Assembly: GCF_988243305.1 (NCBI RefSeq)
Contig: NZ_OZ547136.1
Length of the DNA: 64,000 bases
Direction: 5' to 3' (one strand)
Each line of letters begins with the position of its first letter. Within the stretch, counting starts at the first letter, position 1. Below the pieces are notes generated by a model. The model was not told where the DNA came from, did not search any database, and worked only from the letters and a program-made list of their open reading frames with translations. The position numbers and the translations under genes were made by a program. Shown piece after piece: positions 1-64,000 of this stretch.

Positions 1-8193: not shown

Positions 8194-10344
8194 TTAGTGG
8201 TGCGAAGAGATCTTCACGCCGCCTTCCGGGATTGGAACGTACGGTGTTTCTTTGTCAGTACGTTTGTCGCTGTTACGCACCGCAAGCCAGGTTTTGAAAC
8301 CATAGAAGATGATGCTGTACACCACGATCAGGAACAGAATACTCAGACCTGCGTTGGTGTAGTTATTCACAACGATGTGGTTCATGTTGGCAATCTGCTG
8401 CGCCGTCAGGTCAGTACCGTTAGCAATCTTCTCTTTGTACTGGCTTGCCATGTAGAAGAAGCCTTCCATCTGCGGGTTGGTACTGAACAGTTTCAGGCCC
8501 AGCGCCCAGGTGGTGCAGATAAGCAGCCATACAGCCGGAACAACAGTTACCCAGATGTATTGGGTGCGCTTCATCTTAATCAGCACAACGGTACCCAGTA
8601 CCAGCGCCACGGCGGCCAGCATCTGGTTGGAGATACCGAACAGCGGCCACAGGCTCTTAACGCCGCCCAGCGGATCGACCACGCCCTGATACAGCAGGTA
8701 GCCCCACAGACCCACACAGCCCGCAGTACCGATGATACCAGCAACCAGAGAGTCGGTTTTTTTCAGGAACGGGATGAAGTTACCCAGCAGGTCTTGCAGC
8801 ATAAAGCGGCCAGAACGGGTACCCGCATCCAGCGCGGTCAGGATGAACAGGGCTTCGAACAGAATACCGAAGTGATACCAGAAGCCCATGTCAGCCATCG
8901 GCAGTACTTTGTGGAACACGTGAGCGATACCTACCGCCAGCGTTGGCGCACCACCTGCACGGTTCAGGACAGAAGGCTCACCAATGTCTTTCGCGGTTTG
9001 CAGGATCTGCTCTGGCGAAATCACGAAGCCCCAGGAGCTGACGGTCGCTGCCGCGTGTGCGGTAACGTCTTTCAGCTGCGCCATGATGATCGGCGCGTTC
9101 TCGCCACCCATTTCATGCAGGTTAGGCATGGTGATGCCAAGGCCAGCAGGCGGGGTATTCATCGCGAAGTAAAGACCCGGTTCGATGATGGACGCAGCAA
9201 CCAGCGCCATAATCGCCACGAAGGACTCCATCAGCATTGCGCCGTAGCCAATGAAACGCGCGTCGGTTTCATTAGCCAGCAGTTTCGGTGTCGTACCGGA
9301 AGAGATCAGTGCGTGGAAGCCAGATACCGCACCACAGGCGATGGTGATGAACAGGAACGGGAACAGAGCGCCTTTCCACAGCGGGCCAGTACCGTCAATG
9401 TACTGGGTCATCGCAGGCATTTTCAGTTCCGGGTTCAGCACCACGATACCCAGCGCCAGGCCGACGATAACGCCGATTTTCAGGAAGGTTGCCAGATAGT
9501 CGCGCGGTGCGAGGATCAGCCACACTGGCAGCAGTGCGGAAACAAACGCATAGCCAATCAGCGCGAAGGTAATGGTGGTGTCTTTAAAGGTCAGTGCCGG
9601 ACCCCAGTACGGATCGTGAGCAATCACGCCACCGAAGTAGATAGAGGCAACCAGCAGCACGATACCAATGACAGAGACTTCACCCACACGCCCCGGACGG
9701 ATAAAGCGCATGTAGATACCCATAAACAGCGCAATCGGTACGGTTGAGCAAACGGTGAAGACACCCCACGGACTTTCGGCCAGGGCTTTAACCACAATCA
9801 GCGCCAGGACGGCGAGGATGATGATCATGATTAAGAAACAGCCAAACAGCGCGATAGTCCCCGGTACTGGTCCCATCTCTTCTTTGATCATCTCACCGAG
9901 AGATGCGCCGTTACGGCGAGAGGAGATAAACAGCACCATAAAGTCCTGTACCGCACCGGCCAGCACGACCCCCGCCAGCAGCCACAGCGTGCCAGGCAGG
10001 TAGCCCATCTGCGCGGCGAGAACCGGACCCACCAGCGGACCAGCACCGGCGATAGCGGCGAAGTGGTGACCAAACAACACGTAACGGTTGGTCGGAACAT
10101 AGTTCAGACCGTCGTTGTTAATAACCGCAGGCGTCGCTCGCGTGGGGTCGAGTTTCATTACCTTCTGGGCGATGTACAGACTGTAGTAGCGATAAGCCAC
10201 CAGATACACCGACACAGAGGCGACCACGATCCACAGGGCACTGACGTGCTCCCCCCGACGTAATGCAACTACCGCGAGGCAGAATGCACCGATGATTCCG
10301 AGAATCACCCAGGGTATGTGCTTGAATAGTTTTTTCGTATCCAT
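8194..10344 (-). CDS. btsT: CstA-family pyruvate/H+ symporter BtsT (YjiY), 716 aa
   Basis: Polytopic membrane protein starting MDTKKLFKHIPWVILGIIG. The track ORF begins 5 codons earlier. Confidence 0.9.
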   Translation of the reverse strand: MDTKKLFKHIPWVILGIIGAFCLAVVALRRGEHVSALWIVVASVSVYLVAYRYYSLYIAQKVMKLDPTRATPAVINNDGLNYVPTNRYVLFGHHFAAIAGAGPLVGPVLAAQMGYLPGTLWLLAGVVLAGAVQDFMVLFISSRRNGASLGEMIKEEMGPVPGTIALFGCFLIMIIILAVLALIVVKALAESPWGVFTVCSTVPIALFMGIYMRFIRPGRVGEVSVIGIVLLVASIYFGGVIAHDPYWGPALTFKDTTITFALIGYAFVSALLPVWLILAPRDYLATFLKIGVIVGLALGIVVLNPELKMPAMTQYIDGTGPLWKGALFPFLFITIACGAVSGFHALISSGTTPKLLANETDARFIGYGAMLMESFVAIMALVAASIIEPGLYFAMNTPPAGLGITMPNLHEMGGENAPIIMAQLKDVTAHAAATVSSWGFVISPEQILQTAKDIGEPSVLNRAGGAPTLAVGIAHVFHKVLPMADMGFWYHFGILFEALFILTALDAGTRSGRFMLQDLLGNFIPFLKKTDSLVAGIIGTAGCVGLWGYLLYQGVVDPLGGVKSLWPLFGISNQMLAAVALVLGTVVLIKMKRTQYIWVTVVPAVWLLICTTWALGLKLFSTNPQMEGFFYMASQYKEKIANGTDLTAQQIANMNHIVVNNYTNAGLSILFLIVVYSIIFYGFKTWLAVRNSDKRTDKETPYVPIPEGGVKISSHH

Positions 10345-10379
10345 AGTAAAACCTGGCATTTTACTCGTCGTCTTTTGGC

Positions 10380-10470
10380 TTACAGGTGCGGCAGCTGCGT
10401 TCGTTCACCCCTGTCACTTACTGTTGTAAGCTCCCGGGGATTCACTCACTTGCTGCCTTCCTGCAAACCA
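10380..10470. repeat. ERIC / IRU intergenic repeat in the btsT 5' leader
   Basis: Contains near-matches to both ERIC primer regions: cgttcacccctgtcacttactg (complement of ERIC2-like) and ttgtaagctcccggggattcac (ERIC1R-like). Outer arms GGCAGC...GCTGCC form the imperfect palindrome. Confidence 0.8.
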
Positions 10471-10623
10471 AAATCCATAGAGTAATTTGTTAATCATAGG
10501 CCGAAGCCGTTCTAGGTTTGCGTTGCGTTTGAGGAGGTAAATTGACCGCTATCCTGCAGTGATGTTGCCAGAGATACGCGCGCGTAAAGTAAGGTAAATA
10601 ACTGAGTGGTTATTTTAGGGATG

Positions 10624-10651
10624 TAAGCGGTCAGGAATGGCGGTGAGCGGT
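10624..10651 (-). promoter_or_regulatory. Probable BtsR (YehT) binding site: direct repeat TAAGCGGT / TGAGCGGT (complement ACCGCTTA / ACCGCTCA), 20 bp start-to-start
   Basis: Both copies fit the published ACC[G/T]CT[C/T]A motif as I remember it. Located upstream of btsT. Confidence 0.55.
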
Positions 10652-10679
10652 TGGGCAAGAATTATTCATCGGGTGGATA

Positions 10680-10695
10680 TGTGATTGAGATCACA
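10680..10695. promoter_or_regulatory. CRP consensus-core site TGTGA-N6-TCACA upstream of btsT
   Basis: tgtgattgagatcaca was read directly, with both half-sites perfect. btsT is reported to be cAMP-CRP dependent. Confidence 0.55.
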
Positions 10696-10703
10696 ATAAA
10701 AAT

Positions 10704-10730
10704 GCCCCTTCGACGAATGCGTGAAGGGGC
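10704..10730 (-). terminator. Rho-independent terminator of hpaC
   Basis: On the minus strand, GCCCCTTC-loop-GAAGGGGC is followed by ATTTTTATT, starting 7 nt after the hpaC stop. Confidence 0.75.
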
Positions 10731-10736
10731 TGGAGC

Positions 10737-11249
10737 TTAAATCGCAGCTTCCATTTCCAGCATCACCGGATGGAAACGGCGTTTAAAGTAGATAAGTCCG
10801 TGACCTTCTGCACTGAGGATGATGTTTTTAATCTCCACCAGATACACCAGATGTGTGCCAATTGCCTGCACATCGCGGATCTCACCTTCAAGACTGGCCA
10901 GCGAACCTTTTAGCACCGGCTGCGCCAGCGGACCTTTTTGCCAGCATGAGAGGCTAAAACGCTCTTCCATCGCCATGCCTGTCATGCCCGCGAAGTGGCG
11001 TGCCATCAGTTCCTGCTCATGGTTGAGGACGTTGACGCACAACTTGCCGTTGCCCTGAAAAACCGGGTTCATCGCACTGTTGGCGTTAATGCACACCATC
11101 AGCGACGGTGGTGTATCCGTGACCGAGCAGACAGCCGTTGCCGTAATCCCGCATTGTCCGGCGTCGCCCTCGGTGGTGATAATATTTACCGCTGCCGACA
11201 GGCTGGCCATTGCGTCACGAAAGCGCAGGCGTTGTTCATCTAATTGCAT
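10737..11249 (-). CDS. hpaC: 4-hydroxyphenylacetate 3-monooxygenase, flavin reductase component HpaC (170 aa)
   Basis: Flavin_Reduct-type sequence. Lies 17 bp downstream of hpaB. Confidence 0.9.
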   Translation of the reverse strand: MQLDEQRLRFRDAMASLSAAVNIITTEGDAGQCGITATAVCSVTDTPPSLMVCINANSAMNPVFQGNGKLCVNVLNHEQELMARHFAGMTGMAMEERFSLSCWQKGPLAQPVLKGSLASLEGEIRDVQAIGTHLVYLVEIKNIILSAEGHGLIYFKRRFHPVMLEMEAAI

Positions 11250-11266
11250 CTTAACCTCCTGCTGCG

Positions 11267-12829
11267 TTATTTCAGCAGCTTATCCAGCATGTTGATATCG
11301 TCGTTGTTGTGCAGGTGCGGCACAGTCCAGCCGTTCTGGTCGTATTCCGACAGGCAGCGATCAACCATCGCCATCATCTTGTCCATATTGCCGGAGCTTT
11401 GTGCCTGGCGCAGACACTGCAGGCGAATCTCATCCTGGCTACCGGAGTAGTTGATTTCATACAGTTCGTGACGACCACCAAATTCGCTGCCAATAGCATC
11501 CCACATCAGTTTGAGGATCTTGATGCGCTGGACGTGATCCATACCGTTCGAACCGCGCACATACTTCGCCAGATACTGGTCGATCTGCGGATTGTTCAGG
11601 TCACGGGCACTGGAAGGGAGATAGATCAGGCCACTGGTAACGTTGCGTTCGATAATGTTTTTGATCTTCGCGTAGGCCATTGGTGCCAGTACGCGATAGG
11701 TTTGCAGTGCGGCATGATCCGGTAAATAAGCCCCGTTGACCCACGGCGTCGCTTCTGAACACATCGAGTCACTCAATGCCCAGAAGGTGTTGCGCCACGC
11801 CACCACTTCACCGAGATCGGCCTGCACACCACGGAACTCCAGGGTGCCGGTACATTCGAGTGATTTTTTCAGCAGTGCCGTAATGAAGTCGAGTTTCACT
11901 GCCAGGCGCACACAGGCTTGCAGCGGATACATACGGGCGAAACCGCCTTCCATCGTCCAGCGACGGCAGCGATCAAAATCGCGGTAGATCAGCACGTTTT
12001 CCCATGGGATCAGCACGTTATCCATCACCAGAATCGCATCGTTCTCATCGAAGCGGCTGGAGAGCGGGTAGTCGTACGGCGAGCCGGTAGCACCCGCGAC
12101 CATCTCATAAGAGGCGCGGGAGATTAATTTCACGCCATCGGCATCCATTGGCGCAACGAACATCAGTGCGAAGTCCGGGTTTTCGCCCATCACTTGTGCC
12201 GAGCCGAAGCCAATCATGTTGTAGTGAGTCAGCGCCGAGTTGGTGGCAACCACTTTCGCACCGCTGACGATAATCCCGGCGTCAATCTCTTTTTCCAGCT
12301 TGATGTAAACGTCTTTCACTTTATCGGTCGGCAAATGACGATCAATCGGTGGGTTAACAATCGCGTGGTTAAAGTAGAGGCCAGTTTCCTGAATACGGGT
12401 GTACCAGTTACGGGCGTTCTGCTCGAACTGACCGTAAAAGCCCGGATTCGCGCCCAGTGCGCAACCGAAAGCAGCCTTGTAGTCTGGGGTACGGCCCATC
12501 CAGCCATAGCTCAGGCGTGACCACTCAGCGATGGCGTCGCGTTGCTGGCGCAGGTCGTCGGCACTTTTCGCCACGCGGAAGAATTTATGGGTATAGCCGC
12601 CGCTGCCGGTGTCGGTGTTCCAACACAGAGAGTCCTGCATCTCCGGTTTGTGCAGCGCGTCGTACAGTTGGGCAACAGACGCTGCCGCATTACGAAATGC
12701 CGGATGAGTGGTGACGTCTTTCACTCGCTCGCCATAGATATAGATCTCGCGACCATCCTGCAGGCTTTTCAGATACTCTTCCCCGGTGAACGGACGTTGG
12801 GTACTGGCGCGGAAATCTTCTGGTTTCAT
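11267..12829 (-). CDS. hpaB: 4-hydroxyphenylacetate 3-monooxygenase, oxygenase component HpaB (520 aa)
   Basis: MKPEDFRASTQRPFTGEEYLKSLQDGREIYIYGERVKDVTTHPAFRN... is recognised as HpaB. Confidence 0.92.
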   Translation of the reverse strand: MKPEDFRASTQRPFTGEEYLKSLQDGREIYIYGERVKDVTTHPAFRNAAASVAQLYDALHKPEMQDSLCWNTDTGSGGYTHKFFRVAKSADDLRQQRDAIAEWSRLSYGWMGRTPDYKAAFGCALGANPGFYGQFEQNARNWYTRIQETGLYFNHAIVNPPIDRHLPTDKVKDVYIKLEKEIDAGIIVSGAKVVATNSALTHYNMIGFGSAQVMGENPDFALMFVAPMDADGVKLISRASYEMVAGATGSPYDYPLSSRFDENDAILVMDNVLIPWENVLIYRDFDRCRRWTMEGGFARMYPLQACVRLAVKLDFITALLKKSLECTGTLEFRGVQADLGEVVAWRNTFWALSDSMCSEATPWVNGAYLPDHAALQTYRVLAPMAYAKIKNIIERNVTSGLIYLPSSARDLNNPQIDQYLAKYVRGSNGMDHVQRIKILKLMWDAIGSEFGGRHELYEINYSGSQDEIRLQCLRQAQSSGNMDKMMAMVDRCLSEYDQNGWTVPHLHNNDDINMLDKLLK

Positions 12830-13055
12830 GTCGACCTCTACAGTATTAATCGGAATACGATTGTTAATTTTGTGTGTTGTTTTTGTTATTCAATTGAATC
12901 GTTGAACGCGGTTGTCGGGAAGAGACGTTTCAGGCGAACGTTGGTACTTTTCGCCAGCAAGGTGGAGTTAAATAGTAAACTGCGATCGTGATCAACTTAC
13001 AGTAAGGCAAATCATAATATTCCCCGCTAACAAGGGCTAACGGGGACGGAATTGT

Positions 13056-13994
13056 TTATGGGGCGAATGGAATGGTAATCGTCATATTTTCATGACCAAC
13101 GACGATAGGGCCTGAATAGTTTTTCTGTGCTTCTTGCTTCCATGTTTCATCCGGAACGGTGATTGGTACCAGGTGGCTAAGGATGAGTTTTTTCACTTTT
13201 GCTTCATTGGCAATTTTGCCTACATCCTCAATAGTCGTATGGTGAGAAGCAATGGCTTTTGCCAGTGTTTTACCATTGCCAATACTGTCTGCCAGCTTAG
13301 CGACGGAGGGCTCATGTACGGCCTCATGCACAAGTATATCAGCGCCTTCTGAGAAAGTTGCCAGTGGGGGAAAGTACGAGGTATCTCCTGAGAAGACAAT
13401 TCGCTTGCCTTGTGTGTCGAAGCGATAAGCAAAAGCCTCACCGTCAGGGAAAGGAGAATGAGGAACCTTTAATGCAGTCACGGTCACGGTATCATCTTTA
13501 TAAACTACGCCTTCACCAACATCTTGAGCTGTAACGAGCTTGCGAGGATCGGGTTTTCCTTCTTCTTCCATACGCAGTGTGATGTCCCGATCGAAGACCT
13601 GCCAACTGGCAGCGGTCATGGCTCGGGTACCTGGCGGACCGAACACATGAATATTTTTGTCCTGCAGACCGCTAGCCCATGCATTCATTAAGACTGAGGG
13701 ATAGTCCAGAATATGATCACTGTGTAAATGGGTGAGTAAAATATTATCAATCTGGCGCAGTGGAATATTATTTTTTACCAGTTGTAAGCTGGCCCCGTAA
13801 CCAGCATCAATTAACCATGTTTTATTGCCAATAATAAGTGCCGTTGCCATCGGCAAACGGTCAGCTTTTAATAAAGAAGGGCCACCTTTCGTTCCAAGTA
13901 GTACAATTTTCATTTCTTGCAGTTCGGAGGCGTAGGTGAATGCCACTGGCGCAATCAGGCACGCCACAAATAGTGAGCGTAAAGATATTTTCAT
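13056..13994 (-). CDS. Secreted metallo-beta-lactamase-fold hydrolase (312 aa), function unknown
   Basis: Signal peptide MKISLRSLFVACLIAPVAFTYASE. HxHxDH motif LTHLHSDH. Start placed at ATG 13994 (GAGAGA RBS), 26 bp after the hpaA stop. AT-rich relative to hpaB. Confidence 0.75.
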   Translation of the reverse strand: MKISLRSLFVACLIAPVAFTYASELQEMKIVLLGTKGGPSLLKADRLPMATALIIGNKTWLIDAGYGASLQLVKNNIPLRQIDNILLTHLHSDHILDYPSVLMNAWASGLQDKNIHVFGPPGTRAMTAASWQVFDRDITLRMEEEGKPDPRKLVTAQDVGEGVVYKDDTVTVTALKVPHSPFPDGEAFAYRFDTQGKRIVFSGDTSYFPPLATFSEGADILVHEAVHEPSVAKLADSIGNGKTLAKAIASHHTTIEDVGKIANEAKVKKLILSHLVPITVPDETWKQEAQKNYSGPIVVGHENMTITIPFAP

Positions 13995-14020
13995 GTCGAG
14001 TCTCTCAGGTTGATAAATGG

Positions 14021-14914
14021 TCAGCGACCACGGAATTGTGTTGGTGAGCAACCCATCATTCGGTTGAAAAAACGGGCGAAATAGGCGGGATCTTTGTAGC
14101 CAAGATCAAGGGCAATCTGGTTGATGCTTTGCTCGCTATAGAGCAGAAGCCGTCTGGCTTCCCGGCTCATTCGTTCGAAAATCAATCTCTTCGGCGATTG
14201 ATTGGCAAAACGTCGGCATAGCTCGGTAAGCCGTGATTCACTCATACCGAGCATTGCTGCATATTCAGGGACCATTAAATGTTGGCGATAATTTTCGTCA
14301 ATCAGCCGATTAAACTTCTGGAATAAACACATCTCGCCGCGCACGCTGCATGTTGAAATATCATTTGGTGGTGCTTCACGCAGTAGGATTGTAAAAATAC
14401 TTTGCGCCAGTGATTGCAATAGAATTTCCCGTCCTGGCTTATTTTGTTGAAACTCCAGGGATATTATCGGCCAATAATGATTTAATGCCGCCAGTGTATG
14501 TTCCATTCCCTCCAGCGACAGACAGATACCTTGTAGCATTGCGGCATCTCCACTACCAGGCCAGAGCTTTTCTACCAGGGGCCAAATTAACTCCTGACGT
14601 ACGGTCAGAACATGCCCGTCGCTATCAGGCTCAGTAAAGAAAGTATGTGGCACCGATGGTGGTGTTAGTACAAAAAGCGGTGCGCGCACAGAATAGAAGT
14701 GCTCATCCAGCTGTAAAGTAATGCGTCCAGTGACCAGATAATGGAGTTGAAAATATCTATCGTGCCAGTGAGGGCGCATATCGCGTCCAAAGAAATTCGC
14801 TAACCTGGCAAATGTTTCATAATGCACATCTTCACCAGCGTAGCGGGCATCATATTCCCGGACCAAATCAATATTTTCATAACCATGTTCAAAGATAGCT
14901 TCACTGGACATCAT
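14021..14914 (-). CDS. hpaA: AraC/XylS-family activator of hpaBC, HpaA (297 aa)
   Basis: Cupin-like N-terminus and a C-terminal AraC HTH (LGMSESRLTELCRRF...LDLGYKDPAYFARFFNR). Its RBS GGAG lies directly after the hpaX stop. Confidence 0.9.
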   Translation of the reverse strand: MMSSEAIFEHGYENIDLVREYDARYAGEDVHYETFARLANFFGRDMRPHWHDRYFQLHYLVTGRITLQLDEHFYSVRAPLFVLTPPSVPHTFFTEPDSDGHVLTVRQELIWPLVEKLWPGSGDAAMLQGICLSLEGMEHTLAALNHYWPIISLEFQQNKPGREILLQSLAQSIFTILLREAPPNDISTCSVRGEMCLFQKFNRLIDENYRQHLMVPEYAAMLGMSESRLTELCRRFANQSPKRLIFERMSREARRLLLYSEQSINQIALDLGYKDPAYFARFFNRMMGCSPTQFRGR

Positions 14915-14920
14915 GACTCC

Positions 14921-16276
14921 TTATTGCGGTTTTGGTGCGATAAGTTCAGATGAAAGAGAGTGTTCCCGACTCCCCATAGGAATTCGGGTCATGACTAACG
15001 CGCCCAGTACCAGTAATCCTGCTACAAACCACAAACCTGAGCTAAAACTGCCGGTTGCATCTTTCAAAATACCGATAAGTAATGGACTGACTGCTGAACC
15101 TACATTACCGACAGCATTGATGACAGCCATCGCAACGGCACGCGATTGCAAGCTTATTACTTGATCCGGTGTCGTCCAAAAGATAGCCATTGCGGTAAAT
15201 GATCCCATTGAGGCCATAATGATGCCGCTCAGTTGAATGAGGCTGTGATCAGTCGCAGAAGCGAGTAACCATCCGGCAGCGGCAAACAGGTAGGGAAGAA
15301 TCGTATGCTTTTTGCGTTCTTTAAGACGGTCGGAACGACGACTCCACCAGATCATGCCAAAAATTGTGCAGAATTGGGGGATGGCCGCCAGCAAACCAAT
15401 CATGATGTTGCTACTGCCAGTATTGAAACTCTGTAGGATTTGCGGCGTCCAGATATTAATCGCACTCAGAGTATTGGTCAGGCAAAAATAAGCAAGTGTA
15501 TATAGCATGATGGCTGGGGTCAGGACTTCACGTAAGGTTGAGCGTGGAACAGATGCATGGGCAAATGCACTCTCTTGTTCACGGAGAATCATCGTTTTTA
15601 AAGCCTGTTTTTCGTTTTCATCAAGCCAGGTCGCCTGGTCTGGTGTATCGTTGAGATAAAACCAGGTGACGACACCAAGAATGACCGATGGCAGACCTTC
15701 CAGCAAAAAGAGCCATTGCCAGCCTTTTAGATTCCACAGTCCATCCAAGGCCAGAATGTAGCCTGAAAGGATCGATCCCAGCATCATAGTGACTGGCATC
15801 GCTATCATAAATAAGGCATTGGCTCTGGCCCGATGATATGCCGGGAACCACCAGGTCAGATAAACCAAAATACCAGGTAAAAAACCCGCCTCAGCAATAC
15901 CAACCAGCATACGCAGTAGATAGAGTGTTTCGGGGCTTGTTGCAAACATTGTGCAGGTGGAAGCAACTCCCCAGACCACCATGATCCCAGCGATCCATCG
16001 ACGAGCGCCAATTTTCGCTAACATCATATTACTGGGGATCCCGCACATGACGTACGTGACATAAAAGAGTGTCGCGGCGAGGCCAAACATTGTGGACGTC
16101 AGGCCAAGATCCTTGCCCATTGTCAGTCCGGCAAATCCTATATTGATGCGATCAAGAAACGAAAAAACAAACAGAATAAAAAGAAAAATGATTAGGCGAC
16201 GAAATAATTTATTAATGACACGATGTTCAATTTCAACAGTTTTATTATCTTTATATTGCAGGGTAGAGGTCGTCAT
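14921..16276 (-). CDS. hpaX: MFS 4-hydroxyphenylacetate transporter HpaX
   Basis: 12-TM MFS sequence. I prefer ATG 16276 (GGAG 6 nt upstream) over the track GTG 16288, but the start is uncertain. Confidence 0.85.
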   Translation of the reverse strand: MTTSTLQYKDNKTVEIEHRVINKLFRRLIIFLFILFVFSFLDRINIGFAGLTMGKDLGLTSTMFGLAATLFYVTYVMCGIPSNMMLAKIGARRWIAGIMVVWGVASTCTMFATSPETLYLLRMLVGIAEAGFLPGILVYLTWWFPAYHRARANALFMIAMPVTMMLGSILSGYILALDGLWNLKGWQWLFLLEGLPSVILGVVTWFYLNDTPDQATWLDENEKQALKTMILREQESAFAHASVPRSTLREVLTPAIMLYTLAYFCLTNTLSAINIWTPQILQSFNTGSSNIMIGLLAAIPQFCTIFGMIWWSRRSDRLKERKKHTILPYLFAAAGWLLASATDHSLIQLSGIIMASMGSFTAMAIFWTTPDQVISLQSRAVAMAVINAVGNVGSAVSPLLIGILKDATGSFSSGLWFVAGLLVLGALVMTRIPMGSREHSLSSELIAPKPQ

Positions 16277-16297
16277 GATGCGCTCCACATCGTACGT

Positions 16298-17101
16298 TTA
16301 GTAGACAGAGTTGTTGTTTTGCTTCGCCATCGAAATAGAAGAACTATTACCAAACCGTGCTGCCAGCGCTTCGGCGGCGCGGGCGAGCAGGGTGGTGTCA
16401 ACGCCGACGGCGACAAATAGCGCGCCCAGTTCCAGGTAGTGTTTTGCCAGTTGCTCATTGGCGATCAGGATACCCGGCGCCTTACCCGCTTCGCGGATCT
16501 GCACGATCGCCTGCTCAATCGCGGCCTGCACTTCCGGGTGTTGCGGATTACCGGCATAACCCATATCGGCGCTCAGATCCGCCGGGCCGATAAACACGCC
16601 GTCGACGCCTTCCACGTCCAGAATCTGCGGTAAGTTCTTCATTGCCTCACGCGTTTCGATCTGCACCAGTACGCACATTTGATCGTTGGCTTTTTGCAGG
16701 TAATCCGGAATACGGTTCCAGCGCGAGGCGCGTGCCAGCGCACTGCCCACACCGCGAATACCGGCGGGGGGATAACGGGTGGCGCGTACCGCTTCACGGG
16801 CTTCGTCGGCGTTTTGTACCATCGGCACCAGTAAGGTTTGTGTGCCGACGTCCAGCAGTTGTTTGATTTGCACCGGATCGTTCCACGATGGGCGTATCAC
16901 CGGCTGGCTGGGGTAGGGCGCAATCGCCTGTAGCTGGGTGAGCACGGTTTGCACGTTATTCGGCGCGTGCTCACCGTCGATCAATAACCAGTCGAATCCT
17001 GCTCCGGCCAGTAACTCTGCGCTGTAGCTGCTACTCAGCCCCAGCCATAATCCGATCTGCGGGCGGCCTGCTTTCAGCGCCGCTTTAAAACTGTTTTCCA
17101 T
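16298..17101 (-). CDS. hpaI: 2,4-dihydroxyhept-2-ene-1,7-dioate aldolase HpaI
   Basis: Starts [22 protein letters not shown] with an AAGGAG RBS. The track ORF has a spurious 47-codon N-terminal extension overlapping hpaH. Confidence 0.9.
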
Positions 17102-17111
17102 CGTTCTCTCC

Positions 17112-17915
17112 TTAAACAAAGCGGCAGCTAATGGAGCCCATGTTGCCGTAATCGACGTGGAAGGTGTCGCCCTTACGCGCCGGAACCGGGCGGGTGAACG
17201 AACCGCCGAGAATGATTTGCCCGGCTTCCAGTTGTACGTCATACGGTGCGAGTTTGTTCGCCAGCCAGGCTACGCCGTTTGCCGGATGATTCAGCACACC
17301 AGCGGCGACGCCGGTTTCTTCAATCACGCCATTGCGATACATCAGGGCGGAGATCCAGCGCAGATCCAACTCATCGGGCTTAATGGGACGACCGCCGAGG
17401 ATCACCCCGGCGTTGGCGGCGTTATCGGAAATGGTGTCGAACACTTTGCGCGGGCGCTGGGTTTCCGGATCGATGTTGTGGCAGCGAGCGTCGATCAGCT
17501 CCAGCGCCGGGATCACATAATCCGTGGCGTTGTAGACGTCGAACAGCGTGCAGTTTGGTCCACGCAGCGGTTTTGCCAGCACGAAAGCCAGCTCCACTTC
17601 AATGCGCGGCACGATAAAGCGATCGGTCGGGATATCGCTGCCATCGTGGAAGAACATGTCATCCAGCAGGGCACCGTAATCCGGTTCGCTGATTTGCGAG
17701 CTGGCCTGCATCGCTTTCGAGGTCAGGCCGATTTTGTGGCCTTTCAGCGTACGGCCTTCGGCAATTTTCAGGCGGACCCATTCGCGCTGCACCGCGTAAG
17801 CGTCTTCGATGGTGATCTCCGGGTAATCCAGCGAGATCGCGCGGATCTGTTCGCGCTGTTTTTCTGCCTGATCCAGACGCTGGGCGATCAGGGTGTGGGT
17901 GTGTTTATCGAACAT
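17112..17915 (-). CDS. hpaH: 2-oxo-hept-3-ene-1,7-dioate hydratase HpaH (267 aa)
   Basis: Starts [20 protein letters not shown] (AGGA RBS). Member of the hydratase/decarboxylase family. Confidence 0.9.
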
Positions 17916-17934
17916 GGCGATATCCTGTGGCATT

Positions 17935-17965
17935 GCCGGATGCGGCTGCGCCTTATCATCCGGCC
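17935..17965. repeat. REP (repetitive extragenic palindrome) between hpaF and hpaH
   Basis: gccggatgcggctgcgccttatcatccggcc is the typical REP stem sequence. Confidence 0.75.
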
Positions 17966-17982
17966 TGGAAGCTGGTACAAAT

Positions 17983-18363
17983 TTATTTAAACAACGCGTG
18001 TACGTTGTTCTGTTTGAAATTCAACGTCGGGTGCAGCTCTGCAATCTCAAATGAAAGCGCCAGGTAACGGCTCTCCATCAGTGAGGCGAAGTGCGTTTTA
18101 ATCAGATCAAACAGCATTTCGCCTACTTCCTGACGGCTTTCCAGACTGCGCCCGCTGCCGATTTTTAGCGTCATATGCACAAAGGCGTAATCGTGCTTGC
18201 CATCAGCCATTTGCCAGGTATCGATCCAGTGCGCCCGGCTACGTATTCCCCCAAGCGGAAAAATCCCCGTCGCCGCCAGTGCAGTGTTAACACTGGCAAA
18301 CAGCTCAGGTAAGCGGGCTTCTTGACGAATATTTTCAGTACATTCCACGATAAAGTGCGGCAT
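17983..18363 (-). CDS. hpaF: 5-carboxymethyl-2-hydroxymuconate isomerase HpaF (126 aa)
   Basis: [22 protein letters not shown]... is recognised as CHM isomerase. Confidence 0.9.
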
Positions 18364-18372
18364 GGTGGTTCC

Positions 18373-19224
18373 TTACGCGGGAAGCGGGAAAACAGCGTTA
18401 ACCTGACCGGTGCCAGAGCTTGGGAACAGCTCGGTGATAAACTCTACCTTGCCGTCGTATTTATCCCAGCCGAGCATCCCCAGCAGCATCACCGTGTCGT
18501 GCATATTGCCTTCGCCGTAGCAGTAGTCAGCGTACTCCGGCAGCATATTGCAGAACTCTTTGAACTGGCCTTCGCGCCACAACTTCACCACGCGCTCGTC
18601 CATCTGGCGGTCGAACTCGCGGGTGTAGCTGTTCATCCCTTCTTCCGCACGCTGATCGTCAATAAAGCGGTGCGATAATGAACCGCTGGCAAGGACCGCC
18701 ACGGTGCCGTCGTACTGTTCGATCGCTTTCAGAATCGCTTCGCCCAGCTTGCGGCTGTCGGCAAAATCATGAACGGTACAGAATGCGGAGATGGAGACCA
18801 CTTTGAAGTGCTTGTCTTCATTCATGTAGCGCATTGGCACCAGCGTGCCGTATTCCAGTTTCAGGCTGGGAATGTTGTGCGCTTTTGCCCGCACGCCGAG
18901 CTTTAAGGCTTCATCGGCAATTAGCTGCCCCAACTCCGGGTTGCCCTCGTAGTTGTAGGTCATGTCACGAATAAAATGCGGCAGCTCGTTACTGGTGTAG
19001 ACGCCTTCAAAATGGTCTGCACAGTTGATGTGATAAGCACTGTTGACCAGCCAGTGAGTATCGAAAACGATAATGGTATCGACGCCCATTTCCCGGCAAC
19101 GCTTGCTGATCTCTTTATGCCCGTCGATCGCGCCCTGGCGGCAACCGTGGTTTTTCCCTGGCAGTTCAGAGAGATACATCGACGGTACGTGCGTGATCTT
19201 GGCGGCTAACGCTAACTTACCCAT
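18373..19224 (-). CDS. hpaD: Homoprotocatechuate (3,4-dihydroxyphenylacetate) 2,3-dioxygenase HpaD (283 aa)
   Basis: LigB-type extradiol dioxygenase sequence in the expected position in the meta operon. Confidence 0.9.
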   Translation of the reverse strand: MGKLALAAKITHVPSMYLSELPGKNHGCRQGAIDGHKEISKRCREMGVDTIIVFDTHWLVNSAYHINCADHFEGVYTSNELPHFIRDMTYNYEGNPELGQLIADEALKLGVRAKAHNIPSLKLEYGTLVPMRYMNEDKHFKVVSISAFCTVHDFADSRKLGEAILKAIEQYDGTVAVLASGSLSHRFIDDQRAEEGMNSYTREFDRQMDERVVKLWREGQFKEFCNMLPEYADYCYGEGNMHDTVMLLGMLGWDKYDGKVEFITELFPSSGTGQVNAVFPLPA

Positions 19225-19225
19225 A

Positions 19226-20692
19226 TCAGACTCCCCATTTCGGAATTGGATGGTCGCCCATGGAAATGCAGACGTTCTTCATTTCCGCGAACACTTCGAA
19301 GCTGTACTCACCGCCTTCACGCCCGGTGCCGGAGGCTTTTACGCCGCCAAATGGCTGGCGCAGGTCACGCACGTTCTGGGTGTTGACGAACACCATGCCA
19401 GCTTCAATGCCACGCGCCAGGCGTAACACTTTGCTGACATCCTGTGTCCAGATGTACGACGCGAGGCCGTACTCCACGTCGTTTGCCAGACGTAAGCCTT
19501 CGGCTTCGTCTTTAAACGGCAGCAGGCAGGCGACCGGCCCGAAAATCTCTTCCTGGGCGACTCGCATACGGTTATCAACGTCTGCCAGCACGGTTGGGCG
19601 CAGGAAGTTGCCGCCTTTCAGGTGCGCAGGCAGGTCGGACGGTTTATCCGGACCGCCCGCCAGCAGGGTTGCGCCTTCTTCAATGCCGAGACGAATATAG
19701 CCGGAGACTTTTTCCCAGTGTTGCTGGCTGATAAGCGCCCCAACCTGGGTATTCGGATCGTTCGGATCGCCCACGCGCAGACGGTTGGCGCGTTCGGCAA
19801 AGCGTTTAACGAATTCCGGGTAGATGCTTTGCTGAATAAAGATGCGCGAACCGGCGGTGCAGCGCTCGCCGTTGATCGAGAAGATGGTGAACAGGGCAGC
19901 GTCCAGCGCGCGTTCAATATCGGCATCTTCAAAAATCAGCACCGGCGATTTACCGCCCAGTTCCATGGAGTATTTTTTCAGCCCGGCGTTTTTCATGATG
20001 TTGCGCCCGGTGGCCGTACCGCCGGTGAACGACACGGCACGTACGTCATGATGACGAACCAGCGCATCGCCTGCGGTTGCGCCGTAGCCCTGTACCACGT
20101 TCAGCACGCCCGCCGGAATACCGGCTTCCAGCGCCAGCTCACCCAGGCGGTCAGCGGTCAGCGGGGAGAGTTCCGACATTTTCAACACCGCGGTATTGCC
20201 CAGCGCCAGACACGGCGCGACCTTCCATGTGGCGGTCATAAACGGCACGTTCCACGGCGATACCAGCGCACAAACGCCTACCGGTTGCACCAGCGTGTAG
20301 TTGAGCATCTTGTCGTCAACCGGATAGGTCTTGCCGTTCATCTGCTGGCAGACTTCCGCGAAAAATTCAAAGTTGTGAGAAGCGCGTGGGATCAATACAT
20401 TTTTGGTCTGATGGATCGGCAGGCCCGTGTCCGCGGTTTCCATCGCGGCGATCTCAGGCACGTTCTGGTCGATCAGATCGCCCAGACGGCGCATCAGGCG
20501 CGCACGCTCTTTCATCGGCAGATTGGCCCATTTCGGGAACGCCTCTTTCGCTGCCGCTACCGCCTGATTGATCTCCGCTTCACCGCCGGAGGCCACATCT
20601 GCCAGCACTTCACCCGTTGCCGGATTGGTGGTCTGGAAGTAGTCGTTACCTGCAACATTTTTGCCGTTGATCCAATGATTTACTTTTTTCAT
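19226..20692 (-). CDS. hpaE: 5-carboxymethyl-2-hydroxymuconate semialdehyde dehydrogenase HpaE (488 aa)
   Basis: Aldehyde dehydrogenase family (ELGGKSP; catalytic Cys context GERCTAGSR). 4-nt overlap with hpaG. Confidence 0.9.
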   Translation of the reverse strand: MKKVNHWINGKNVAGNDYFQTTNPATGEVLADVASGGEAEINQAVAAAKEAFPKWANLPMKERARLMRRLGDLIDQNVPEIAAMETADTGLPIHQTKNVLIPRASHNFEFFAEVCQQMNGKTYPVDDKMLNYTLVQPVGVCALVSPWNVPFMTATWKVAPCLALGNTAVLKMSELSPLTADRLGELALEAGIPAGVLNVVQGYGATAGDALVRHHDVRAVSFTGGTATGRNIMKNAGLKKYSMELGGKSPVLIFEDADIERALDAALFTIFSINGERCTAGSRIFIQQSIYPEFVKRFAERANRLRVGDPNDPNTQVGALISQQHWEKVSGYIRLGIEEGATLLAGGPDKPSDLPAHLKGGNFLRPTVLADVDNRMRVAQEEIFGPVACLLPFKDEAEGLRLANDVEYGLASYIWTQDVSKVLRLARGIEAGMVFVNTQNVRDLRQPFGGVKASGTGREGGEYSFEVFAEMKNVCISMGDHPIPKWGV

Positions 20693-21978
20693 TTCGCTGT
20701 TTCCTCACTCACAATTCGGTTCACCAGGCGGCCCACGCCTTCTACTTCCACCACTACTTCATCGCCAGGCACCACGTCAGATAAGCCTTTTGGTGTGCCG
20801 GTGGCGATCATGTCGCCCGGATTCAGGGTCATAAATTCGCTTAAGTAGGCGATCAGGAAGGGCACGCTGAAGATCAGATCGGCGGTGGTGCCTTGCTGGC
20901 GTAACTCGCCGTTGACGAAGGTGCGAAGGGTCAGATTATGCGGGGCCGGGATCGCCTCTTTCGGCACGATGGTTGAAAGCATCGGCGTCAGTCCGTCGCG
21001 GCTTTTTACCCGCAGGTTAGGGCGGTAGTAGTTTTCCAGATAGTCGCGAATGGCGTAGTCGTTACACACGGTGTAGCCCGCGACATAATCCATGGCATCG
21101 GCTTCGCTGACGTTACGCGCCTGCTTGCCAATAACTACCACCAGCTCCGCTTCGTAGTGCATGTATTCAATATTGTTCGGGCGCACGGAGGTCTGGTTAT
21201 CGCCAGTGAGGGTATTCGGCGCTTTCAGGAACACCAGCGGTTCTTCCGGTGGCTTAAATTCCAGTTCGCTGGCGTGGTCGGCGTAGTTCAGGCCGAGGGC
21301 AAACAGCGTGCCGTGCGGGTGTGGCTGCGTTGGGAAGCTCTTGCGCGTGGTCACTTCACGTTCGTCCACTACCGGATTTTCCAGTGGCGGGAAACCTTCT
21401 GCGAGAACACGCACGCGATCGCCTGGCTGTATTTCCACGCGCGCCTGTGGCGTGCCGAGCAGAATGGCATCGCCTGGATTCAGCGTGGCAAATTCGCTCA
21501 GGGCGCTCAGCAACTGTGCGGCGTTACGTTGTAAATCGGCGGTATTCCAGTGATCGGCAGGACGCCCGTTGATCTCGGTATAGATAGTCAGATTATCGAC
21601 ATTGCTGAGAGCCACGGTTTCGCCAATGGGGCAGAATCCATCACGACATTTTGCTTTGATTGCCGGGCGGTAAAAGCTCTCTTCCGGCAGGCTGACGTCG
21701 TTAGCCAGCGCATATCCGGCGATGTACTCTGCCGCATCTTCTTCACGTACTTTCGTCGCCGTTTTCCCCACCATCAACGCAACAGTCGCACCGCTCAGTA
21801 CCTTTTCACCCTGTGGAAAGGGAATCCGTTCACCGCAACCAATCACCGTATTGCGCGGTTTAATAAACCAGACCGCAGTTTTAGGCGGGGTTTTGTAGGG
21901 GGATTGCTGGAACGCTTCCTGCCATGCATCAAGCTGGCTGCGATGGTTCAACGCTACGGCGAAGATAGTGCCTTTCAT
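20689..21978 (-). CDS. hpaG: Bifunctional OPET decarboxylase / HHDD isomerase HpaG (429 aa)
   Basis: Two tandem FAH-family domains. Start MKGTIFAVALNH with a GAGGAG RBS. Confidence 0.9.
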   Translation of the reverse strand: MKGTIFAVALNHRSQLDAWQEAFQQSPYKTPPKTAVWFIKPRNTVIGCGERIPFPQGEKVLSGATVALMVGKTATKVREEDAAEYIAGYALANDVSLPEESFYRPAIKAKCRDGFCPIGETVALSNVDNLTIYTEINGRPADHWNTADLQRNAAQLLSALSEFATLNPGDAILLGTPQARVEIQPGDRVRVLAEGFPPLENPVVDEREVTTRKSFPTQPHPHGTLFALGLNYADHASELEFKPPEEPLVFLKAPNTLTGDNQTSVRPNNIEYMHYEAELVVVIGKQARNVSEADAMDYVAGYTVCNDYAIRDYLENYYRPNLRVKSRDGLTPMLSTIVPKEAIPAPHNLTLRTFVNGELRQQGTTADLIFSVPFLIAYLSEFMTLNPGDMIATGTPKGLSDVVPGDEVVVEVEGVGRLVNRIVSEETAK

Positions 21979-22003
21979 TACCACTCCTCGGATTCGATCA
22001 TCT

Positions 22004-22027
22004 TAATCATTAATATGTTAATGATTA
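22004..22027. promoter_or_regulatory. Perfect 10-bp inverted repeat TAATCATTAA-tatg-TTAATGATTA in the hpaG/hpaR divergent region; probable HpaR (MarR-type) operator
   Basis: The palindrome was read directly, 26 bp upstream of the hpaG start. MarR-family repressors bind such dyads. A half-site (attaatgatt) recurs near 22217. Confidence 0.6.
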
Positions 22028-22249
22028 CTTTTATTCCCGATTGCGTAGTTTGGCAAAAGTAAGTGATGTAAATGTGATCTAATTAACAAACTATTTACAT
22101 TTGCAGGTAATAAAATACTAAATATCAGTAAGTTAATAAAGTATGCTCAATTTTGATAAAATGAGGAATTGCGGGGATAGCTCAGTCCCGGTAACGTGAT
22201 GATTAACTGTTTCTATATTAATGATTTTGAATTTTTCAGGGGAAAGATA

Positions 22250-22696
22250 ATGCACGACTCACTAACCATTGCGTTGCTCCAGGCGCGAGAAGCGGCGATG
22301 AGTTATTTTCGCCCAATCGTTAAACGGCATAATTTGACTGAGCAACAGTGGCGCATCGTGCGTATTCTGGCGGAAAGCCCATCAATGGATTTTCACGATC
22401 TGGCGTATCGCGCCTGCATTTTGCGCCCAAGCCTGACCGGGATCCTCACGCGGATGGAACGCGACGGTTTAGTGTTGCGATTAAAGCCGATCAATGATCA
22501 GCGGAAGCTCTATATCTCGCTGACCAAAGAGGGGCAGGCGCTGTATAACCGCGCTCAGACACAGATTGAAGAGGCCTATCGGCAGATTGAAGCTCAGTTT
22601 ACTGCCGAGAAAATGCAACAGTTAACCCATCTGTTAGAGGAATTTATTGCTCTGGGTAATTCCCGACAAGAAGACATCCCGGGCGATAATGAATAA
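22250..22696 (+). CDS. hpaR: MarR-family repressor of the hpa meta operon, HpaR (148 aa)
   Basis: Starts MHDSLTIALLQAREAAMSYFRP (RBS AGGGGAAAG). The track ORF starts 18 codons earlier. Confidence 0.9.
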   Translation: MHDSLTIALLQAREAAMSYFRPIVKRHNLTEQQWRIVRILAESPSMDFHDLAYRACILRPSLTGILTRMERDGLVLRLKPINDQRKLYISLTKEGQALYNRAQTQIEEAYRQIEAQFTAEKMQQLTHLLEEFIALGNSRQEDIPGDNE

Positions 22697-22757
22697 CTTT
22701 TTAATATCTGATAACCAGCGCCTGGTTTTTCCATGGATGGCGGGTTACACCTTTTCA

Positions 22758-22784
22758 TAAAGTTTTTCCTTTCCAGGCCGAAAA
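22758..22784 (+). promoter_or_regulatory. Sigma-28 (FliA) promoter of tsr: TAAA-N15-GCCGAAAA
   Basis: Matches the class 3 flagellar consensus TAAA-N15-GCCGATAA with one mismatch. Lies about 30 bp before the tsr ATG. Confidence 0.75.
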
Positions 22785-22814
22785 TCTTGCATCGGTCCAC
22801 AGGAAAGAGAAACC

Positions 22815-24479
22815 ATGTTAAAACGTATCAAAATTGTGACCAGCTTACTGCTGGTTTTGGCCGTTTTTGGCCTTTTACAACTGACATCAGGCGGTCTGTT
22901 CTTTAATGCCTTAAAGAATGACAAAGAAAATTTCACTGTTTTACAAACCATTCGCCAGCAGCAATCCACGCTGAATGGCAGCTGGGTCGCGTTGTTGCAG
23001 ACGCGTAACACCCTCAACCGCGCGGGTATCCGCTACATGATGGATCAGAATAATATTGGTAGCGGTTCAACCGTTGCTGAGCTGATGCAGAGTGCCAGTA
23101 TTTCGCTGAAACAGGCGGAAAAAAACTGGGCGGATTACGAAGCGTTGCCGCGTGACCCGCATCAGAGCACCGCCGCAGCGGCAGAGATCAAACGTAATTA
23201 CGATATTTATCACAATGCGCTGGCGGAGCTGATCCAACTGTTAGGTGCAGGCAAAATCAACGAGTTCTTTGATCAGCCAACCCAGGGATATCAGGACGGT
23301 TTCGAGAAGCAGTATGTGGCTTACATGGAGCAAAACGATCGGCTCTATGATATCGCCGTCAGCGATAATAATGCCTCCTACAGCCAGGCGATGTGGATCC
23401 TGGTGGGCGTGATGATCGTCGTACTGGCAGTCATCTTCGCCGTCTGGTTCGGTATTAAAGCCTCGTTGGTAGCGCCAATGAATCGCCTGATTGACAGCAT
23501 TCGTCATATTGCAGGCGGCGATCTGGTGAAACCGATTGAGGTGGATGGCTCTAATGAGATGGGGCAACTGGCAGAGAGTTTGCGCCATATGCAGGGAGAG
23601 CTGATGCGAACCGTCGGTGATGTGCGCAACGGGGCCAATGCCATCTATAGCGGTGCCAGCGAAATCGCCACCGGCAATAACGATCTCTCTTCGCGCACCG
23701 AGCAACAGGCCGCTTCGCTGGAAGAGACGGCAGCCAGCATGGAGCAACTGACCGCAACGGTGAAACAGAACGCCGAGAATGCGCGTCAGGCCAGCCATCT
23801 GGCGTTAAGTGCTTCTGAAACGGCGCAACGCGGCGGCAAAGTGGTGGATAACGTAGTACAGACCATGCGCGATATCTCCACCAGTTCGCAGAAAATCGCC
23901 GATATTATCAGCGTAATTGACGGCATTGCCTTCCAGACCAATATTCTGGCTTTGAACGCGGCGGTTGAGGCTGCGCGTGCGGGTGAGCAAGGGCGCGGTT
24001 TTGCGGTGGTCGCGGGAGAAGTGCGTAATCTGGCCCAGCGCAGCGCCCAGGCGGCTCGTGAAATTAAAAGCCTGATTGAAGACTCGGTGGGGAAAGTGGA
24101 TGTTGGCTCTACGCTGGTCGAAAGCGCCGGGGAAACAATGGCGGAGATTGTCAGTGCCGTGACCCGCGTGACGGACATTATGGGCGAAATTGCTTCTGCT
24201 TCTGATGAGCAGAGCCGTGGTATCGATCAGGTTGGATTAGCGGTTGCTGAGATGGACCGGGTAACTCAACAGAACGCCGCGCTGGTGGAAGAATCTGCCG
24301 CCGCCGCTGCCGCGCTGGAAGAGCAGGCCAGTCGCCTGACCGAAGCTGTGGCAGTGTTCCGGATTCAGCAACAGCAGCAACAGCAGCGTGAAACATCGGC
24401 TGTAGTAAAAACCGTGACGCCAGCTACGCCGCGTAAAATGGCCGTGGCAGATAGCGGCGAGAACTGGGAAACGTTTTAA
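22815..24479 (+). CDS. tsr: Serine chemoreceptor Tsr (554 aa)
   Basis: [23 protein letters not shown]..., an HAMP domain, the MCP signalling domain, and the C-terminal NWETF pentapeptide. Confidence 0.95.
24369..24386 (+). repeat. Tandem 9-bp duplication CAACAGCAG x2 in the Tsr C-terminal linker (Q7 tract)
   Basis: att cag caacagcag caacagcag cgt was read directly. Confidence 0.9.
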
Positions 24480-24527
24480 TCGCCATAAAAATGCCCGATA
24501 AGCAAAATGTTATCGGGCATAGGGAGT

Positions 24528-25889
24528 TTAATCTTTACGCGGGTCGTTGATCGGCTGACGAACCAGGAAGATGTACGCCAGTGCCCCCGCTGCGGTGACG
24601 CAACCGCAGATGATTAGTGCCAGACGGAATGAGTGGGTGGTATCAACAATAAAACCAGTAATGATCGGCGCGAAAGAGGCGCAGATGAAGCTGGCAAAGT
24701 TCTGGATACTGCCCACCGACGCCGTCATGCGAGAAGCAACTGCGACGTGGATCAAGCCCCAGCAGGATGTTCCGGCAAAGTGAATACAAAACAGTGCCAT
24801 GCCAATCAGCAGAACCGCTGTCATGGATGTTGTCGCTTGCGGTACGACCAGCGTAAAGGCGGCAGAACAGAACATCCCGGCAATAATGCAGATCTTACGG
24901 CTTTTAATCGGAGCCATTCCCCCTTTGACCAGCCAGTCGGTAACGTAACCGTTGACCAGCATCCCGGCAGCCCCAAACAGGAAAGGGATAGCCGCCATCA
25001 ATCCTGTGCTTTTTAAATCCAGGTTATAGGCTGTTTGCAGGTAACCAGGAAGCCAGGCCAGATACAGCCACGCAGTGTAGTTGATGCCACTGAATCCGAG
25101 CATCATTCCCCACATTGTGCGGTTACGGAACAGGCTGCGCCATTCGGCAAAACTGAGCGGATCTCGGCGGGCATTGACGCTACCTGCATTGAGATAAGCT
25201 TGTTCAACGGCAGTCAGTTCTACGTGCTCGCGGTTGCGATAGAGCATATACCAGCCGATGGCGAGAAAAATCCCCAGTACACCAATGGTAATAAACATCC
25301 CGCGCCAGCCCATCACCAGCATCATCGCCGCCAGAATCGGTGGGCTTACGGCAACGCCAATGGTAGAAGCTGCGTTGAAGAAGCCCATCGGGCGTCCGCG
25401 CTCTTTGATGTTGAACCAGTCGTTAATGACTTTTACACCGCATGGGTTCATCGGCGCTTCACCAATCCCCATACCGATACGCACCAACACGAACTGCGTA
25501 AAGCTGTGCACCATGCCAGACATGGCCTGGAACAGTGACCAGAAGAACATCCCCAGTCCCAGCATCAGGCGTGGGCCTTTACGATCCAATAGTGGGCCGC
25601 AAGGAAGTTGCGCAATCCCGTAAGCGAGTGAAAACACGGAGAGCAAAGCGCCGATTTCGGTGGCACTTAATCCCAATTCTTCACGAATCGTTAAATTTGC
25701 TACCGACAGCGAACTGCGGTCGAGATAATTGATTACCGCCGCAAAAAATAATAACAACATGGCGGTGGTTTGAATGCGTTTAATTCGGGTACTGCGTTGA
25801 ACTAATCCATCTGGTGGCACGGGAATATCTGCCGACGAAGATGGAGTAAATGAAGAACGCGGATCGAGGGTGATATTTTCTTTTTCCAC
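24528..25889 (-). CDS. lgoT: MFS L-galactonate transporter LgoT (YjjL), 453 aa
   Basis: MFS anion:cation symporter-type sequence. Synteny with lgoR/lgoD. Confidence 0.85.
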   Translation of the reverse strand: MEKENITLDPRSSFTPSSSADIPVPPDGLVQRSTRIKRIQTTAMLLLFFAAVINYLDRSSLSVANLTIREELGLSATEIGALLSVFSLAYGIAQLPCGPLLDRKGPRLMLGLGMFFWSLFQAMSGMVHSFTQFVLVRIGMGIGEAPMNPCGVKVINDWFNIKERGRPMGFFNAASTIGVAVSPPILAAMMLVMGWRGMFITIGVLGIFLAIGWYMLYRNREHVELTAVEQAYLNAGSVNARRDPLSFAEWRSLFRNRTMWGMMLGFSGINYTAWLYLAWLPGYLQTAYNLDLKSTGLMAAIPFLFGAAGMLVNGYVTDWLVKGGMAPIKSRKICIIAGMFCSAAFTLVVPQATTSMTAVLLIGMALFCIHFAGTSCWGLIHVAVASRMTASVGSIQNFASFICASFAPIITGFIVDTTHSFRLALIICGCVTAAGALAYIFLVRQPINDPRKD

Positions 25890-26103
25890 GCCGGACTCCT
25901 GTATTTATAATTTTAATTGTTTACGTAATTGTGCATTACGCAAGGTTGACATTAACGGCAGGTTAAAGTTTTAGGACTTTACTACCGCTCACAAAAACAT
26001 TTTTAGTCGACTGATTGTGAGCATAGGTAAGCGGGAATTTCCCGGTATTTATCTTTTGATAAAACCGTGCACCCGCTAATAGTTTGCTGTTTTTAATCCG
26101 TAC

Positions 26104-27018
26104 TTAATGAGCATAACGCGTGTTCTCATTAATGGATCGAATCATTGATTGTTTAGCTGAATTCAAATGGTTACGGAGCGCAAGGGTGGCATCAAGGTCA
26201 CTGCGGCAAATCAGAGCGCTGAGAATGGTCATATGCTCATCGACGGCAATGATATTGCGCTGTTTAAGATCGCTTTCGTCCCATTGATAGTGAAAATGAA
26301 AGATGACTGAGATGATCTCAAGCGATTGATCAAAAAAGATATTGTCGGCAGCTGAAAGCAGTAAGGAGTGAAAATCTCTGTCAAGTTGCGAGAACATGCG
26401 AAAGCTATTGCCGATGTTGTCACGCAGTAGCCGATGACGTTCGAGCATGGTTTTCGCCTGCAGCCAGCGGGGATCATGATCAGGCAGGTTGAGAAAGTGC
26501 TGAAGTGAATGAGTTTCGAGCATTTCGCGTAGCTCAAACAGCTGCTCAGCGTAGGATTGATCGAATTGCTTCATGCTCCACTGGCCGCGCTTTTCGCTTT
26601 GAATAAGATTATAACGGCCGAATTTTAAAAGATATTCTCTTACTACAACCGGGCTGACACCCGCGGCCCGAGCCAGTTGCAGTTCAGAAAAAGTTTCCCC
26701 AGGGCGTAACTGACGCTGGTTTATCATCGTGAAAAAAGCCTGCTCAAACACTTTGTTTTGTTCACTCATTGAAGCGGTAGTACAGGCGAAACCGTCATCA
26801 TGGTCAGGTTTACGCGCAATAACATAGTCGTTTCCAACCTGCGTTAAGACGCCGCATTCGCGTAAGTGGCTGAGAATATGACGCACTGTAGTGCGGCTGA
26901 TGTTGTACATTTCCGCCAACGCACTTTGCGATGGAAGTGGGGAAGGGATATGACCCCGCGCCATATCATCAATGACCTGGTTAATCACATTGTGGCGTAA
27001 ATTTTGTGAACGACTCAT
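26104..27018 (-). CDS. lgoR: GntR-family regulator LgoR (YjjM), 304 aa
   Basis: N-terminal winged HTH (LPSQSALAEMYNISRTTVRHILSHL) and a second HTH-like segment. Synteny. Confidence 0.85.
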   Translation of the reverse strand: MSRSQNLRHNVINQVIDDMARGHIPSPLPSQSALAEMYNISRTTVRHILSHLRECGVLTQVGNDYVIARKPDHDDGFACTTASMSEQNKVFEQAFFTMINQRQLRPGETFSELQLARAAGVSPVVVREYLLKFGRYNLIQSEKRGQWSMKQFDQSYAEQLFELREMLETHSLQHFLNLPDHDPRWLQAKTMLERHRLLRDNIGNSFRMFSQLDRDFHSLLLSAADNIFFDQSLEIISVIFHFHYQWDESDLKQRNIIAVDEHMTILSALICRSDLDATLALRNHLNSAKQSMIRSINENTRYAH

Positions 27019-27156
27019 ATTTTCCTCCTTGTGAGTCCATTAAAACCCGATTTAAAACATTTTTATGCGTGTGTTTTCACAAAACAGATTTTCCGTTCCG
27101 CTGCCATTTTTCATTTTCATTGATATCTAAGGCAACAAAAAATGGAGAGCCGAATC

Positions 27157-28179
27157 ATGTCTACGATGAATGTTTTAATTTGCCAGCAGCCGAAAGAATT
27201 AGTCTGGAAACAACGCGAGATACCTATTCCGGGTGACAATGAAGCATTAATAAAAATTAAGTCTGTCGGGATTTGCGGTACCGATATTCATGCCTGGGGT
27301 GGAAATCAACCATTTTTTAGTTATCCACGGGTTTTAGGCCATGAAATATGTGGGGAGATTGTTGGGCTGGGTAAAAATATTGCAAATCTTAAAAATGGAC
27401 AGCAAGTAGCGGTGATCCCTTATGTTGCCTGTCAGCAATGCCCGGCGTGTAAAAGCGGGCGTACCAATTGCTGTGAAAAAATTTCAGTCATTGGCGTGCA
27501 TCAGGATGGCGGTTTTAGTGAGTATTTGAGCGTGCCGGTGGCGAACATTTTGCCCGCAGACGGTATTGACCCGCAGGCGGCAGCATTGATTGAACCTTTC
27601 GCTATTAGCGCTCATGCGGTGCGTCGCGCAGCCATGGCTCCCGGCGAGCAGGTGCTGGTGGTCGGGGCGGGGCCAATCGGTCTGGGCGCGGCGGCAATCG
27701 CTAAAGCCGATGGCGCACAGGTAGTGGTGGCGGATACCAGTCCGGCGCGCCGTGAACATGTGGCAACGCGTCTGGAGTTGCCCGTGCTGGACCCGTCAGC
27801 CGAAGATTTTGACGCGCAGCTGCGGGCGCAGTTTGGTGGTTCGCTGGCGCAGAAAGTGATCGACGCGACAGGTAATCAACATGCGATGAATAACACCGTG
27901 AATCTGATTCGTCACGGCGGCACGGTGGTATTTGTCGGTCTGTTTAAAGGTGAGTTGCAGTTCTCCGATCCAGAATTCCATAAAAAAGAAACGACGATGA
28001 TGGGTAGCCGCAACGCCACGCCGGAAGATTTCGCTAAAGTCGGTCGACTGATGGCGGAAGGGAAAATCACTGCCGACATGATGTTAACCCATCGCTACCC
28101 GTTCGCCACGCTGGCAGAAACCTACGAGCGTGATGTGATTAACAATCGTGAGTTGATTAAGGGTGTAATTACTTTCTGA
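27157..28179 (+). CDS. lgoD: Zn-dependent L-galactonate 5-dehydrogenase LgoD (YjjN), 340 aa
   Basis: MDR alcohol-dehydrogenase motifs (GICGTDIH, GHEICGE, GAGPIGLG). Start MSTMNVLICQQ. Confidence 0.85.
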   Translation: MSTMNVLICQQPKELVWKQREIPIPGDNEALIKIKSVGICGTDIHAWGGNQPFFSYPRVLGHEICGEIVGLGKNIANLKNGQQVAVIPYVACQQCPACKSGRTNCCEKISVIGVHQDGGFSEYLSVPVANILPADGIDPQAAALIEPFAISAHAVRRAAMAPGEQVLVVGAGPIGLGAAAIAKADGAQVVVADTSPARREHVATRLELPVLDPSAEDFDAQLRAQFGGSLAQKVIDATGNQHAMNNTVNLIRHGGTVVFVGLFKGELQFSDPEFHKKETTMMGSRNATPEDFAKVGRLMAEGKITADMMLTHRYPFATLAETYERDVINNRELIKGVITF

Positions 28180-28206
28180 TAAGGCGAGATTATTAAAGTT
28201 GCCATG

Positions 28207-28241
28207 CAGCGTCCGGGGAAGTGTTGGGCGCTGTTTTTTTT
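28207..28241 (+). terminator. Rho-independent terminator after lgoD
   Basis: CAGCGTCC-loop-GGGCGCTG (1 mismatch) followed by T8. Confidence 0.65.
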
Positions 28242-28275
28242 GTTTCTTAATAGTGTGTTGTAAGCCGGAGAAGGC

Positions 28276-28304
28276 GTGTAGGTCGCACCTTATGCGACCT
28301 ACAC
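28276..28304 (-). terminator. 12-bp perfect hairpin downstream of opgB (GTGTAGGTCGCA-cctta-TGCGACCTACAC)
   Basis: The inverted repeat was read directly, 12 nt after the opgB stop. There is no clear U-tract. Confidence 0.45.
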
Positions 28305-28316
28305 ATCAGTCAGGAA

Positions 28317-30608
28317 TTAACCTTCACGTTCTACCACTTTAATTTCCACCATGCCGATCCCGAGCTTACGCGGCGAGTGTCCGAGGATATTCCCTTCGTT
28401 GGTTGAGACAGGTTCCGGCGGCACAATTACCAGCGTGTCGGCATCGGTTGGGTTATCGAAATGCAGCGTGGTGGTGGTCACTTCATTGCCCAGCACAAGA
28501 GTTTGTTCTTCATTGCCTACGCGTACCGGAATAGGACGGCTGGCGTTATTGCCGTATGCTTTGGCGGTAATCACCAGGTCAAATTTCTTCGGCAGCGGAT
28601 GCTTGTACTCGATTTTTACTTCGTCGCCCAGTTGCGCGTTGGACCAGCGGCCCCACGACTCCGGACGGGAAATCCCGCTAAACTGTTTCACCTCTTCTGG
28701 CGCACCGGCGACGTTAAAGATGAAACTGTCGGCTTTGTAGCGAATATCGTTATCAACAATCTTCAGCGTATCGACATTGCCTTTGTAACGCGCCATGTCG
28801 ATGACCGTATCTTTAAATGCCGTTTTGCCCTTCCATGTTGTTTTATCAACATGCTGGACAATTTGCTGACCGCCAAGCTGCCCTTGCGAGACACACCAGT
28901 CGGTGGAAAGTGCCAGTTCCGGAGCCCAGAGTTGTGCCATCTTATAGCAACGGTCAACCCAGACGAAATTGTCGCGTGGAGCGAAATCGGCCAGCTGGAA
29001 ACGCAGCGGTGCTGAGTATTCACTTTCCGGCAGCGGTTCTACGCGCTTGTCTGAAACCCGCAACAGCAGCGGCAAACGGAAATGGCTACCCGAGAAGGCA
29101 ATCATGTTTTTCTGCTGGTCGATGGTGAACTCTTTCATCTCTTTAGGGAATTTCCACAGGCGGATGATATCCGGCTTCCACGCCAATGTTTTCTCTTTGA
29201 TATTGAGGAAGATTTCCGACATCGACTGCCCGGATAAACTGCTACGACCAAGTCCGAGATAGTTATCGCCACCGAGAATGTCCAGCACCGTCGCGCCGTT
29301 ATCCATCGTGTTACGCTTCACTGCCAGCGTCTCTTGCTGCGGCTTGTCGCCACGGATGACAAAAAACAGGTTATTGCGATCCTGCTTATTAAGGTATTTC
29401 CACGCCGTGTTGTTCATCGCTAAATGGTCAGAAGAGACGACGATAACAGTATCTTTAAACCACGGTGACGCTTTGATTTTGTTGATAAACGTCGCGATAT
29501 TCTCCTGGCTGCAACTTACCGCGCTGAATGACTGATTCGGCTTACCGTCAAAATCATATTTTTTGCGGTTACAGGTACGCGAGATAAAACCATCCGGGTG
29601 ATGGGTATCGACTGTCAGGGTAAACAGTGAGAATCGCTGACCTGAGCGGGAAAGCTCTTCAAACTTTTTCCACGCTTCATCGAGAACGGTATCGTCGTAG
29701 AATCCCCAGTCGTTGCGATAGTGCGGGTCGGCCACCACGCTTTTCAGCTCTTCTGAGCCGTATAAGTGGTCGAAGCCATGCGACTTCAGGAACACATCTT
29801 TACCGGCAAAACGCAGATTCGCGCCCTGCACGAAATAGTTCTGATAACCCGAGTTTTTCAGGATATCGCCCAGACAGATGTTCTGCGGGAAGAAGCTGGA
29901 GACAGAAGCGGAGGCGTTGCCTTCAAAGGGGGCAAAAAGCGGAATGCCACACTGAGAAGCCACCATGCCCGCAATCGTGTAATCTGTTCCCGGCAGCTGC
30001 TGCGTGTGGCTGAAATCCAGGCCTTCATTTTTCAACGCGCCCAGTTCAGGCGTGAGATCCGGGAAAGCCTCGTTATCAAAATAGGTCCGCTCGAGACTTT
30101 CGCCGTAGATATAAACCAGGTTGAGTTTCGGGTCAGGGATAGTTTTCGACGGCTCTTTATAATAAGCCGCAAAGTCCGGGTCGCCGTCGCGTGACTGGGA
30201 TTTCACCAGTTCCGTTATCTGACGAAATGCCGGGCTGGCATCCACTGAGCCCAGCGCCAGTAAGAGTGCCAGCAGGCTGTAACCAAAATGGTGCGGATGA
30301 TGGCGACGACGGCGCAGGATCCAGCCCAGCGCACCGAACACCGCTGTCAGCCCCAGCACAATGCCGATACCCGGAAGAATGTATTTGCTGACGCCAGCAC
30401 CGGTCAGGCTGTTGGTTAAGGTATAGAGAACCGCGTCGTTAATACCATCGCCTGTAAAATAGTCGCTGGCAAACAGGGTGATATTTAAAACGACAAATAG
30501 CCCCAGCACCGTTAACGTGGCTGCAAACCACCAGGTGTTACGTCCCGCTTTCCATGCGTAAATCAGCACAGAGGCGAGAAAAAGGGCGAAAGAGAGTAGT
30601 TCTGACAA
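28317..30608 (-). CDS. opgB: Phosphoglycerol transferase I OpgB (MdoB), 763 aa
   Basis: N-terminal TM segments plus a sulfatase-family periplasmic domain. Recognised as K-12 MdoB. Confidence 0.9.
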
Positions 30609-30861
30609 CGGGCGATCCTCACTAAACCGGGCCGTTTAGCCAACGTTTAAGCTTTTTGAGAAGCACAATGTAATGGCGTCGCCATATTGCTGCAATTCTA
30701 GTGTCAAAAAAATGCGATGTTGTTAGGAATTAGTTTATAAACAGACTTTTTTGATTACGGTCGCTTCCCGTGTAACAGGGGGAAAACCGTCCAGGAGCAG
30801 GGAAAAGGGCAGGAGAGAGCCGCGTCAGCCGGGTAACAGCTAAAACGCGGCGTTTCGCGGT

Positions 30862-31356
30862 TCAGGAAATGAAGTTCAGCCCCTGCTTTAACACCAGATC
30901 GCAGGCTTTGGTTTTCACCTTTTCTGCCAGCGGAGTCGTTCCGATATTATCCAGATTGAGTTGCTGACCATCTTTAGTTTTCAGCAAACCCTGAATGCCA
31001 TCCAGATAGTTGGTGTCTTCTTTTTGCTCTTCACTGTTCAGGCCCAGTTTTTCCAGTACCTGATTCTTGATGTTTTCGGCATCGGTTACCGAAGCCAGCT
31101 TTTGCTTCGCGCAGTATTGCAGAATGCCTGCGGCGTTGTTCATGTTATCTGCGCTTAAGGCCTGGTTCCCGCTGCTAAGCAAGTTAGTTAATGACGCGAG
31201 CGACCAACCGCCTTCCTGTGTCGTGCTGTTTTGGTTGCCAAGTTCGCTGGCGGCGCTGGAGAGCGCATCTTTCCAGGACGCAGCATGCACCCCGGTGGAA
31301 ATTAATGCGCTGGCGGCAATGGCACAGCACAGAAGATGTTTAACAGTTTTCATCAT
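30862..31356 (-). CDS. yjjA: DUF2501-family secreted protein YjjA
   Basis: Signal peptide MMKTVKHLLCCAIAASALISTGVHA. Three consecutive ATGs make the exact start ambiguous (31356-31359+). Confidence 0.8.
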   Translation of the reverse strand: MMKTVKHLLCCAIAASALISTGVHAASWKDALSSAASELGNQNSTTQEGGWSLASLTNLLSSGNQALSADNMNNAAGILQYCAKQKLASVTDAENIKNQVLEKLGLNSEEQKEDTNYLDGIQGLLKTKDGQQLNLDNIGTTPLAEKVKTKACDLVLKQGLNFIS

Positions 31357-31404
31357 CATTACTCAAGGTGGAATTGTGTCGCAGTATACCGCCAGAAACG
31401 GAGA

Positions 31405-32142
31405 TTAATACTCTTTACCCGTTACCCGGCTACGGTAGCTATCCCAGTTGAAGATCACCCACAAACTGTTACCCAGGCGCATACGGTCCATCACGCGTTC
31501 GCCCAGCAACTTGGTCATCTCTTCCATATTACTGTTGGTCAGCATCCCGGTTGGGCGTTTGGAAGAAGAGCGGCGATCGACGATCTGGTTGATGATCACT
31601 TTTTCGTATTTCGATTCGGTTTGCACGCCGATCTCATCGATCACCAGCAGATCAACATTGCTCAGATCGTTAAGCAGTTGTTCTTCGCTGGTACCGCTAT
31701 TCCTGAAGGTATCTTTCATCGCCGACATAATATCGGCCACGGTGATGATCAATACGGATTTACCGCGTAGCAGCAGCTCGTTGCAGATTGCCGCCGCCAG
31801 ATGGTTTTTGCCGGTTCCTGGCTTACCAGAAAAGATGAAGCTGGCGATGTTGCCGTCAAACTCTTCGACATACTGGCGCGCTTTGCTTAACGCATTCATT
31901 TGCCCTTCACACTCAACGCGATAGTTCTCAAAGGAGCAGTTCTGATGCAGTGGACGAATACCGGAGCGGTTAAAGGTGCGCTGCATTTTCATCGCCCGAT
32001 TTTCACGTTCGAGAGCGGCGGAGCGGATCGCCCCTTGTTCTTTCTGCCAGGCCAGTAGTTCTTCACCCGTTTTGAAAGCAGGTTTGATATGGGCAGGCAT
32101 CATTTTTTGCAGGCGTTGCATCAGGTCGCCAACGTTTTTCAT
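31405..32142 (-). CDS. dnaC: Helicase loader DnaC (245 aa)
   Basis: Walker A GKPGTGKNHLAAAI and Walker B LLVIDEIG. Confidence 0.95.
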   Translation of the reverse strand: MKNVGDLMQRLQKMMPAHIKPAFKTGEELLAWQKEQGAIRSAALERENRAMKMQRTFNRSGIRPLHQNCSFENYRVECEGQMNALSKARQYVEEFDGNIASFIFSGKPGTGKNHLAAAICNELLLRGKSVLIITVADIMSAMKDTFRNSGTSEEQLLNDLSNVDLLVIDEIGVQTESKYEKVIINQIVDRRSSSKRPTGMLTNSNMEEMTKLLGERVMDRMRLGNSLWVIFNWDSYRSRVTGKEY

Positions 32143-32144
32143 CG

Positions 32145-32684
32145 TTACCCTCTGAATCCTGGTGGAATTTGGCTGTCAGGTTCACTGACCGTATTCACAT
32201 CTCGTTTCGGCAGTCCGCCGTTGCTGGCACGACCGATTTGCAGGCTGCGCGCCAGTTTTTGTTGCCACTGCACATGGTGAAAGACTTTACCTTCCGCCTG
32301 CCAGTAGGCAATGAATGAGGCCAGTTCTTCGGTGGTCACCGGCTCTCTTAGCGCCACGCCCCATAGCGCCGCAAGGCGGATAAAGTCGGCATCGGGTTGC
32401 CAGTCCGGATACATGGCGAATTTCCCCATGGGTACAGCAACGGGAGCAGCTTGCGGTTCCTGATAGAGTTGATCGTCCAGAGCGACATCGCTTCCCGGAC
32501 GCGCCAGCTTTTCTTCCAGCGCCAGCAGTTCAGCCAGGCGTGCAGGCGTGACGGCATAAAACGCCGGGGCATTGTTAGCAAATACGGCAACCACACCGCC
32601 TTCAGCTTTTGCCAGAACGGTTTGGTGATCGTGTACCAGGGCGTCAATACCAACGACGTCCGGGGTTAAAACTCTGGAAGACAT
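32145..32684 (-). CDS. dnaT: Primosomal protein DnaT (179 aa)
   Basis: Starts [21 protein letters not shown]. Its stop lies 2 nt upstream of the dnaC start. Confidence 0.92.
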
Positions 32685-32790
32685 ACTGTTTCTCAAATAT
32701 GGAACGATGAACGAGAAGGGAGATAACTTTTATAGTAACACACGGAGGAGAGGAGGCTGTCTCTCATCCGTGTGCTTAAGCGAGGCAATT

Positions 32791-34025
<1,235 letters not shown>

Positions 34026-34643
34026 AACTCGCCCTTTGTCATAGACGTGCTGCGTATTGTTCAGATAATGAGAATCCATTTGTATCATGAAGCACGGTTG
34101 TTTTGCGGTAGGTTAAGATCAAAATTGCGCTGATTAATCCTGGTTATCGGGAGAAGCTCGGTGATAAAAAGCGAATTATCTCTCGTCGCAAACAAATTAT
34201 CACATGAATATTATCACTATAATGAATTTATTGTTTAGCCTTTACGAATCAGGATAAAAGATAACTGGGCGCGTTTTTTAATTTTTACAAGTTAAAACTA
34301 TCAGATTTTATTGAATAAATATTGATTGTGTGATTTTGCATTCTGCGGGAAGGGATATCAGTTAATTATAAATTAAATGAATGAGAATTCTGTTTTTCAT
34401 TAAGTATTTCTAACAACTTAATGTAGATATTTTAAATGTCTCCAGGCTATTTCACCAGGTTATCATTTGATGCTAACCTTCTGACACATGCAGTGGAGTT
34501 GTTGTGCAGCAGGAGTATGCTGATATGAAAGTGAATGCTAAGGATAATTTATTCGCTTAATCTATTAATTTGCTGGAAACATTTAAGGAATGAATATCCT
34601 GAATAAACCATCGTAATTTTTAGACAGTGGATGTGGAGGAAAT

Positions 34644-35369
34644 ATGTTGCCAGGATGCTGCAAAAATGGAATTGTTATCAGTAAAATACCTGTTATGCAA
34701 GCAGGGTTAAAAGAGGTCATGAGGACTCACTTCCCTGAATATGAAATAATATCCAGCGCCTCTGCGGAGGACCTTACCTTATTACAATTACGTCGTTCCG
34801 GATTAGTCATTGCTGATTTAGCCGGTGAAAGTGAAGATCCACGTTCTGTTTGTGAACATTATTATTCTTTAATCTCGCAATATCGGGAAATTCACTGGGT
34901 TTTCATGGTGTCACGCTCCTGGTATTCCCAGGCAGTAGAACTGCTTATGTGCCCTACGGCGACGTTATTGTCTGATGTTGAACCCATTGAGAATCTGGTC
35001 AAGACCGTACGTTCCGGCAATACGCACGCAGAGCGTATCAGCGCCATGCTGACCTCTCCGGCAATGACTGAAACTCATGATTTTAGCTATCGCTCCGTCA
35101 TTCTCACTCTTTCAGAGCGCAAGGTACTGCGGCTATTAGGTAAAGGATGGGGCATCAACCAGATAGCTTCATTGCTTAAGAAAAGTAATAAAACTATCAG
35201 CGCCCAAAAAAACAGTGCGATGCGTCGACTGGCAATTCACAGCAACGCTGAAATGTATGCATGGATAAATAGCGCGCAGGGTGCAAGAGAACTTAACTTG
35301 CCTTCTGTTTATGGAGATGCCGCAGAATGGAACACAGCCGAATTAAGAAGAGAAATGTCGCACTCATAG
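34644..35369 (+). CDS. yjjQ: LuxR/FixJ-type transcription factor YjjQ (241 aa)
   Basis: C-terminal GerE HTH ([41 protein letters not shown]). Confidence 0.88.
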
Positions 35370-36004
35370 AAAAATGCGTCATGAGCAGTATCGGTATTGA
35401 GAGTTTATTCAGAAAGTTTGCGGGTAACCCTTATAAGCTCCATACCTATACCAGTCAGGAGTCATTTCAGGATGCCATGTCGCGGATCTCATTTGCGGCG
35501 GTCATTTTTTCTTTTTCTGCCATGAGAAGTGAGCGCAGAGAGGGATTATCTTGCCTGACTGAACTGGCGATTAAGTTTCCGCGTACCCGGCGTTTAGTTA
35601 TTGCGGATGATGATATTGAAGCTCGGCTGATTGGTTCATTGTCGCCATCACCGTTGGACGGTGTATTAAGTAAAGCGTCAACGCTGGAGATTTTTCATCA
35701 GGAACTCTTTTTGTCATTAAATGGTGTACGTCAGGCGACCGACCGACTGAACAATCAGTGGTACATTAATCAAAGCCGAACGCTAAGCCCGACGGAGAGA
35801 GAAATATTGCGCTTTATGTCGCGTGGCTACTCAATGACACAAATTGCCGAGCAGCTTAAACGCAATATCAAAACGATCCGTGCACATAAATTTAATGTGA
35901 TGTCGAAACTGGGCGTGAGTTCTGATGCAGGGTTGTTGGAGGCCGCAGATATTCTGTTATGTATGCGGCATTGCGAAGCAAGTAATGTGTTGCATCCCTA
36001 TTAA
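35327..36004 (+). CDS. bglJ: LuxR/FixJ-type transcription factor BglJ (225 aa)
   Basis: C-terminal GerE HTH ([43 protein letters not shown]). Overlaps yjjQ by 43 nt. Confidence 0.88.
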
Positions 36005-36040
36005 TCCACATGATGCCGGGTTTACTTCCCCGGCAGTGCT

Positions 36041-36829
36041 TCATTTCAGCGTACAATCGCCACATTGCTGCACATCCGGTAAGCGATAACGCTGGCAGCA
36101 AGTGCGGCGCACCAGCAGGCCGTCGCGCAGTACCACGGTACGCCAGAGTGGATTATCTTCACCGGTCGTGAGCGTTTTCTCAAAAAAGAGGGCATGGCGC
36201 AGCGATTCAACCGTCGCCTCGCCAAGCAGCTGTTTCATCTCAGTCAGATACCAGTTGATCAAATAACCGGTATTGCTCCAGATAAGTTTGCCGTTGATCT
36301 CTCCCGTTGCTTCTAATGCCTGCACTACCGGAACCAGCGCCTGACTGATTAACGTTTCCATTCGCTGCTGCGGCGAATGTAGTGTTGCGTTTTTATCTTC
36401 ACACACATCGACCCAGAAACAGGCGGCGCGTCCGGTTTCGTGAAACTCAACGTGGAAATGTTCCGGCGACACATCTAATGCTTTTTCCTGCGTCAGCAGC
36501 GCCAACATTAATGGTGGCACCATCAGGCCGATATACCATTGCGCCCATAGTGAGATCAGCGGTTTGTTCTCGCGGATCATCGTTGGTTGGTTGCGATAGA
36601 TATGATCGGAATAGACCGCGAGTAGAGAACTTAGCGCATTCGTTGATGACCATTGCGCCAGCGTCATGGCGTTAAGCGGAGCGGGTTCATCCAGGCGGAT
36701 AAACTCGAGCAAATGTTCACGATGTTCGGCGATCGTCGCCCGTATGGCTTGTGCAAGCCCAGCATCCTGCGGCTGGAGATGCGTTCGCCAGATAACATCT
36801 TCATAGAGCGGTGCGGAACGATAGGCCAT
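36041..36829 (-). CDS. fhuF: Ferric-siderophore reductase FhuF (262 aa)
   Basis: C-terminal 2Fe-2S motif CCQRYRLPDVQQCGDCTL. Confidence 0.92.
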   Translation of the reverse strand: MAYRSAPLYEDVIWRTHLQPQDAGLAQAIRATIAEHREHLLEFIRLDEPAPLNAMTLAQWSSTNALSSLLAVYSDHIYRNQPTMIRENKPLISLWAQWYIGLMVPPLMLALLTQEKALDVSPEHFHVEFHETGRAACFWVDVCEDKNATLHSPQQRMETLISQALVPVVQALEATGEINGKLIWSNTGYLINWYLTEMKQLLGEATVESLRHALFFEKTLTTGEDNPLWRTVVLRDGLLVRRTCCQRYRLPDVQQCGDCTLK

Positions 36830-36846
36830 AATCGGGATAGTAATCT

Positions 36847-36869
36847 AAATGATAATGATTGCTAATCCT
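36847..36869. promoter_or_regulatory. Fur box at the fhuF promoter
   Basis: aaatGATAATGATtgctaatcct: the first 9 nt match the Fur consensus GATAATGATAATCATTATC. Confidence 0.6.
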
Positions 36870-36912
36870 AGCGATAGGTTTACCCGATAGCAAGGGATTT
36901 CTCTGGCTTGCA

Positions 36913-36951
36913 AATGATAAAAATTATCATATGATATTGGTTATCATTATC
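36913..36951. promoter_or_regulatory. Tandem Fur boxes upstream of yjjZ
   Basis: ATGATAAAAATTATCAT is a near-palindrome. GATATTGGTTATCATTATC matches 16 of 19 positions of the Fur consensus. Confidence 0.7.
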
Positions 36952-36969
36952 AATGAAAGAGATGAAACC

Positions 36970-37206
36970 ATGTTGCAACGTACGCTGGGCAGTGGCTGGG
37001 GAGTGTTGCTGCCGGGATTGCTGATTGCAGGGCTGATGTATGCGGATTTATCGCCGGATCAATGGCGGATTATCATTCTGATGGGATTAGTATTGACGCC
37101 GGTGATGCTGTATCACAAACAGTTGCGGCATTACATTTTGCTACCATCGTGCCTGGCGCTTATTGCTGGCATCATGCTGATGATAATGAATTTGAATCAG
37201 GGATGA
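36970..37206 (+). CDS. yjjZ: Small membrane protein YjjZ (78 aa)
   Basis: MLQRTLGSGWGVLLPGLLIAGLMYADLS... has two hydrophobic helices. Fur boxes lie upstream. Confidence 0.7.
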   Translation: MLQRTLGSGWGVLLPGLLIAGLMYADLSPDQWRIIILMGLVLTPVMLYHKQLRHYILLPSCLALIAGIMLMIMNLNQG

Positions 37207-37244
37207 AAAATCAGGGAAGAAACAAGAAAGGAAGTAAAGATAAT

Positions 37245-37331
37245 TGGTGCGAGGGGGGGGACTTGAACCCCCACGTCCGTAAGGACACTAACACCTGAAG
37301 CTAGCGCGTCTACCAATTCCGCCACCTTCGC
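37245..37331 (-). tRNA. leuV: tRNA-Leu (anticodon CAG), 87 nt
   Basis: The reverse complement reads GCGAAGGTGGCGGAATTGGTAGACGCGCTAGCTTCAGGTGTTAGTGTCCTTACGGACGTGGGGGTTCAAGTCCCCCCCCTCGCACCA. It has a long variable arm and an encoded CCA. Confidence 0.97.
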
Positions 37332-37365
37332 ACAGTCATCTTACTTTTTTTGATATCGCCTCGTT

Positions 37366-37452
37366 TGGTGCGAGGGGGGGGACTTGAACCCCCACGTCCG
37401 TAAGGACACTAACACCTGAAGCTAGCGCGTCTACCAATTCCGCCACCTTCGC
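37366..37452 (-). tRNA. leuP: tRNA-Leu (CAG), identical copy 2
   Basis: Identical 87-nt sequence. Confidence 0.97.
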
Positions 37453-37480
37453 CCAGTGCGAGCAATATCAACGTGGTTTT

Positions 37481-37567
37481 TGGTGCGAGGGGGGGGACTT
37501 GAACCCCCACGTCCGTAAGGACACTAACACCTGAAGCTAGCGCGTCTACCAATTCCGCCACCTTCGC
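37481..37567 (-). tRNA. leuQ: tRNA-Leu (CAG), identical copy 3 (first transcribed)
   Basis: Identical 87-nt sequence. Confidence 0.97.
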
Positions 37568-37601
37568 ATACCATCAATTCTTAAAAAGAATTGCTACCAC
37601 G

Positions 37602-37636
37602 GAGGCGCATTCTAGTGGTTTTCAGCTTTTCGTCAA
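37602..37636 (-). promoter_or_regulatory. leuQPV operon promoter: -35 TTGACG, 16-bp spacer, -10 TAGAAT, GC-rich discriminator GCGCCTCC
   Basis: Read on the minus strand about 35 nt upstream of leuQ. The GC discriminator is typical of stringently controlled stable-RNA promoters. Confidence 0.65.
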
Positions 37637-37725
37637 TAGTTAATTATCGCCGGAGGTGTAATTGCTGGAAAAATGTCCATCAGCGGATTGTGGATAATTC
37701 GTTTGTCGGTCAGAGAAGGCGTGTA

Positions 37726-37751
37726 CGCCGCATCCGACACGGTATGCGGCG
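37726..37751 (-). terminator. Hairpin downstream of rsmC (CGCCGCAT-N10-ATGCGGCG)
   Basis: An 8-bp perfect inverted repeat 15 nt after the rsmC stop. Confidence 0.45.
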
Positions 37752-37766
37752 ACAGATATCAGATAC

Positions 37767-38798
37767 TTAACCTTTCTTCGCCTGGCGGGTCATAATGGCG
37801 CGATACACCTTGAAGCGCCCGGTTTGCGCGATCACTTCGTGGAAGCCAAATGTCTCATCCAGCACGTCCGGATAAGGCAGGAAGGCGTTCGCTACAATTC
37901 GCAGCTCGCCGCCGCTATTAAGATGACGCACCGCGCCGCGAATCAGCGTTTGCGCCGCATCGAGGCTGGTTTGCATCCCATCGTGGAACGGCGGGTTGGA
38001 GATGATCATATCAAAACGACCTTTCACCTCGGAAAAGACGTTACTGGCAAAGACTTCACCTTCAACACCGTTGGCCGCAAGTGTTGCGCGGCTGGCTTCT
38101 ACCGCTGGCGCAGAGACATCGCACAGAGTGAGACGAATTTTCGGTGAATGGCGCGCAAAGGCAACCGAAAGCACGCCCGCGCCGCAGCCGACATCCAGCA
38201 CTTTACCTTTCGTGTGCGGAGTTAACGTCGAGAGCAGCAACTGGCTACCGACATCCAGACCGTCGCGGCTAAACACGCCCGGCAGCGTTTTGACCGTCAG
38301 GCCATCGACGCTGTATTCGCCCCAGAATTTATCGGCATCAAACACCGGCTGTTTTTCCAGACGACCAAAATAGAGGCCACAGCGACGAGCGCTGTCCACT
38401 TTATTCAACGGCGCATAATCTGCCAGCATCTGCTCGGCGCTGCGCACGCCGCTGCGGTTCTCGCCAACGACAAAAATATCCGTGCCCACCGGCAGCAGAG
38501 AAAGTAAATTCATCAACTGGAACTGGGCTTCCGGTTTGTTCTTCGGCCAGTAGTAAATCAGCGTATCGCAATCTGCGACATCATCCGCCGTGGCGACCAG
38601 ACTAAAACGGGCGTTATCCCCCATCTGGCGGCTTAACACCTGCCAATGGTGGAATTGCTGGGTATGAGCACGGCTGGCCGCGGTATCTAAACGCGCGGGC
38701 AGGTCATCCTGTAAGTCTCCGGCAAACAGAATACGGCTTTGTTCGAAATCATCACTGTGACGCAGCAAGACTTCACTTGCCGGGGTAAATGCAGACAT
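37767..38798 (-). CDS. rsmC: 16S rRNA m2G1207 methyltransferase RsmC (343 aa)
   Basis: SAM motif [12 protein letters not shown] and NPPFH motif. Confidence 0.92.
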
Positions 38799-38900
38799 GG
38801 AATGCTCCTCAATTGATACTGGCGGCGATTATAGCCATATGTTGGCGCGGTATCGACGAATTTGCTATATTTGCGCCCCTGACAACAGGAGCGATTCGCT

Positions 38901-39314
38901 ATGACATCCCGACGAGACTGGCAGTTACAGCAACTGGGCATTACCCAGTGGTCGCTGCGTCGCCCTGGCGCGTTGCAGGGGGAGATTGCCATTGCGATCC
39001 CGGCACACGTCCGTCTGGTGATGGTGGCAAACGATCTTCCCGCCCTGACTGATCCTTTAGTGAGCGATGTTCTGCGCGCATTAACCGTCAGCCCCGATCA
39101 AGTGCTGCAACTGACGCCAGAAAAAATCGCGATGCTGCCGCAAGGCAGTCGCTGCAACAGCTGGCGGTTGGGTACTGACGAACCGCTATCACTGGAAGGC
39201 GCTCAGGTGGCATCACCGGCGCTCACCGAATTACGGGCAAACCCAACGGCACGCGCCGCGTTATGGCAACAAATTTGCACATATGAACACGATTTCTTCC
39301 CTCGAAACGACTGA
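38901..39314 (+). CDS. holD: DNA polymerase III psi subunit HolD (137 aa)
   Basis: MTSRRDWQLQQLGITQWSLRRPGALQGE... is recognised. Overlaps rimI. Confidence 0.92.
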   Translation: MTSRRDWQLQQLGITQWSLRRPGALQGEIAIAIPAHVRLVMVANDLPALTDPLVSDVLRALTVSPDQVLQLTPEKIAMLPQGSRCNSWRLGTDEPLSLEGAQVASPALTELRANPTARAALWQQICTYEHDFFPRND

Positions 39315-39729
39315 TTTACCAGCGGCTTACCACATTGAACAACGCGCCCACGCCTTTCCGTGGAGTGAAAAAACCTTTGCCAGCAACCAGGGCGAGCGTT
39401 ATCTCAACTTTCAGTTAACGCAAAACGGCAAAATGGCGGCGTTTGCGATTACGCAAGTGGTGCTGGATGAAGCTACATTGTTCAATATTGCGGTCGATCC
39501 TGACTATCAGCGTCAGGGACTGGGAAGGGCGCTGCTGGAACATCTGATCGACGAACTGGAAAAACGCGGCGTGGCGACGCTCTGGCTGGAAGTCCGTGCC
39601 TCAAACGCTGCCGCCATTGCCCTGTACGAAAGTTTAGGCTTTAACGAGGCGACAATTCGCCGCAATTACTACCCCACCACGGACGGTCGCGAAGACGCCA
39701 TCATCATGGCGTTGCCAATCAGTATGTAA
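39283..39729 (+). CDS. rimI: Ribosomal protein S18 alanine N-acetyltransferase RimI (148 aa)
   Basis: GNAT motif [13 protein letters not shown]. Confidence 0.92.
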
Positions 39730-39743
39730 GACAAGGTGGAATA

Positions 39744-40421
39744 ATGAAGTGGGACTGGATTTTCTTTGATGCCGATGAAACGCTGTTTACCTTTGACTCA
39801 TTCACCGGCCTGCAGCGGATGTTTCTTGATTACAGCGTCACCTTTACCGCTGAAGATTTTCAGGACTATCAGGCCGTTAACAAGCCACTGTGGGTAGATT
39901 ATCAAAACGGCGCGATCACTTCATTACAGCTTCAGCACGGGCGTTTTGAGAGCTGGGCCGAACGGCTGAACGTCGAGCCAGGTAAACTCAACGACGCCTT
40001 TATTAATGCGATGGCGGAAATCTGCACGCCGCTGCCGGGTGCGGTTTCCTTGCTTAATGCCATTCGCGGCAACGCCAAAATCGGCATCATCACCAACGGC
40101 TTTAGCGCCTTGCAGCAAGTGCGTCTGGAACGCACGGGCCTGCGTGATTATTTCGATTTGTTGGTGATTTCCGAAGAAGTTGGCGTAGCCAAACCGAATA
40201 AGAAAATTTTCGATTATGCGCTGGAACAGGCGGGCAATCCTGACCGTTCACGCGTGCTGATGGTTGGCGACACTGCCGAGTCCGATATTCTCGGTGGCAT
40301 CAACGCCGGGCTTGCGACCTGCTGGCTGAATGCGCACAATCGCGAGCAACCAGAAGGCATCGCGCCTACCTGGACCGTTTCTTCGTTGCACGAACTGGAG
40401 CAGCTCCTGTGTAAACACTGA
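39744..40421 (+). CDS. yjjG: HAD-family pyrimidine 5'-nucleotidase YjjG (225 aa)
   Basis: HAD motif [10 protein letters not shown] and motif [11 protein letters not shown]. Confidence 0.9.
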
Positions 40422-40511
40422 TTGCCTCCCCCCCGTTGATGGGTAAAATAGCCGCAATTTTTCGTTTTCAACAAGCGCGGCGCGATGCCGCTTACTCAAG
40501 AAGAAAGAATT

Positions 40512-42101
40512 ATGACGTTGTCTCCTTATTTGCAAGAGGTGGCGAAGCGCCGCACTTTTGCCATTATTTCTCACCCGGACGCCGGTAAGACTACCATCAC
40601 CGAGAAGGTGCTGCTGTTCGGACAGGCCATTCAGACCGCCGGTACAGTAAAAGGCCGTGGTTCCAACCAGCACGCTAAGTCGGACTGGATGGAGATGGAA
40701 AAGCAGCGTGGGATCTCCATTACTACTTCTGTGATGCAGTTTCCGTATCACGATTGCCTGGTTAACCTGCTCGACACCCCGGGGCACGAAGACTTCTCGG
40801 AAGATACCTATCGTACCCTGACGGCGGTGGACTGCTGCCTGATGGTTATCGACGCTGCAAAAGGTGTTGAAGATCGTACCCGTAAGCTGATGGAAGTTAC
40901 CCGTCTGCGCGACACGCCGATCCTTACCTTTATGAACAAACTTGACCGTGATATCCGCGACCCGATGGAGCTGCTCGATGAAGTTGAGAACGAGCTGAAA
41001 ATCGGCTGCGCACCGATCACCTGGCCGATTGGCTGCGGCAAGCTGTTTAAAGGCGTTTACCACCTTTATAAAGATGAAACCTATCTCTATCAGAGCGGTA
41101 AAGGCCACACGATTCAGGAAGTCCGCATTGTTAAAGGGCTGAATAACCCGGATCTCGACGCTGCGGTTGGTGAAGATCTGGCACAGCAGCTACGTGACGA
41201 ACTGGAACTGGTGAAAGGCGCGTCTAACGAGTTCGACAAAGAGCTGTTCCTTGCGGGCGAAATCACTCCGGTATTCTTCGGTACTGCGCTGGGTAACTTC
41301 GGCGTTGATCATATGCTGGATGGCCTGGTGGAGTGGGCCCCTGCGCCGATGCCGCGTCAGACTGATACCCGTACCGTAGAGGCGAGCGAAGACAAATTTA
41401 CAGGCTTCGTATTTAAAATTCAGGCCAACATGGACCCGAAACACCGCGACCGCGTGGCGTTTATGCGTGTGGTGTCCGGTAAATATGAAAAAGGCATGAA
41501 GCTGCGCCAGGTGCGTACTGCGAAAGATGTGGTGATCTCCGACGCGCTGACCTTTATGGCGGGTGACCGTTCGCACGTTGAAGAAGCGTATCCTGGCGAT
41601 ATCCTTGGTCTGCACAACCACGGCACCATTCAGATCGGCGACACCTTTACCCAGGGTGAGATGATGAAGTTCACCGGTATTCCGAACTTCGCACCAGAAC
41701 TGTTCCGTCGTATCCGCCTGAAAGATCCGCTGAAGCAAAAACAGCTGCTTAAAGGGCTGGTACAGCTTTCCGAAGAGGGCGCAGTGCAGGTGTTCCGTCC
41801 GATCTCCAACAACGATCTGATCGTTGGTGCGGTTGGTGTGCTGCAGTTTGATGTGGTGGTAGCGCGTCTGAAGAGCGAATACAACGTTGAAGCAGTGTAT
41901 GAGTCAGTCAACGTTGCCACTGCCCGCTGGGTAGAATGTGCGGACGCGAAGAAATTCGAAGAGTTCAAGCGTAAGAACGAAAGCCAACTGGCGCTTGATG
42001 GCGGCGATAACCTCGCTTACATCGCTACCAGCATGGTCAACCTGCGCCTGGCGCAGGAACGTTATCCGGACGTTCAGTTCCACCAGACCCGCGAGCATTA
42101 A
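40512..42101 (+). CDS. prfC: Peptide chain release factor 3 PrfC (529 aa)
   Basis: GTPase motifs [20 protein letters not shown] and NKLD. Start [10 protein letters not shown]. Confidence 0.95.
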
Positions 42102-42111
42102 TTCTTGCCTC

Positions 42112-42137
42112 CAGGGCGCGGTAGCCGCTGCGCCCTG
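42112..42137 (+). terminator. Hairpin after prfC (CAGGGCGC-N10-GCGCCCTG)
   Basis: Perfect 8-bp GC stem 10 nt after the stop. The T-tract is weak. Confidence 0.5.
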
Positions 42138-42493
42138 TCAATTTCCCTTCCTTATTAGCCGCTTACGGAATGTTCTTAAAACATTCACTTTTGCTTATGT
42201 TTTCGCTGATCTCCCGAGCGGTTTCAAAATTGTGATCTATATTTAACAAAGTAATGACATTTCTGGCGGCGTTAAATACCGTTCAATGCGTAGATATCAG
42301 TATCTAAAGCCGTCGATTGTCATTCTACCGATATTAATAACTGATTCAGAGGCTGTAATGGTCGTTATTCATCACCCATCGCTTTTGTGATGGCGACCAT
42401 TGACTTCTGTAGAGGGTGAAGTCTCTCCCTATTCAGCAATGCAACCTCGTGTTGCCAGGCTCAAATTACGAGCAAACATACAGGAATAAATCG

Positions 42494-43099
42494 ATGACTA
42501 TGACAAGACTGAAGATTTCGAAAACTCTGCTGGCTGTAATGTTGACCTCTGCCGTCGCGACCGGCTCTGCCTACGCAGAAAACAACGCGCAGACTACCAA
42601 TGAAAGCGCAGGGCAAAAAGTCGATAGCTCTATGAATAAAGTCGGTAATTTCATGGATGACAGCGCCATCACCGCGAAAGTGAAGGCGGCGCTGGTGGAT
42701 CATGACAACATTAAGAGCACCGATATCTCTGTCAAAACCGATCAAAAAGTCGTGACCCTGAGCGGTTTCGTTGAAAGCCAGGCTCAGGCCGAAGAGGCAG
42801 TGAAAGTGGCGAAAGGCGTTGAAGGGGTGACCTCTGTCAGCGACAAACTGCACGTTCGCGACGCTAAAGAAGGCTCGGTGAAGGGCTACGCGGGTGACAC
42901 CGCCACCACCAGTGAAATCAAAGCCAAACTGCTGGCGGACGATATCGTCCCTTCCCGTCATGTGAAAGTTGAAACCACCGACGGCGTGGTTCAGCTCTCC
43001 GGTACCGTCGATTCCCAGGCACAGAGCGACCGTGCTGAAAGTATCGCCAAAGCGGTAGATGGTGTGAAAAGCGTTAAAAATGATCTGAAAACTAAGTAA
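42494..43099 (+). CDS. osmY: Periplasmic hyperosmotically inducible protein OsmY (201 aa)
   Basis: Signal peptide [28 protein letters not shown] and two BON domains. Confidence 0.93.
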
Positions 43100-43114
43100 T
43101 TCGTCGTAATTCGT

Positions 43115-43136
43115 CCTCCCGAACTTTGTCGGGAGG
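43115..43136 (+). terminator. Hairpin after osmY (CCTCCCGA-actttg-TCGGGAGG)
   Basis: Perfect 8-bp stem. No T-run follows. Confidence 0.45.
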
Positions 43137-43225
43137 CGCGATGTGCACCACACTAAAAATATCGCATTGTGTGATTTTCACGCTCATATCAAGCGGTGAC
43201 ATTAACTATGGTAAAGGAGACGCTT

Positions 43226-43387
43226 ATGTTTCGTTGGGGCATCATATTTCTGGTTATCGCGTTAATCGCCGCCGCACTTGGGTTTGGTGGTCTGGCCGGT
43301 ACCGCTGCAGGCGCAGCTAAAATTGTCTTTGTCGTCGGGATTATTCTGTTCCTGGTGAGTTTGTTCATGGGCCGAAAACGACCCTAG
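43226..43387 (+). CDS. ytjA: Small membrane protein YtjA (DUF1328, 53 aa)
   Basis: [53 protein letters not shown], with RBS AAGGAG. Confidence 0.85.
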
Positions 43388-43416
43388 ATTTCAGACCATT
43401 AAGAAAATTTTATCCA

Positions 43417-43449
43417 AAGCCAGTCCAGCGGACTGGCTTTTGCGGTTTT
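43417..43449 (+). terminator. Rho-independent terminator after ytjA
   Basis: AAGCCAGTCC-agcg-GGACTGGCTT followed by TTGCGGTTTT. Confidence 0.8.
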
Positions 43450-43508
43450 AGCGAATAATAAATTGCGTTACTTTGTCATTCTTTCACAACAAAAACAGGA
43501 AGGCAGAG

Positions 43509-44582
43509 GTGGGGCAGCGAATACCTGTAACGCTTGGTAATATTGCGCCGTTGTCGCTAAGGCCGTTCCAGCCTGGACGAATAGCTCTGGTGTGCGAAGG
43601 CGGCGGACAGCGTGGAATTTTCACGGCTGGCGTGCTGGATGAGTTTATGCGCGCGCAGTTTAATCCTTTCGATCTTTATCTCGGCACATCTGCCGGGGCG
43701 CAGAACCTCTCGGCGTATATCTGCAATCAGCCCGGTTACGCGCGCAAAGTCATCATGCGCTATACCACAAAACGCGAATTTTTCGATCCATTGCGCTTTG
43801 TCCGTGGAGGAAATCTTATCGATCTCGACTGGCTGGTGGAGGCCACCGCAAGCCAGATGCCGTTGCAAATGGATACCGCCGCGCGGTTGTTTGACAGCGG
43901 CAAATCGTTTTATATGTGCGCCTGTCGTCAGGATGACTATGCGCCGAATTACTTTTTACCAACCAAACAAAACTGGCTGGATGTGATTCGCGCCTCCAGT
44001 GCGATCCCTGGCTTTTATCGTAGCGGAGTGTCGCTGGAAGGCATTAACTACCTGGATGGCGGGATCAGTGATGCGATTCCGGTTAAAGAGGCGGCAAGGC
44101 AGGGAGCAAAAACCTTGGTCGTCATCCGCACCGTGCCGTCGCAAATGTACTACACGCCGCAGTGGTTCAAACGCATGGAACGCTGGCTGGGTGACAGTAG
44201 CCTGCAGCCGCTGGTCAATCTGGTGCAGCATCATGAAACCAGCTATCGTGACATTCAGCAATTTATTGAGAAACCACCGGGCAAGCTGCGGATATTCGAA
44301 ATTTATCCGCCGAAGCCATTACATAGTATCGCGCTTGGCAGTCGGATTCCGGCGCTGCGTGAAGACTATAAACTTGGGCGTTTATGCGGTCGTTATTTCC
44401 TCGCCACGGTCGGTAAATTATTGACTGAAAAAGCGCCGCTTACCCGCCATCTGGTGCCAGTGGTGACGCCGGAATCGATCGTTATTCCGCCTGCGCCAGT
44501 CGCCAACGATACGCTGGTTGCCGAAGTGAGCGATGCTCCGCAGGCGAACGACCCGACATTTAACAATGAGGATCTGGCTTGA
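43509..44582 (+). CDS. yjjU: Patatin-like phospholipase YjjU (357 aa, GTG start)
   Basis: Oxyanion motif EGGGQRG and nuclease-elbow serine motif GTSAGA, with a catalytic Asp region DGGISDAIP. Confidence 0.88.
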   Translation: MGQRIPVTLGNIAPLSLRPFQPGRIALVCEGGGQRGIFTAGVLDEFMRAQFNPFDLYLGTSAGAQNLSAYICNQPGYARKVIMRYTTKREFFDPLRFVRGGNLIDLDWLVEATASQMPLQMDTAARLFDSGKSFYMCACRQDDYAPNYFLPTKQNWLDVIRASSAIPGFYRSGVSLEGINYLDGGISDAIPVKEAARQGAKTLVVIRTVPSQMYYTPQWFKRMERWLGDSSLQPLVNLVQHHETSYRDIQQFIEKPPGKLRIFEIYPPKPLHSIALGSRIPALREDYKLGRLCGRYFLATVGKLLTEKAPLTRHLVPVVTPESIVIPPAPVANDTLVAEVSDAPQANDPTFNNEDLA

Positions 44583-45358
44583 TTTGCCGTTTTATCGACA
44601 CCCACTGCCATTTTGATTTCCCGCCGTTTAGTGGCGATGAAGAGTCCAGCCTGCAACGCGCGGCACAAGCGGGCGTAGGCAAGATCATTGTTCCGTCAAC
44701 CGAGGCGGAAAATTTTGCCCGCGTGCAGGCGTTAGCGGAAAAATATCAACCGCTGTATGCCGCATTGGGCTTGCATCCTGGTATGTTGGAAAAACATAGC
44801 GATGTGTCTCTTGATCAGCTACAGCAGGCGCTGGAAAGGCATCCGGCGAAGGTGGTAGCGGTGGGGGAGATCGGCCTGGATCTCTTTGGCGACGATCCGC
44901 AATTTGAGAGGCAGCAGTGGTTACTCGACGAACAACTGAAACTGGCGAAACGCTACGATCTGCCGGTGATCCTGCATTCACGGCGCACACACGACAAACT
45001 GGCGATGCATCTTAAACTCCACGATTTGCCGCGCTCTGGCGTGGTTCATGGTTTTTCCGGCAGCCTGCAACAGGCCGAACGGTTTGTACAGCTGGGCTAC
45101 AAAATCGGCGTAGGCGGTACTATCACCTATCCACGCGCCAGTAAAACCCGCGATGTCATCGCAAAATTACCGCTGGCATCGTTGTTGCTGGAAACCGACG
45201 CGCCGGATATGCCGCTCAACGGTTTTCAGGGGCAGCCTAACCGCCCGGAACAGGCCGCGCGGGTGTTTGACGTGCTTTGCGAGTTGCGTCCGGAACCAGC
45301 GGATGAGATTGCGCAAGCGTTGCTAAATAATACGTATACGTTGTTTAACGTGCCGTAG
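44579..45358 (+). CDS. yjjV: TatD-family metal-dependent hydrolase/DNase YjjV (259 aa, TTG start)
   Basis: IDTHCHFDF, EIGLD and LETDAP motifs. 4-nt overlap with yjjU. Confidence 0.88.
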   Translation: MICRFIDTHCHFDFPPFSGDEESSLQRAAQAGVGKIIVPSTEAENFARVQALAEKYQPLYAALGLHPGMLEKHSDVSLDQLQQALERHPAKVVAVGEIGLDLFGDDPQFERQQWLLDEQLKLAKRYDLPVILHSRRTHDKLAMHLKLHDLPRSGVVHGFSGSLQQAERFVQLGYKIGVGGTITYPRASKTRDVIAKLPLASLLLETDAPDMPLNGFQGQPNRPEQAARVFDVLCELRPEPADEIAQALLNNTYTLFNVP

Positions 45359-45472
45359 GCCGGACAAGGCGTTCACGCCGCATCCGGCAGTTGGCGCACA
45401 ATGTCTGATGCGACGCTTGACGCGTCTTATCAGACCTACAAGTCTGTGCCGAACCATAGGCCGTATCCGGCA
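45359..45472. repeat. REP/BIME cluster (about 3 REP units) between yjjV and yjjW
   Basis: gccggacaaggcgttcacgccgcatccggc; gtctgatgcgacgcttgacgcgtcttatcagacctac; ggccgtatccggca. Confidence 0.85.
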
Positions 45473-45474
45473 TG

Positions 45475-46338
45475 TTACAAATACAGCGCCGGGAATATTA
45501 AGCGGCTCACCCCGCGCTCCCGTAACGCATCAGCCAACGGCTCAACGTCTTCCGGCGTGGCGCTCGCCCAGCTTTGCGCCTCGCCATACACGCCGTGGGC
45601 ATGAAACGCGTTCAGGCGTACCGGAACATCGCCGACTCCCTTGATAAACGCCGCCAGTTCTTCGATGTGTTGCAAATAATCCACCTGGCCAGGGATTACC
45701 AGCAAACGCAGTTCCGCCAGCTTACCGCGCTCTGCCAGCAAACAGATGCTGCGCTTAATCTGCTGATTATCGCGTCCGGTTAATTGCTGATGACATTCGC
45801 TCCCCCACGCTTTGAGATCGAGCATTGCGCCGTCGCACACCGGGAGCAATTTTTCCCAGCCGGTTTCGCTCAACATACCGTTACTGTCCACCAGACAGGT
45901 GAGATGGCACAATTGCGGATCGTTTTTGATGGCAGTAAACAGCGCCATCACAAACGGCAGCTGGGTCGTGGCTTCGCCGCCGCTTACCGTTATCCCTTCG
46001 ATAAACAGCACTGCTTTGCGGATATGACGAAGCACTTCGTCCACGCTCATCAATTGCGCCATCGGCGTGGCGTGTTGTGGACACATCTTCAGGCAGGTAT
46101 CGCACTGCTCGCAGACTACAGCGTTCCACGCCACTTTGCCGTCAACAATCTGCAACGCCTGATGCGGACACTGTGGCACGCACTCCCCGCAATCATTGCA
46201 ACGTCCCATCGTCCACGGATTGTGACAGTTTTTGCAGCGCAGATTGCAGCCCTGCAAAAACAGAGCCAGACGACTGCCTGGCCCGTCAACGCAGGAGAAG
46301 GGGATAATCTTACTGACTAAAGCGCATCTGCTGTTCAT
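45475..46338 (-). CDS. yjjW: Glycyl-radical enzyme activating (radical SAM) protein YjjW (287 aa)
   Basis: CxxxCxxC radical-SAM cluster [11 protein letters not shown] plus ferredoxin-like Cys clusters ([24 protein letters not shown]). Confidence 0.88.
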
Positions 46339-47860
46339 GGCTTATCACGCGCGGCTGGCGTTCCAGAATACGAGTGTTGCGTGCGGCCTCTTCGCCCAGC
46401 CAGGTGGTGTTGGTGCGTGAACCTTCGGCGCGATATTTTTCTAAATCCGACAAACGCACCATATAACCGGTAACGCGAACCAGATCGTTACCGCTGACAT
46501 TGGCGGTAAATTCACGCATTCCGGCTTTAAAGGCACCGAGGCAAAGCTGTACCAGCGCCTGCGGGTTACGTTTGATGGTTTCGTCGAGCGTCAGAATGTC
46601 GCTGATGCCGGAATAATAATAAGCATGATGCGGGGCGACAGTTTGCAGATGGGTGATCGGATCTGGCTCATCGCCATACGGCAAACGCGCGCCCGGCGTG
46701 GTGCCGATATCGGAACTGATCCCCGACTGTGCGTGTAACATGGCGCGTTTTTGCCAGCCATATTTCACGGGGGTATTGGCGACAAACTCCGCCAGTTGCG
46801 CGCTGATGCGATAACCCACTTCATTTGCGGCGGCTTCTTTACCGTAGCGCGCGGCAATCCCTTCTTTCTCACACAGTAAGTTAACTGCTTCCGCCAGCCC
46901 ATACATGCCAAACATTGGCACAAAACGTTCAGGGTTAATCAGCCCTTCTTTCACCAGGAAGCTATTCTCAAAGAAGTGTGATTGTTGATAGAGGAATTCA
47001 CACCGCGCATCGATGATGGCGATCTGCTGCTGGCAGTAGTGCGGTAGAGTGCGCGTAAAGAAGTCATCCAGCGATTCGCTGCGCTCGGCAATGGCTTTCA
47101 GGTTAAGGCGTACCAGCGTGCTGCCACCACCCGCCAGCGGCAGTGAGTTGTAACAGCTCACAATCCCGTAGCCCCCTTTTGTGAAAATTTTATCATGCAC
47201 CGGACCGTTGGCGATGTGCGGTTTGCTACATTCACAGATGTTCTTCGCCACTTCCAGCAGCAGGTCATCAGGGGTGATTTCAGGATCGTAGATAAAGGTC
47301 AGGTTCGGTGAAACCTGCTTCAGCTCTGCATCTGCACGTAAGATTGCACGGGTGATGGGCGAATCAGACGGGCCGATATTGGCGTGCATAAAGGCGTCTG
47401 GCAGGGTTCTGTCGAGGTAACGCCAGAAACGTTTTATTCGAATATCGATCTCGTCTTGTGTTAGAATTCTAACATACGGTTGCAACAACGCATCCAGTTG
47501 CCCCAGGTAGACCGGCATCGATGTGACCGACGGTACGTGGTGGTAAAGAATGGTCAGCAGAGAGAGTGCATCATCAAGATCTTTCGCGCCTTCCAGCTCC
47601 AGCCATTCGGAACCGTTCGCCAGAAAACGGGCGTAATCGGGTAAGACATAGCGCGGTTTGTACGGCGCATGACCTTCAAACATATCGCAGATTACACCCT
47701 CATCCAGCGCGCGGCGGGCTTCGGCAGGAAGCTGCGGATAAGGCAGATTGTTTTCTGCTTCCAGTGCCAGAAAATGGCGCTTCTGCTCCGGGCTAAGCAC
47801 TGGGCTGGTGACAATTTGCAGGCAACGTTGTTGCAGTGCATTTTCATGAGAAGTGGGCAT
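46310..47860 (-). CDS. yjjI: Glycyl-radical-enzyme-like protein YjjI (516 aa), substrate unknown
   Basis: C-terminal glycine-radical fingerprint [11 protein letters not shown]. 29-nt overlap with yjjW. Confidence 0.85.
47459..47474. promoter_or_regulatory. DeoR operator O1 (perfect palindrome TGTTAGAATTCTAACA) at deoP1, inside the yjjI coding sequence
   Basis: Read directly. It lies exactly 599 bp from the O2-like site at 48058, matching the O1-O2 spacing I recall for the deo operon. Confidence 0.8.
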
Positions 47861-47969
47861 CTTCTTTTCCTTTTATGCCGAAGGTGATGCGCCATTGTAA
47901 GAAGTTTCGTGATGTTCACTTTGATCCTGATGCGTTTGCCACCACTGACGCATTCATTTGAAAGTGAAT

Positions 47970-48045
47970 TATTTGAACCAGATCTCATTACAGTGATGCA
48001 AACTTGTAAGTAGATTTCCTTAATTGTGATGTATATCGAAGTGTG
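47970..48045 (+). promoter_or_regulatory. deoP2 CRP/CytR region with two CRP-like sites (TTGAA-N6-CTCAT at 47973-47988; TGTGA-N6-TCGAA at 48025-48040)
   Basis: Half-site matches to TGTGA-N6-TCACA with about 52-bp centre spacing, as expected for the tandem CRP sites bridged by CytR. Confidence 0.6.
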
Positions 48046-48057
48046 TTGCGGAGTAGA

Positions 48058-48073
48058 TGTTAGAATACTAACA
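48058..48073. promoter_or_regulatory. DeoR operator O2 (TGTTAGAATACTAACA) at deoP2
   Basis: A 16-bp near-perfect palindrome 45 bp before the deoC ATG. Confidence 0.8.
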
Positions 48074-48117
48074 AACTCGCAAGGTGAATTTTATTGGCGA
48101 CAAGCCAGGAGAATGAA

Positions 48118-48897
48118 ATGACTGATCTGAAAGCAAGCAGCCTGCGTGCACTGAAATTGATGGACCTGACCACCCTGAATGACGACGACACCGACGAGAA
48201 AGTGATCGCCCTGTGTCATCAGGCCAAAACTCCGGTCGGCAATACCGCCGCTATCTGTATCTATCCTCGCTTTATCCCAATTGCTCGCAAAACGCTGAAA
48301 GAGCAGGGCACCCCGGAAATCCGTATCGCTACGGTAACTAACTTCCCACACGGTAACGATGACATCGACATCGCGCTGGCAGAAACCCGTGCGGCAATCG
48401 CCTACGGTGCCGATGAAGTTGACGTAGTGTTCCCGTACCGTGCGCTGATGGCGGGTAACGAGCAGGTTGGTTTTGACCTAGTGAAAGCCTGTAAAGAGGC
48501 TTGCGCTGCGGCTAACGTACTGCTGAAAGTGATCATCGAAACCGGAGAACTGAAAGACGAAGCGCTGATCCGTAAAGCGTCTGAAATCTCCATCAAAGCG
48601 GGTGCTGACTTCATCAAAACCTCTACCGGTAAAGTGGCAGTGAACGCGACGCCGGAAAGCGCGCGCATCATGATGGAAGTGATCCGTGATATGGGCGTAG
48701 AAAAAACCGTTGGTTTCAAACCGGCGGGCGGCGTGCGTACTGCGGAAGATGCGCAGAAATATCTCGCCATCGCCGATGAACTGTTCGGCGCTGACTGGGC
48801 CGATGCGCGTCACTACCGCTTTGGCGCTTCCAGCCTGCTGGCAAGCCTGCTGAAGGCTCTGGGCCACGGCGACGGTAAGAGCGCCAGCAGCTACTAA
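48118..48897 (+). CDS. deoC: Deoxyribose-phosphate aldolase DeoC (259 aa)
   Basis: Starts [29 protein letters not shown] with RBS CCAGGAG. Confidence 0.95.
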
Positions 48898-48974
48898 GGC
48901 TTGATTTGCCGGATGACGCAGCGATGCTCATCCGGTTCCCCGATTACCTCGTCTCTTTTCCACGGGAGGTTACC

Positions 48975-50297
48975 TTGTTTCTCGCACAAGAAATTATTCG
49001 TAAAAAACGTGATGGTCATGCGCTGAGCGATGAAGAAATTCGTTTCTTTATCAACGGCATTCGCGACAACACTATCTCCGAAGGGCAGATTGCCGCCCTC
49101 GCGATGACCATTTTCTTCCACGATATGACAATGCCTGAGCGTGTCTCGCTGACGATGGCGATGCGAGATTCAGGAACCGTTCTCGACTGGAAAAGCCTGC
49201 ATCTGAATGGCCCGATTGTTGATAAACATTCCACCGGCGGCGTCGGCGATGTCACTTCGCTGATGTTGGGGCCGATGGTTGCAGCCTGCGGCGGCTATAT
49301 TCCGATGATCTCCGGTCGCGGCCTCGGTCATACTGGCGGTACGCTCGACAAACTGGAATCCATCCCTGGCTTCGACATTTTCCCGGATGACAACCGTTTC
49401 CGCGAAATTATTAAAGACGTCGGCGTGGCGATTATCGGCCAGACCAGCTCACTGGCTCCGGCGGATAAACGTTTCTACGCGACCCGTGATATTACCGCAA
49501 CCGTGGACTCCATCCCGCTGATCACTGCCTCGATCCTGGCGAAGAAACTGGCGGAAGGTCTGGATGCGCTGGTGATGGACGTGAAAGTGGGTAGTGGTGC
49601 ATTTATGCCGACCTACGAACTCTCTGAAGCCCTTGCCGAAGCGATTGTTGGCGTAGCTAACGGCGCGGGCGTGCGCACCACCGCGCTGCTCACCGATATG
49701 AATCAGGTACTGGCCTCCAGTGCAGGTAACGCGGTTGAGGTTCGTGAAGCAGTGCAGTTCCTGACGGGAGAATATCGTAACCCGCGTCTGTTTGATGTCA
49801 CGATGGCGCTGTGCGTGGAGATGCTGATCTCCGGCAAACTGGCGAAAGATGACGCCGAAGCGCGCGCGAAATTGCAGGCGGTGCTGGACAACGGTAAAGC
49901 GGCAGAAGTCTTTGGTCGTATGGTAGCGGCACAAAAAGGCCCGACTGACTTCGTTGAGAACTACGCGAAGTATCTGCCGACAGCGATGCTGACGAAAGCA
50001 GTCTATGCTGATACCGAAGGTTTTGTCAGTGAAATGGATACCCGTGCGTTGGGGATGGCAGTGGTTGCAATGGGCGGCGGACGCCGTCAGGCATCTGACA
50101 CCATCGATTACAGCGTCGGCTTTACTGATATGGCGCGTCTGGGCGACCAGGTAGACGGTCAGCGTCCGCTGGCGGTTATCCACGCGAAAGACGAAAACAG
50201 CTGGCAGGAAGCGGCGAAAGCGGTGAAAGCGGCAATTAAACTTGCCGATAAAGCACCGGAAAGCACACCAACTGTCTATCGTCGTATCAGTGAATAA
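48975..50297 (+). CDS. deoA: Thymidine phosphorylase DeoA (440 aa, TTG start)
   Basis: Starts (M)[21 protein letters not shown] with RBS GGGAGG 7 nt upstream. The track ORF has a 23-codon spurious extension. Confidence 0.93.
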
Positions 50298-50327
50298 CGG
50301 TATACTGATCTGATCATTTAAATTTGA

Positions 50328-51572
<1,245 letters not shown>

Positions 51573-51628
51573 TGGATTTGGGCGGAGCGTTGACTCCGCC
51601 TTTGTTATGTCACAAAAAGGATAAAACA

Positions 51629-52348
51629 ATGGCTACTCCACACATTAATGCAGAAATGGGCGATTTCGCTGACGTAGTTTTGATGCCAGGCGACCCGCTG
51701 CGTGCGAAGTATATTGCTGAAACTTTCCTTGAAGATGCCCGTGAAGTGAACAACGTTCGCGGTATGCTGGGCTTCACCGGTACTTACAAAGGCCGCAAAA
51801 TTTCCGTAATGGGTCACGGTATGGGTATCCCGTCCTGCTCCATCTACACCAAAGAACTGATCACCGATTTCGGCGTGAAGAAAATTATCCGCGTAGGCTC
51901 CTGTGGCGCTGTTCTGCCACACGTAAAACTGCGCGACGTCGTTATCGGTATGGGTGCCTGCACCGATTCCAAAGTTAACCGCATCCGTTTTAAAGACCAT
52001 GACTTTGCCGCTATCGCTGACTTTGACATGGTGCGTAACGCAGTAGATGCAGCTAAAGCACTGGGCATTGATGCTCGCGTTGGTAACCTGTTCTCCGCTG
52101 ACCTGTTCTACTCTCCGGACGGCGAAATGTTCGACGTGATGGAAAAATACGGCATCCTCGGCGTGGAAATGGAAGCGGCTGGTATCTACGGCGTCGCTGC
52201 AGAATTTGGCGCGAAAGCCCTGACCATCTGCACCGTGTCTGACCACATCCGTACTCACGAGCAGACCACTGCCGCTGAGCGTCAGACCACCTTCAACGAC
52301 ATGATCAAAATCGCACTGGAATCCGTTCTGCTGGGCGATAAAGAGTAA
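51629..52348 (+). CDS. deoD: Purine nucleoside phosphorylase DeoD (239 aa)
   Basis: Starts [36 protein letters not shown]. Confidence 0.95.
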
Positions 52349-52380
52349 TTGTGTTTCGCTGAAAGGCGAACGTCGTGTTA

Positions 52381-52413
52381 AGCCGGAGTGGGAGACCGCT
52401 CCGGCTTTTTATT
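52381..52413 (+). terminator. Rho-independent terminator of the deo operon
   Basis: AGCCGGAG-N10-CTCCGGCT followed by TTTTTATT. Confidence 0.85.
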
Positions 52414-52479
52414 ATCTATTCATTTCTCTCTCCAGCTTGAATATTTTCGCTATACTTTTCAGTGAAATGTGTTAATAAA

Positions 52480-52511
52480 TCTATTCAAGTATCTATTCAC
52501 GAATCTATTCA
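52480..52511 (+). repeat. Three direct repeats of TCTATTCA at exact 12-bp phasing, ending 4 bp before the hipH/yjjJ ATG (a fourth copy lies at 52415-52422)
   Basis: aaTCTATTCAag taTCTATTCAcg aaTCTATTCAtt, read directly at 52480, 52492 and 52504. Confidence 0.9.
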
Positions 52512-52514
52512 TTA

Positions 52515-53846
52515 ATGAGCGAACTGACCGATCTTTTATTGCAAGGGCCGCGTTCTGCCCCGGAATTGCGCCAGCGTCTGGCAATCAGTCAGGCGACGTT
52601 CTCACGCCTTGTTGCCAGAGAAGATCGGGTGATTCGCTTTGGTAAAGCACGGGCAACGCGATATGCACTGCTGCGTCCTTATCGCGGAATTGAGCGTATT
52701 CCCGTATGGCGAGTGGACGATGCCGGAAAGGCGCATAAATTCGCCGACATCCGGTTGTGCTGGCCGCAGGGAAGTTGTCTGGTAACAGGCGCAGATGGCG
52801 ACGAACAGTGGTTTGATGGTTTGCCCTGGTATTTGACCGATCTGCGACCGCAGGGGTTTTTGGGGCGCGCGTGGGGCAGGAAGTTAGCCGCGCAACTGAA
52901 TCTTACTGAAGATATCCGTCTCTGGCAGGAAGAAGATGTGCTCTACGCCCTGACCGTATTTAGCGGTGAATACACCGGCGGCTGGCTGGTCGGGGAGGGG
53001 AATTATCAGCGATGGATTACTGCACAACGCCCTGCGGCAATTCATCTGGATCAAAAACTCACCCGTTATGAACAACTGGCGCATGATGCACTGGCAGGAG
53101 AAATTGTGGGTTCTTCTGCGGGCGGCGAGCAGCCAAAATTTACCTGCTATGCACAAACGCCGTCAGGCAATAAACATGTGCTGGTTAAATTCACCGTGCC
53201 ACAGCAAACCGCGGTCAGCCAACGTTGGGGCGACTTGCTTATTGCGGAATCTATTGCCGCGCAAATCCTGCGCGACGGTGGGATCCACGCCATCGAGTCA
53301 ACGGTGCTTGTAACAAGTAACAGGCAGGTATTCCTTGAAGCGGAACGATTTGACTGCAAAGGTAACGATGGTCGCTTGCCCATTGTGTCGCTGGAGGCGG
53401 TGCAGAGTGAGTTTATCTCTTCTCCGGGATCGTGGCCGGAGGCTATGCGCCGTTTGTGTGAGCAACAACTTGTCACTCACCAGAGCGTGGCGCAAACAGA
53501 AGTGATCTGGGCGTTTGGGCGACTTATCGCCAACAGCGATATGCACGCAGGCAATTTATCATTTTATTTATCTGAACCACCATTTGCGCTGACGCCCGTC
53601 TACGACATGCTGCCGATGGCCTATGCACCAAACAGCGCCGGAATGTTGCGTGATGCTGCCATTGAGGTGAGGTTTGATCTTAACGTCAGTAAAAGTGCAT
53701 GGTTAACGGCGATCCCGCTGGCGCAGCAGTTCTGGCAAACGGTCGCCGGAGATCCGCGTATCAGCGAGGCATTTCGCCACATTGCACAAGAAATGCCGGA
53801 AAAAATCCGGCAAATCGAAGGGAAAGTTGCCCGCATGGGCGGGTAA
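52515..53846 (+). CDS. hipH: HipA-family Ser/Thr kinase with N-terminal HTH, HipH (YjjJ), 443 aa
   Basis: N-terminal HTH-like LRQRLAISQATFSRLV. HipA_C-type kinase core (GEQPKF...; catalytic NSDMHAGNLSF). Confidence 0.88.
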   Translation: MSELTDLLLQGPRSAPELRQRLAISQATFSRLVAREDRVIRFGKARATRYALLRPYRGIERIPVWRVDDAGKAHKFADIRLCWPQGSCLVTGADGDEQWFDGLPWYLTDLRPQGFLGRAWGRKLAAQLNLTEDIRLWQEEDVLYALTVFSGEYTGGWLVGEGNYQRWITAQRPAAIHLDQKLTRYEQLAHDALAGEIVGSSAGGEQPKFTCYAQTPSGNKHVLVKFTVPQQTAVSQRWGDLLIAESIAAQILRDGGIHAIESTVLVTSNRQVFLEAERFDCKGNDGRLPIVSLEAVQSEFISSPGSWPEAMRRLCEQQLVTHQSVAQTEVIWAFGRLIANSDMHAGNLSFYLSEPPFALTPVYDMLPMAYAPNSAGMLRDAAIEVRFDLNVSKSAWLTAIPLAQQFWQTVAGDPRISEAFRHIAQEMPEKIRQIEGKVARMGG

Positions 53847-54863
53847 CTACCGCACTGCCCCCGCTATCCATGCCGACAACTCCCGTAGCTCTTTTTCCTG
53901 TTCCGGGAAGTCAACCAACAGCGCTTCGCACTCCTGTTGCAGCATATCTGCGCGGTACAGGCAGCCTTGCAGTCGCCCGGCGAGGGCTTCCAGCGGCGCG
54001 GGGTTGAGGCTGTCGGTAAACACCTGGGCGCGGGTGATATGGCCTTTTTCAACGTCGAAATGCAGTTCCACGCCGCCCCAGGTAAAGCGTTCATCCAGCA
54101 GATGCGAGAATGCCGGAGCCTGACCGAAGTTCCATTCCCAGCTACTCTGACGGGCAAAGGTTTCGGCGAAGTTTGGCAAGTCTGGCGTTTTGTCCGGGGA
54201 GATGATTTCCGCTTCCACGCGCTCGCCATAATGGGCGAAAAAGGCCTCGGTTATGGCCTCGCAAACCTGCTCATGGGTGATCCCCGGCAGCAATTCGGTC
54301 AGATTGGTCACGCGGGAACGTACCGAGGTAATGCCTTTCGCCGCCAGTTTCTTTTTATCCGGGTTGAGATAGTTTGCCAGGCGGCTAAGGTCGGCATTAA
54401 GTAGCAAGGTGCCGTGATGGAAGCCACGATCTTTGGTTTCGCGATAGGCTGAGCCTGAGACTTTGCGGTCGCCTTCGGCGGTTTTCACCACCAGATCGTT
54501 ACGGCCGGACGCTTCGGCGCTGACGCCGAGCGCGTTCAGCGCATTAAGCACAATCGACGTGGAGATAGTTTTATCGTACTCCGGCTTGCCAGCCATAAAG
54601 GTAAAGCAGGTATTACCGAGATCGTGGAACACCGCGCCGCCACCGCTACTGCGCCGCGCCAGGCGGACGTTATCTTCTTCCATCCGCCGGGTATTACACT
54701 CTTTCCACGGGTTCTGCGCGCGACCAATCACTACCGTGTCGGCATTGCGCCAGAGAAACAGAACGCGCTGCGTGGCGGGCATCTGGCGAAAAATACACTC
54801 CTCCACCGCCAGGTTAAACCACGGGTCGTAAGAGTCAGAGATGAGCAGGCGTAATGTGGACAT
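53847..54863 (-). CDS. lplA: Lipoate-protein ligase A LplA (338 aa)
   Basis: [28 protein letters not shown]... is recognised. Its stop abuts the hipH stop. Confidence 0.95.
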
Positions 54864-54890
54864 AACGATTTCCTTTCTTGTAGTAATGGG

Positions 54891-55535
54891 TCACTCTTTT
54901 TTCTCGCTTTCTTCCTCTTCCGGCACCGGTTTGCTGGCGGTTAACAGGAAGGGCGATTGCTGCCAGCGGGTGCGTTTACCCTGTAGCAGCGTGCGGGTCA
55001 GCACTACGCCGATTGCCAGTGAGAGCAGCAACATCAGGCGTAAAATGTTAGTGGTGTTATCCACCTGTTGGGCTTCGGTGGCGAGCGTATGGGTGTCGAG
55101 CGTCAGGCGCAGATAGCCGAGCGGTCCGTTTTTCCCGGCAATTGGTTCGACAATCTGCTGGTTAAAATAGCCGCCCGCTTTTTTGCCGTCGAGCGCCAAC
55201 CGGTCGCGCACTTCGACGCTTTCGCCAGAACGGGCGATAAGATCGCCTTGTTCGTCATACACGCCCGCGTCGAGGATGCGGCTTTCATCCGTTAACTGAT
55301 CGAGGATCGCCTGAATGCGTTTGTCATCCGGTGAGTCGGTACGCATCAGCGGTGCAACGTTCAGCGTCACCTGACGCGCCAGGGTGCGGGCCAGTTCTTC
55401 CAGCTGTGGATTACGCTGTCGCTGGTGGTTTTGACTAAACCATGACGCTCCCTGCATCAGCGCCACTAACAAGGCAAGACAGAACAGGACAATCACTGCC
55501 CGATGCAGCCGGAATTTCAGTTTTGTGCGAGCCAT
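54891..55535 (-). CDS. ytjB: Membrane protein YtjB (Smp), 214 aa
   Basis: N-terminal TM segment (AVIVLFCLALLVALMQGASWF). Divergent from serB as in K-12. Confidence 0.85.
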   Translation of the reverse strand: MARTKLKFRLHRAVIVLFCLALLVALMQGASWFSQNHQRQRNPQLEELARTLARQVTLNVAPLMRTDSPDDKRIQAILDQLTDESRILDAGVYDEQGDLIARSGESVEVRDRLALDGKKAGGYFNQQIVEPIAGKNGPLGYLRLTLDTHTLATEAQQVDNTTNILRLMLLLSLAIGVVLTRTLLQGKRTRWQQSPFLLTASKPVPEEEESEKKE

Positions 55536-55640
55536 CTTCCACCCTTTGAAAATTTGAGACTTAATGTTGCCAGAAGCAATGGATACAAGGTAGCCTCATG
55601 CGTTATTTTCCCTGCTTCGAACGATTTTACAGGAGCCTTA

Positions 55641-56609
55641 ATGCCTAACATTACCTGGTGCGACCTGCCTGAAGATGTCTCTTTATGGCCGGGTCTGCCT
55701 CTTTCATTAAGTGGTGATGAAGTGATGCCACTGGATTACCACGCAGGTCGTAGCGGCTGGCTGCTGTATGGTCGTGGGCTGGATAAACAACGTCTGACCC
55801 AATACCAGAGCAAACTGGGCGCGGCGATGGTGATTGTTGCCGCCTGGTGCGTGGAAGATTATCAGGTGATTCGTCTGGCAGGTTCACTCACCGCGCGGGC
55901 TACGCGCCTGGCCCATGAAGTGCAACTGGATGTCGCGCCGCTGGGGAAAATCCCGCACCTGCGCACGCCGGGTTTGCTGGTGATGGACATGGACTCCACC
56001 GCCATCCAGATTGAATGTATTGATGAAATTGCCAAACTGGCCGGAACGGGCGAGATGGTGGCGGAAGTAACCGAACGGGCGATGCGCGGCGAACTCGATT
56101 TTACCGCCAGCCTGCGCAGCCGCGTGGCGACGCTGAAAGGCGCTGACGCCAATATTCTGCAACAGGTGCGTGAAAATCTGCCGCTGATGCCAGGCTTAAC
56201 GCAGCTGGTACTCAAGCTGGAAACGCTGGGCTGGAAAGTGGCGATTGCCTCCGGTGGCTTTACTTTCTTTGCTGAATACCTGCGCGACAAGCTGCGCCTG
56301 ACAGCCGTGGTAGCCAATGAACTGGAGATCATGGACGGTAAATTTACCGGCAATGTGATCGGCGACATCGTTGACGCGCAATATAAAGCGAAAACCCTGA
56401 CCCGCCTCGCGCAGGAGTATGAAATCCCGCTGGCGCAGACCGTGGCGATTGGCGATGGAGCCAATGACCTGCCGATGATCAAAGCGGCAGGGCTGGGGAT
56501 TGCCTACCATGCCAAGCCAAAAGTGAATGAAAAGACGGAAGTCACCATCCGTCACGCTGACCTGATGGGGGTATTCTGCATCCTCTCCGGCAGCCTGAAT
56601 CAGAAGTAA
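55641..56609 (+). CDS. serB: Phosphoserine phosphatase SerB (322 aa)
   Basis: HAD motif I LLVMDMDST and motif IV AIGDGANDL. Start MPNITWCDLPEDV. Confidence 0.95.
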   Translation: MPNITWCDLPEDVSLWPGLPLSLSGDEVMPLDYHAGRSGWLLYGRGLDKQRLTQYQSKLGAAMVIVAAWCVEDYQVIRLAGSLTARATRLAHEVQLDVAPLGKIPHLRTPGLLVMDMDSTAIQIECIDEIAKLAGTGEMVAEVTERAMRGELDFTASLRSRVATLKGADANILQQVRENLPLMPGLTQLVLKLETLGWKVAIASGGFTFFAEYLRDKLRLTAVVANELEIMDGKFTGNVIGDIVDAQYKAKTLTRLAQEYEIPLAQTVAIGDGANDLPMIKAAGLGIAYHAKPKVNEKTEVTIRHADLMGVFCILSGSLNQK

Positions 56610-56657
56610 TTGCCCGCCCGTCATCCTGCGGGCGGCACAGCATTAACGAGGTACATC

Positions 56658-58040
56658 GTGGCAAAAGCTCCAAAACGCGCCTTTGTTTGTAATGAATGCG
56701 GGGCCGATTATCCGCGCTGGCAGGGGCAGTGCAGTGCCTGTCATGCCTGGAACACCATCACCGAGGTGCGTCTTGCAGCGTCGCCAACGGTGGCGCGTAA
56801 CGAGCGTCTCAGCGGCTATGCCGGTAGCGCCGGGGTGGCAAAAGTCCAGAAACTTTCCGACATCAGCCTTGAAGAGCTGCCGCGTTTTTCCACCGGATTT
56901 AAAGAGTTCGACCGCGTATTAGGCGGCGGCGTGGTGCCGGGAAGTGCCATTCTGATTGGCGGTAACCCTGGTGCGGGGAAATCCACGTTGCTACTGCAAA
57001 CGCTGTGCAAACTGGCGCAGCAGATGAAAACGCTGTATGTCACCGGCGAAGAGTCGCTGCAACAGGTGGCAATGCGCGCTCATCGCCTTGGCCTGCCGAC
57101 TGACAATCTTAATATGCTGTCGGAAACCAGCATCGAGCAGATCTGCCTGATTGCCGAAGAAGAGCAACCGAAGCTGATGGTAATTGACTCGATCCAGGTG
57201 ATGCATATGGCGGATGTACAATCATCGCCTGGTAGCGTGGCGCAGGTGCGTGAAACGGCGGCTTATCTGACGCGCTTCGCCAAAACGCGCGGCGTGGCGA
57301 TTGTCATGGTCGGGCACGTAACCAAAGATGGCTCGCTGGCTGGCCCTAAAGTGCTGGAACACTGTATCGACTGTTCGGTGCTTTTGGATGGCGATGCCGA
57401 CTCCCGTTTTCGCACCTTGCGCAGCCATAAAAACCGCTTCGGCGCGGTGAATGAGCTGGGCGTCTTCGCGATGACCGAACAGGGGCTGCGTGAAGTTAGC
57501 AACCCTTCCGCCATCTTTTTAAGCCGCGGTGATGAAGTGACCTCCGGTAGCTCAGTGATGGTGGTATGGGAAGGAACGCGTCCACTGCTGGTGGAGATCC
57601 AGGCGCTGGTCGATCACTCGATGATGGCGAATCCACGCCGCGTCGCAGTAGGGCTGGAGCAAAACCGTCTGGCAATCCTGCTGGCTGTCTTGCACCGTCA
57701 CGGTGGTCTGCAAATGGCCGATCAGGATGTGTTTGTGAACGTGGTCGGCGGCGTGAAGGTAACCGAAACCAGCGCCGACTTAGCGTTACTGCTGGCGATG
57801 GTTTCCAGCCTGCGTGACAGACCGCTGCCACAGGATCTGGTGGTGTTTGGTGAAGTCGGGCTGGCAGGGGAGATCCGCCCGGTGCCCAGCGGTCAGGAAC
57901 GAATCTCTGAAGCGGCGAAACACGGTTTTCGCCGGGCGATTGTTCCTGCGGCTAACGTACCGAAAAAAGCGCCGGAAGGGATGCAGATTTTTGGCGTTAA
58001 AAAACTCTCCGACGCGCTTAGCGTGTTCGACGACTTATAA
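56658..58040 (+). CDS. radA: DNA repair protein RadA/Sms (460 aa, GTG start)
   Basis: Zn finger CNECGADYPRWQGQCSACHAWN, Walker A GGNPGAGKST, KNRFG motif and a Lon-like C-terminus. Confidence 0.95.
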   Translation: MAKAPKRAFVCNECGADYPRWQGQCSACHAWNTITEVRLAASPTVARNERLSGYAGSAGVAKVQKLSDISLEELPRFSTGFKEFDRVLGGGVVPGSAILIGGNPGAGKSTLLLQTLCKLAQQMKTLYVTGEESLQQVAMRAHRLGLPTDNLNMLSETSIEQICLIAEEEQPKLMVIDSIQVMHMADVQSSPGSVAQVRETAAYLTRFAKTRGVAIVMVGHVTKDGSLAGPKVLEHCIDCSVLLDGDADSRFRTLRSHKNRFGAVNELGVFAMTEQGLREVSNPSAIFLSRGDEVTSGSSVMVVWEGTRPLLVEIQALVDHSMMANPRRVAVGLEQNRLAILLAVLHRHGGLQMADQDVFVNVVGGVKVTETSADLALLLAMVSSLRDRPLPQDLVVFGEVGLAGEIRPVPSGQERISEAAKHGFRRAIVPAANVPKKAPEGMQIFGVKKLSDALSVFDDL

Positions 58041-58060
58041 TGAGAAATACGGAGGGAGAT

Positions 58061-59293
58061 ATGTCGTCATTTGATTACCTGAAAACTGCCATCAAGCAAC
58101 AGGGCTGCACGCTACAGCAGGTAGCTGATGCCAGCGGTATGACCAAAGGGTATTTAAGCCAGTTACTGAATGCCAAAATCAAAAGCCCCAGCGCGCAAAA
58201 GCTGGAGGCGTTGCACCGTTTTTTGGGGCTTGAGTTTCCCCGACAGAAGAAAACCATTGGTGTCGTATTCGGTAAGTTCTACCCGCTGCATACCGGACAT
58301 ATCTACCTTATCCAGCGCGCCTGTAGCCAGGTTGACGAGCTGCATATCATTATGGGTTTTGACGATACCCGCGACCGCGCGTTGTTTGAAGACAGCGCCA
58401 TGTCGCAGCAGCCCACCGTGCCGGATCGTCTGCGCTGGTTATTGCAAACCTTTAAATATCAGAAAAATATCCGTATTCATGCTTTCAACGAAGAGGGTAT
58501 GGAGCCGTATCCGCACGGCTGGGATGTGTGGAGCTACGGCATCAAAAAGTTTATGGCTGAAAAGGGGATCCAGCCGGACCTGATCTACACCTCGGAAGAA
58601 GCCGATGCGCCACAGTATATGGAACATCTGGGGATCGAAACGGTGCTGGTCGATCCGAAACGCACCTTTATGAGTATCAGCGGTGCGCAGATCCGCGAAA
58701 ACCCGTTCCGCTACTGGGAATATATTCCCACCGAAGTGAAGCCGTTCTTTGTGCGTACCGTGGCGATCCTTGGCGGCGAGTCGAGCGGTAAATCCACCCT
58801 GGTAAACAAACTTGCTAATATCTTCAACACTACCAGTGCATGGGAATATGGTCGCGATTATGTCTTTTCACACCTTGGCGGTGATGAGATCGCATTGCAG
58901 TATTCCGACTACGATAAAATCGCGCTGGGACACGCTCAATACATTGATTTTGCAGTGAAATATGCCAATAAAGTGGCGTTTATCGACACTGATTTTGTCA
59001 CTACCCAGGCGTTCTGCAAAAAGTACGAAGGGCGGGAGCATCCGTTCGTGCAGGCGCTGATCGATGAATACCGTTTTGATCTGGTTATCTTGCTGGAGAA
59101 CAACACCCCGTGGGTGGCGGATGGTTTACGCAGCCTCGGCAGTTCGGTGGATCGCAAAGAGTTCCAGAACTTGCTGGTGGAGATGCTGGAAGAGAACAAT
59201 ATCGAATTTGTGCGGGTTGAAGAGGACGATTACGACAGCCGTTTCCTGCGCTGTGTGGAGCTGGTGCGGGAGATGATGGGCGAGCAGAGATAA
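58061..59293 (+). CDS. nadR: Trifunctional NadR (HTH repressor / NMN adenylyltransferase / ribosylnicotinamide kinase), 410 aa
   Basis: N-terminal HTH (LQQVADASGMTKGYLSQLLN), NMNAT motif GKFYPLHTGH, and kinase P-loop GGESSGKST. Confidence 0.95.
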   Translation: MSSFDYLKTAIKQQGCTLQQVADASGMTKGYLSQLLNAKIKSPSAQKLEALHRFLGLEFPRQKKTIGVVFGKFYPLHTGHIYLIQRACSQVDELHIIMGFDDTRDRALFEDSAMSQQPTVPDRLRWLLQTFKYQKNIRIHAFNEEGMEPYPHGWDVWSYGIKKFMAEKGIQPDLIYTSEEADAPQYMEHLGIETVLVDPKRTFMSISGAQIRENPFRYWEYIPTEVKPFFVRTVAILGGESSGKSTLVNKLANIFNTTSAWEYGRDYVFSHLGGDEIALQYSDYDKIALGHAQYIDFAVKYANKVAFIDTDFVTTQAFCKKYEGREHPFVQALIDEYRFDLVILLENNTPWVADGLRSLGSSVDRKEFQNLLVEMLEENNIEFVRVEEDDYDSRFLRCVELVREMMGEQR

Positions 59294-59326
59294 CCGTGAC
59301 GAAACGGCTCAAAGGCGAGGTATAAA

Positions 59327-59445
59327 ATGAGTTTTTTTGATGAGTTGAAAACCTCTCTGGAAGAGGCTGTTGAGATTAGAAAGAACCTGCACGGGTGACC
59401 CACTACGAAATTGCGGATGCTAAGGCTATTCGTGAGCAACTTCAT
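59327..59445 (+). pseudogene. Frameshifted, 3'-truncated remnant of a HigA/XRE-type antitoxin gene
   Basis: ATG 59327 (RBS GAGG) gives MSFFDELKTSLEEAVEIRKNLHG* (stop 59396-59398). The +1 frame from 59395 continues VTHYEIADAKAIREQLH, the usual segment just before the HTH in this antitoxin family. No HTH follows. Confidence 0.6.
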
Positions 59446-59735
59446 ACTCCAACTGACCGGTTGCGTAGCCAGAATGCAATCAAATCTGACAGTCTGCTTC
59501 GGCGCGCGCTTTGGTGTATTTACCGGAGTAAATCAGCGTGCCGTGGAAAATTATGCGCAGCGCTTCTGCTGATTTGCGTACCTTCGCTGATGATAAGTCC
59601 TGCACTAGCGCGCTGCGCGTAATAGTCCGCCATCATGTCAATCGCAACGTCACCCGCACCGGCGCGGGAACGCGTCATCGGTGGCAGTACAAAACGGTTT
59701 ATTAATGGCAACGCATTCAGCGCATATTTAGCAAA
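59446..59735 (-). pseudogene. Old Yellow Enzyme (NemA-like NADH:flavin oxidoreductase) pseudogene: N-terminal ~55 codons fused out of frame to a C-terminal fragment, with most of the gene deleted
   Basis: Minus strand: [56 protein letters not shown] matches the OYE N-terminus (compare NemA ...NRIFMAPLTRLRS...[23 protein letters not shown]). A shifted frame then reads ALRIIFHGTLIYSGKYTKARAEADCQI* / DLIAF, matching the NemA C-terminal region [21 protein letters not shown]...IDAVAFG. There is no start codon, and a stop lies at 59736-59738. Confidence 0.75.
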
Positions 59736-59759
59736 TTACGTAATGGGTCCCTTGCGCGG

Positions 59760-59972
59760 TTATTTGTACAGTTCGGCACTCATGGTGACGGTATTGCCCA
59801 TGCGAGCGCTGGTGATTTTGTATTCAGAGGCGTTCATCTCTTTCGCTTTCTGCGCAATAACTGCTTCCGCAGAATCCAGTGTTGTACCGGTTGCTGTCAC
59901 GCTTTGCGCCGATGCGTTAAACGCCGCGACAGAGAAAAGAGAAGCTGTAAAAATTGCGATGATCGTTTTCAT
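59760..59972 (-). CDS. DUF1471 (YdgH/BhsA/McbA-family) small periplasmic protein, 70 aa
   Basis: MKTIIAIFTASLFSVAAFNASAQSVTATGTTLDSAEAVIAQKAKEMNASEYKITSARMGNTVTMSAELYK has a signal peptide plus the single DUF1471 domain pattern. The track ORF has a 56-codon upstream extension. Confidence 0.8.
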   Translation of the reverse strand: MKTIIAIFTASLFSVAAFNASAQSVTATGTTLDSAEAVIAQKAKEMNASEYKITSARMGNTVTMSAELYK

Positions 59973-60129
59973 GTTTATATTCCAGAGTGTCTTAATTGTT
60001 TGGCGTTTATTAACGCGATGGGGAGAGAATACGCCTGCTGCCTGATAACATAAATGATACAAATGACAATAGACTATTCTGCTTTTGTTAATAATCAGAC
60101 GCCGGACGTTCCGACGCCTGTCGATTGCA

Positions 60130-60546
60130 TCAGGCAACAAAGTTGTCCTTCAGCGCCTTGAGACCATCCCGATAGATGCCGGTAAACAGCGCTTCGGCCT
60201 CTTCGTTCGTCACATTCACCGGGGTGAATTCACCGAACCATTCCACACGGGAAACCTGGCTGTCGGCGGTTTCATGAACGGTAATGGTGGAGAGGTAATC
60301 CACCACCGGGAACGGTGCCTGAATAATGGAATAGGTATAACTGCGTTGACGGTTATCAAACGCTTCCAGACGTTCAACCACAGTGCCGCCGTCAGAGGTT
60401 GTCAGCGAACGAACGCGACCGCCTTCTGTCACTACGCTTTTCGGGATGAACGGCAGCCAGTCTGGCAGCGCATCAAAGCCGCCCATCAATTGCCATACGG
60501 TGTCGGCAGAAGCCGGAATTTCGATCGATACAGTTGTTTTAGCCAT
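60130..60546 (-). CDS. SRPBCC (polyketide cyclase/dehydrase-like, Bet v1 fold) protein, 138 aa
   Basis: MAKTTVSIEIPASADTVWQLMGGFDALPDWLP...YTYSII...VEWFGEF is the typical Polyketide_cyc2 pattern. It starts 25 nt after the SDR stop. Confidence 0.75.
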   Translation of the reverse strand: MAKTTVSIEIPASADTVWQLMGGFDALPDWLPFIPKSVVTEGGRVRSLTTSDGGTVVERLEAFDNRQRSYTYSIIQAPFPVVDYLSTITVHETADSQVSRVEWFGEFTPVNVTNEEAEALFTGIYRDGLKALKDNFVA

Positions 60547-60571
60547 GATAATTTTCTCTTAATTTATAGGG

Positions 60572-61369
60572 TTACATTGTCAGGGTGTCGACGACGCCGC
60601 CATCGACGCGCAGGGCTGCCCCTGTGGTTGCCGAGGAAAGCGGTGACGCGAGATAAACCGCCAGATTCGCCACTTCTTCCACATCTGCCGCACGCTGGAT
60701 GATGGAGCTCGGACGTGAGGTTTTAACAAACTCATCGGCCTGTTCACGCGCACTGCGTCCCGATTGTGCAGCGGCATCCGCCAGCATCTCTTTCAGGCCA
60801 TCGGTAAAGGTTGGCCCTGGCAGAATGGCGTTGACGGTCACACCGGTCCCCGCCAGTCGTTTCGCCAGACCATGAGAGACCGCCAGATTCGCAGCTTTGG
60901 TGACGCCGTAGTTGATCATGTCGCCAGGAATTGCCACGCCGGATTCGGACGAGACAAAGATAATCCGCCCCCAGCCCTGTTCCGTCATGCCTGGCGCATA
61001 GTGACGCGCCAGACGAACGCCGGAGAGGACGTTGACGTTATAGAAGTGCATCCACTCATCATCCGGAACGCTAAAGAAATCTTTATCGTTAAAAATGCCC
61101 AGATTATTGACCAGCACATCAGCCGTTGGGACTGCAGCGATCAGCGCAGCCACGCCGTCTTCGGTGCTGAGATCGGCCACCACGCCACGCAGTGACGCCG
61201 TGGGAGTTTGTGCCGCAATCGCAGCCATGGCATCATCAACGCCGCGCTGTTTACGGCCGACGACAACCACCGTTGCGCCTGCTTTTGCCAGTCCGGCGGC
61301 GATACCCTGCCTAATGCCGGAGGTTGAGCCGCTGACCACCGCGACTTTACCTGTCAGATCCAGTTTCAT
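60572..61369 (-). CDS. Short-chain dehydrogenase/reductase (classical SDR), 265 aa
   Basis: Cofactor motif VSGSTSGIRQG, NNLG, and catalytic S...YGVTKAA (YxxxK). Start MKLDLTGKVAVV at ATG 61369, 19 nt after the AKR stop. Confidence 0.85.
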   Translation of the reverse strand: MKLDLTGKVAVVSGSTSGIRQGIAAGLAKAGATVVVVGRKQRGVDDAMAAIAAQTPTASLRGVVADLSTEDGVAALIAAVPTADVLVNNLGIFNDKDFFSVPDDEWMHFYNVNVLSGVRLARHYAPGMTEQGWGRIIFVSSESGVAIPGDMINYGVTKAANLAVSHGLAKRLAGTGVTVNAILPGPTFTDGLKEMLADAAAQSGRSAREQADEFVKTSRPSSIIQRAADVEEVANLAVYLASPLSSATTGAALRVDGGVVDTLTM

Positions 61370-61388
61370 CGTTTTCTCACCAGGTTGA

Positions 61389-62399
61389 TTAACGGGTCGG
61401 CAGCGGAGCGTTTTCCGCAACCAGATTTTGACGGCGCATTTCTGCCCAGAATTCAGCCGGAACAGGCGCATTCAGTGCAGCCAGATCTTCTGCCATACGG
61501 CCAGGACGGCTGGAGCCAGGAATAACCGCTGCAACGGCCGGGTTTGCCAGCGCGAACTGCAGCGCAGCTGCTTTAACGTTCACATTGAAACGTGTGGCAA
61601 TGGCGTTAATTTGCGCCACTTTCTGCTGGATGGCCGCAGAAGCTTTCTGATATTCAAAGTGCTCGCCGCCTGCCAGTACGCCAGAGCTGTACGGACCGCC
61701 CACAACAATATCCACGTTCTGTTCCAGTGCTTCTGGCATCAGGCGTTGCAGCGCACGTTCGTGATCCAGCAGGGAATAACGCCCCGCCAGCAGGAACGCA
61801 TCCGGCTTCGGTTCGTCCAGCGCCAGCGTCAGTTCGCAAGGTTCGACGCGATTCACACCCAGTCCCCAGGCTTTAATCACACCTTCGTCACGCAAACGCG
61901 TCAGCGCACGAAACGCACCGGTACGGGCTATGTTGAACTGTTCCAGCCAGCTGTCACCGTAGAAGTCCTGCGCCGGGTCGTGGATCCAGACAATATCCAG
62001 ACGATCTGTTTTCAGGCGTTTCAGGCTGTCTTCAATCGAGCGCAGCGTGGCGTCAGCAGAGTAGTCATTCAGAATTTTGTTTTTCAGGCCGTGTTCGAAC
62101 AGGCCACCTTTTTCACCGAAATCACGTTTTGCCGGATCTTCCATTTCGTCCAGCATGATGCGGCCGACTTTGCTGCTCAGAACGTATTCATCACGTGGAT
62201 ACTGAGACAGCGCTTCACCCATGCGGATTTCAGAAAGGCCAGAGCCGTACAGCGGCGCGGTATCAAAGTAACGCACGCCCAGGTTCCAGGCTTCGCTCAC
62301 GGTGGCGTGGGCCTCTTCTTCCGGAATGGCACGGAACATGTTGCCGAGTGGTGCGCCGCCTAAGCCAATTTTGCCGGGAAGTAAATTTTTGATGCTCAT
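61389..62399 (-). CDS. Aldo-keto reductase (aldose/pyridoxal dehydrogenase-like clade), 336 aa
   Basis: AKR catalytic tetrad contexts YFDTAPLYG (D, Y), SSKVG (K) and WIHDP (H). Confidence 0.85.
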   Translation of the reverse strand: MSIKNLLPGKIGLGGAPLGNMFRAIPEEEAHATVSEAWNLGVRYFDTAPLYGSGLSEIRMGEALSQYPRDEYVLSSKVGRIMLDEMEDPAKRDFGEKGGLFEHGLKNKILNDYSADATLRSIEDSLKRLKTDRLDIVWIHDPAQDFYGDSWLEQFNIARTGAFRALTRLRDEGVIKAWGLGVNRVEPCELTLALDEPKPDAFLLAGRYSLLDHERALQRLMPEALEQNVDIVVGGPYSSGVLAGGEHFEYQKASAAIQQKVAQINAIATRFNVNVKAAALQFALANPAVAAVIPGSSRPGRMAEDLAALNAPVPAEFWAEMRRQNLVAENAPLPTR

Positions 62400-62451
62400 A
62401 AGATGTCCTCAATTATTCGGTTTGGGTTAGGGCGTTTTTTTGCTATCGCCC

Positions 62452-62467
62452 TGTGACGTGGATCACA
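62452..62467. promoter_or_regulatory. CRP consensus-core site TGTGA-N6-TCACA in the divergent AKR/LysR promoter region
   Basis: tgtgacgtggatcaca was read directly. Its centre is about 60 bp from the AKR ATG and about 73 bp from the LysR ATG. Confidence 0.55.

Positions 62468-64000: not shown

Follow-up and report, generated by a model that had tools for sequence, protein, structure and literature searches.

A putative operator of 12-bp-phased direct repeats ahead of hipH (yjjJ), a HipA-family kinase gene without an adjacent antitoxin gene

HipH (YjjJ) is a growth-arresting toxin kinase without an antitoxin gene, and its locus raises the question of what holds such a protein in check. Gerdes et al., who named HipH and noted the helix-turn-helix (HTH) in its N-terminal extension of ~100 residues, stated the control of the kinase as unknown (PMC8262856). 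A 2024 eLife study reports that the HTH is needed for toxicity and that HipH is located on the nucleoid, that c-di-GMP binds the protein with a KD of 7.6 μM, and that the dinucleotide raises hipH transcription only with the native promoter present (PMC11452175). Here we examine the DNA immediately upstream of hipH in a 64-kb window, by which we mean the whole stretch of 64,000 nucleotides that was analyzed, numbered from its first letter. An initial annotation, made from the letters alone, had described phased direct repeats running up to the hipH start codon and had proposed them as a plausible autoregulatory operator for the HTH of the kinase itself. The features on which the argument rests are the following.

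52380..52407, plus strand: intrinsic terminator of deoD, a 12-pair stem with 8 G-C pairs and a T-run; upstream limit of the hipH control region
52415..52422, plus strand: distal copy, ATCTATTCATT, on the 5' side of the -35 and 65 bp ahead of repeat 1
52451..52456, plus strand: probable -35, TATACT, aligning with TTTACC/TTTACA in other enterics; Reg-Seq '-35'
52474..52479, plus strand: probable -10, AATAAA, matched by TATAAA in other enterics; separated from the -35 by 17 bp and directly adjacent to repeat 1; Reg-Seq '-10'
52480..52487, plus strand: proximal repeat 1, TCTATTCA, from the sequence and TRF; predicted transcription start inside it or at its 3' end
52492..52499, plus strand: proximal repeat 2, inside a Reg-Seq repressor-type site (52492-52507)
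52504..52511, plus strand: proximal repeat 3, its first half reached by the same Reg-Seq site
52515..53846, plus strand: hipH (yjjJ), 443 residues, from the open reading frame and RefSeq annotation; winged helix, beta subdomain and HipA-type kinase core
52515..52679, plus strand: coding region of the winged helix-turn-helix, residues 1-55 (helix 1, 3-8; helix 2, 15-22; helix 3, 26-35; wing, 39-53)
52587..52607, plus strand: codons 25-31 (SQATFSR), start of the recognition helix, with S25, Q26, S30 and R31 invariant in canonical homologues

The four copies of TCTATTCA, read from the plus strand at 52415-52422, 52480-52487, 52492-52499 and 52504-52511, and the ATG at 52515 lie exactly where the initial annotation had placed them, with the 12-bp spacing it had given. 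The three proximal copies follow one another in exact 12-bp steps, the last ending 3 nt ahead of the ATG, and the unit common to the copies spans 9-11 bp (ATCTATTCA), longer than the 8 bp originally marked out. These four are the only exact matches to TCTATTCA on both strands of the 64-kb window (expected 1.43, sd 1.23), in which pairs of near matches (at most one mismatch) at 11-13 bp spacing likewise occur only within the array. TRF reports a tandem repeat at 52478-52511 with period 12, 2.8 copies and a score of 54, and when the 166-nt intergenic region was shuffled 20,000 times, an exact 8-mer never fell at three equally spaced positions.

The window carries the E. coli gene order deoB-deoD-hipH(yjjJ)-lplA-ytjB. 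With deoD ending at 52348 and its terminator lying upstream, and with the convergent lplA downstream at zero spacing (hipH abuts the lplA stop codon), hipH is monocistronic and has no adjacent antitoxin gene. The 15 nt before its ATG hold no AGGA, GGAG or GAGG, in agreement with the earlier remark that a Shine-Dalgarno (SD) sequence is missing there. The initial annotation had allowed that the true start might lie further downstream behind a normal ribosome binding site; the annotated N-terminus, however, aligns from residue 1 with its homologues, and residues 3-8 form helix 1 of the modeled winged helix. As there is also no in-frame start upstream of the ATG, these observations together indicate that the start codon is correct and the absence of a Shine-Dalgarno sequence real.

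The architecture of the protein bears out the description of HipH as a HipA-family kinase with its own N-terminal HTH and no separate HipB. Pfam finds only HipA_C in full-length HipH (E=1.5e-20, residues 200-428), and the catalytic kinase motifs are conserved in the homologue alignments. AlphaFold2 confidently models the full-length protein with a mean pLDDT of 90 and a pTM of 0.88 (pLDDT 91.7 for residues 1-110), folding residues 1-55 as H1-S1-H2-H3-wing, followed by a beta subdomain at 62-100. When the N-terminal 110 residues are searched on their own, weak MarR, MarR_2, HTH_5 and HTH_24 matches appear in 16-23 of 25 family members (those to MarR_2 and HTH_5 in 20-23), and a profile of the N-terminal region run against solved structures gives generic HTH matches only, the best being B. 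subtilis DeoR (E=3e-4). Foldseek places the winged helix nearest to ArsR-type regulators (HlyU, SqrR, BigR and NolR; rmsd 1.6-2.0 Å over ~53 residues), a resemblance at the level of the fold, no Foldseek match of the N-terminal model having a significant E-value (all 0.2 or more); a sequence search for a solved structure of a HipH relative returned none.

Where the array sits relative to the promoter can be read from published Reg-Seq mutagenesis of the yjjJ promoter, in which MG1655 position 4621716 is 0 and the range runs from -115 to +45; with the hipH ATG at MG1655 4621769, Reg-Seq position x corresponds to window position 52462+x. The RNA polymerase calls then fall at 52444-52456 for the '-35' (-18 to -6) and at 52471-52484 for the '-10' (+9 to +22), the latter some 36-41 nt before the ATG. 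A sigma-70 consensus scan found no promoter, a negative that was set aside: the weak TATACT-17-AATAAA emerges only from Reg-Seq and from the enteric alignment, where its counterpart is TTTACC-17-TATAAA. From the -10 position, transcription is predicted to start within repeat 1 or at its 3' end, at ~52485-52488, and to yield a leader of ~28-30 nt made of repeats, so the suggestion that the mRNA might be leaderless is not favored. For Lysobacterales, a leaderless mRNA would be compatible with the TTGACT box that precedes the repeats. With the hipH -35 and -10 placed immediately ahead of it, the array spans the transcription start and the leader in its entirety.

Reg-Seq further reports a repressor-type site at +30 to +45 (52492-52507), to which no factor was assigned and which overlaps repeats 2 and 3. 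This call comes from heat-shock data only, leaves repeat 1 unflagged, and stands at the edge of a mutagenized range that ended inside repeat 3; moreover, where a promoter is weak and AT-rich, mutations that strengthen it can pass for a repressor site.

Conservation of the repeats in other Enterobacteriaceae had been named as a check on their significance, and they are found there and well beyond, across proteobacterial classes. When 185,579 species, each represented by a single genome (596 Gb in all), were scanned for exact TCTATTCA-N4-TCTATTCA, at least 120 loci matched, among which, with only 16 bases specified, many chance matches are expected. Of the 120 matches listed, 36 have a HipH homologue directly downstream in the same orientation (35-64% identity; one of these a pseudogene), against 2 hipH-linked cases among the 120 matches listed for the same pattern in IMG/VR viral contigs. 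The hipH-linked matches come from Gamma-, Beta- and Deltaproteobacteria, and those listed include Enterobacter, Silvania, Buttiauxella, Yersinia, Pantoea and Proteus; Lysobacterales; Thermomonas, Luteibacter, Rudaea and Pseudoxanthomonas; and Comamonadaceae, Rhodocyclaceae, Burkholderiaceae, Chitinibacter and Geomonas. Among these listed matches the start codon follows the last repeat by 0-46 nt, and by 0-17 nt in 31 of the 35 loci with an intact hipH, and a further 15 spacings, on which the search pattern placed no constraint, measure exactly 12 bp as well. All sites in the 36 loci lie on the gene strand except for two isolated one-mismatch matches on the reverse strand; the copies are direct and on one strand, and palindromic half-sites of the kind found in the hipBA-type HipB operator are absent.

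A second sample was drawn independently of the motif, by aligning 34 homologues and searching metagenome contigs with two kinase C-terminal peptide patterns, a procedure blind both to the HTH and to the upstream DNA. At least one exact TCTATTCA lies within 200 nt upstream in 51 of the 75 loci with upstream DNA, and 45 of the 75 carry at least two sites (at most one mismatch) exactly 12 bp apart. When 73 loci other than E. coli were scored, without any motif, for an 8-mer repeated with at most one mismatch within 70 nt of the start, period 12 appeared in 77%, period 24 in 42% and period 11 in 11%, with other periods at 0-4% and control windows in the same loci at 1-5%. The initial remark that the phasing departs from a helical repeat of ~10.5 bp stands, and the 12-bp period is a conserved trait of the family and not noise. 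Five homologues forming a subclade (L264, L293, L296, L302 and L326) space their repeats at 11 instead of 12 bp, together with the helix SQPTLSR and the wing GKARQ(S/T)QYA and similar.

Arrays of the canonical motif occur in 52 of the 73 loci (71%) with 2-7 copies, namely 2 copies in 12 loci, 3 in 36, 4 in 2, 5 in 1 and 7 in 1. Their unit has the consensus W-W-A-T-C-T-A-T-T-C-A-N (WWA-TCTATTCA-N), with the core ATTCA 94-99% conserved across the 52 loci. The surroundings recur as well: the gap from last repeat to start codon is 1-7 nt in 38 of the 52, a TAnnnT (-10-like) hexamer ends no more than 1 nt from the first repeat in 41, and the layout of sites at -100, -35, -23 and -11 is shared with Enterobacter, Silvania, Buttiauxella, Yersinia and metagenome loci.

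If the repeats are read by the winged helix of HipH, the two might be expected to vary together. In the N-terminal domain of canonical homologues S25, Q26, S30, R31 and Y50 are invariant (SQ-PT-V/L-SR; SQATFSR in E. coli), and ATTCA pairs at 12 bp accompany 50 of 61 helices of the form SQxxxSR vs 2 of 12 other helices, a contrast whose Fisher p of 2.6e-5 ignores relatedness among loci and in which several variant classes are single loci. Loci without TCTATTCA carry 12-bp-phased direct repeats of other sequence in the same place, together with a differing helix:

SRATLMR (two loci, L311 and L317): ATCGTTTCA, also given as TCGTTTCA
SPATLSR: TCGTTTCA / TATTTCA
NKSTLTR: TCGATGCA
DRSTVTR: TTGATGCA
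VPPATLMR: GCAAATCA
SRPTLAR: TAGTTTCA
SQPTVTR or SQPTATR (three loci): TAATTCA

The variable bases of the repeat (its 5' half, TCTA) and the variable residues 26 and 30 suggest contacts that may set specificity.

The distal copy offers a separate line of evidence. Distances from the distal to the first proximal repeat fall at 32, 54, 64-67, 76-78, 86-87, 98 and 129-131 bp, and 23 of 27 cases lie within 2 bp of 65 ± 11k bp, with many of the loci being related (L090, L046, L123, L078, L069, L024, L048 and others). A Rayleigh test on these distances was set aside as proof of phasing, dominated as it is by the related 65-bp class; the pattern, in related loci, is suggestive of phasing on one face of the helix and of same-face looping. 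Being located 5' of the -35, the distal copies are not part of the transcript, and this speaks for sites that are recognized as DNA; in combination with covariation between repeat and HTH helix, a reader of double-stranded DNA, it favors double-stranded DNA as the form in which the repeats are recognized.

In light of these results, we propose, with a probability of roughly 75%, that the four TCTATTCA copies constitute a putative autoregulatory operator for HipH's own winged helix. The proposal of the initial annotation thereby gains support from the same motif and phasing before hipH across bacterial classes, from the change of the repeat with change of the recognition helix, from a -35 and -10 immediately ahead of the array, and from a repressor-type site on repeats 2-3. 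That HipH binds the array we consider very probable, and repression is a likely outcome of such binding; we infer both, as well as cooperative head-to-tail binding and looping, from the arrangement of the sites. Each 12-bp unit of the three proximal repeats would take up one HipH molecule, in head-to-tail order, and the bound proteins would cover the transcription start together with the entire SD-less leader, so that RNA polymerase would be blocked either when it initiates or when it escapes the promoter. Looping to the distal site, 65 bp upstream beyond the -35, may assist this block, and the toxin would be held at a low, self-limited level from which c-di-GMP could raise hipH transcription by releasing HipH from the operator.

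A bolder extension, which we regard as unlikely, treats the array as a scaffold on which HipH would assemble head-to-tail into a short protein-DNA filament, with a loop to the distal copy (65 ± 11k bp away). The filament would shut off hipH and at the same time keep the kinase, or else the reported DNase activity, inactive, so that operator DNA would replace the missing antitoxin, c-di-GMP would act as the release signal and repeat number (2-7) would tune the release threshold. If true, it would account for the published c-di-GMP induction of the hipH promoter.

The history of the locus within E. coli bears on how closely array and gene are tied. The array region occupies one place per genome in 5280 of 5426 complete E. 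coli genomes, and hipH is present in only about 1314-1343 of them; some 73% have lost the gene and kept the array. In these hipH-less strains (BL21, O157:H7, ATCC 8739 and others) the deoD terminator, the distal copy and the array are retained around a spacer of the same length, 57 bp, and unrelated sequence. The space from array to lplA is filled by an 87-residue XRE/HTH_3 gene (HTH87) on the minus strand (BL21 L002 3560-3965, corresponding to window 52415-53846), whose TGA stop is the reverse complement of the last TCA in the last repeat and into which the orphan hipH-type promoter points antisense. No match to the BL21-type spacer or to HTH87 that would indicate their source was present among the loci retrieved. 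Copy number varies from 2 in 2015C-4498 through 3 in most strains to 4 in EC96 and ETEC1739 (L003 2639-2682; L007), the 4-copy version being matched at 99% or more by 51 E. coli genomes.

Individual genomes show further rearrangements. A GTDB representative E. coli (L115, ~4990-5030) has spacer and repeat 1 deleted, so that the terminator is followed by ATCTATTCA-CGA-ATCTATTCA, as if the distal copy had recombined with the array. In E. coli FDAARGOS_944 (L006, 4063-5420), ISEc60 and IS1A fragments lie right after the deoD terminator, the array is gone and the HTH_3 gene has an internal stop. Outside E. coli, orphan arrays of 2-4 copies with enteric CGAA/AGTA spacers and without hipH are found in Pantoea rodasii, Pantoea sp. 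B9002 and Serratia fonticola (L008 1440-1500, L085 7490-7540, L079 270-300 and L100), L100 combining the array with a hipH pseudogene remnant, and related Pantoea species carry a distant hipH paralogue with the same motif at another locus (L047, L088). Such a paralogue might still occupy the orphan sites in Pantoea. The persistence of arrays without hipH would reflect either recent loss of the gene and slow decay or continued use of the sites, perhaps by a paralogue, or it may hint at a role independent of hipH. Six tandem copies of TTTATCTATTCA in AT-rich phage contigs (IMG/VR L173 2251-2318, L192 and L164) and six of TTCTATTCAGGC in a bacterial contig (L106 3456-3530) have no adjoining hipH homologue and may be unrelated tandem repeats.

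Three other explanations were weighed against an operator read by HipH. The repeats could act in the mRNA, either as an unstructured pyrimidine/A-U-rich leader that replaces the Shine-Dalgarno sequence in an S1-dependent manner, or as a translational control site for a protein, possibly HipH. An SD-like motif (AGGA, GGAG or GAGG in the 15 nt before the start) is present in only 1 of the 52 hipH homologues (metagenome loci, L248-L327), all copies lie on the sense strand, repeats 2-3 are transcribed given the Reg-Seq -10, and the leader RNA is less well folded than all but one of 200 shuffled versions (199 of 200; z=+1.8), an unusually unstructured state that may support SD-independent initiation. 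The extratranscript position of the distal copies and the covariation with an HTH helix nevertheless point away from RNA, as does the apparent placement of the Lysobacterales repeats between the TTGACT box and the start, and an Rfam search of the leader found no relevant family. We consider such an explanation improbable as a substitute for the operator, alongside which a role in the mRNA could exist. Still less probable, in our estimate, is that the sites belong to another host regulator, such as MarA or a response regulator that reads direct repeats, with HipH not binding them. Reg-Seq indeed assigned a repressor-type site at -24 to +18 (52438-52480) to MarA, but this stretch is the weak core promoter (TATACT-17-AATAAA) and not the repeats; mutations towards the promoter consensus could there look as if a repressor had been lost. 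Myc-tagged YjjJ, produced from the native locus, gave no peaks at all in ChIP-exo (PMC8464067); this is real negative evidence, of reduced weight because native expression is very low and only one target is expected. Retention of the array in hipH-less E. coli speaks for another reader too. Against this, the motif tracks hipH across classes without such regulators in common and changes with the HipH helix, and the single array per E. coli genome is not what a regulon-type site would show.

The repeats might, finally, be a neutral variable-number tandem repeat (VNTR) that arose by slippage; alternatively, they might mark the border of a replaceable gene cassette as a scar or hot spot of recombination. 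The variation between 2 and 4 copies among E. coli strains, the breakpoint of the hipH/HTH87 replacement exactly at the array and the one deletion between distal copy and array all fit such an origin. Copy number is thus polymorphic as in a neutral repeat, yet sequence, period and position are conserved across proteobacterial classes, even where the proteins share only 35% identity, an outcome that slippage without selection cannot yield, and recombination at the array is explained more simply as a by-product of the repeats; we give this origin a very slight chance. A related interpretation of the array as a cassette boundary or recombination site, drawn from the hipH/HTH87 dimorphism, was dropped for the motif's tracking of hipH across classes.

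An operator read by HipH would provide a concrete and cheap experimental handle on a growth-arresting kinase without an antitoxin gene. The analysis names the cis element, the likely reader residues (Q26, S30 and R31) and natural specificity variants, and the ~73% of E. coli strains that lost hipH and kept the operator are natural test strains. The same operator would offer a mechanism for the promoter-level induction of hipH by c-di-GMP and a candidate identity for the factor-less Reg-Seq repressor site at the yjjJ promoter. Its grammar is unusual in setting a monomer-type winged helix on 12-bp direct repeats ahead of a gene family that is almost universally SD-less.

Toxin-antitoxin-style autoregulation is a kind of system already known, and the overlap of sites with the module's own promoter and start, as in type II toxin-antitoxin operators, is present at hipH, where the -35/-10 abut the array. 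The grammar, in which a toxin-fused winged helix meets 12-bp direct repeats of variable copy number and an SD-less leader, appears undescribed; literature searches for the motif or a HipH operator found no description among the papers covered. The operators of hipBA are palindromes, TATCC-N8-GGATA, read by dimers of a separate Xre-type HipB. The hipH locus resembles hipBA of E. coli K-12 in that the promoter of a HipA-family toxin is overlapped by several sites for the module's own HTH (as predicted for HipH), with negative autoregulation expected, and it differs in having 12-bp direct repeats, a winged helix fused to the kinase and no antitoxin gene. Closer in geometry are OmpR and PhoB, the latter on the 11-bp units of the pho box, where a winged helix likewise reads direct repeats that follow one another head-to-tail at roughly one helical turn, each combining a conserved core with a short A/T spacer; the HipH period, however, is 12 bp (77% of loci), with 11 bp in a small subclade (11%), the fold is ArsR/MarR-like and not OmpR-like, and the sites overlap start and leader, suggesting repression rather than activation from upstream. 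The ArsR/SmtB and MarR repressors, whose members HlyU, SqrR, BigR and NolR are the closest structural matches of HipH residues 1-55 and which also account for weak Pfam matches, act as dimers on inverted repeats, whereas the HipH sites all share one orientation. Omega on 7-bp heptads, ParR on parC and MetJ on 8-bp metboxes employ ribbon-helix-helix folds and other periods, and with these the likeness is one of logic only: the number of phased repeats, 2-7 for HipH, would set cooperative occupancy.
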